Both the position numbers and the translations under genes were made by a program. Of a DNA stretch of 34,814 nt, positions 1-34,814 are shown piece after piece (the first letter of the stretch is position 1; the number at the start of each line of letters is the position of its first letter). Source of the DNA: an uncultured virus (IMG/VR IMGVR_UViG_3300030524_000003) (Duplodnaviria > Heunggongvirae > Uroviricota > Caudoviricetes); IMG/VR virus record IMGVR_UViG_3300030524_000003; one strand, given 5' to 3'. The notes beneath the pieces are model-generated. The model saw nothing but the letters and a program-made list of their open reading frames with translations. It was not told where the DNA came from and did no database searches.

Positions 1-5
1 AATCA

Positions 6-350
6 TTAGTCATCACCTCTCCGGCGGGTAATCGGGTTGCGACCGTAGCTCATAGGAGCGCAGCAGTCGCCGAGGTCGGATTGGCGCTCACCCTCTTTCC
101 GATTTTCGAACGAGCCTACAGCGCGGATATCCCCCACCGAAGCTCGCACGTTGTCCATAATCGAGGCAGTCTCGACGCGCTTCACGTACTTTCCCATCTT
201 CATCGGATTCTCGCTCGGGACGTAGTCGACGCAATCCTTTGTCCGCAGACGGCTGCGATCAACGAAGAAGTTATCCGTCGCGGAGTGCGTGTTCACCGGA
301 ATCTCAACGCCGTTACCTGCATCCAACTTGCGAAATGGCTGATATGCCAT
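6..350 (-). CDS. Hypothetical protein in virion gene operon
   Basis: 114-aa ORF co-oriented with the structural operon, with a GGGAGG RBS upstream. Confidence 0.75.
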   Translation of the reverse strand: MAYQPFRKLDAGNGVEIPVNTHSATDNFFVDRSRLRTKDCVDYVPSENPMKMGKYVKRVETASIMDNVRASVGDIRAVGSFENRKEGERQSDLGDCCAPMSYGRNPITRRRGDD

Positions 351-352
351 GG

Positions 353-691
353 CTACCTCCCGTTGTAGTGAAACTTTCTTCGGTACGTCTCCTTGATCCC
401 CTGTTTTCTCGCCTGGGGCGGAGCATTGAAATTCTTCGCGTCCATGTTGCGGACAACACTCGCAAAGTTATAACGCTGCTCCGCCTCGCCGAGCTGACGC
501 GCACTCGTGACTCGGATGGGTTTCCCGTGCTCGTCGTGTACATGCTGAATCGTCAGGTCGGCATAGGGGTTGGTGCAGGTAGCTTCCACCTTCTCGCGGA
601 CGCACCTGCAGTCTACGCCTAGAAAACGACCCGCCGTAAAGCGAACTCGAAAAACGATCTCCCCGCACTCATCACACGTCAACGCGCCCAT
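353..691 (-). CDS. Hypothetical protein with N-terminal Cys motif (CDEC...CRC), possible Zn ribbon
   Basis: Likely start is the ATG at 691 (MGALTCDECG), directly after the upstream stop. The longer 826 start overlaps the adaptor gene. Confidence 0.7.
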   Translation of the reverse strand: MGALTCDECGEIVFRVRFTAGRFLGVDCRCVREKVEATCTNPYADLTIQHVHDEHGKPIRVTSARQLGEAEQRYNFASVVRNMDAKNFNAPPQARKQGIKETYRRKFHYNGR

Positions 692-692
692 A

Positions 693-1706
693 TTAATAGT
701 CGTCCCATCCACCACCTCCGCCGGCCATGATCGGATGCATCGCATCCCATAGACCGCCGCCAGGGGTATAGTACGGCAAACCTTCGCCTGGATATATAAG
801 ATTCGTTCGATACAGGTTCTCATCATTGTCGGCCATCTTCAATAGCTCAGCCTCAAAGTCAGCACGTTTGCGCGCAGACTCCGCCGCATCGTAGTACGGA
901 TTCTGCCTCGGGCCACGCCAGATCAGAGCCTCGGCAATCGCGTGCTTGATGACCACGTCCGCCCGTATATAAGGCGGGAGCGCATCCGAATCGTTGACCA
1001 GATTCGGCGGCTGCGTGTACGCCAAAAACGGAAGCGCCTGCTGAATCCACGACAACGGGTAGAGTTCGATGATGTAGTTTCCGTTTGAGTCTGGTGGCAC
1101 CGCAGCGACGCCCCACGGAAAAACTCCGCCCGACTGCCTCCATGGGTCAATATTGTTGAGGAGGTCCTGGGTCAGATTCAGGCGAATCTTGATCGCCTGA
1201 ATCATATTCACCATCGTCTTGATGTACTTGATGTTCGGCCCGATATTGAAATAGTACTGCGCGATGAAGTAGCCGCTCGAAACCGATGGCGAACCCCACG
1301 GCATCTCCAGCGTCAACACCTGGTTCACTGTGTCCACGCCGATGATCGTGTAGATAGGATTGTTGTAGCCGATACGGAACTGCCGACCGACTACATCGGC
1401 TGTCCATGCGGTGTTCGTCCCCACCACTGAAGCCGATCCCAGCGTCGTCGCCGCAGTACCGCCAACAATCGCGGCAGGGCAAACAACCTGGCCTTTAGTG
1501 AATAGCCCGTACCACGTCTTGCGATCGTAGATCGTCCTGACGGCGTCGTTGATCCATTGGCCGGCGATCGCCGTCGCATCTGGATTCACAGAATTGATTC
1601 GCCCGATCATCTGGCCGAAGTTCATCTGGTTGACGTAAGGATTTACGCCCTGAGTTGGAAGAACTTGGTTTGGGATTTGGACGGAGGTGGAAGGGATTAT
1701 CGGCAT
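693..1706 (-). CDS. Putative head-tail adaptor/neck protein
   Basis: 337 aa, downstream of the capsid genes. Helical N-terminus (WINDAVRTIYDRKTW) and C-terminus (LPPYIRADVVIKHAIAEAL) resemble podovirus adaptor proteins, with an inserted beta-rich segment. RBS GGAG. Confidence 0.6.
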   Translation of the reverse strand: MPIIPSTSVQIPNQVLPTQGVNPYVNQMNFGQMIGRINSVNPDATAIAGQWINDAVRTIYDRKTWYGLFTKGQVVCPAAIVGGTAATTLGSASVVGTNTAWTADVVGRQFRIGYNNPIYTIIGVDTVNQVLTLEMPWGSPSVSSGYFIAQYYFNIGPNIKYIKTMVNMIQAIKIRLNLTQDLLNNIDPWRQSGGVFPWGVAAVPPDSNGNYIIELYPLSWIQQALPFLAYTQPPNLVNDSDALPPYIRADVVIKHAIAEALIWRGPRQNPYYDAAESARKRADFEAELLKMADNDENLYRTNLIYPGEGLPYYTPGGGLWDAMHPIMAGGGGGWDDY

Positions 1707-1736
1707 AGAACGACTCTCCCTTCCTTCCGGATTAGA

Positions 1737-2075
1737 TTACTCGCCAGAGGCGTAAACGATGACACCGAAGATGAAGGTGGTCATATCGACTGCGTTTGCA
1801 ACTTCAGCACCAGCGATATAGGCCTGGACCTTACCAGTCTGCTCGTTGTAGACAATGGTATAACCAGCGCCAGCCGTGTTGACTGAAATCTGACTTATAC
1901 CAATGATGCCGTTACTCGTGGCTCCTGGACCACCAGTTGCAGCCAAACCCCAAAGCGCACCAGTCACGGCAATACCGCCAGTGGCGTAGACTCCGAGACT
2001 GAGCGTGTCGACCGCAACCGGCACCGTCCCAAACAGATTGAAATTGTCTCCCGCTCGTCCTGCCGTAGCTGCCAT
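1737..2075 (-). CDS. Putative small virion structural protein
   Basis: 112 aa, Gly/Ala/Thr/Val-rich, RBS AGGGAG, between the capsid and adaptor genes. Confidence 0.65.
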   Translation of the reverse strand: MAATAGRAGDNFNLFGTVPVAVDTLSLGVYATGGIAVTGALWGLAATGGPGATSNGIIGISQISVNTAGAGYTIVYNEQTGKVQAYIAGAEVANAVDMTTFIFGVIVYASGE

Positions 2076-2111
2076 GGTGATGCTCCCTTATTGAAGTCGC
2101 TACGTCCTCGA

Positions 2112-2723
2112 TTAGTTGAGGAATGGTACGTAGAGGTCGGCCAGCCCACTTGCCAGCGTAGTAAGTGCGTAAGCAGCCACGCGCTGAGGAGACGCGGTCG
2201 CGGTCACGGTGTGGCCGGTGGTGAAAGCTCCGGTCGCGCCGTAGATCGAGTCGCCAACAGTGCAGGCGGTTGGAGCCGCATTTGGCAAAAACCCGCCAAT
2301 ATGGATGAAGCACCAGTTGCCGTTGATGTTGGTGGCAGTCGACAGGCTCGGCACCGAGGTGGTGTTAGGAAGCAGCCAGCCGGCAACATTGTTGATACCA
2401 CTTGCGCCACCGAAGGACTCGGAAAGAAGACCGGTGACCACGGTGAAGGTCTCATCCTTCCAGTAGACGATGGCTGGGCCAGCGAGGATCGCCTGCGACG
2501 CGGTCGGGTTGTACCGAACGTATTTCAGAAATCGCGGAGACCCAACGCCATTAGTCGAGATCGTGGCGGGGCTCGGCTGGGTCATGTAGATCCCGCCGGG
2601 AGTGTTCATCGCACCATTGGTCAACGAGTTGTTGCCGTTGGTATTGGTCGTCACGTAGCTGTCGATGGTCGTCAGCGCGCTGCCGCTATCGATTACCGGA
2701 AAATTCAATCCCATGAATCCCAT
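2112..2723 (-). CDS. Putative capsid decoration/cement protein
   Basis: Immediately after the MCP. Start refined to MGFMGLNFP at 2723 (RBS AAGGGAG). Thr/Gly/Ala-rich, beta-type composition. Confidence 0.6.
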   Translation of the reverse strand: MGFMGLNFPVIDSGSALTTIDSYVTTNTNGNNSLTNGAMNTPGGIYMTQPSPATISTNGVGSPRFLKYVRYNPTASQAILAGPAIVYWKDETFTVVTGLLSESFGGASGINNVAGWLLPNTTSVPSLSTATNINGNWCFIHIGGFLPNAAPTACTVGDSIYGATGAFTTGHTVTATASPQRVAAYALTTLASGLADLYVPFLN

Positions 2724-2779
2724 GATGCGTCTCCCTTTGCAGCCAAATGAATTTCTACGCCTAGAAGCATCACCCCCGA

Positions 2780-3748
2780 TTAGGAGGTGATGCCGGCCAG
2801 GATGAAGCCAAGACGCGGAGCCGAGACCACGATGTCGCCGCCAAAGCAAAGCTGGCCAGCAGCATCAACCGAGTTCGGAAGCTCCTTGAAGCCGGTGAAG
2901 CCAAATCCAAAGAGCTCCTGGTCGGAGATGTACACGTTGAGAAAGTCCGTGTTCATGCCGAAGACGTAGCCGCTCGGGACGTACTGGTCAACTACCAACC
3001 GCTCATTGTTGAAGCGGATGGCACGGAAACCGACCGAGAAGAGGTCGCTCGAAGTGTCCATGACGCGCTGCGCGGGAACCAGCTTGTTCCAGATCGAGTT
3101 ATAAATCGACTGGGTAGTGGCCAGCAGGTTCGGGCAGCGGTTGCCGAAGGTCGCCTGACCCTGAGCCTTCTGCAGTGTGGTTAGCGGTAGAGGACCGGCA
3201 ACGTTCTGGTAGAAGCCGTTGATGCCGGCGTTGGCGCCAACGCCGATAGCCGCACGCGACAACTGGCCGTAGCTCGGGTAGTTGGTGCCGTCGTCGTAAC
3301 CGGCAAGCAACCCATCGAGGGCGATCTGGCTGGTGACGGTGCCCTGTCCGTCGCCATAGATGTCGGACGCAAGAGATTGAGCCAAGGCCTGTGAGCCGTT
3401 GACCATCTTCTCTTCAACGAAGGACATGATCGCTTCCGTGCCGCGGTTCAGGACGAGTTGAGTGCCCTGAATGGTCACGTTCGCGTAGTAGTACTTGGGA
3501 TTGAACACCATGGCGGTGTCAGTCTGCACGTAGCTGATGTCGAACGTGCCGCCGGGGGCGAATGGACCCGCCTTCAGAGGCGCGTACTGAATCGGCTGTT
3601 GAATCTGCGTCCCACCGGGGAACGTGCGAGTGGTCTCACCCTTGAAGATGAGCGCGAATACCGGCGACACCTTGTAGTATTCGTCAACAATTTCGTTGAC
3701 GATATATGCGTTGGTGACCGCGGTGATGTCGTTATACGGTAGTCCCAT
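2780..3748 (-). CDS. Major capsid protein (podovirus-type, HK97 fold)
   Basis: 322 aa with motifs GGTQIQQPIQYA, KYYYANVTI and LASDIYGDG..LDGL typical of podovirus MCPs. Follows the scaffold-like gene. Confidence 0.88.
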   Translation of the reverse strand: MGLPYNDITAVTNAYIVNEIVDEYYKVSPVFALIFKGETTRTFPGGTQIQQPIQYAPLKAGPFAPGGTFDISYVQTDTAMVFNPKYYYANVTIQGTQLVLNRGTEAIMSFVEEKMVNGSQALAQSLASDIYGDGQGTVTSQIALDGLLAGYDDGTNYPSYGQLSRAAIGVGANAGINGFYQNVAGPLPLTTLQKAQGQATFGNRCPNLLATTQSIYNSIWNKLVPAQRVMDTSSDLFSVGFRAIRFNNERLVVDQYVPSGYVFGMNTDFLNVYISDQELFGFGFTGFKELPNSVDAAGQLCFGGDIVVSAPRLGFILAGITS

Positions 3749-3769
3749 GGTAGTTCCCCCTGAAAATAA

Positions 3770-4501
3770 TTACTCGTTTACCGCAGACATCCGTGCGTCG
3801 AGCGCCTCGGCGGCCTTCTGCACGGCTGTCTTGACACCACCGTCCGCCGTCGAACCATCCCGACGCCGTGCGGTCAAAATCGAAACTGGACCCTTCGAAC
3901 CACTAGGGGTAACTCCCGGCAGAGAAGCGCCAGAGTTGCGCTGCTTCAGTCCCTCGCGAATGCCCGTGTCAATAGCCTTCTGCTGCTTCACCGGAGCAAT
4001 GAAAGCGTCGTAGGCTGCGCGGACACTGCCAAACTTTGTGAAGCCACCCTGTTCGGTAATGAAGGTATTCAACTTCGCGTCATCGAAGTTCTCGCCGGTA
4101 AGATCGTGGTACTCGCGATCGATCCGCTGGAGTTCGCGGCTAAGTTCGACTGAGCGCGCTACCGAGTTATTGAAGAGCTTGTCGCCTTCCGGCTTGATGG
4201 CCGCAGTAATCGCGGTGTTGATACGCTCGTCGAGATTGCCGATACGCGAATCCAGTAGTTTTGCGATGTCGTCAAGTCCAGCGGACAACCCGGTTGTGCC
4301 GACGGGCGGCTCGGTGGTGATAGTTGTGGGCGGGGTGACTACAGGAGCCCGCGCAGGCTGGCGAACAGGCACGATGTCGGTTGTGCCTTCGTAGTAGTGG
4401 GTAAGCTCTTCGCCGAACTGCACTCTCGAGCGCACCTCCGGTGTCAACTTAGCGACTACGTCCGCTCCGAGCAAGCCTTCGAGTTCATCCATGAGTGCCA
4501 T
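3770..4501 (-). CDS. Putative capsid scaffolding protein
   Basis: 243 aa, helical with low-complexity linkers, directly upstream of the MCP, strong RBS GGAGAGG. Confidence 0.65.
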   Translation of the reverse strand: MALMDELEGLLGADVVAKLTPEVRSRVQFGEELTHYYEGTTDIVPVRQPARAPVVTPPTTITTEPPVGTTGLSAGLDDIAKLLDSRIGNLDERINTAITAAIKPEGDKLFNNSVARSVELSRELQRIDREYHDLTGENFDDAKLNTFITEQGGFTKFGSVRAAYDAFIAPVKQQKAIDTGIREGLKQRNSGASLPGVTPSGSKGPVSILTARRRDGSTADGGVKTAVQKAAEALDARMSAVNE

Positions 4502-4533
4502 AACTTTTTACCTCTCCTCGTCAAAACTTTGGT

Positions 4534-4914
4534 TTACGTCGCAGGGACAGCCTCACCGGGCTTTGGGGTCGGTGGTGCTGGTGGTGCAGCCGCGGGATCG
4601 GTCGAAGCCGAAGGCGCGGGTGAAGCTGAATCCAAGTCTTTGGGATCTTTCTTGAGAACGTCGACCACCATCTCCTTGAGTGGAGCCAGTGCGCGGTCGA
4701 TGTACGTCTGGGTTCCGTCCTTCATCTTTGGAACCTTCTTCAGCACGCTCATGACTTTCGCAACAGCCTGAAATATTTCATCTTCAGGCTTACCACCGTC
4801 AGCGCCGCCCGGCGCACCACCTGGAGCGGGTGCTGCACCCGGTGGGGGTGCTCCGCCGCCTGGCTGACCTGCCATGCCGTCGTAGAAACTCGGTGGTGTG
4901 CTCGCAGCGGCCAC
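4534..4914 (-). CDS. Pro/Gly/Ala-rich head-module protein
   Basis: 126 aa, GTG start just after the upstream stop, with a helical core flanked by disordered Pro-rich arms. Confidence 0.7.
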   Translation of the reverse strand: MAAASTPPSFYDGMAGQPGGGAPPPGAAPAPGGAPGGADGGKPEDEIFQAVAKVMSVLKKVPKMKDGTQTYIDRALAPLKEMVVDVLKKDPKDLDSASPAPSASTDPAAAPPAPPTPKPGEAVPAT

Positions 4915-4916
4915 AA

Positions 4917-5087
4917 TTATCCTTTGTTCGAGGACGGGTAGCCCGTCTTCACGTTGACGCTCAGGCCGCGATCAGGAACAACCGCGTCGTTGGCGAGATG
5001 GCCAAAGGTGGTGATCGAACCCTTCTTCAGCGAAGGAGACTTTACCGGCTCACCGAAACTCTCTTTGGAAACTGGCAGATTTGCCAT
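4917..5087 (-). CDS. Small hypothetical protein (56 aa, MANLPVSKESFGEPVKSPSLKKG...)
   Basis: Translated by hand; not in the ORF track. RBS GAGAGGG upstream, and the stop abuts the next start. Confidence 0.7.
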   Translation of the reverse strand: MANLPVSKESFGEPVKSPSLKKGSITTFGHLANDAVVPDRGLSVNVKTGYPSSNKG

Positions 5088-5109
5088 GATGCCCTCTCTT
5101 TTGATCTGA

Positions 5110-5127
5110 GGCCGGATTGCTCCGGCC
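5110..5127 (-). promoter_or_regulatory. Stable stem-loop GGCCGGA-GCAA-TCCGGCC (GNRA tetraloop) between small head-module genes
   Basis: Perfect 7-bp inverted repeat with no U-tract on the coding strand, so more likely an mRNA stability or processing element than a terminator. Confidence 0.5.
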
Positions 5128-5177
5128 CCTGATTGTTTTTCTCGGTGGGATTATTCCCCCGCCTGACTTGCAGCAAA

Positions 5178-5240
5178 CTACTTGCTGCGCTTCCCGCCGC
5201 GCTTGTGCTTGCGGCCACCCTTACGGCCCTTATGGCGCAT
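5178..5240 (-). CDS. 20-aa highly basic (protamine-like) peptide MRHKGRKGGRKHKRGGKRSK
   Basis: ATG at 5240, TAG at 5178, strong RBS AAAGGAG 8 nt upstream. Codons are the same GC-biased set (AAG, CGC, GGC) used in the structural genes. Confidence 0.75.
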   Translation of the reverse strand: MRHKGRKGGRKHKRGGKRSK

Positions 5241-5423
5241 AATGAGTACTCCTTTCGGATCGGTTTGTTATAGCGGCCTTCACCGCTGTCAGGCTTGGTC
5301 GCCCTTGCCTGATTGAGAGATTTACTGAAATGGAGAAACTTTGCAACACATGCGCAAGCAAAAAGATCGAAAAAGTTTGATTTATTTTATAGCGTTGGTT
5401 CGTGGCCCCCGATAAAATACGGT

Positions 5424-6107
5424 ATGCCCCGTAGGAAGATAGAATTACCCGCTGGTATTTGCATTTGTAGAAAACCCGAGTGTGATATTCCGTTCGGCCT
5501 TTGCCATTGCGGCTGCGGCGAGAAAACAGGGATAGCGAAACAATCGCAATCTTGCCTAAATCACGTCATGGGAATGCCTAAACTTCGTGTTTACGGCCAT
5601 GGAAAAAGGGTTCGGCGCGTCGACCCTCCTGTCAGAGCTAATTGTTCATTCCGCCTCATTCACCTTGGCGGACAGTATTTCACAATCGTCGATGCCGACG
5701 ATTACGAGAAGTTCAGTAACTTCTACTACGCCCTGAGCAATGGCTACGCAATGAGGCATCTTCCCGAGGGTGGCTCAATTGGCCTGCACCGCGACGTTAT
5801 GGGATCTCCCCCCGGAAAGATGGTAGACCACCGCAACGGGGACACCCTCGACAATCGCAAGGACAACCTGCGCGTCTGCACGCGGGCTCAAAACTTCCAC
5901 AATCATCGACTCAGTAAGAGAAATAAGACCGGATACACAGGTGTTTACCTAATCGAAAAGACGGGACAATGGACGGCCAGCATTGGCTTCCAGGGGAAGC
6001 TGATCTATCTCGGAGCCTTTCGCCTGAAGCATCAAGCCATCCAGGCCCGCCGCAAAGCAGAGAAAAAGTACCACGGCGAGTACACGCCAAAAACACGTCG
6101 CCGCTGA
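5424..6107 (+). CDS. HNH homing endonuclease with C-terminal AP2 domain
   Basis: VDHRNGDTLDNRKDNLR HNH motif, TGYTGVY...WTASI...YLGAF...A AP2-like domain and N-terminal CHCGCG motif. Likely leaderless start at 5424 (TAAAAT at 5413-5418). Confidence 0.9.
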   Translation: MPRRKIELPAGICICRKPECDIPFGLCHCGCGEKTGIAKQSQSCLNHVMGMPKLRVYGHGKRVRRVDPPVRANCSFRLIHLGGQYFTIVDADDYEKFSNFYYALSNGYAMRHLPEGGSIGLHRDVMGSPPGKMVDHRNGDTLDNRKDNLRVCTRAQNFHNHRLSKRNKTGYTGVYLIEKTGQWTASIGFQGKLIYLGAFRLKHQAIQARRKAEKKYHGEYTPKTRRR

Positions 6108-6108
6108 T

Positions 6109-7890
6109 TTATTTTTTGCCCTTATGCTGCATAGCTCCAGCCGCCCCGGCCAAAGCAATCTTCTCCGCCGCCTCTTCCTTGAGTTCTTTCTCGATGAGGT
6201 TGACGTCGACATTCTCGTCCAGAATGCGATAAAGTCCACGTCTGGACATGTCTCCCGCCTTGCGCAGACCGAACGCCACGCCGATTTTGTCTTCTTTCTC
6301 GATCGACAAAAGGCTTCCCTTTCGAACCCCAAAACCAACCTTCGAAACGAAGTCTTCGCCCGACATCCCCTTTGGGATCGTGCTGCCGTAAATCGGCTCA
6401 AAGTCGTTTGCAACCACCGCATCGGAACCAAACTTGGCAATACGATAGCGCGTATCGGCGAACTGGAGGAAGCGCGAGATAGTCATCGTGCCGGATTCGT
6501 TGAGGAAAGTCTTCAGCGACCGTCCGGCAAAACGGATGTTGGTCGAACGGCTCGACAGGATCTTCTCGATCGAGTCGCCGCCCGGCACCTGCTTCTTCTG
6601 GAGCGCCTGATTCATCGCCGCGGCGCCCGAAGTCAAATCCTGCTCCGCCTCGATGCCCTGCTCGAACGGAAGCACGTAGTTGCCGAGCTGTGGCGGTTCG
6701 CGGAACTTCGGTGCCTCACGCGCATTGTTGTTCCAAACAATCTTCGAGCCTGGTGCGCCGGGGTCGAGGGAGTCCCAGTTTCCCTGGCTCATCGCACCAA
6801 CCGGCCCGATGATCGACGGCTCGATCGCCGCCATGATCGTGTCCATCACGCCGCCGTTGATTCGGTTGATAATGTTCTGCAGCGCGATCTGCGGCTCCAG
6901 CATCGACAAACCGTTGAACTTCCACGGCACCCGGTAGGGTCGATACTGTACAAACGGAAATTTTCCATCCCAGTACGGGTTGCAGGTGTCTTCAAGTACC
7001 TTGCCGCCGGCAACAGTAACGACGCGCCCACGCGGAAATAGTGGCATTCCCGGCTCAACCCAGTAGCCCCAGTTGGTGTTCTCTTTGCCAACGAAAACCG
7101 ACGTCGACCCGCGCAGGATGCGGTCATCTTTGAACCAGAAGTCTTTGAGCATCACCTGTGGATACTTCGACTGGACACCTTCAGTCTTGGTCCCCAGCAG
7201 CGCCTTGAGCGGCCCCGGCATGTGGTTCCATGTACCCTTGGCGATGCGGGTCGGGCGGATCGTCATGCCCGGCATCTCAGAGTATGAACTGTCGGGCTTC
7301 ACGCCGTCGGCAACCGCACCGTACTTGCGCTTGAGGTACGCGAGATTCACTACCCGGCGAGCGATGACACATTCCGCCTCTTGAAGTTTGGTCGACGCCC
7401 CGATCTGCATGAGGTTGACTGGGGATATCGGCTGAAACTCCACATCGCCCAAACCGCCGTTCAAGGATGAGTTCCACTGGATTTTTGCATACCCCGTGTG
7501 GATCAAACCCCACATCACGACCTGAGTAAGCTCGTCCTCGAAGTTCATCGTCTCCGCCCATTCGACGATCATGTGGTTGAGGAGTTCCTGGAGCTCGGAG
7601 TAGCCGTCAAAGCGGTCGTGAATCTTCACCTGGAAGTCTGGCTGGATGTCGGTGAGCAGGCCAACTGTCTCGATAAACTGGCGGAATAGCCGGTTTTTCG
7701 TGGGGCGCGAGCGGCCAAACCGCGATTTCGCTGTCCACTGCCGACCTTCAATGTAGTCGATGCAGCGTGAGACCAGTTTGAAGTCGCTGGAACCAGTGAG
7801 ATCGTCTTCGGCTTCGCCGTAGACGGAGTCGCACCAATGGACGACCTCACGCTCGAGGCTCAGCTCCGGCCGTTCATTTGGAGCACTCAT
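6109..7890 (-). CDS. Portal protein (P22-like/podovirus)
   Basis: 593 aa between terminase and scaffold/MCP. Motifs GLIHTGYAKIQW, NPYWDGKFPFV and GLSMLEPQIALQNIINR are typical of podoviral portals. Confidence 0.88.
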   Translation of the reverse strand: MSAPNERPELSLEREVVHWCDSVYGEAEDDLTGSSDFKLVSRCIDYIEGRQWTAKSRFGRSRPTKNRLFRQFIETVGLLTDIQPDFQVKIHDRFDGYSELQELLNHMIVEWAETMNFEDELTQVVMWGLIHTGYAKIQWNSSLNGGLGDVEFQPISPVNLMQIGASTKLQEAECVIARRVVNLAYLKRKYGAVADGVKPDSSYSEMPGMTIRPTRIAKGTWNHMPGPLKALLGTKTEGVQSKYPQVMLKDFWFKDDRILRGSTSVFVGKENTNWGYWVEPGMPLFPRGRVVTVAGGKVLEDTCNPYWDGKFPFVQYRPYRVPWKFNGLSMLEPQIALQNIINRINGGVMDTIMAAIEPSIIGPVGAMSQGNWDSLDPGAPGSKIVWNNNAREAPKFREPPQLGNYVLPFEQGIEAEQDLTSGAAAMNQALQKKQVPGGDSIEKILSSRSTNIRFAGRSLKTFLNESGTMTISRFLQFADTRYRIAKFGSDAVVANDFEPIYGSTIPKGMSGEDFVSKVGFGVRKGSLLSIEKEDKIGVAFGLRKAGDMSRRGLYRILDENVDVNLIEKELKEEAAEKIALAGAAGAMQHKGKK

Positions 7891-7930
7891 ATCGCCGAGC
7901 CTAGCACGAAGTCATGGTTGCATTCCACGA

Positions 7931-8419
7931 TTAGACAGGAGATTCTACGCCAGCTTTGGCGAACATGCCCTGCACGAGTTCGAGCGCCGCCGTCTGGGAG
8001 GCGATCTGGACTTCAAGTTCTTTGGCGTTCTTGATGGCTGCAAGCATCTGAGTGCCCGTCATCACCCCAAGAGACCGCATTTCCCGCGCCTGCATGCCGT
8101 CGACGATAATCAGGTCGCCGTCAGTGTGCAGCCGGATAATGTTGTCAACCGTGGCATCGAGCTGGCCGGGGTGCATGTTATTGAACTTTTCGAGCGCGCT
8201 CCCGTTCACGAAGACATCGACCTTTACATCGCCGGCGTTCGCCTTGCGGATGACTTCAAGCTTTATCATTCGCGGGTTCATCGACATCACCTGGGCATAA
8301 TTTCCCAACTGGTGACCGATAACGCACTTGAACATCACGTTGTCTTCCTTGACTACCTCATTGTTGGCCCCGTTCTTATCGCAGGTGGGGCACCACATAA
8401 ACGCTCGCTCTCCAGCCAT
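7931..8419 (-). CDS. Hypothetical protein with N-terminal Zn-finger-like motif (CPTC...CVIGH)
   Basis: 162 aa, RBS GAGGAG, between TerL and portal. Confidence 0.75.
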   Translation of the reverse strand: MAGERAFMWCPTCDKNGANNEVVKEDNVMFKCVIGHQLGNYAQVMSMNPRMIKLEVIRKANAGDVKVDVFVNGSALEKFNNMHPGQLDATVDNIIRLHTDGDLIIVDGMQAREMRSLGVMTGTQMLAAIKNAKELEVQIASQTAALELVQGMFAKAGVESPV

Positions 8420-8434
8420 TGTCGTCTCCTCGTC

Positions 8435-10561
8435 TTACCAGTCGTCACTCTGATCGCTCGTTCCGCGACCAACTCCAGCCATCGCCGATTTGTACGAATT
8501 TACCACGTCGGGAAGGATTCTCGTGGAATCCATTCCATGCCTAGAAAATAGTTCGTGCTCGGCTCCATTCCCGTCAAAGATCGGGCTGTAAAGCGTGTTC
8601 GCTTTGCACACCAGAATCGGCATCACCATCCACCCAGCCAGTCCCTTCATCGCCTTCTCGGCATCTTCCTTCTTGATGTACTGGCCGCGCTGGCGTCCTA
8701 TATCGTCGTAGACCCCGTACTGGTTGATGTCGTTCTTGCTGTGCCGTGGCTGGCCCGGCGTCGCCGCAGCCTTGATGTGCTTATTCGTCTCGCGAGCGCA
8801 GTAGAGTCCAATCATCGACCCCATGACCAGGTCGTCGTTATTATCCTGGCCTTCGAACCGCATGCCTCCGTTCAACGAACTGAAGTCGATGCACTCATCG
8901 AGCAGGTCTTGGTCGTGGATAATGACCGACTCCTCAAGTAGAGCCTCGTTCAGCGTGCCGATGATCTGGTCGCGAGTCTTGATCGTCGTCAGCCAGTGGA
9001 GGTGGACTCCCATCGTGCTCCCAACGCGATCATGATGCTGCGGCCGGTAAAGTGTGGGGTAGTCCATGTCCTTCAGCTTGTCGCCAACACTGATGCCTGG
9101 CCCCTGATATTCGCAGGCAATCTCAGCCCCGTTGTAGTAAAACCCAAGCGCGGCTACCGCCCGAGCATAGACTCCCGGTGGTGCGTGGCCCAACCATGAA
9201 GCCGCGAGCTCGTCCGGCTCCATTCCGATACCGACGCGCCATACGGCGCACGCGCTGAAGTCGCCATCTTTGACGCCGAGCGCCGAGTCAACGCCGAGAT
9301 AGTACGTTCGCCCCTGCTCGGGCTGCAGCCAGATGTGCAGTGGATCGGACGCATTCGCTCCTTTACGCTTCGACAAAACTTCGTCGTCGCCAACCTCGCG
9401 AGTGATGATGTTCGATGTGAAGTTGTCGGCCTGCAGCGTGACGTGTCCGACCCAAAGCGGCCGGCACGAAAACTTCATCTCCTGCTCTTCGAGCTTGTCC
9501 CGATCAAACGCACACATGCCTGACGCCTGGAACGACTCGGCCGGCGTCAGCGGGTACGACTCTTTGAAGCCTGACACGCCCTGCCCGTACTTGGAGGCCT
9601 TCATGCCAGCACGGCGGAACTTCCAGAAGCCCAGAGGGATATCGAACTGCTCTTCGCGCTTGATGCGCGCCGTGAACGCCATCTCCTCTTCGGTTAGGGT
9701 GAAAATCTTCTTCACCGGCATGTAGTACTTTTTCACTTTGTAAACCGGTATGAAGAGAGCGCGCCAGCCGGTGTCACCTTCAACCGAGCCCTGCCACCAG
9801 TCGTACATCAAACCATTGCGGCCGTAGCCCGTGGACTCCATCACGCGGAATCCATCGCGAGCGCTTCGGGCAGACGGGAGAATATCGGCGTGGAACACGT
9901 CGGCGGATGGCCAACGAGAGGCCTCACTGCAATGCAGGTTTCGAATCGTGCGCCCAATGGCGACGCCCGACATCTGCTGCGCGTGCGCGGTCTGGAAGGT
10001 TGATCCCAAGCCGGGCCTGACAAGACGCTCCATTTCGTCCTTGCGTTGGAATTCGATGGCGTCGCCCTTAGTTTCGTACTGGCACTCTGGCCGCAGCCAC
10101 CACGGCAGAGATTTGTAAGCGTTGACCACCATCGCGTGAATCATTGCCGACGTCTTCGGGTTCTGCGCGATCGCCATCGTGTAGCTGTGGGCAAGGAAGA
10201 TGGTGCGGTGGAACATCGCCGCTGACGTCCACACGGTCAGGCCTGTCTGCCGCGGCTTCAAAACGATCAGATTGCAGAATCCGTTCTCGTCGAACTCTTC
10301 CTCGATGGCTTCGTACACCATCTCCTGATGGTCCCACCATGGGTAGAGAGTTCGCCACTGGCCTTGCTCAGTCCGGATGCAGTAGTAGTTTTCTAGAAAG
10401 TAGCGGCGGTCAAAACACTTGTCAGTCTCAGTGTCGACGAAGTCCATCTCTTCATCGCTGAGCATACTCAACGCAGTGTTGACATCGTTGCCGGCGCGGA
10501 TAAACACCTCGTCGAGCACGTCGATGGCATCGTTGAGGGTATTATCCTTCCTGGATATCAT
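8435..10561 (-). CDS. terL: Terminase large subunit
   Basis: Walker A-like LKPRQTGLT, Walker B LHCSEA, coupling motif MESTG, and RNase H-like nuclease motifs YLGVDSALG..DFS and NDDLVMG. Likely start MISRKD at 10561 (ORF extends to 10594). Confidence 0.93.
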   Translation of the reverse strand: MISRKDNTLNDAIDVLDEVFIRAGNDVNTALSMLSDEEMDFVDTETDKCFDRRYFLENYYCIRTEQGQWRTLYPWWDHQEMVYEAIEEEFDENGFCNLIVLKPRQTGLTVWTSAAMFHRTIFLAHSYTMAIAQNPKTSAMIHAMVVNAYKSLPWWLRPECQYETKGDAIEFQRKDEMERLVRPGLGSTFQTAHAQQMSGVAIGRTIRNLHCSEASRWPSADVFHADILPSARSARDGFRVMESTGYGRNGLMYDWWQGSVEGDTGWRALFIPVYKVKKYYMPVKKIFTLTEEEMAFTARIKREEQFDIPLGFWKFRRAGMKASKYGQGVSGFKESYPLTPAESFQASGMCAFDRDKLEEQEMKFSCRPLWVGHVTLQADNFTSNIITREVGDDEVLSKRKGANASDPLHIWLQPEQGRTYYLGVDSALGVKDGDFSACAVWRVGIGMEPDELAASWLGHAPPGVYARAVAALGFYYNGAEIACEYQGPGISVGDKLKDMDYPTLYRPQHHDRVGSTMGVHLHWLTTIKTRDQIIGTLNEALLEESVIIHDQDLLDECIDFSSLNGGMRFEGQDNNDDLVMGSMIGLYCARETNKHIKAAATPGQPRHSKNDINQYGVYDDIGRQRGQYIKKEDAEKAMKGLAGWMVMPILVCKANTLYSPIFDGNGAEHELFSRHGMDSTRILPDVVNSYKSAMAGVGRGTSDQSDDW

Positions 10562-11252
10562 CGTCGTCGCCCTCTTCGTCGTCTTCGATGTCAATCCCGA
10601 TGTCGGATAACTCTTCCTCCAGCGTTTGCTCCTCGATCACCTCTGCATCGACCACTTCGCCTTCGTCAATTTTTCTCTGCCGGTTACGGCGGACGCGATC
10701 TTCGAAGCTCAACCCTTGTGGGCGGCCACCCGTCGTACCAGACCCCGGATTGTTTACCTGGGTGTTGCTGGTGATAGCGATCCCGCCACCCTTGGGGCGG
10801 ATCGAATCCATCAGGTTTTTCATGGTGTCGATGGTTTTGAGTTGCGTGGTGGTGTCAGGGCGGGTGACGCGGCGGTACTTATCTTTCCCCTTCTTGTCCT
10901 TGCCGATGTGGATATTTTCGCTGATCTTCGCTCGAAGCCCGGTCTTGAGTACCGTACCCACTTCGGTCATGCTTTTGAGGATGACCTGGTTGACGGCGAA
11001 GTCTACCTCCTCGTTCGACACCTCGGCTCGAGCCGAATCGTAGCGGTCGAGGCTATCCTGCACTTGCACGAGCGACCCGCCGGTCTTGATGGCAATCTCG
11101 TCAGGCGAGAACCCTTTACGCTTGAGGTACGCCCTAAACTTGTCAGTCTGAGAGAGCGCCTTCGAGCCCCTCGACCTCTTCGCGGAAGTCGATGAGGTCC
11201 TGCTTGGCAGTTGGGGTTTGGTCGTAGATAGTTCCAGCGTTGTCTGGGGCAT
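10542..11252 (-). CDS. Putative terminase small subunit
   Basis: Directly upstream of TerL, with an HTH-like segment (GFSPDEIAIKTGGSLVQVQDSL), helical core and acidic tail. Likely start MPQTT at 11252. Confidence 0.6.
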   Translation of the reverse strand: MPQTTLELSTTKPQLPSRTSSTSAKRSRGSKALSQTDKFRAYLKRKGFSPDEIAIKTGGSLVQVQDSLDRYDSARAEVSNEEVDFAVNQVILKSMTEVGTVLKTGLRAKISENIHIGKDKKGKDKYRRVTRPDTTTQLKTIDTMKNLMDSIRPKGGGIAITSNTQVNNPGSGTTGGRPQGLSFEDRVRRNRQRKIDEGEVVDAEVIEEQTLEEELSDIGIDIEDDEEGDDDDIQEG

Positions 11253-11811
11253 ACTCTTCGGCTCCGAGTCCCGACGGCGACTCTTCCCTTTCATTATGCA
11301 ACTGAAGCAGCTTACTGAGTATCGACGTGATCTTCTCGATACGGATGCAAGCGCTGATTGCACGGGCTGACGCCGTCATCAGCGCCTCGCCGTTGATCGA
11401 GTTGGTGATCGCCTTCATCTCGTCGTGGTGAGTCGTCAGGATGGCCCTGGCTTCCTTCAGGAAGGCTTCATTTGCGGCGCGCTGCTCCGCTCGGGCGCTG
11501 GTCGCGGCGTTCTTATGGTTTTCGAGTACGACGTTGATTGCCTTGATAAATTCAGCGTTGGCGGTGGCGCTCTCGTTGAGCATCTCCGTCGTTTCGTCTT
11601 TCCACGTGTACGCGGTGCCTTCGAAGTAGTCGCAGGTTGTACCCAGCTTCTCTCGGTGAACTTCGAGGATGCCGGCCAGTTTGGCGTTGTTCGCCTCGAA
11701 AACGGCTTTTGCCTTCCACATGAAAAAGCCCAAGATCACCATCCCGGCGAATACGACCACCAAGACCACACCGGCAAGCAGGGCCAACGCAACCATTCCA
11801 GCGCTTTGCAT
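11143..11811 (-). CDS. Membrane-anchored coiled-coil protein, first gene of the packaging operon
   Basis: N-terminal hydrophobic helix followed by a long amphipathic helical region. The ATG at 11811 lies 6 nt after a -10 box. Confidence 0.75.
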   Translation of the reverse strand: MQSAGMVALALLAGVVLVVVFAGMVILGFFMWKAKAVFEANNAKLAGILEVHREKLGTTCDYFEGTAYTWKDETTEMLNESATANAEFIKAINVVLENHKNAATSARAEQRAANEAFLKEARAILTTHHDEMKAITNSINGEALMTASARAISACIRIEKITSILSKLLQLHNEREESPSGLGAEEYAPDNAGTIYDQTPTAKQDLIDFREEVEGLEGALSD

Positions 11812-11817
11812 TGGGCA

Positions 11818-11846
11818 AGCGTAAACCGATTCATGCAAGCATGCAA
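11818..11846 (-). promoter_or_regulatory. Sigma70-type promoter of the packaging/structural operon (TTGCAT-N17-TACGCT), overlapped by the operator TCATGC-AA-GCATGC
   Basis: Correct 17-nt spacing, immediately upstream of a leaderless ATG. The operator motif recurs three more times in intergenic DNA. Confidence 0.6.
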
Positions 11847-11859
11847 GCTGAAAGTAGAA

Positions 11860-11941
11860 CGGCTGACGGTCTCAACCCTAGCTCGACCGTGGAAGGAGGA
11901 TAGGGGAGACGCGCCAGCCGGAAAAAGGTTCGGCCGCGAAC
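11860..11941 (-). ncRNA. Candidate small antisense RNA: long hairpin with loop complementary to the neighbouring + strand RNA
   Basis: Nested inverted repeats CGGCTG/CAGCCG, GTCTC/GAGAC and CCCTA/TAGGG around GACCGTGGAA, plus a second hairpin GGTTCG/CGAACC. The transcribed strand is inferred. Confidence 0.35.
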
Positions 11942-11974
11942 CCACATGTAGTTTCTCATGTTTTACGATTTAAC

Positions 11975-12003
11975 TTGCATTATTTTTTTACCTCATTTAC
12001 TTT
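11975..12003 (+). promoter_or_regulatory. Sigma70-type promoter TTGCAT-N17-TACTTT
   Basis: Exact 17-nt AT-rich spacer; predicted start about 12010. Confidence 0.6.
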
Positions 12004-12010
12004 CGTTTTC

Positions 12011-12306
12011 ACGCTTGACCGTGGAAAGCCAAGCAAAAAACAATTCCCATGACCCGACCATTTGGTCATGCATATCTAGCTGTCGAGCCAAAGCGCATTG
12101 TTGCGTCAGGGTCGATCGGGGTTAAGGGTTGGGCTCTATACGCCCGGAGATGCCTCGTTAGGTACGGTTGGCTGAGGCAGAACATTCGATCAGTCGCTTA
12201 GTCAAAGTGATCCTGTATAGGCTTCATACCTCGTCGTGGCTCCTTTATGCCGAGTATGGAGAAAAGACCGGGCCTTCCTTTTTGGGGTTGGCGTCCGGTT
12301 TTTCTT
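12011..12306 (+). ncRNA. Candidate ~295-nt structured RNA or long leader upstream of RNase H
   Basis: Promoter upstream, serial hairpins (GCTTG/CAAGC, CATGACC/GGTCATG, TGCCTC/GAGGCA, CATAC-CTCG/CGAG-TATG), a four-G-run motif at 12109-12133 and a terminal terminator-like hairpin. Confidence 0.45.
12261..12306 (+). terminator. Putative intrinsic terminator/attenuator hairpin
   Basis: GAAAAGACCGG...CCGGTTTTTC stem followed by a T-rich tract. Confidence 0.45.
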
Positions 12307-12394
12307 CGCCCTGAGCGTTCACCATTGTCCGATTAGTTTTAGAAGCAACAACTTAAAGCAAAAGCAAATACAACTACCAGAAAGGATATATCCA

Positions 12395-12829
12395 ATGCTA
12401 ATAGCAAGATTCGATGGAGGATGCTGGCCTAATCCGGGTGGACATGCATCGTGCGCATGTTTGATTACTCGCGGAGAAGAAGAGATTTTTCGGTGCAGTA
12501 AGTACCTTGGACACGGTTCCAAAATGACCAACAACGTTGCCGAGTTCGAAGGAATCAAGATGATCCTTGGATGGTATCTGGCAACAAAATCGACCGACGC
12601 GATGACGATCGTTGGCGACTCGCAGGTTGTCATCTGGAGGATGCTAGGGAAGTACCGCAAGCCCGTGGCTGGGATTTGCGCAGAATCAGCCAACGACTGC
12701 TTGCAGATGAAATCTTGGCTTCCCTACGGGAAAGTAAATTTCGAATGGCAACCACGGCTGAGCAACGACGAGTGCGACGCCATGTGTGACCTGGAAATTT
12801 CTGAAGCAACCCTCGCAACTCGGCAGTAA
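12395..12829 (+). CDS. rnhA: Ribonuclease HI family protein
   Basis: FDGGCWPNPG, TNNVAEFEG, IVGDSQVV and WQPRLSNDECDAM supply the DEDD catalytic residues. RBS AAAGGA before the ATG at 12395. Confidence 0.9.
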   Translation: MLIARFDGGCWPNPGGHASCACLITRGEEEIFRCSKYLGHGSKMTNNVAEFEGIKMILGWYLATKSTDAMTIVGDSQVVIWRMLGKYRKPVAGICAESANDCLQMKSWLPYGKVNFEWQPRLSNDECDAMCDLEISEATLATRQ

Positions 12830-12851
12830 ACTCAAACAACCGGAGGAGTAC

Positions 12852-13481
12852 ATGGTCAACCTGAACGCAATCCAAAGTATCGTGATGATGGCTCGAAGCC
12901 AGGGCAATATGGTCGCCGAGATCCACTTCTGCAAGCAGACGCTCGACGAGGTGAAGCAGGCCATCATCGACGAAGGTAAGGCTAAGGTCGAAGACCGGCG
13001 ATCCCTGCTCGATCGCATGCGCAACCCGCGACCGGAGCCCACGGTCGAAAACACTGTGTTCACCATCCTGGGAGTCCCTCTCGTCGAGAACGAGATGCTT
13101 CCCTGCGATCAGGTTGCGGTGCGCACAAACAACCAGAATCCGAACTGGCTGCGCGACATCATGAAGGCGCGTGGCGACGGTGCAGCCGCACAGAAGAGCG
13201 AGTTCGAGCAGATTGCGGAGACGCCGTGGTTTAAGGCCGACAAGGTCGATAAGGGCGACCCAGACGCGCCCATCACCGCCTCCATGCTGTCGGGGTCGCG
13301 CACTGGACGGCCAACCCCCAGCGACCTGTTGATGCACGCTATCGACAATGTCGAGAAGTATGAAGATGTCATCATCATCCCCATCACTAAGGGTGGCGAC
13401 GTCCTCATGTCCGCGACAATCCCACAAATCGCCGCGGAAGGTTACATACGCAAAGTGCTGGTGCGGCTTATGGAAGGCTGA
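12852..13481 (+). CDS. Hypothetical protein
   Basis: Strong RBS GGAGGAG before MVNLNAIQ; co-oriented with RNase H. Confidence 0.8.
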   Translation: MVNLNAIQSIVMMARSQGNMVAEIHFCKQTLDEVKQAIIDEGKAKVEDRRSLLDRMRNPRPEPTVENTVFTILGVPLVENEMLPCDQVAVRTNNQNPNWLRDIMKARGDGAAAQKSEFEQIAETPWFKADKVDKGDPDAPITASMLSGSRTGRPTPSDLLMHAIDNVEKYEDVIIIPITKGGDVLMSATIPQIAAEGYIRKVLVRLMEG

Positions 13482-13887
13482 GGGTGGAGACGGCGAGGGT
13501 AGTCGCCGTCAGTTCGTCGTACATCCCCTTGGTCCGCTCACAGCAGCAGTCAAAGGTATTGCACGACCCGCACGGTGGCTCTACCGCTTTGACGAACCCG
13601 CTGACCCGGTCGAAATCTTCGGTTTGATCGTACAGTGAAGTGATGGCCACTAGATAATGTTCCTCGTTCGATTCCAACCATGGAAAGTAGTTGAGTAGAG
13701 CATCGACGCGATCTGTCGAGTCAATCGTTTCGCCATACACTCCCGGCTGGCTAGGATTGCGGTCCGTCCTTTTTGGCTCAGGCATCCCTAAAGCATTGGC
13801 GGCCGATCCGAGGTAGCAACCCATCCAGTCACCAACACACATTGTTGTGATCGTTCGCCCCATGTCGGCGGCCTCGCTAAGTTTCAT
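13468..13887 (-). CDS. Hypothetical phage protein with Cys-rich C-terminus
   Basis: Start MKLSEAA coupled to the upstream stop (TGATG); CGSC...CCC motif. Confidence 0.75.
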   Translation of the reverse strand: MKLSEAADMGRTITTMCVGDWMGCYLGSAANALGMPEPKRTDRNPSQPGVYGETIDSTDRVDALLNYFPWLESNEEHYLVAITSLYDQTEDFDRVSGFVKAVEPPCGSCNTFDCCCERTKGMYDELTATTLAVSTLSLP

Positions 13888-14114
13888 CACTTTCCTCCAT
13901 CGTCCAGTTTGTACATCACACACCGTTCCACGCCGAGAAACTTCAACACGCTCGCCCCAGGATGCCGCCGGCCCTTGAGAATGTCGGACAGCATCGATGT
14001 CGACACCTCCAACTCCGCGGCGAACTCCATTTGCATCTTCACCCCCATACGCTGCTTCAGAAGGTCGAGCACCTGCTCCTCCGAAAGATAGAGCACCGAC
14101 TTCGCTTTAGCCAT
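13887..14114 (-). CDS. XRE/Cro-like helix-turn-helix protein
   Basis: QMEFAAELEVSTSMLSDILKGRRHPG is a classic XRE HTH. Start MAKAK at 14114. Confidence 0.8.
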   Translation of the reverse strand: MAKAKSVLYLSEEQVLDLLKQRMGVKMQMEFAAELEVSTSMLSDILKGRRHPGASVLKFLGVERCVMYKLDDGGK

Positions 14115-14538
14115 CTGAGCGGCCCCAAGCTCCCGGAAGGTGAAGTCCAAACGGAATTTCAAAGGTAGTCGGCGCTACATAGAAGATCCTCACGTTAATT
14201 TTTGCTGGCCACTCATTTGCCTGCTCGGGGTAGAGCTCAAGAGCGAGCGCGCCAGGGCTAAAAATTTCATTCTTAATGCGCTGGAGAATGCTCCAGTCGA
14301 TCGGCCACATATCCGCGTGTGATCGCACTGCGCACTGCATCCACGCTCCAACCGCACTCGGCTGCATAAATAAATGCACTTCGTACCGCGAGTTTGCGTA
14401 TATGGCATAGCAGTTCTGCAGGAGCAGATTATCGTTGCGCATCTTTTCGGTGATGGCGATCTGTGTGAACGCTGTCCAAACCTTACCAGCCTTCTTCGCT
14501 GCGGCCCGCTGCATTTGTCCTACGGTCGGTCTACTCAC
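14107..14538 (-). CDS. Conserved phage hypothetical protein
   Basis: 143 aa with WSILQRIKNEIF...ALELYP, a motif I recognise from phage proteins. Confidence 0.75.
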   Translation of the reverse strand: MSRPTVGQMQRAAAKKAGKVWTAFTQIAITEKMRNDNLLLQNCYAIYANSRYEVHLFMQPSAVGAWMQCAVRSHADMWPIDWSILQRIKNEIFSPGALALELYPEQANEWPAKINVRIFYVAPTTFEIPFGLHLPGAWGRSDG

Positions 14539-14539
14539 T

Positions 14540-14623
14540 TCAGTCGCTCCTCTTTACGCAGCTTCCAATCAACATCGCGCCAAACAGAACCAGTCCGGCA
14601 AGACTCCAAACAAACTCCGCCAT
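14540..14623 (-). CDS. 27-aa single-TM peptide (MAEFVWSLAGLVLFGAMLIGSCVKRSD)
   Basis: Translated by hand; RBS GAGG; fills the gap in the operon. Confidence 0.5.
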   Translation of the reverse strand: MAEFVWSLAGLVLFGAMLIGSCVKRSD

Positions 14624-14630
14624 AGCAACC

Positions 14631-14882
14631 TCACATCACGTAGGGCTTTTGCAATTCCTTCTTTGACAATTTCTTATCAGCCTGATGCTTCACCATGTTG
14701 CTCTCGACGGCGCTGTGGAACGCCCTCACCATATGCCTTGCGTCGTTGACCGTGATCCCGTTGCCATCGCTCATGAAGGTGCCGTCCTCCATCTCCATCA
14801 GGACGATCACCTTCTTGATTCGCAGGAACGATCCGACCAAACCTTGCGCAACCTCAAGCACCGACTTCTTAGGCATTGACAT
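14631..14882 (-). CDS. Hypothetical protein
   Basis: Start MSMPKK with RBS GGAGAG; lies within the operon. Confidence 0.7.
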   Translation of the reverse strand: MSMPKKSVLEVAQGLVGSFLRIKKVIVLMEMEDGTFMSDGNGITVNDARHMVRAFHSAVESNMVKHQADKKLSKKELQKPYVM

Positions 14883-15108
14883 GAAACTCTCCATCAAACA
14901 GCGGTGTGGGCGCCGGCTCTTTTGGCCGGATGGCATCTTCGAGAGTGTAGAAAGTTGGGTAGGCACATACCCTGTGCTGACACTGGTTGTTGTCGTTGAA
15001 AAACCATTTGTCGTGCGACCCTATCGGGACTCGGCACGACACGCACGTCCGCACCTTCTTCACGGGCTTCTCGGTCGGCTGACCACAGCATGGACATCGG
15101 TGCTTCAT
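14869..15108 (-). CDS. Small Cys-rich (Zn-finger-like) protein
   Basis: CPCC, CVSC and CQHRVC motifs; overlapping start and stop codons with neighbours. Confidence 0.7.
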   Translation of the reverse strand: MKHRCPCCGQPTEKPVKKVRTCVSCRVPIGSHDKWFFNDNNQCQHRVCAYPTFYTLEDAIRPKEPAPTPLFDGEFHVNA

Positions 15109-15302
15109 TTCACTCCCCTATAAGCCCTGCCGTAGTAAATCGAACACACGATACTAATTGAGATCCCGTACTTTTTTGCGATAGCATGCTTCGCTCCACG
15201 CCACTTATGCGCGGCAAGGTAGAGTTTGATATCGCGTACTACCTCGGGTTGAACCGACCCCTTCATGTCGCTACAGTACGCTAATCTGCGTATCAGAATC
15301 AA
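15105..15302 (-). CDS. Small basic HTH-like protein
   Basis: AIAKKYGISISIVCSIYYGRAY resembles an HTH; ATGA overlaps on both sides. Confidence 0.55.
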   Translation of the reverse strand: MILIRRLAYCSDMKGSVQPEVVRDIKLYLAAHKWRGAKHAIAKKYGISISIVCSIYYGRAYRGVK

Positions 15303-15517
15303 GAACTTTCTGCATCGTCAAACTGCATCGTGTTGAACTCCACCAGCGGAACCTCCTGGAGCCAGACGCGGGTGTACAGCATCGAGCTGGCCGTGCGCTG
15401 GACGGTGTAGGTGGATCCAAGGTCGAGGAACTTCATCGCAGCCTCCTGGTGGATGGCGAAGCCTCGCTCGGGGTGGGTGCAGACCACCTTCGTGCCTTTG
15501 ATGGCGTAGACGTTCAC
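15299..15517 (-). CDS. Hypothetical phage protein
   Basis: 72 aa, GTG start, GC-biased codon usage. Confidence 0.7.
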   Translation of the reverse strand: MNVYAIKGTKVVCTHPERGFAIHQEAAMKFLDLGSTYTVQRTASSMLYTRVWLQEVPLVEFNTMQFDDAESS

Positions 15518-15531
15518 TTCCTGGACTCCAT

Positions 15532-15981
15532 CTTCGTGAGGTTCGGGCTATGGTAATCCCGAATGCAAAGCGTGAGACGTTGCAAAACAAGATTCTGGAA
15601 AATGTTGGTTGGGGTTCGCGCATCTATACCGATCAGCACGTCGGCTACGAGGGTCTAAATGCGACCCGTCTGTTTGTTCACCAGACGGTGAATCACATGC
15701 AGGAATATGTACGCGGCGAGGTACACACGCAAGGCATCGAGAACTTTTGGAGTCTGTTGAAGCGGACTCTGAAGGGCACGTATGTTGCGGTGGAACCGTT
15801 TCATCTGGATGCTTACCTCAACGAACAAGTATTTCGCTTCAACAACAGCGGCAAGAAGATGAACGATACTCTTCGCTTTGAGAAGGCGATGAGAAACGTC
15901 GCAGGACACCGTTTGACGTACACAGAGCTTACCGGCACTGGCAGTGCTACCTCACATTCAGAATCGGCAGGGACGTGGTAA
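15532..15981 (+). pseudogene. IS1595-family DDE transposase, C-terminal fragment
   Basis: IYTDQHVGYEGL, HQTVNH, HTQGIENFWSLLKR and HLDAYLNEQVFRFN motifs are present. The Zn-ribbon, HTH and first catalytic Asp region are missing. Confidence 0.88.
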
Positions 15982-16013
15982 GAGAGGCCATAAACACGTC
16001 TTTGCCGTCAAAG

Positions 16014-16181
16014 CTATCGCTGCGCGTCTCCCCGAGCAGTTGAACCTTTTTGAGCCTTGGTAGGACGCTTCGCCTTTTTAGGTGTTGGCTTCGATCCAGG
16101 TTTCGGCGCACGAAACAGCGCAGTCATTCCCTTTTCAAAACGCTCTAGAGCTTCCGAGCCTTCATGGTATTCGTGCTTCAT
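16014..16181 (-). CDS. 55-aa basic protein convergent with the IS1595 transposase (MKHEYHEGSEALERFEKGMTALFRAPK...)
   Basis: Translated by hand; RBS AAGGAG 8 nt upstream. Confidence 0.65.
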   Translation of the reverse strand: MKHEYHEGSEALERFEKGMTALFRAPKPGSKPTPKKAKRPTKAQKGSTARGDAQR

Positions 16182-16193
16182 GCCCACATCTCC

Positions 16194-17111
16194 TTACGGT
16201 AACTCTGCCTCTCGCATCAGATTTTTGGGTGCAGGACCAAATTGCCCCATATGAACCATCCCATTGCAATCCACCACAAATGGCGCGTAAGCCTCTATGT
16301 GAGAGACTTGCCCTCCGTATGAAAATGCTTGATAGAGGTGTATGTAATTCTGCAATGGTCCACCGATTGGACGAGGTGGACCCAGCAGAGGGTTAGTACC
16401 GGAGAAGGCTCCGGCTCCGGAAATAATCCCCCGATCGTGCGGGTTCTTGTCCAATAGCAAGACGATTCTTATCTTTCCATTTGGAGGCATGTTCTTTATG
16501 GCCAACATATAGTTTCTATATTCTTTGTCGCCAAAAATCCTAAGATAACCCCTCGCAACGAAAGGTATTGGGGGTCTAACGGGTTCAAAGGTCCAGTCCT
16601 CATCACCCAATTTAGTTCCGCTGAATTTCTCGACAACGTATGGAAACTGAAACACCACATTCGCTGATAACGGGATGTTGACTCCGTTTTCACTCTTGGC
16701 GGTGATCTCCACAATGTATTGGCTTCTGGATTGTAAGAACTCCGGGGTGATAGCTTGCATTCCCGGCATAATCTCTATCCCGTCTGGATGAATCCAGTTG
16801 AAGGCCAGCCACGGCGGGTCAGCATACACGCGATGAGACACCCAAAAATTGTGGACAAAAACAAATACCCAAACTATTGATGCTCCCGCCATTCCGATTG
16901 CTATGCTTCTTAGCCCTCTTTTGATGTTTCTCCGAAGGTCGCTCATACCTCCCTCGCGGAAAAAATCGACCAAGGAACTGAGAACGCCAGCGAAGACGGC
17001 GATGAATGAAGTGCTGAAGCTATCGAGGGTGAGAGAGAAGGCCGTGCGCACAGAAGCCAACAACAAAGCGCTATTTGACGACCAATAAAAGAATTCGGGA
17101 ATTGGCCACAT
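16194..17111 (-). CDS. Membrane-anchored passenger protein of unknown function
   Basis: 305 aa with two or three N-terminal hydrophobic segments and a beta-rich soluble domain; lower GC than the phage genes. Confidence 0.75.
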   Translation of the reverse strand: MWPIPEFFYWSSNSALLLASVRTAFSLTLDSFSTSFIAVFAGVLSSLVDFFREGGMSDLRRNIKRGLRSIAIGMAGASIVWVFVFVHNFWVSHRVYADPPWLAFNWIHPDGIEIMPGMQAITPEFLQSRSQYIVEITAKSENGVNIPLSANVVFQFPYVVEKFSGTKLGDEDWTFEPVRPPIPFVARGYLRIFGDKEYRNYMLAIKNMPPNGKIRIVLLLDKNPHDRGIISGAGAFSGTNPLLGPPRPIGGPLQNYIHLYQAFSYGGQVSHIEAYAPFVVDCNGMVHMGQFGPAPKNLMREAELP

Positions 17112-17168
17112 AACTTTTCAAGGGCATTCTTCTCTTGTTCGCCCTTGTGCGTCAAGTAAGTTATGTCC

Positions 17169-17371
17169 CAATTATCGCCATCGTCCACCTCAGCTTTCTT
17201 ATCGCAGTAGCAGCAACCGTATGGGAGTCTCCGGTAGTAGCAGGTGCAGTGCTGGCCGCTTGATCGCCAGCAAACGGTTAACTCCGGCTCGACCACAAGC
17301 TCGCGCCGCTCTACTTCGGTTTTTCGCGGGTTGGCTGGCGCAAACGGCCTCTTCCATCCAGGTACTAGCAT
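17169..17371 (-). pseudogene. Cys-rich phage gene interrupted by, or reading into, the IS1595 remnant
   Basis: ORF 16943..17371 has an RBS and a phage-like N-terminus, then runs out of frame over the passenger gene. Confidence 0.45.
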
Positions 17372-17374
17372 GCT

Positions 17375-17566
17375 TCACCTCATCCCATCAAAACGTTTGG
17401 CTATGTCGAAGGCCTGCGCAAGCGACTGGATGCTGCGGAAGACGTGGTCCGGGTCGCACGGTACTCCGTGAAACTCGAGGCTTGAGACGGGAATAATAAT
17501 GAACTCCCCACCCCTGGTTACTGACGTGGTGCCGTCATTAAACGGAACGAACGTGATCGACTTCAC
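17375..17566 (-). CDS. Hypothetical protein
   Basis: 63 aa; GTGA overlap with the upstream gene. Confidence 0.65.
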   Translation of the reverse strand: MKSITFVPFNDGTTSVTRGGEFIIIPVSSLEFHGVPCDPDHVFRSIQSLAQAFDIAKRFDGMR

Positions 17567-18525
17567 TTCTCCCTCGCTTTCAACATTTGATCGGCGTACT
17601 CATACGCGGTATCGCCAAGCGGAAACTTGTTCCTGCCCCACGCGGGGCCATCGCAACTTGCCAGCAAACCCGTCAGCGCAGCCATCGCGAACTGGTCGCG
17701 CAACTGGATCGCGGCCTGCTGTTCGCCAATTTTTTTACGACGCGAAGCATCATTGGCTAAACACCTTTCCACCTCACGTAGTCGCTGCTCTTCGTTCGAC
17801 ACGCAGCCGGTCTCAGGATTAGCAGCGCCAGTGCCCTGCTCGCCGAACTGGAGCGAAATTTCGATTCCCTCAGAAGTCATTGGCGTTTTCTCTTTCGACC
17901 CAAAAAAATAAGGAGCGGAGGTAGCCTTGCCGTCTTCCCACACCGCACGGGCAAGCTTATCGGAGTCGAGAGGCTGGTTGATGTTCATCGTGGCGGCGTG
18001 GTTGATATTGGTCGCAGGCGCAGGACCGGGGCAGTACGGACGAATCCCCATCCACGGCTCGCCGCAGACTTCGCATACCGTGGCGGGCCCGATGCCATCC
18101 GTACTCCACCGATGAAGAATTTTCGCCGCATCCTCCGCCTGAAACGGAACAGTGGCTCGCATCGCGTCCGCAAGCCGAATCCATTCCCCCGTCGGCGACG
18201 CCTCCATCCCTGCTTCGCCGACGTGCGGATTTAGATCGAACCGCGTAACACACGCTAACCGATCAAGGTCAAATGCCGCCGTTTTCGACCCCTGAAACGG
18301 AACGCAGTCCATCACGCCAACTATCCCGGTGAACCCAGCACCACAGTCGCCGCACAGCGTCCCAGCCCCCGGAGGATTTTTGAGCCAACGATGAACCTTA
18401 AACGGAACCGCCTTCTCCGGAGAGGCACCCCTCCCAATCTCCCCGATTTTTTTGAGGTCCTCATCCATGTTCGGCCACGGTCGACCATGAGCCGCCTTAT
18501 CCATCGCCTTCTTCCCCTCGTCCAT
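17563..18525 (-). CDS. Mosaic phage protein with two H-x-W...CxxC units and a conserved C-terminal module
   Basis: Start MDEGKK (RBS GGAGGTG). HRW..CGDCG and HRW..CEVCG repeats; LRDQFAMAALTGLLA...AYEYADQMLKAR is a widespread phage motif. Confidence 0.8.
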   Translation of the reverse strand: MDEGKKAMDKAAHGRPWPNMDEDLKKIGEIGRGASPEKAVPFKVHRWLKNPPGAGTLCGDCGAGFTGIVGVMDCVPFQGSKTAAFDLDRLACVTRFDLNPHVGEAGMEASPTGEWIRLADAMRATVPFQAEDAAKILHRWSTDGIGPATVCEVCGEPWMGIRPYCPGPAPATNINHAATMNINQPLDSDKLARAVWEDGKATSAPYFFGSKEKTPMTSEGIEISLQFGEQGTGAANPETGCVSNEEQRLREVERCLANDASRRKKIGEQQAAIQLRDQFAMAALTGLLASCDGPAWGRNKFPLGDTAYEYADQMLKAREK

Positions 18526-18576
18526 AACCCCACCTCCGAAATTTTTTTCCGCCACACCCTTCGCCCCACCACAATA

Positions 18577-18678
18577 CGCAACATTGCGAATCAAATCAAC
18601 CAAACTTTAGTAACCAAAATCATATTACTAATCCGCAAAATTGCGAATATCCCCACCACCTTAGTCCGCAAAATTGCG
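18577..18678. promoter_or_regulatory. Three palindromic operator-like sites CGCAA-NN-TTGCG
   Basis: Copies at 18577-18588, 18634-18645 and 18667-18678 in AT-rich DNA upstream of the leftward operon. Confidence 0.7.
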
Positions 18679-18748
18679 TAGCGGGGGAGCGAAGAAAAAC
18701 CCAAAACGTGGACGAAGAAGTAGTCGCCGAAGGCGACGCATGCGGCGA

Positions 18749-18882
18749 GGGGGTATCCCTTGGTTCGCGAGCCTTGGCGGGGGCTGGGAGGGTGGGCGTA
18801 GGGGTGGCGTACAGGCGGGGTAGGGGGAGGGAGTGGGTCAGGGGTGGGGGAGGGGGCGAGTTGTGGGCAGAGGGGAGGCGGG
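18749..18882 (+). repeat. G-rich tract (about 16 runs of >=3 G), G-quadruplex-prone, at a GC-skew switch
   Basis: Counted directly. Non-coding, and preceded by the hairpin GTCGCC-GAA-GGCGAC. Confidence 0.8.
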
Positions 18883-18924
18883 AGACGAGCGAGTTCACGC
18901 GATTGCGGTGGTGGGTCAGGGTCG

Positions 18925-19380
18925 TTAGATTGGTGCGCCTCGAACGTGCTTGACCTTCGGTGGATGGATGGCAAGGCGGCAGCCGTAGGTCTCGCCTGTG
19001 TCTTGATCGTACTCAGTGTAGGCGCATGGCTGCGAGTGGCTGATGGGTTCGGGTGCAGGTGCATCGGTGAAGCCGACGCAGATATCGCGCAAGGCTTCGA
19101 GGTCAGGCTTTGCCGGTGGCAGGATCTCGGGCTGTAGCTGCGTCGGTCTAGTAGTTGGCTGCTGAGCTGCAAGGATCTCAAGGACGATGGAGCGGACGCG
19201 CTGGTCGAAGTCGGGCGACTTCTCTCTGAGGAGTTCGCCTGTAGTCGCTGTCTTGTGCCAGCCAGCCCGACGACACGAGGCACACAGCCTCGGTCTACGG
19301 TTCGCATCCTTCACCAACCACCAATGTCCGCAGTCTTCAAGCTCACAGACCCACACGTTACATTCCTGTCGCCGCATCAT
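18925..19380 (-). CDS. Zn-finger protein, candidate regulator
   Basis: CELEDCGHWW...RPRLCASC motif and a second Cys/His cluster. Leaderless start after the extended -10 TGCTAATCT; two TTACAGAT repeats lie upstream. Confidence 0.75.
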   Translation of the reverse strand: MMRRQECNVWVCELEDCGHWWLVKDANRRPRLCASCRRAGWHKTATTGELLREKSPDFDQRVRSIVLEILAAQQPTTRPTQLQPEILPPAKPDLEALRDICVGFTDAPAPEPISHSQPCAYTEYDQDTGETYGCRLAIHPPKVKHVRGAPI

Positions 19381-19549
19381 GTGTTACAGATTAGCACTAG
19401 CTGTATATAGAGCGCATTACAGATGAGCACCAAAGGTAACGCGCCGGCCGGTTACCAAAGACTCTTGGAATGTGACCAACGTGGGATATGCAAGCCGCCT
19501 AGAAGGTGAGAATCTACCTGTGTTGGCAACGCCAACCAAGGTGAACACA

Positions 19550-19759
19550 ATGAAACGACTCGGAAACAACCCAATCTCCTACAGTTCACAGGCTTTCTAC
19601 TCGTGGCGCGACGTCGAGGCCGCATGCTATGGCGTGTTCTCAGTGGAACGCGTTGTGGAGTATGGCGTTACGTGGCTGGTGCTGGTGGGTTTTGGAGAGG
19701 TGGTGGTGGCTCGGACGGCGGCTAACGCGATGCAAGTATTGGCAAATGGCGTGAATTAG
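19550..19759 (+). CDS. Hypothetical protein, first gene of the rightward arm
   Basis: RBS AAGGTG before MKRLG. Confidence 0.6.
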   Translation: MKRLGNNPISYSSQAFYSWRDVEAACYGVFSVERVVEYGVTWLVLVGFGEVVVARTAANAMQVLANGVN

Positions 19760-19831
19760 GTTGCGCGTTCCATTTATGGGATGTGTGTGGAAGTGGTGTA
19801 GGTGGAGTATAGGAAAGCGAGGGTAAGGGTG

Positions 19832-20566
19832 ATGGGATTAGCGATTAGCTTGAGTCATAACGAGGCGGCGAAGGTGTTAGGGGCGCTGCAGCAGGCGCGG
19901 ATTAGCCACAATGAAGCGGTAGAGCGGTATGTGGAGGGTGGCGAGGCTGGACGTGCGGGATTTGAGGCGATGCTGGTGGTAAGGAACGAGAGGGCGCAGT
20001 GCATTGTGTTGGGGCTGAGTCGAAGCTGGGAGGAGGCGTACGGAGAGGGGCCTCAAAAATCAGCGGCGGAAGAGGGATTGCTGCCGTGTGGTATCTGTGG
20101 CCGGGGAAGCCGCGAAGCTGGGAGAATCACCTGTAAAGGCTGTACGACGGAGAGGGATAGAGAAGAGGAAGGGTTGAAGGCTGCTACCGTTTCAGGGCGC
20201 GAATTTAGCGCGAAGGAGCGGTTAGCTATCGGCAATAGGCCCGAAGTGGGTACAGATGACGACGCAGAGGACGAGGACGAAGGCGCCGTTTCAGGGCGCG
20301 AAAACGCCGCTGTGGGATCGTCCATTGTTTACGAAGGTGGCATGGTGACAGGCTTCATCAAGAGCCTTACAGCCGACGCGGTCGAGGTAGTTGTAAGCCA
20401 GCAGCCACATAAGCAACGGGTGCAGACGTTTACCTTTGACTGCTATCGGCTGGTAGACCGAGGTGGGTATTTTGCCCTGTACCAACGTCCAGACCGAGCC
20501 GACGCGATGAGAGACGAGCTGCGACGAGAGCCGGGGCTGGAAGGTGTAAAGGCTGACCACGACTAA
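19832..20566 (+). CDS. Hypothetical protein with CxxC..CxxC motif
   Basis: Long ORF containing CGIC/CKGC and an internal 17-nt direct repeat at 20187 and 20286. Confidence 0.75.
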   Translation: MGLAISLSHNEAAKVLGALQQARISHNEAVERYVEGGEAGRAGFEAMLVVRNERAQCIVLGLSRSWEEAYGEGPQKSAAEEGLLPCGICGRGSREAGRITCKGCTTERDREEEGLKAATVSGREFSAKERLAIGNRPEVGTDDDAEDEDEGAVSGRENAAVGSSIVYEGGMVTGFIKSLTADAVEVVVSQQPHKQRVQTFTFDCYRLVDRGGYFALYQRPDRADAMRDELRREPGLEGVKADHD

Positions 20567-20598
20567 GGCACCGTTTTGGGGCTGAGATTCTAGGCATA

Positions 20599-20612
20599 GC
20601 ATGCAAGCATCA
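20599..20612. promoter_or_regulatory. Operator-like site GCATGC-AA-GCATC
   Basis: Same 11-mer core as at 11832, 20843 and 26547; abuts RBS AAGGAGG. Confidence 0.65.
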
Positions 20613-20623
20613 AGGAGGCAACT

Positions 20624-20833
20624 ATGGGTTACAACGATCTAAGTGAATGCACCCTAACACCCGACGAGAGAGTAGATGAGGCGGTTCGTATCGGGAGGAT
20701 TTTATTCAAAGAGCACGCTAGGGACATGATGACTGAGGCTGAGCAAAAGTTCACCGACCGGATGTTTGAGTGCTCCTATTGCTCGGTCAAACAGTTGTTC
20801 TGGCTGCGTGACATCAAGGACAAGTACATCTAA
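20624..20833 (+). CDS. Hypothetical phage protein
   Basis: 69 aa, RBS AAGGAGG. Confidence 0.8.
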   Translation: MGYNDLSECTLTPDERVDEAVRIGRILFKEHARDMMTEAEQKFTDRMFECSYCSVKQLFWLRDIKDKYI

Positions 20834-20841
20834 GGCACCGA

Positions 20842-20855
20842 GCATGCAAGCATCC
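20842..20855. promoter_or_regulatory. Operator-like site GCATGC-AA-GCATC
   Basis: Intergenic copy of the repeated motif. Confidence 0.65.
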
Positions 20856-20885
20856 ACGCACCACCAACCGAAAGGAATACCCATC

Positions 20886-20978
20886 ATGACCCTGCTATTC
20901 ATCGCACCAGCAGCCGCCCTAGTCGTCGCCTTGGCCCTTGGCCTTCGTGATTACTTCGGCTCGAAAGGGAATGTATGA
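20886..20978 (+). CDS. 30-aa single-TM peptide
   Basis: RBS AAAGGA, hydrophobic core, ATGA overlap with the next gene. Confidence 0.55.
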   Translation: MTLLFIAPAAALVVALALGLRDYFGSKGNV

Positions 20979-21511
20979 ACAACCAGACCACAGCCAAGGA
21001 ATACGCCGACCAAGTAGCGAAACAATGGGACGAGCGCAACCCATTTCAGGGTCATACCAGCATGACAGCGCGAGAACTCACGCACTACCTTGAAACCGCC
21101 TTCATCGCAGGAGTGAACCACGCCGCCGCCCGTTTCATGGAAGACAAAGCCGCCGGGGTGGTTCTAGCGATCAAAGAACAATCAGGCCGCCCAACTCCAT
21201 TCACTTTTGACCAAGAAATTACCCTTGAGAAGCATTTCAGCAACAAGCCGCCGCTGTTTGCCGCAGGCGAAGCCGAACAACAGCGCCTCTTCGCCGTGCT
21301 GGATCAGGTAGCCGTCGAAGCTTGCGCAGGGGTCAACGAAGTCGCTCAGTTTCTACAGGGAACCTTCAAGCTTCACATCTTCCGCTCGGGCCAGTGGCAG
21401 ATTCTAGGCCGAGAATGCCAAGGGGAGCCGTTCGTCTCCTACACCATTCCACCGTTTCAGCAGTCAGAAGCCGAACTCGCCGCCGCTCTACGCGCTGCAT
21501 TCTCGGCGTAG
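20975..21511 (+). CDS. Hypothetical protein
   Basis: 178-aa ORF within the operon. Confidence 0.75.
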   Translation: MNNQTTAKEYADQVAKQWDERNPFQGHTSMTARELTHYLETAFIAGVNHAAARFMEDKAAGVVLAIKEQSGRPTPFTFDQEITLEKHFSNKPPLFAAGEAEQQRLFAVLDQVAVEACAGVNEVAQFLQGTFKLHIFRSGQWQILGRECQGEPFVSYTIPPFQQSEAELAAALRAAFSA

Positions 21512-21553
21512 AATTTCACCCGTCGCAAAGTTCGACCAACGAAAGGGGACACC

Positions 21554-21961
21554 ATGCCAGACATGACACCACGCGACTTTATCAAGGTCGCCGCAATTCT
21601 CGCTCAACGATCCAAGGGGGCAATCGTGCCCGTTACCCGCGCCGAGTTCATTGGCCAGTGGGAGAAACAGATCCAGAACACAGCCGCCGCCGTATGGGAC
21701 GAAGTGAAGAAGGAGAGCCACACGCCAGCCAGCGCAGCCGTCGCCGCCATGCAAAACGAACTCGTGAGGATCGGCGCCAGGCACACCGGACGAATCGACC
21801 GCACCGAGTTTGAAAGCTTCCACCATTACACGCTCAGAGGCTACCCGGTTCTACTCCGCGCCTTCCATGCAGGCACCTTCGAGGTTTACACCACCGTCGA
21901 AGGCGACCACGCAGGGGACGCCATAGGAACCGCCGCGGCGCTGGACGAGATAACCCAATGA
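21554..21961 (+). CDS. Hypothetical protein
   Basis: 135 aa, RBS AAAGGGG. Confidence 0.78.
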   Translation: MPDMTPRDFIKVAAILAQRSKGAIVPVTRAEFIGQWEKQIQNTAAAVWDEVKKESHTPASAAVAAMQNELVRIGARHTGRIDRTEFESFHHYTLRGYPVLLRAFHAGTFEVYTTVEGDHAGDAIGTAAALDEITQ

Positions 21962-22086
21962 ACTACGCCGGGTTAGCCTTCATCGCCTTCATCATCTTCG
22001 CGCCGATCGTGATAGCCCTGCTAACGGACAAAACAATAGCGAAACATGACCGCAAGGTTACTAAAGAGACTCTAGACAGGCACTAA
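21958..22086 (+). CDS. 42-aa single-TM peptide (MNYAGLAFIAFIIFAPIVIALL...)
   Basis: Translated by hand; ATGA overlap with the previous gene. Confidence 0.55.
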   Translation: MNYAGLAFIAFIIFAPIVIALLTDKTIAKHDRKVTKETLDRH

Positions 22087-22136
22087 AACGAAGCGCATCA
22101 TCAACCAACCATCCACGCTTCAAAGGAGCGCAAGAC

Positions 22137-23126
22137 ATGCGAAACGTAGTTACAACCGACGAAATATCCCATTTATGGGCACACCAAACACAAGAATCCG
22201 CTCGCGCCACTTCTGCCATGAGCTTTCATGGGCCAAACTTCAAAAGCTACAACGAAGTTATCGCCGGTATTGCCATCAACCGCACGGGCCAGAAAGCCTT
22301 TCTGGTCACCGCCCACACCTTTAGCGTAACCACCTCGCGCCACCTAAGCAACGTTCGTGAGTCGATCCCCTACGGTGCAAAGGTTTTCTTTGTCGATAAG
22401 CCAGAGGTTTCAACCCGTGAATATGTCCCCGTCCCAGACGGTAAAAAGTATGACGCAAAAAAACACGGATGGATGGACAAGAAAGACGGCCACACTGCAA
22501 ACCACGCCGAGAATCTTGACTATTGGCGTAGGCGCATCACCCGCCTACTGGTTGAAGCTGGAGAAGCCCGCCGAGAGGTAAAGCGAACTCGCCTCATGGG
22601 TGAAGCCGCCGCCGACCTCGCAACCATGCATGAGTATGTTGATTTTTTTGGCGTCAAAGGTGTGAAGTACCCCGTTGTAGCATCCACGCCCGAGGAACTT
22701 TCCGAGTTCATTGCAAAGAAAACGAAGGCAGACGCAGCCGAAGTGAAGAAGGCGGAGAAGGCAAGACTCGCAGCGGAGGAGGAGCGTCGTTCGCGATACG
22801 CTGACAGGTTCGCCGCATGGCTTGCAGGTGAAGACGTATCCACCCACGGATGGTCTGACGCTTTCGCTACAGCTCTGCGAATCGCCGAGGACGAGGTGCA
22901 AACCTCACGGGGCGCATCGTTCCCGCTCAAGGATGCTAAACGCGGTCTGGTTCTGGTTGATGCCGTTGTTGCATCCGGCGAACCGTGGCAGAAAAACGGC
23001 GTACGTTGCCGCCTCGGTCACTTCGAGATTGACCACATAGACAAGGACGGCACAGTGTATGCAGGTTGTCACGTTGTACCGTTCGAGTCTATCGCCCGAA
23101 TCCGCGAAGCTGTCATAAGCGCATAG
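22137..23126 (+). CDS. Conserved phage early protein of unknown function
   Basis: 329 aa, RBS AAAGGAG. HLWAHQTQ..SY..IA..FSVTTSRH and VQTSRGASFP..AGCH motifs are familiar from phage proteins. Confidence 0.85.
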   Translation: MRNVVTTDEISHLWAHQTQESARATSAMSFHGPNFKSYNEVIAGIAINRTGQKAFLVTAHTFSVTTSRHLSNVRESIPYGAKVFFVDKPEVSTREYVPVPDGKKYDAKKHGWMDKKDGHTANHAENLDYWRRRITRLLVEAGEARREVKRTRLMGEAAADLATMHEYVDFFGVKGVKYPVVASTPEELSEFIAKKTKADAAEVKKAEKARLAAEEERRSRYADRFAAWLAGEDVSTHGWSDAFATALRIAEDEVQTSRGASFPLKDAKRGLVLVDAVVASGEPWQKNGVRCRLGHFEIDHIDKDGTVYAGCHVVPFESIARIREAVISA

Positions 23127-23187
23127 CCCCAACCTCGCGGACTCCAGACGGCACCTTAAGCGTCGATCTCCGCAAGAAAAGGACACC

Positions 23188-23685
23188 ATGAACCCGTCAA
23201 AGCTCATTCTCTTCGCCGCTCTTACCGCATCCGCAGCCGCCCAGGATGTGAAACTTCAGCCCGTCAACTTCACCACCGAAGTCTCTACGTCTCTCCCAGA
23301 CGCGCCGGAACCGTCTGAGGCATACTCTAGCGCCCTGATTCAGCCAGCGAAGGCGCCAGCCGCCCGCCAGACGCGATTTTTTACCCCTGTAATGCTCAGC
23401 TTGATCGGTGCTGACGGTCTGGTGCGCACCGTCGACGCCTTCAGCACCCGCGCCAACCTAACCAACCCCTGCCACTGCTACAAAGAAGAGAACGTTCCCA
23501 GCCTGATGAAGACCAACACCAGCGCGTTTCTCTACTCAGAAGGGGTGGTTGCACTTTACACAGGCACCGCGTACCTGCTCCACCGCATGCACCACGACCA
23601 GTTAGCAAAGTTGCCACTCGCTTTCGATATCGCTTACGACGGAAAAGACGCTTTCCACAACATCCAGATCGCAGGCCGAAAATGA
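23188..23685 (+). CDS. Secreted/membrane protein with signal peptide
   Basis: MNPSKLILFAALTASAAAQ signal peptide, LPDAPEP linker and hydrophobic helices. Confidence 0.8.
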   Translation: MNPSKLILFAALTASAAAQDVKLQPVNFTTEVSTSLPDAPEPSEAYSSALIQPAKAPAARQTRFFTPVMLSLIGADGLVRTVDAFSTRANLTNPCHCYKEENVPSLMKTNTSAFLYSEGVVALYTGTAYLLHRMHHDQLAKLPLAFDIAYDGKDAFHNIQIAGRK

Positions 23686-23906
23686 TGTACCCACGCCATA
23701 CCCCGCACGCATTCGAGCAACGCCATCACTGGACCGGACGTTGTGTTGTGCCCGGTTGCGGTCTGCCAACGGAGCACCGGGTCCACCAGCCGGATCTACC
23801 AATCGAATACACCGCGCCCGATCCCGACGCCTTCACCCTCGAACTGGTAGACGCCGAGCCGGAAGAAGTCAAACCTGTTTACGTACCGCAGTACTCACTT
23901 TTCTAG
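23682..23906 (+). CDS. Small His/Cys protein
   Basis: ATGA overlap; H..CxxxxC..HxxH motif. Confidence 0.65.
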   Translation: MMYPRHTPHAFEQRHHWTGRCVVPGCGLPTEHRVHQPDLPIEYTAPDPDAFTLELVDAEPEEVKPVYVPQYSLF

Positions 23907-23925
23907 GCATAAAAAGGAACCCGTC

Positions 23926-24162
23926 ATGTACTCGTTTCTAGTCGCACACTTTAACCGCTCATCGAAAAACCGGGTTATGCACCTTGGAGACCCCGCAGCC
24001 CCGCCAACCGTTCGCCGCAGCGAGACCAGCCGGCAACGCCGCGCCAAGTCCAGGAGCACCGGCCGACGCGCACAACGCAGCCTGAAGCAGCAGCCAGCCG
24101 TCCTGCTCGACCTGCCCACCGTCTACAACCCACCCGCCAGCCGCTACGCCGATTGGATCTGA
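23926..24162 (+). CDS. Small basic hypothetical protein
   Basis: RBS AAAGGA. Confidence 0.6.
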   Translation: MYSFLVAHFNRSSKNRVMHLGDPAAPPTVRRSETSRQRRAKSRSTGRRAQRSLKQQPAVLLDLPTVYNPPASRYADWI

Positions 24163-24163
24163 C

Positions 24164-24391
24164 ATGGCCACTATCACAACAACCACCTGCGACAACTGCA
24201 CTAAGGTGTTCCCCGTCGATGCTCCCGCTATCGGCTGGATGCGCTTTGTCAGAATGCCCGACCGAATCATTTTCCTACGCATGGAATTCAAACCGCGGGC
24301 CGAAAACTTCCAGACCGGGCATTTATGCAGTTCAACCTGCGCGAAGGAACAGCTCGGCCTAGCATCCTCAGAATGGAGCGTGACGCCATGA
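24164..24391 (+). CDS. Small Zn-finger-like protein
   Basis: CDNC...GW...HLCSSTC motif. Confidence 0.7.
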   Translation: MATITTTTCDNCTKVFPVDAPAIGWMRFVRMPDRIIFLRMEFKPRAENFQTGHLCSSTCAKEQLGLASSEWSVTP

Positions 24392-24558
24392 CCTGCCAGA
24401 CGTGCCTTGGCCGAGGCTGGCTAAGGCGAGAAGTTCCCTGCTCTCTCTATGATTGCAAAACCGCAGTCATCACCGCAAAATGTCCCACATGCCGCGGTCG
24501 CAAGACCGTATCGGAGGTGCCAAGTGCCAATCCCGCAAGCTCTAACGAAGTTCTTTGA
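24388..24558 (+). CDS. Small DnaJ-type Zn-finger-like protein
   Basis: CQTCLGRG...CPTCRGR repeats; ATGA overlap. Confidence 0.6.
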   Translation: MTCQTCLGRGWLRREVPCSLYDCKTAVITAKCPTCRGRKTVSEVPSANPASSNEVL

Positions 24559-24562
24559 AACT

Positions 24563-24742
24563 ATGCAGGCCCCGCGCCTCGGGGAGATAAAGGCGTTAGA
24601 CCTGTTGATAAATTTCGATGGAAATTTGTCTGTAGCCATGGACTACGCCCACGCCCACCGCATCGCACTCGAACCCGCTGATTGGGATGCGGCGCTGGAC
24701 TATGCGCGGCGCTATGGATCGGAGGCGCGCTCCAATGGCTAG
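24563..24742 (+). CDS. Hypothetical protein
   Basis: Fills the operon; start codon uncertain. Confidence 0.55.
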   Translation: MQAPRLGEIKALDLLINFDGNLSVAMDYAHAHRIALEPADWDAALDYARRYGSEARSNG

Positions 24743-24920
24743 CAACTATCCACCCGGAATGGACTCACTACCGGAGCGACCCTGGGACGACCCCGAAGAA
24801 GACGCGGACGACCCAGACCGCGTTATAACCTCAGCCTGCCTCAACGATGTTCACGAGGAATGCCCCGACATTGACGCCAACTGCTGCGAGTGCTCCTGCC
24901 ATTGGAGGGGTCATGTCTAA
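24735..24920 (+). CDS. Small acidic Cys-rich protein
   Basis: RBS GGAGG; SNYPPG...C..H..C...CECSCH motif. Confidence 0.7.
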   Translation: MASNYPPGMDSLPERPWDDPEEDADDPDRVITSACLNDVHEECPDIDANCCECSCHWRGHV

Positions 24921-25029
24921 GACCTACCGCCAACAGGGTCGCTGGATGACTCTGCGGCTCCTGCTTGGGCCAGTGCTTCTCGTGCTGGCCCTCGCACTCA
25001 TCGCATTATTCACCCACGGAGGAAAATGA
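24913..25029 (+). CDS. 38-aa single-TM peptide
   Basis: RBS GGAGGGG; hydrophobic helix. Confidence 0.55.
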   Translation: MSKTYRQQGRWMTLRLLLGPVLLVLALALIALFTHGGK

Positions 25030-25220
25030 GCTACTTCGAGGAACAAGAAGACGCATGGATGGAAAACGACTGTAAAGGCTCGCCCGAGGATTACGACCCT
25101 TTCGACGCCGACTCTTGGCCGACAAAGGTAACTGCAGCCCCGAAGCTCACCAGGTCGCAGAAGCGCAACGCGCAGCGCCGTCGCGCCAAGAAAGCCGCCA
25201 ATGCCAAAGCAGCCATGTAA
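25026..25220 (+). CDS. Hypothetical protein (acidic N-terminus, basic C-terminus)
   Basis: RBS GGAGG; ATGA overlap. Confidence 0.7.
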   Translation: MSYFEEQEDAWMENDCKGSPEDYDPFDADSWPTKVTAAPKLTRSQKRNAQRRRAKKAANAKAAM

Positions 25221-25452
25221 GTTCTGCCTACGACCGATCGACACCCGGGGGATGCTCAGCCATCTCCACTTCAAGCACTGCGGTTACGTTAGCCGCGCAT
25301 TCGCCCTAAGTCCGATTGTGTGGGTCTACCTTTGGGTTCACGAAGGCTTTACGCCGCCCAACCTCTCGACTCGAGCGCTACCGGCCAGCGTGCCGGATCG
25401 ACCAATTCAACCCATGCTTGCCCCTGTCTCGAAGATGCCGAGGTGGATATGA
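25201..25452 (+). CDS. C2H2 Zn-finger-like protein
   Basis: CKFC...MLSHLHFKH motif. Confidence 0.6.
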   Translation: MPKQPCKFCLRPIDTRGMLSHLHFKHCGYVSRAFALSPIVWVYLWVHEGFTPPNLSTRALPASVPDRPIQPMLAPVSKMPRWI

Positions 25453-25457
25453 GCGAT

Positions 25458-25706
25458 TTACTTTGGCTCAGGCGGATGGATATTGCTTCGCAGTTTCGTT
25501 CCCTTTGGAACGTCCACGCCAGGCACCGGAGCAATAACGTGCGGCGGCGGCGGTTGCACATACCGCTTGTGGTCCATCGGGATTCGCTTAATCTCGTACT
25601 TCCCGTCTTTCGGGGGGTCGTTTCGGTTCGACGGTGCCGTGGCTGTAGTAGTTTGAGCTGCGGCGGTCGCGACACACGCAAGAAGTAAAAGGGTTTTTCC
25701 GATCAT
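25458..25706 (-). CDS. Counter-oriented secreted Pro-rich protein (moron-like)
   Basis: Signal peptide MIGKTLLLLACVATAAAQ, RBS GAGGA and its own extended -10 (TGGTATTCT). Confidence 0.7.
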   Translation of the reverse strand: MIGKTLLLLACVATAAAQTTTATAPSNRNDPPKDGKYEIKRIPMDHKRYVQPPPPHVIAPVPGVDVPKGTKLRSNIHPPEPK

Positions 25707-25749
25707 CGGCGTTTTCCTCTACGCCGAGAATACCAACAAGAACGCCGAG

Positions 25750-26376
25750 GTGGATATGAAAGCAAATGAAAAACTAGCAGACGCGATTTACGAAAAGCTT
25801 TTTAGCGACGTGGCCTACATTGCAAAAAGGCCCGGCCAGCAACCGGAAGCCGACATGCTAACCAAGATTATGCGGCACATCTACACCGAGAAAATCATGG
25901 AAGTTCTAGATGAATACCTACCGCCGCACCGCACGATTCAATTCACTTGGGGCGGGAGCCAGAGCCAGTCCTACACCGTAAGCATTAAGTTCAACCTGCC
26001 CGGCATAACGCCGATCTACGAACCGATTATTTTTCCCTTGAAGTCCTGCCACGATGCGCAGCAAACGACCTTCCGCCTCAACAAGATGCTGCAGCGTTGG
26101 ATGCCTGACCTGCTCGCCGAAGGCGCCGAACTGCCGGAGAGGAATCACTGTCTCTATCCGAAGCCAGAGGAAAAACCCGAACCATCCCCGGTCGTCGAAG
26201 CTCTCCATCTAGCCGTCAGGTACGGGGGAATCGACGGAGCCCACCATAAAACGTGGGTTATCGACCAAATGGTCCGCATCCTTGCCGGGAATAACTACGA
26301 CGCCATCGTGACCGCCGCCAAGGCTGGCGAAGACGGACCCGACACTTACGGGTGGGATGAAGGGATAGCGCCATGA
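25750..26376 (+). CDS. Hypothetical phage protein with conserved C-terminal module
   Basis: GGIDGAHHKTWVIDQMVRIL...WDEGIAP motif; likely start is the ATG at 25756. Confidence 0.8.
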   Translation: MDMKANEKLADAIYEKLFSDVAYIAKRPGQQPEADMLTKIMRHIYTEKIMEVLDEYLPPHRTIQFTWGGSQSQSYTVSIKFNLPGITPIYEPIIFPLKSCHDAQQTTFRLNKMLQRWMPDLLAEGAELPERNHCLYPKPEEKPEPSPVVEALHLAVRYGGIDGAHHKTWVIDQMVRILAGNNYDAIVTAAKAGEDGPDTYGWDEGIAP

Positions 26377-26539
26377 AATACGTTTTGCACTGACGAAAGG
26401 GAGTGCCCCGCCACCCCTGCAGATGGCGAGGCACTAGGCACGCAACCAACGGACGAGGAGTACGAAGGCAGCGGCAAAACCAGCAAACCACGGAAATAAA
26501 TGAGTTGCAACCGATAGACACCGCATTACCAAAGTTTCC

Positions 26540-26568
26540 TTTACATCATGCTTGCATGAAGAGAGAAT
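26540..26568 (+). promoter_or_regulatory. Promoter TTTACA-N17-GAGAAT with the palindrome TCATGC-TT-GCATGA in its spacer
   Basis: The 17-nt spacer is occupied by the repeated operator; the ATG lies 6 nt downstream (leaderless). Confidence 0.65.
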
Positions 26569-26574
26569 GACGCC

Positions 26575-26949
26575 ATGAATGACCTTACACTTGGACCTTG
26601 GCAGTTCGACAGCAATACCAGAACCATCTACGGCACACCCCGATACGGCACGATCGAGCAGACTGCGGCCAACGCTGAATTTCAAGGAGCCGACTGCAAT
26701 TCGCTGAATGAGGTTTGCAAGGTTCACCGCGTTAGCGTCTCCGAGTTTTGGCTAGGCCATACGCACTACCCAATGAAGGTTGATGTTGTTGAGTTCTTTC
26801 GACGACGATCTCAGGCCAACGCCAACCTCATCGTGGCCGCGCCGGATCTACTGCAAGCGCTAAAAGATTTTGTTTCTATCACCGAGGGCGATGGGGCCGT
26901 GAAAATGGCTGCCATTACTGCAATCAAAAAGGCGGAAGGAACCCTATGA
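26575..26949 (+). CDS. Conserved phage protein (T-x-GPW...ANAxLIxAAPDLL family)
   Basis: Characteristic terminal motifs. Confidence 0.8.
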   Translation: MNDLTLGPWQFDSNTRTIYGTPRYGTIEQTAANAEFQGADCNSLNEVCKVHRVSVSEFWLGHTHYPMKVDVVEFFRRRSQANANLIVAAPDLLQALKDFVSITEGDGAVKMAAITAIKKAEGTL

Positions 26950-27566
26950 GGCGTTTAGCTGTCGCCGTTATTGGAGTTAGCACCCTGCTGGCGGCCGAAG
27001 TCGCGCACAAGGGAATCAAGCCCGGCGACTGCCTGACATGGGCTCAGCACGCTATGGCGCCACCGACCAAGGCGACCATTGCCGGCTGGAATGCATGGCT
27101 GGTCGAGAAGCAAAAGACCCATCCCGGTTACACGCCGAAGACTCACCCAAGGGTGAAGTGGGACTGGGAGCCGATCGCATGCCCCGCTGAAACCGCGCCG
27201 CCTACGCCACTGGTTGAATTGATTTCTGACTTCCCTATAAGCCAGTTCTCGCGCAACGTTACGTTTATCCCGTTCGCCAGCCCTTTGCTGCCAATCGACA
27301 TCGTGCCGGTTCAGCCGGGATTCCTCGAAACCGAGGACTCACCCGAAATTCCCGGCATAGAAACCGACCAGGTCGGTCAAAACGAGGACTACCCGCTCGA
27401 AACGGGTGATTTTGGAGAGCTAGGGGGTGTAGGAGGCTTTGGGGGGTACGGAGGTACCACCGGAGGCGGATCGACGCCGCCACCAGCCTCCAGCGTTCCC
27501 GAACCGGCATCCCTGCTGCTCCTTGGAACCGGTCTTTTAACTTTGGCAGCATGGAGGAGACGATGA
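26946..27566 (+). CDS. PEP-CTERM sorting-domain protein
   Basis: N-terminal signal-like peptide, Gly/Pro linker, and C-terminal VPEPASLLLLGTGLLTLAAWRRR (PEP motif, TM helix, basic tail). Confidence 0.9.
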   Translation: MRRLAVAVIGVSTLLAAEVAHKGIKPGDCLTWAQHAMAPPTKATIAGWNAWLVEKQKTHPGYTPKTHPRVKWDWEPIACPAETAPPTPLVELISDFPISQFSRNVTFIPFASPLLPIDIVPVQPGFLETEDSPEIPGIETDQVGQNEDYPLETGDFGELGGVGGFGGYGGTTGGGSTPPPASSVPEPASLLLLGTGLLTLAAWRRR

Positions 27567-27648
27567 TAAAGCGCCTTTGGTTCCGTTTCATCAACTGGCT
27601 CACCGATTCGGGGTGCTATGACTAATTCGGTCAATTTCCTTGAGAGGA

Positions 27649-28008
27649 CTAGCTACGGGGAGCAATCTCCATCCGCTCCGTCTCCCGGTGCCGCGCTTCA
27701 AAGTGCTCCGCCAGTTCCACCCGGTTCAGAATCATGGCAGGACGAATGCGAAAGGATGTTTCCTTCATATCCGAACCCACCCGCTTCGCCATTGGGCCCC
27801 GCTCCAAAAGACCAACCTTCAACAGAATTTCCAGATTGTCACGAACCGCCCGTTCCTTGATGCCCAGGCGGTCAGAGAGTTCAGCTACAGGGAGCATACG
27901 AAATGCAGTCAGATCGAAGAGGCACATGAGTTCGAGGAAGAAGCGGAGAGCGCCTTCGTGGACCTCGGATCGTTTTGTCAGAGTTCGCAGGGCCAGCAAT
28001 GAAAGCAT
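27649..28008 (-). CDS. Counter-oriented winged helix-turn-helix protein
   Basis: PVAELSDRLGIKERAVRDNLEILLKVGLLER is a typical wHTH. Confidence 0.75.
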   Translation of the reverse strand: MLSLLALRTLTKRSEVHEGALRFFLELMCLFDLTAFRMLPVAELSDRLGIKERAVRDNLEILLKVGLLERGPMAKRVGSDMKETSFRIRPAMILNRVELAEHFEARHRETERMEIAPRS

Positions 28009-28079
28009 AGAGGTAGTAAATCATGCGCTGTAACGGTAAAATAGAGGCACATCACAAAGAGCCGTGGAGGGCTCTATCT

Positions 28080-28769
28080 ATGACCGACCTGCGCAAACAG
28101 GACGTTGTGCCCCTTCCTCAAAACATACCATACGGATTCTGCCACTGCGGGTGCGGTCAAAAAACAAAGATCGCGACAATCACACAGCGCCGCCGACACG
28201 TTCGCAGGGGCGAGCCTATGCGCTATCTCTCGGGCCACGGGACCACGCATGAACGCCCTGCCATCACCCAACCCGTTGATCCTTCAATTCGCTACATAGC
28301 TTTGACTCAAGGACAAGTCGCGATTATAGACACGCATTTATACGACTGGCTGATGGGATATCGATGGTGTGCTCGGTGGCACAAGTCCACGCGAAGTTTT
28401 TACTCAATCCGAGGAGAAAGGGTTGACGGGAAGCAGCGCACCGTCATAATGTCGCGCCAGATCACCGGACTAGAGCGGGGCGACAAGCGCATCGCAGACC
28501 ACCACAACCATGACACCCTCGATTACACCGGAAACAATTTGCGGGTTGTCAACGCCACGCAAAGCGCGTGCAATCTACGTAAGCGCCGCGATAACACCTC
28601 TGGATTGAAAGGCACTTCTTGGAACAAGCAGTGGCAGAAATGGGGAGCTTCCATTTGCCATCAGGGAAAACAGCGGTTTTTGGGGTACCGCAATACACGA
28701 GAAGAAGCTCATCAACTTTACCGAACAGCCGCCGCCGAATTACATAAGGAGTTTGCCTGCTATGAGTGA
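28080..28769 (+). CDS. HNH endonuclease with AP2 domain (paralog of 5424..6107)
   Basis: CHCGCG N-terminus, ADHHNHDTLDYTGNNLR, and TSGLKGTSW...WGASI...FLGY AP2-like domain. RBS GGAGG lies in a hairpin before the ATG at 28080. Confidence 0.88.
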   Translation: MTDLRKQDVVPLPQNIPYGFCHCGCGQKTKIATITQRRRHVRRGEPMRYLSGHGTTHERPAITQPVDPSIRYIALTQGQVAIIDTHLYDWLMGYRWCARWHKSTRSFYSIRGERVDGKQRTVIMSRQITGLERGDKRIADHHNHDTLDYTGNNLRVVNATQSACNLRKRRDNTSGLKGTSWNKQWQKWGASICHQGKQRFLGYRNTREEAHQLYRTAAAELHKEFACYE

Positions 28770-29487
28770 CTTCGTCGATCTGGACCGCATTTTACAAACT
28801 ACCGCTCCTAACGCGCTGGACCACGTACGACCATGGGTAGAGGATCAGTGGGCAGCTCAGGAAGCCCTCAACGAGTTTTACGCCAAGCTCGGCATGAAAC
28901 CGCCCAAACATGTGTGGGCTAAAAGCCCCCGCGTCATTCATGAGGCGATCGAGATGCTGCGGCGGATTCACGCCGGTCAGAGGCATAACGCGATCGAGGC
29001 GCTGGTTCCCTACAATGAAGACACCCTGTTTCGCGAGTCTCAGAAGACGTTGCTCGAAGCAATTATCGACAAAGACCTCACGGTCACCATGGGAGCATCT
29101 CTCTCTCGCCAATTTCCATATCGAAAGCCGTGGGATCTCGGCCGCCTGCCTGGGTTTCTCGAACACGCCTTGCAGCCACAAAATTTAGGTCGCCACACTG
29201 CGCCGGCGGGCTGGTCGGACGTGTGCCTGTACTCTGCAGGGCTATCCTCGGTGACCCTGCAAACGCAGACATTCTGCGTGCTTCCCTATAAAGCACTCGC
29301 ATGGATGTGCTCTCCAGGGCAAAAGACAGAGAGTGCCGACGCTACCGTTTGGGCGTGGGCGGATGGCTACACGGTCGTCATCCCGAACGAAGACTCAAGG
29401 GACGACGAAGACAAAGAAATTGAAGCTCCAAAAAATCCCCTATTGGAGCAGATCAACAAGAAGCTTTTGGAGGGGTCACATGAGTAG
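28762..29487 (+). CDS. Hypothetical phage protein
   Basis: About 240 aa; overlaps both neighbours. Confidence 0.75.
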   Translation: MSDFVDLDRILQTTAPNALDHVRPWVEDQWAAQEALNEFYAKLGMKPPKHVWAKSPRVIHEAIEMLRRIHAGQRHNAIEALVPYNEDTLFRESQKTLLEAIIDKDLTVTMGASLSRQFPYRKPWDLGRLPGFLEHALQPQNLGRHTAPAGWSDVCLYSAGLSSVTLQTQTFCVLPYKALAWMCSPGQKTESADATVWAWADGYTVVIPNEDSRDDEDKEIEAPKNPLLEQINKKLLEGSHE

Positions 29488-29689
29488 TCTCGCACAGCGT
29501 CTCGTCAACCACCACGTCGTCGCCGTCTACAGCCTCTACAGCACGCCGGAGAAACGCTTTGTGGGTCTACTTGCACGGGCTGGTGCCATGTGGCGTGTAC
29601 GGATTCTCGGCGTAATTTTTCCAGAGTTCCACCCGCACGTCATTCGTGAGTGTCGAAAGCAGGCTGGCTATGATTCGACGATTGAGTAA
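29480..29689 (+). CDS. Hypothetical protein
   Basis: RBS GGAGGGG. Confidence 0.6.
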   Translation: MSSLAQRLVNHHVVAVYSLYSTPEKRFVGLLARAGAMWRVRILGVIFPEFHPHVIRECRKQAGYDSTIE

Positions 29690-30008
29690 GCCGATCGCAA
29701 AGGTTAGCCCGAAGAAACGCGCCCGGTCGGGCAAGCCAGGCAAGTGCGGGATTATTCGCTTATACGGGAAGGCAAAAACCGCTCTACGCCGAGAATGCTA
29801 CGCGAGAGACAACGAACGCTGCGTCGTCTGCAAGGCGTGGTTACCGTTTGAGGGTTCACTAATGACCAGGATGCACATGGCCCACATCATCGGGCTCGGT
29901 CGTGGCGGAAGTGACGTTATCTCCAACGTAGAGACTAGATGCTACCAGCACCACATTATCGACCAGCACACCCCAAAAGTCGTACCACCCAAAGGAGATC
30001 CTCGATGA
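29670..30008 (+). CDS. Small HNH endonuclease-like protein
   Basis: RDNERCVVC...HMAHII..GRGGSD..SNV..C..HH motif. Confidence 0.8.
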   Translation: MIRRLSKPIAKVSPKKRARSGKPGKCGIIRLYGKAKTALRRECYARDNERCVVCKAWLPFEGSLMTRMHMAHIIGLGRGGSDVISNVETRCYQHHIIDQHTPKVVPPKGDPR

Positions 30009-30424
30009 ACCTTGCAACCCCTCTACTCGCCGTCTTTCTAGTTGTTTCGCAAGGCAGCAATGTCGTCGTTCCACTAACCCGCACTGACATAATGCGCATC
30101 GATATTGCATCGAACGACGTCTCGAAAGCACAACGATGGCTGACAATGCTGCAGGAGACCCACGCCGATCCGAAGAAGATCGCAGGGGCGGCGGCTAATT
30201 TGGCTGGTCTTCAGCGAGAACTCTACGACCTCGAGTACCAGACAATACAACAACTCCGCCCCAAGCGCCTCCCGCAGCCAGAGTGCGAGGGCATCCGCGC
30301 CTGGTTCTCCCCTGATGGCAAGTTTCACGAGGAATTGCGCCACAACCCAAAGGGCTACATCGGCCACATCGAAGGTAAAAACGCAATCTACGAAAAGGGT
30401 TTTTTGGACTGCCACAGCGAGTAA
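30005..30424 (+). CDS. Putative exported protein
   Basis: RBS AAAGGAG; hydrophobic N-terminal signal-like segment. Confidence 0.7.
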   Translation: MNLATPLLAVFLVVSQGSNVVVPLTRTDIMRIDIASNDVSKAQRWLTMLQETHADPKKIAGAAANLAGLQRELYDLEYQTIQQLRPKRLPQPECEGIRAWFSPDGKFHEELRHNPKGYIGHIEGKNAIYEKGFLDCHSE

Positions 30425-30491
30425 AACCAGCAGAAAAACGAAGCCACTCAATTTGTCGGCAAAATTCTGCAAGCCATAGGGAGGGTAAGCA

Positions 30492-30923
30492 ATGACAGAG
30501 CAATTCGCAGAGAGATTCGCAACACTAAAGGCCGCAGCAGAATCCGGCAAACGCGCTGAGACAGACTACGGTCAGAGTTTCATCCGCCGCAACTTCGATA
30601 TAGCAAAGTTTGAAGACGCGGCCACTCCTGACGCAATCTTGGAACTTTTGTCCGCATACGAGGAGTTAGAAGCTGCAAGTAAGTGGATACCAGCCAAAGA
30701 GTTTGAGCGTGGATGGAGGACTGCAACAAGGAGTGCCGCCGCAATCGACCCTTGGAAAGAACATCTTGCAGGCAATCCAATTGCCGCCAAGCTAACAAAT
30801 CCGGGGCAGTGCGTTGAAGTAAAAAACAAGCTCATTCTTTCGCAAGCGTGTCCTGCCCCTACCGTAGTAGAAGAAGATGCCCAAGAAATAACTAAGGAGA
30901 TATTCAAACATGGACTTACTTAG
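30492..30923 (+). CDS. Ead/Ea22-like phage protein
   Basis: LKAAAE...[16 protein letters not shown] motif. Confidence 0.6.
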
Positions 30924-31731
30924 CATGACTGGAAGTGTATTGTTCGCCGCCGCAGTAGGGACCATAAAAGATTTGGTCGTCGCTGCAGTAAAAGCCGGTG
31001 CCAACCTGCGCGGTGCCAACCTGAGCGGTGCCTACCTGTGCGGTGCCAACCTGAGCGGTGCCTACCTGTGCGGTGCCAACCTGCGCGGTGCCAACCTGAG
31101 CGGTGCCAACCTGAGCGGTGCCAACCTGAGCGGTGCCTACCTGAGCGGTGCCCACCTGAGCAATGCCAACCTGAGCGGTGCCAACCTGAGCGGTGCCTAC
31201 CTGAGCGGTGCCCACCTGAGCAATGCCAACCTGAGCAATGCCAACCTGAGCGGTGCCAACCTGAGCGGTGCCTACCTGAGCAATGCCAACCTGAGCAATG
31301 CCAACCTGAGCGGTGCCAACCTGTGCGGTGCCAACCTGAGCGGTGCCTACCTGAGCGGTGCCTACCTGTGCGGTGCCTACCTGTGCGGTGCCAAAGATGC
31401 TGAATGGGCACTATCGCTAATTCAGTTCATTCCCGAAGAGGGGAACTTTATCGGTTGGAAGAAATGCAAAAGCGGTGTGATTGTAAAGTTGCAGATTCCT
31501 GATGGAGCTAAACGAAGCCACGCTACAGGACGTAAATGCAGAGCAGAAAAAGTTCTGGTGCTTGAGGTGTTCAATGGCGAATTTGGTCTGTCTGGCCACG
31601 ACGGAAAAACTGAGTATCACAAAGGTACCGAGGTACTACCTGATTCCTTTGACGACAACCGATGGGAGGAGTGCAGCAATGGCATCCATTTCTTTCTGAC
31701 TCGGATCGAAGCGGAAAAATATCAACTGTAG
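30910..31731 (+). CDS. Pentapeptide-repeat protein with conserved C-terminal phage domain (DUF5758-like)
   Basis: About 26 A(N/Y/H)L(S/C/R)(G/N) repeats; C-terminal FIGWKK...IVKLQIP..AKRS..GRKCRA...ECSNGIHFF. Confidence 0.92.
30997..31392 (+). repeat. 15-bp tandem repeat, about 26 copies (consensus GGTGCCAACCTGAGC)
   Basis: Directly visible; encodes the pentapeptide repeats. Confidence 0.95.
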
Positions 31732-31760
31732 TTCCATGGAAGATGCCCCAAAGGAGACCA

Positions 31761-31982
31761 ATGAGAGATAGAAGCTATGTGCCTAAGCCAATTTATGCAG
31801 AGGAATATAAACAGATGGCGACTTCAAGTGGTGCCCCGCTATTTACCTTCGATGTCTACCACTACCCTCGCAAACGGAGGATGACTCGGACCGGGGTACT
31901 TAGTGAATCAGAAGGGCTAGAGATTATCGAGCACATCAAACGCATAATTTCCAACCCTGATGCCCCAAAGGAGACAAAGTAG
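31761..31982 (+). CDS. Hypothetical protein
   Basis: RBS AAGGAG before MRDRSY. Confidence 0.6.
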   Translation: MRDRSYVPKPIYAEEYKQMATSSGAPLFTFDVYHYPRKRRMTRTGVLSESEGLEIIEHIKRIISNPDAPKETK

Positions 31983-32095
31983 ATGGCATTCGATAACCCA
32001 AAGTTGGATGATAAACGGAGAATCAGTCGCACATCTAACAGTTACCCATTATCGCCCCTTGCTACCTGCCCCAACTAGCAGTTCAGAGGGTAAAG

Positions 32096-32290
32096 ATGAG
32101 CAAGCCTAACTATCCTTATCATTTGCGGTCTTGGATGGGGATCTTTGTGTCCGCTTGCGGCAATAGCAACGGAGTCATAGTCCAGTGGAGAAGCATCAAG
32201 CGTGTGGAGTGCAAGAACTGCCTCAAAATAATCGCTAACGGGGTGGAGACAAAGTATTTCAGGCCGCGCAAAGTGACTAGCAGTTCATAG
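32096..32290 (+). CDS. Small Cys/His protein
   Basis: H...ACG...VECKNC motif; RBS GAGGG. Confidence 0.6.
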   Translation: MSKPNYPYHLRSWMGIFVSACGNSNGVIVQWRSIKRVECKNCLKIIANGVETKYFRPRKVTSSS

Positions 32291-32305
32291 AGAGAGGGAT
32301 AAGAC

Positions 32306-32527
32306 GTGAGCAAGCCAAAGAAACAGAGAAATCCTCAGATCACTCCATATGACAAGCTGTACCACGCTGTTGCTGAATACGTGGAATCAAAAGGTGGTGC
32401 GGTGATCGTTGCAGGTGGCATCCAGATTCAGGAGTGGCCTAGTGATGGGCCTTACCAATTCACCGTTGCGGTAAAGTGCACAGGAAGAAAGCCGAAATTT
32501 GCCGAGGCACCCGATGAGCAAATCTGA
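32306..32527 (+). CDS. Hypothetical protein
   Basis: GTG start, RBS GAGGGA. Confidence 0.7.
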   Translation: MSKPKKQRNPQITPYDKLYHAVAEYVESKGGAVIVAGGIQIQEWPSDGPYQFTVAVKCTGRKPKFAEAPDEQI

Positions 32528-32825
32528 AGTGAAGGCCGATACTGCCACTCCACAAACCGAAATTGAGAAGCTCTATTACATTCAGGACACACGCAACTAT
32601 ACCGGGAACAGTGTGATGTGGTGGTGTCCGGAAGGTAATGGCTACACGTCCGATCTTGATGCTGCTTGGAAAGTCCCTGCAAGTAAAGCTAAAGTAATGC
32701 ATCGCTCACGCAAGACGGATGTACCGTGGCCATGCAACGAAATAGACAACTATTCGCAACGTCACTTCGATATGCAAAATCTGCGAATGATTACAACGGA
32801 GGCAACCGATGACAACCCCAAATAA
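32514..32825 (+). CDS. Conserved phage hypothetical protein
   Basis: YYIQDTR..GNSVMWW...GYTSDLDAA motif. Confidence 0.75.
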   Translation: MSKSEVKADTATPQTEIEKLYYIQDTRNYTGNSVMWWCPEGNGYTSDLDAAWKVPASKAKVMHRSRKTDVPWPCNEIDNYSQRHFDMQNLRMITTEATDDNPK

Positions 32826-34407
32826 GCCAGAGACTAGCGTCTCTAGCCCTGAACGCGAACTTACGGTGCGTGAAGCCTTAGAGGAGGCCGTCAAGTGGCA
32901 CAGCGATCTCTACCGCAACGGCGGGATTGAAGGCGGCTACAGCCCGCTGCTTGCACGCTGGAATGCCGCACTCAAGACTCCCTCTAGCCTCTCTACTGAG
33001 CCAGAGGCTGAAATGACCCAACCATCCGACAACAGCAGTACAGAGATTAGCAGTGAAGCCGAAAAGGAGGATGCCTGCGGGTTATCTATTCCTTCATGCA
33101 AGTGCGTCGCCGATCCTGCGGCAACTAATGAAGCTATGGCTGAATCACCCAAGGCCGAAGCTCCACAAGCCACCGAAGATAATGCCATAAACGGACATTC
33201 TCCCAAGGTATTGGAAGATCTAAAAATGTTGGTAGGTGAAATATTGGACAGAATTGACATGGCGCCCAATGACGATCCACTTCCATACGTGCGCGAATAT
33301 GTTGATGGCATCCGTAAACGCCTCGCTAAGTCTTCCCCCATTGAAGCTCCACGAGTAGAGGGAGAGCTACCGCCGCCCGTTGACTTCTTGGATTACGACT
33401 ACAAATCTCCTCTCTCTGAATATGAGATTCAGTTTGCGAAGAACGCATGGACTTCATACGACGACTCAGGCGAACAGGAATGCGGCCCAGACACGCATGA
33501 AGAGCGCGTACTGATAGAGTTCGCACGAAAGGCGCTCCTCGCATCGCAGTCCGAGGTAGAGAGGCTGAAGGAGAGACTAGCAAGTCGTTTTGACCAAGTA
33601 GCAGAGCTAGCAGGCCGTGCGATGCTTGCAGAAAATAGGCTGGAATACGCCGGTAGTGTCCTAATTTGGTTTTTGTTAGCTTCTGCACTATATCTCTCGG
33701 TTATCGTCGGGCTCTCCAGATTTGGTCCAGATTCCCTTCCTAACAAACAAATCAATATTCTGTTGAGAAACTACAACGCTGGCACTTGCGGCACTAGCAG
33801 CGCTAAGTGCAGCTTGAGCGTTTTTATGTCCAATCTTGAGACCAACCAGCATCATTCTCGACTGATTTCGGTAAACGATTATTTGCCCGACAATCGCACA
33901 GAATTGGAGAAAAGCGCATACAGCGATAACGAATGTCAGCCGGATATTCCAAGTATTGATGCGTTTCTGTTCTGCTATTCTTTGGGCTTCTTCGGCGGCT
34001 TCTTTATCGCTGTGTATGGAGCGTGCATCTACCACCAGCGGAGACGATTGGGTGCCTCTCTTATCGGGCTGGGCGGCCTGTGCGGGGCAATCGCTACCGC
34101 ATACTTTATCTTTGGACTTAGTGGCGGCGGCGAGTGTATATCCATAAAGCAGCACGATTGCCAACAGCAAGGCCAAACACTTCAACATGATGGAGAAAAT
34201 GTATCACAGAAATTTGTAGACGCGGCCTGTCCTCTGATGGGAGGATTAGCGGCATGGAGCTTGCAGGAAAACACCCTATTTGGAATAGAGCCTTTCTCGT
34301 ACTTGAACTGGCCTGTATTCCCCTCGCCCTATGGTGGCTTCCTTATCCCCATTTACCACCCCCTGGATGGGCTGTGGCATTTATCGCTGGAGCGGCGGCG
34401 GCCATGA
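32809..34407 (+). CDS. Mosaic phage protein; the first ~280 aa are phage-like, the remainder reads through inserted DNA
   Basis: RBS GGAGG. The frame stays open across the antisense of 33688..34188 and overlaps the gene starting at 34254. Confidence 0.55.
   Translation: MTTPNKPETSVSSPERELTVREALEEAVKWHSDLYRNGGIEGGYSPLLARWNAALKTPSSLSTEPEAEMTQPSDNSSTEISSEAEKEDACGLSIPSCKCVADPAATNEAMAESPKAEAPQATEDNAINGHSPKVLEDLKMLVGEILDRIDMAPNDDPLPYVREYVDGIRKRLAKSSPIEAPRVEGELPPPVDFLDYDYKSPLSEYEIQFAKNAWTSYDDSGEQECGPDTHEERVLIEFARKALLASQSEVERLKERLASRFDQVAELAGRAMLAENRLEYAGSVLIWFLLASALYLSVIVGLSRFGPDSLPNKQINILLRNYNAGTCGTSSAKCSLSVFMSNLETNQHHSRLISVNDYLPDNRTELEKSAYSDNECQPDIPSIDAFLFCYSLGFFGGFFIAVYGACIYHQRRRLGASLIGLGGLCGAIATAYFIFGLSGGGECISIKQHDCQQQGQTLQHDGENVSQKFVDAACPLMGGLAAWSLQENTLFGIEPFSYLNWPVFPSPYGGFLIPIYHPLDGLWHLSLERRRP
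33688..34188 (-). CDS. Exported/membrane-anchored protein, probably C-terminally truncated
   Basis: Signal peptide, TM helix (LTFVIAVCAFLQFCAIVGQIIVY) and Ala-rich coil; extended -10 TGATACATT just upstream. Confidence 0.65.
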   Translation of the reverse strand: MLKCLALLLAIVLLYGYTLAAATKSKDKVCGSDCPAQAAQPDKRGTQSSPLVVDARSIHSDKEAAEEAQRIAEQKRINTWNIRLTFVIAVCAFLQFCAIVGQIIVYRNQSRMMLVGLKIGHKNAQAALSAASAASASVVVSQQNIDLFVRKGIWTKSGEPDDNREI

Positions 34408-34814
34408 GCGTTCACGACGATATGAAGGGGTGGCAGAAGGGTCTGTGGATGCTACTTATAGGTGCGTTCCTAATAACTGAACTGCGGGCGATTAATAAGG
34501 ATCGCACGGATAATCAGACTCAAGCTATTAACGACAGAAAAGAACAGGATAAGCAGTTTCAGTCCGTCCGCGAGCAGCAAGATAAAGACTTCCAAAGCAC
34601 TGCTCAAGGGCTAAAAGATTCCTACATCCAGTCTCAAAAACAGTTCGATTCGACGATGGGGGGTCTGAGCAATACTCTAAAAACCATTAAGATTGTCCTC
34701 GCCAATGCGGAAGCAGCACGCAAAAACACGGAGCCTTTCGCAAAGGTTGTATTGATAAATGTTGGAACAAGTTTGCCCGATTCTTCAGGCATGATGGCTC
34801 CTCCGAAGTTTACG
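34254..34814 (+). CDS. Multi-TM membrane protein with coiled coil (partial; runs off the window)
   Basis: Translated by hand: MELAGKHPIWNRAFLVLELACIPLALWWLP..., open to the window end. RBS GGGAGGA; three hydrophobic segments. Confidence 0.75.
   Translation, partial: MELAGKHPIWNRAFLVLELACIPLALWWLPYPHLPPPGWAVAFIAGAAAAMSVHDDMKGWQKGLWMLLIGAFLITELRAINKDRTDNQTQAINDRKEQDKQFQSVREQQDKDFQSTAQGLKDSYIQSQKQFDSTMGGLSNTLKTIKIVLANAEAARKNTEPFAKVVLINVGTSLPDSSGMMAPPKFT

Follow-up and report, generated by a model that had tools for sequence, protein, structure and literature searches.

A conserved RNA with a predicted multi-helix fold upstream of a phage RNase HI gene

Why would a tailed phage keep a long, apparently folded non-coding sequence directly ahead of an RNase HI gene? 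The question was raised by a stretch of 34,814 nucleotides from an uncultured virus (the window, by which we mean this whole stretch), in which a preliminary description had seen a promoter, serial hairpins ending in a terminator-like stem, an A-rich tract and an RNase HI gene, with a 10-mer repeated on the two sides of the promoter. It had proposed a ColE1-like RNA-primed origin with loop-loop antisense control, or an RNA-controlled switch. Nearly all the features of that description lie where it placed them, but the region taken alone is unremarkable. Our analysis favours, with a probability of about 0.45, a new structured RNA, a 5' leader or non-coding RNA, with a putative role in controlling the RNase H cassette.

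A conserved RNA core ahead of the RNase HI gene

The features of the region are collected in Table 1. Three copies of the RNA core are at hand: that of the window, one on a metagenome contig (L082), where it lies upstream of an RNase HI gene 54% identical to the window's, and a diverged one on a viral contig (L165), which is solitary and lacks RNase H. The core consists of a 5' hairpin, a multi-branch junction shut by a long-range helix, and a conserved single-stranded 3' tail, and it starts at about 12085-12093. A covariance model of it (R1) finds the L082 copy with 118 bits (E 2e-38) and the L165 copy with 25.5 bits (E about 1e-6); nothing else in 170 sources (1.0 Mb) had E < 0.3.

Table 1. 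Features of the region upstream of and including the RNase HI gene, in window coordinates.
Feature	Positions	Strand	Basis or detail
Long imperfect hairpin/inverted repeat, apex with repeat copy 1	11860..11920	-	fold
Repeat copy 1, 14-mer GCTCGACCGTGGAA	11881..11894		repeat search, shuffles
Terminator-like hairpin GGTTCG-CGGC-CGAACC + T5	11922..11942	-	sequence reading and fold; unlisted by scan
Promoter-like motif TTGCAT-N17-TACTTT	11975..12003	+	sequence reading; implied start ~12010
Repeat copy 2, 14-mer GCTTGACCGTGGAA	12013..12026		overlaps scan-listed promoter hexamer TTGACC
Conserved structured RNA core, 243 nt	12093..12335	+	model R1, covariation, G-U pairs
5' hairpin Ha, 4 bp	12094..12105	+	3/4 pairs changed on both sides in L165; all cells paired
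Closing helix P1, 5' strand	12116..12122	+	pairs with 3' strand 12308..12314
Long irregular arm S1-S4	12136..12220	+	covariation counts
S1	12136-42 with 12214-20	+	4/7 pairs changed on both sides, window vs L082
S2	12146-48 with 12211-13	+	
S3	12158-62 with 12197-201	+	
S4	12170-75 with 12190-95	+	4/6 pairs changed on both sides
Arm S5 and hairpin Hb	12224..12259	+	Hb stem 12237-40 with 12249-52
Hb loop TCCTTTAT, 8 nt	12241-12248	+	invariant
Arm S6 ('terminator-like' stem), then TTTTTCTT in the window	12263..12303	+	local fold -19.6 kcal/mol
Invariant 3' tail TCACCATTGTCCGAT	12319..12333	+	identical in window, L082 and L165
A-rich spacer with Shine-Dalgarno-like AAAGGA	12336..12394	+	sequence reading; 55.9% identical to L082
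RNase HI gene, 144 aa, archaeal (Sulfolobus tokodaii) type	12395..12829	+	ATG at 12395
Gene of 209-aa protein, no family match, syntenic in L082	12852..13481	+	27% identical to the frame after the L082 RNase H gene, E 9e-11

The evidence for structure comes from the comparison of the copies. In the alignment of the three sequences, standard pairs fill 95.7% of the 140 paired cells, against 39-46% when the partners are slid, a fraction that is inflated since two of the three had served to derive the structure to which the alignment was fitted. Both sides changed in 20 of 58 pairs (1-5 in the slid controls), a count drawn from only three sequences, with 26 of the 58 pairs falling in gaps in L165; on each of the five measures, all 500 shuffles fell short. 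The + strand is favoured because the G-U cells (11, 7 and 4) would be A-C mismatches on the opposite strand. Among the individual helices, P1 has three of its seven pairs changed on both sides and two on one side, with 95.2% of its cells paired, and both the stem and the loop of Hb are identical or compensated in all three copies. The lower stem of S6 is likewise kept in all three while its apex varies, and L165 lacks counterparts of S1 and S2.

The core is also better conserved than its surroundings. It is 68.6% identical between window and L082, including unbroken matches of 17, 16, 14 and 13 nt, against 59.7% for the RNase H coding sequence (57 of 138 third codon positions matching) and 52% for the next gene. 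There is no reading frame in the core, because the lengths of its variable segments are 11, 1 and 13 nt apart in the two copies. Rfam 15, whose search had been suggested at the outset, holds no family matching the RNA: at the gathering score the whole window gave no match, an E of up to 10 over 11700-12500 gave only four chance-level matches and no RNAI, and no relevant match was obtained on L165. Judged by these comparisons, the + strand at 12093-12335 is under purifying selection at the nucleotide level, keeps a predicted multi-helix secondary structure through compensatory changes, is not protein-coding, and falls outside all Rfam families.

The serial hairpins of the preliminary description thus stand on comparison between sequences, but not on folding of the window alone: for 12005-12330 on the + strand the z score is -1.68, and 6 of 100 shuffles fold equally well. 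Its terminator-like stem is present as a U-tailed stem, S6, but the terminator scan does not call it, and L082 has CTTCGTCC after the equivalent stem, with no U run, the conserved sequence going on for about 30 nt. The S6 stem is enclosed by the closing helix P1, and a GC-rich stem with a U run, conserved as such, was not found at 12263-12303.

Downstream, the A-rich tract and the intact RNase HI gene had been correctly recognised. The frame is open from its ATG, and the DEDD catalytic residues (D7, E50, D75 and D128) are kept, being invariant in 35 of 35 aligned relatives; the closest relatives of the protein are 58-71% identical to it. Residues 1-131 align with RNase HI structures in the PDB (3aly, E 7e-8; 2ehg, E 8e-8), and matches to NCBIfam NF041175 (E 5.9e-17) and PHROG 531 (E 1.5e-7) agree with this assignment. 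Scores lie below the curated thresholds for Pfam RNase_H (16.5 vs 25.8 bits), RVT_3 (14.2 vs 21.6) and NF041175 (61.8 vs 140), and the protein is, on these matches, a divergent member of the family. The gene that follows encodes a 209-aa protein of a small family (28 representatives) with no Pfam, PHROG, PADLOC or NCBIfam family; an Atlas search gave nothing above 0.77, and its AlphaFold model (pLDDT 82.4, pTM 0.52) had no match in the PDB with E of 0.001 or better. In both window and L082 the RNA core lies directly upstream of, and co-directional with, the intact RNase HI gene and the syntenic gene of the 209-aa protein; a structured RNA preceding RNase HI on the same strand, as first described, is supported by covariation and by the strand bias of the G-U pairs.

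Further members were sought in several ways. Searches of the intergenic region by blastn and nhmmer against all fetched loci returned only L082, and blastn against GenBank phages and PLSDB plasmids returned nothing. One pattern scan of public collections gave L165 and another gave nothing; a match in Enterococcus was set aside as chance, being inside an apparent coding sequence with no flanking stem, and four further pattern matches were rejected on the same grounds. Locus searches guided by the 231-aa, 209-aa, RNase H and TerL proteins found self copies only, apart from a TerL relative (L164) whose contig ends before the RNA region, and model R1 with two nhmmer profiles found no further member over about 1 Mb of loci. 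Contigs from three of four peat-metagenome runs carry the phage with zero differences in the region, run X21 giving none, and among 24 peat-metagenome runs no RNA run is on record. Identity as a tRNA, tmRNA, ribozyme or riboswitch was excluded by ARAGORN and Rfam. We also rejected the view that the RNA is a piece of some common host RNA gene carried in an attachment site: across 185,579 species genomes the two-block pattern turned up only in one chance match.

Leader of the cassette or independent RNA

If the RNA is a leader, transcription would start near 12010, from TTGCAT-N17-TACTTT, and the RNA would be the 5' segment of the mRNA for RNase HI, acting in cis to set the expression of the cassette. 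This promoter had been called clean. The motif is present where it was placed on the + strand, but it is not clean, because only 6 of 12 positions agree with the sigma-70 consensus (counted by hand), and the promoter scan missed it. The scan listed instead TTGACC-N18-AACAAT at 12015-12044, with 9 of 12 consensus positions, in a yield of two sites against 1.1 expected. The choice of motif nevertheless gains from comparison: TTGC-N19/20-TACTTT is found a single time in the window, against 0.07 expected, and a single time in L165, against 0.02 expected, where it lies at 2166-2195, ahead of the homologous RNA and on its strand.

The leader reading is also supported by the order of elements (RNA, short A-rich spacer, RNase HI, 209-aa gene), which is the same in window and L082, with 59 and 43 nt, respectively, from the end of the core to the RNase H start codon, and by the scan, which predicts no terminator between RNA and gene in either. 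Most likely, the invariant CU-rich loop TCCTTTAT and the tail, which contains CATTG, would mask the AAAGGA...ATG initiation region. By sequence reading the loop could pair with the AAAGGA that immediately precedes the RNase H start, a complementarity that is expected for any CU-rich loop and carries no supporting statistic. Alternatively, the folded leader may be a substrate of the nuclease encoded downstream, giving feedback as in the leaders of rne, rnc and pnp.

Structured autoregulatory leaders are indeed found ahead of ribonuclease genes, namely the rne 5' UTR and the rnc and pnp leaders, for RNase E, RNase III and PNPase. The region resembles them in being a long conserved folded 5' region directly upstream of, and presumably co-transcribed with, a ribonuclease gene. 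It differs in the class of enzyme (RNase HI), in the phage setting, in the lack of any sequence relation, and in having a member, L165, without a ribonuclease gene; cleavage by the enzyme would be hypothetical here. This family of RNase HI is reported, for the S. tokodaii enzyme, to cut double-stranded RNA besides RNA-DNA hybrids. To our knowledge no structured leader as described is known for RNase HI, and a literature search for such leaders turned up none. If the leader reading holds, a new RNA family outside Rfam 15, with three members in elements of very different base composition and a strictly conserved loop and tail, heads a phage RNase HI cassette.

Further results count against the leader reading, which draws on three distinct RNA members only. 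The window's own fold is no better than that of shuffles, with z scores of -1.68 and -1.36, as against -3.18 in L082 and -3.56 in L165. Another is the L165 locus. There the RNA adjoins an integrase and an att-like tRNA/tmRNA fragment, no gene follows on that strand, and an RNase H of the window's family is absent from the 72-kb record. Linkage in cis to the ribonuclease gene thus holds for two of the three members, and the RNA can exist without the gene that it supposedly regulates.

This locus supports an independent non-coding RNA gene, merely neighbouring RNase H in the other two members, whose loop and tail would bind a conserved RNA or protein of host or phage in trans. The L165 element has AT-rich flanks and a Bacteroidota-style integrase, and the window belongs to a peat phage lineage of 53-62% GC; yet TCCTTTAT and TCACCATTGTCCGAT are identical between the two, which would fit a widely conserved partner. 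Against a trans-acting RNA stand the order and spacing of RNA and gene in window and L082, the missing terminator between them, and the fact that no target was identified. We regard such an RNA as possible, though rather unlikely.

Replication origin, DNA element and antisense control

Could the transcript instead prime replication? It would then form a persistent hybrid in the A- or AT-rich DNA downstream, and RNase H of the phage or the host would trim the primer. RNase H processes the origin RNA of ColE1-type replicons, and the region shares with these replicons a promoter ahead of a structured RNA several hundred nucleotides long, a following A-rich stretch and RNase H, here encoded alongside. 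All three copies of the RNA are followed by an A-rich stretch, which in L165 extends to about 240 bp of very AT-rich DNA. As the preliminary description had noted, no initiator, primase or helicase is recognised in the window (42 + 33 reading frames), nor in the 15 frames that genome G001 adds with its extra 21 kb. But G001 is estimated to be only about 55% complete, so that a conventional replication module may lie beyond it, and PHROG and Pfam miss many of the replication proteins of phages.

Membership in the ColE1-like group was not borne out. There is no similarity of sequence or structure to ColE1 RNAI or RNAII or to any Rfam family; the promoter scan finds no promoter-like site on the - strand in 11000-13500, hence none for an overlapping countertranscript; and the intergenic region has no iterons, its sole repeat being the 14-mer pair. 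Unlike in ColE1-type replicons, the candidate antisense site lies outside the + transcript, with a conservation that is not demonstrable, and the RNA, whose origin role is putative, continues into a protein-coding gene.

RNA-based replication in phages does have a precedent, in the origins of extrachromosomal mycobacteriophage prophages, which lie beside parABS in actinobacteriophages (PMC7157519). These resemble the region in being phage-borne noncoding RNA regions proposed in place of an initiator protein, and they differ in their parABS-adjacent setting in actinobacteriophages. A passage of the paper also agrees with RNase H as the processing enzyme of ColE1-type origins (PMC7157519). In its main text RNase H is mentioned 0 times. 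A second RNase H-linked noncoding region, described below, occurs in mobile elements with SSB and a PRTRC cassette, which would also suit an origin. On balance we consider an RNA-primed origin at this locus decidedly unlikely.

Still less probable is an element acting at the level of DNA, with protein-binding or packaging sites in the double strand, or hairpins in single-stranded DNA like the ssi or Frpo-type elements of plasmids. The region heads the terminase operon (TerL at 8435-10594), the L165 copy lies beside an att-like site, and compensatory changes alone cannot tell RNA from single-stranded DNA. Yet double-stranded sites need no compensatory changes in stems, the many G-U (G-T) pairs occur on one strand only, the settings differ (packaging genes in the window, an integrase in L165), and this tailed phage gives no sign of a single-stranded stage.

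The 14-mer pair, with its 132-bp spacing, would suit a DNA-binding regulator. It is an extension, GCTYGACCGTGGAA with 13 of 14 positions matching, of the 10-mer that had drawn attention to the region, GACCGTGGAA at 11885-11894 and again at 12017-12026. Both copies of the 10-mer are there, but when the 556-nt intergenic region is shuffled, 36 of 300 shuffles yield an exact repeat of at least 10 (p about 0.12), and 9 of 300 one of at least 14 with one mismatch (p about 0.03). The repeat lies outside the conserved RNA, and chance or a pair of sites bound by protein accounts for it more readily. The eye-catching 'kissing' pair is therefore not the conserved feature of the region.

In the antisense scheme, a divergent - strand RNA would show UUCCACGGUC at the apex of the hairpin at 11860-11920, pairing with GACCGUGGAA at the 5' end of the + RNA (duplex energy -24.9 kcal/mol). 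The - strand half of the proposal is consistent with the fold of 11840-11975, which reaches -47.3 kcal/mol on that strand (z -3.66, against -2.18 on the + strand), and the apical loop is open there, with 8 of its 10 letters unpaired at a probability of 0.98 or more. On the + RNA the copy is mostly base-paired in the predicted fold, with unpaired probabilities of only 0.12-0.40 at 7 of the 10 letters. The + copy also overlaps the TTGACC of the only promoter listed by the scan in this region and would go untranscribed if that promoter is used. A terminator-like hairpin on the - strand (11942-11927 + T5) sits between the proposed divergent start and the loop. The energy of the RNA duplex between the two divergent transcripts is matched or undercut in 260 of 300 shuffles, a measure uninformative at such length. 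Among the relatives found, none covers 11839-12080. With no - strand promoter-like site, with two related variant contigs losing all similarity to the window upstream of about 12078, and with a conserved core that begins only downstream of the repeat, kissing-loop control is highly improbable.

RNase HI genes and large RNAs in mobile elements

The association of RNase HI with a large RNA may extend beyond this phage lineage. More distant RNase HI genes, at 12 other loci, have ahead of them a different conserved noncoding region, unrelated to the first, that spans about 500 nt and reaches the start codon (for example L100 3495-4010), without relevant match in Rfam. It contains a covarying hairpin with a conserved loop, ACCUC, complementary to the GAGGU before the start, and offers a parallel in favour of the leader reading. 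At least two unrelated candidate RNA families would thus accompany RNase HI, one in the peat phage lineage and one at the 12 loci. In a catalogue of candidate structured RNAs from viruses and phages, two entries, DNAVirus_1112 and DNAVirus_5578, are followed by RNase H genes at a distance of no more than 25 bp (PMC10690425); going by their descriptions in the catalogue, they lie closer to the gene than the window RNA and its L082 counterpart do (25 bp vs 59 and 43 nt).

The second, unrelated region suggests that, in mobile elements, RNase HI has a general and unexplored link with large RNAs. The small RNase HI genes of archaeal type in such elements might come with dedicated large structured RNAs, the two forming a self-contained module of RNA and enzyme, though we hold this to be unlikely. 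It might serve as a start site for RNA-primed replication with a processing nuclease of its own, or as a ribonucleoprotein whose RNA component directs or gates RNase H. Within the mobile-element contexts of the 500-nt region, 2 of the 12 loci have neighbours resembling those of defence islands or conjugative elements.

Setting, conservation and fold of the RNA

The window encodes a tailed phage whose portal, major head protein and large terminase (8435-10594) all lie on the - strand. A near-identical 52-kb virus record, with 100% identity over the stretch compared (window 11700-12900), is also available, and 24 peat-metagenome runs contain the same phage. The RNA lies between the packaging operon and a two-gene cassette of opposite orientation, past which the - strand genes resume, one of them encoding a small helix-turn-helix protein (table).

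Coordinates and features of the RNA, its surroundings and a second RNase H-linked region
Feature	Sequence	Coordinates	Strand	Description
Intergenic region	window	11839-12394		556 nt, contains the RNA
Packaging operon	window		-	left of intergenic region; 231-aa membrane-like protein, 273-aa protein, TerL
RNase H cassette	window	12395-12829; 12852-13481	+	right of intergenic region; RNase H; 209-aa protein
Terminator-like hairpin	window	11922-11942	-	GGTTCG-CGGC-CGAACC then T5; just upstream of hairpin 11860-11920 and packaging operon
RNA core	window	12093-12335	+	conserved structured RNA
Ha	window			5' hairpin of RNA core
P1	window	12116-22 with 12308-14		closing helix
S1-S4	window			long irregular arm
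S5/Hb	window			arm capped by hairpin, invariant loop TCCTTTAT
S6	window			arm, terminator-like stem of the preliminary description
3' tail	window			invariant, single-stranded, TCACCATTGTCCGAT
Second region	L100	3495-4010
Second region	L124	689-1213
Second region	L143	1164-1700
Second region	L150	1219-1729
Second region	L151	2926-3434
Second region	L152	3502-4010
Second region	L122	54-560
Second region	L120	472-915
Second region	L109	3536-4010
Second region	L111	115-611
Second region	L123	3541-4010
Second region	L146	1-192

A search with the alignment of RNase H relatives found L082, a metagenome contig of 1187 nt whose RNase H and next gene are 54% and 27% identical to those of the window. The 295 nt upstream of its gene align with window 12085-12380 as identical blocks of 13-17 nt, with intervening segments that vary in length and sequence. 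Identity is 68.6% in the RNA core, against 59.7% in the RNase H coding sequence, where only 57 of 138 third codon positions match, and 52% in the next gene. The preliminary description held that conservation as a protein-coding frame would speak against an RNA; the segments differ in length by 11, 1 and 13 nt, which excludes a reading frame in the core. A two-block pattern derived from this alignment and scanned against IMG/VR gave one further copy, in the 72-kb viral contig L165, where the match runs past the letters specified in the pattern. In one peat-metagenome run (X24), two low-depth contigs of 151 nt share just 12078-12133 (8 differences) and 12079-12123 (4 differences) with the window and depart from it on either side; they look like more distant variants of the RNA, whose conservation starts at ~12085-12093. 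One of them goes on with sequence resembling the next conserved block.

The secondary structure was derived from the window and L082, and a covariance model (R1) was built from the window sequence and this structure. It scores L082 at 118 bits (E 2e-38) and L165 at 25.5 bits (E about 1e-6, a rough value); in 170 sources (~1.0 Mb) it gave nothing else at E below 0.3, and two nhmmer profiles agree. Sliding the partners by 1-3 columns lowers the share of standard pairs from 95.7% of 140 cells to 39-46%, and the number of pairs changed on both sides from 20 of 58 to 1-5; these counts are drawn from only three sequences in an alignment fitted to the model, with a structure derived from two of the rows. 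None of 500 shuffles attained the observed pairing and covariation values. S1 and S4 show compensatory changes between the window and L082, and P1 and Ha, which are the same in these two, show them in L165. In L165, 26 of the 58 pairs are gaps, and the middle domain is built differently. The G-U pairs (11, 7 and 4 cells) would mismatch on the other strand, and the + strand is therefore the folded one. The stem that had been proposed to terminate the RNA has a U run solely in the window, is enclosed by P1 and is followed by ~30 conserved nt; S6 is an arm of the RNA, not its end.

Proposed roles of the RNA

The window and L082 share the order RNA, short A-rich spacer with a Shine-Dalgarno-like AAAGGA or AAGGA, RNase H and 209-aa gene, and the terminator scan listed none between RNA and cassette in either. 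Two motifs of the RNA are complementary to the RNase H start region: the invariant loop TCCTTTAT to AAAGGA upstream of the start, and CATTG, present in both the tail and Ha, to CAATG at the start codon. RNAalifold predicts that Ha pairs with the start in the window and in L082. Most likely, we infer, the RNA is a cis-acting leader that would gate translation or stability of the RNase H cassette, and the encoded nuclease could possibly feed back on its own leader.

The main evidence against a leader acting in cis is L165, which favours an RNA working on its own. Downstream of the RNA there come ~240 bp of AT-rich DNA that carry no gene on its strand, and an RNase H of this family is absent from the 72-kb record. 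The L165 RNA adjoins an integrase and an att-like tRNA/tmRNA fragment: a 428-aa tyrosine-recombinase-like gene and the ~45-nt tRNA/tmRNA 3'-end fragment (Rfam tmRNA partial, E 0.0056) occupy 485-2000 on one side, and a LexA/CI-like repressor gene lies at 3416-4183 on the other. The flanking recombinase-like and repressor genes place this copy in the lysogeny region of a temperate element, between AT-rich flanks.

The case for an RNA-primed replication origin is circumstantial: RNase H adjoins the RNA, A-rich or AT-rich DNA lies downstream, no recognisable replication genes were found, in line with the preliminary description, and RNA-based prophage origins offer a precedent (PMC7157519). L165 is compatible with such an origin if host RNase H is used. 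Against this reading, the genome is just ~55% complete, as estimated from the data on the 52-kb record, and we found no ColE1-like sequence, countertranscript or iterons, which leaves the ColE1-like version unsupported.

Also unsupported is kissing-loop control, in which a divergent - strand RNA would display a loop complementary to the + RNA: the long hairpin 11920-11860 is separated from the + promoter region by a - strand terminator-like hairpin (11942-11927 plus T5), and the scan found no - strand promoter-like site, so that such a transcript is not evident. Both copies of the 10-mer (11885-11894 and 12017-12026) are present and extend to 13 of 14 matches, but the repeat is marginal, because dinucleotide shuffles of the intergenic region gave an exact repeat of at least 10 in 36 of 300 cases and a 14-mer with one mismatch in 9 of 300. 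The X24 variants match only from ~12078, and thus do not keep the + copy. The terminator-like hairpin, which has no - strand gene immediately upstream, might end - strand transcripts running antisense through the RNase H cassette.

Every string listed in the preliminary description was located at the position it gave, and its observations were largely accurate. The promoter TTGCAT-N17-TACTTT is present, but it matches the sigma-70 consensus at just 6 of 12 positions and was not listed by the scan, which instead gave TTGACC-N18-AACAAT (12015-12044), overlapping the second repeat copy. The 34.8-kb window and L165 each have a single TTGC-N19/20-TACTTT motif (0.07 and 0.02 expected), which in L165 (2166-2195) is upstream of the RNA on the same strand. 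Being unique in both and upstream of both RNAs, it lends support to the proposed promoter and makes a transcription start near 12010 plausible, with a variable 5' part preceding the conserved core. The serial hairpins, folded over 12005-12330, do not stand out by their own + strand fold (z -1.68, with 6 of 100 shuffles equally good; opposite strand, z -1.22), and their structure is supported only by the related sequences. The hairpin region 11840-11975 folds better on the - strand (z -3.66) than on the + strand (z -2.18). Overall, the earlier interpretation is right on a structured RNA tied to RNase H.

RNase H and a second noncoding region

The RNase HI gene is intact, as had been claimed. 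Its closest PDB relatives are Sulfolobus tokodaii RNase HI (E 7e-8) and the RNase H domain of Rv2228c, the NCBIfam Thermoprotei RNase HI model matches at E 5.9e-17, and all 35 relatives share the four catalytic acidic residues without change. Its scores fall short of the curated cut-offs of Pfam and NCBIfam, which marks it as a divergent member. The 35 aligned relatives back the full 144-aa frame; a protein cluster 100% identical to it (P0002, 15 contigs) is annotated as a 101-aa product from Met44, without the first catalytic Asp. The neighbouring 209-aa protein, syntenic in L082, is part of a small family, with 28 representatives at E up to 0.001, and has no Pfam match; its AlphaFold model (pLDDT 82.4) is confident in parts and has no fold match in the PDB.

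A crude count over 80 more distant RNase H loci shows 34 in which 250 nt or more upstream hold no reading frame of at least 90 aa. Twelve loci have in common a conserved, co-directional region of ~500 nt reaching the RNase H start codon (table), and the RNase HI genes behind it are 36-40% identical to the window's. This region has indels of 15-16, 24, 28 and ~70 nt with no consistent reading frame, no match in Rfam, and helices predicted by RNAalifold with compensatory changes in 16 of 95 pairs. In one predicted hairpin, four stem positions differ in L109 and L111, and the loop keeps ACCUC, complementary to GAGGU before the start. Neighbours of the region include SSB, Shedu and AbiJ (L100) and a PRTRC cassette (L151). 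R1 gives no match to this region, and the two elements are unrelated. Two unrelated long noncoding regions before one enzyme family add credibility to a functional link of RNA with RNase H, without pointing to a particular kind of link.

Comparison with known RNAs and other features of the phage

A search of Rfam 15, as the preliminary description proposed, matched nothing in the window, L165 or L166, and blastn against GenBank phages and PLSDB plasmids gave no match to the RNA. A tRNA or tmRNA identity was considered, and ARAGORN found none. At the level of titles and abstracts, the literature searched describes no RNase HI-associated RNA; two candidate motifs adjoining RNase H genes appear in the supplement of PMC10690425 and may include this RNA.

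Elsewhere in the phage, a 143-aa frame (15550-15981) matches only the C-terminal part (57-153 of 153) of an IS1595/ISXO2-like transposase domain and appears to be a truncated transposase remnant. A PEP-CTERM sorting motif ends the reading frame at 26946-27566 (E 2.8e-7), and a pentapeptide-repeat protein with a DUF5758 domain is encoded at 30910-31731.
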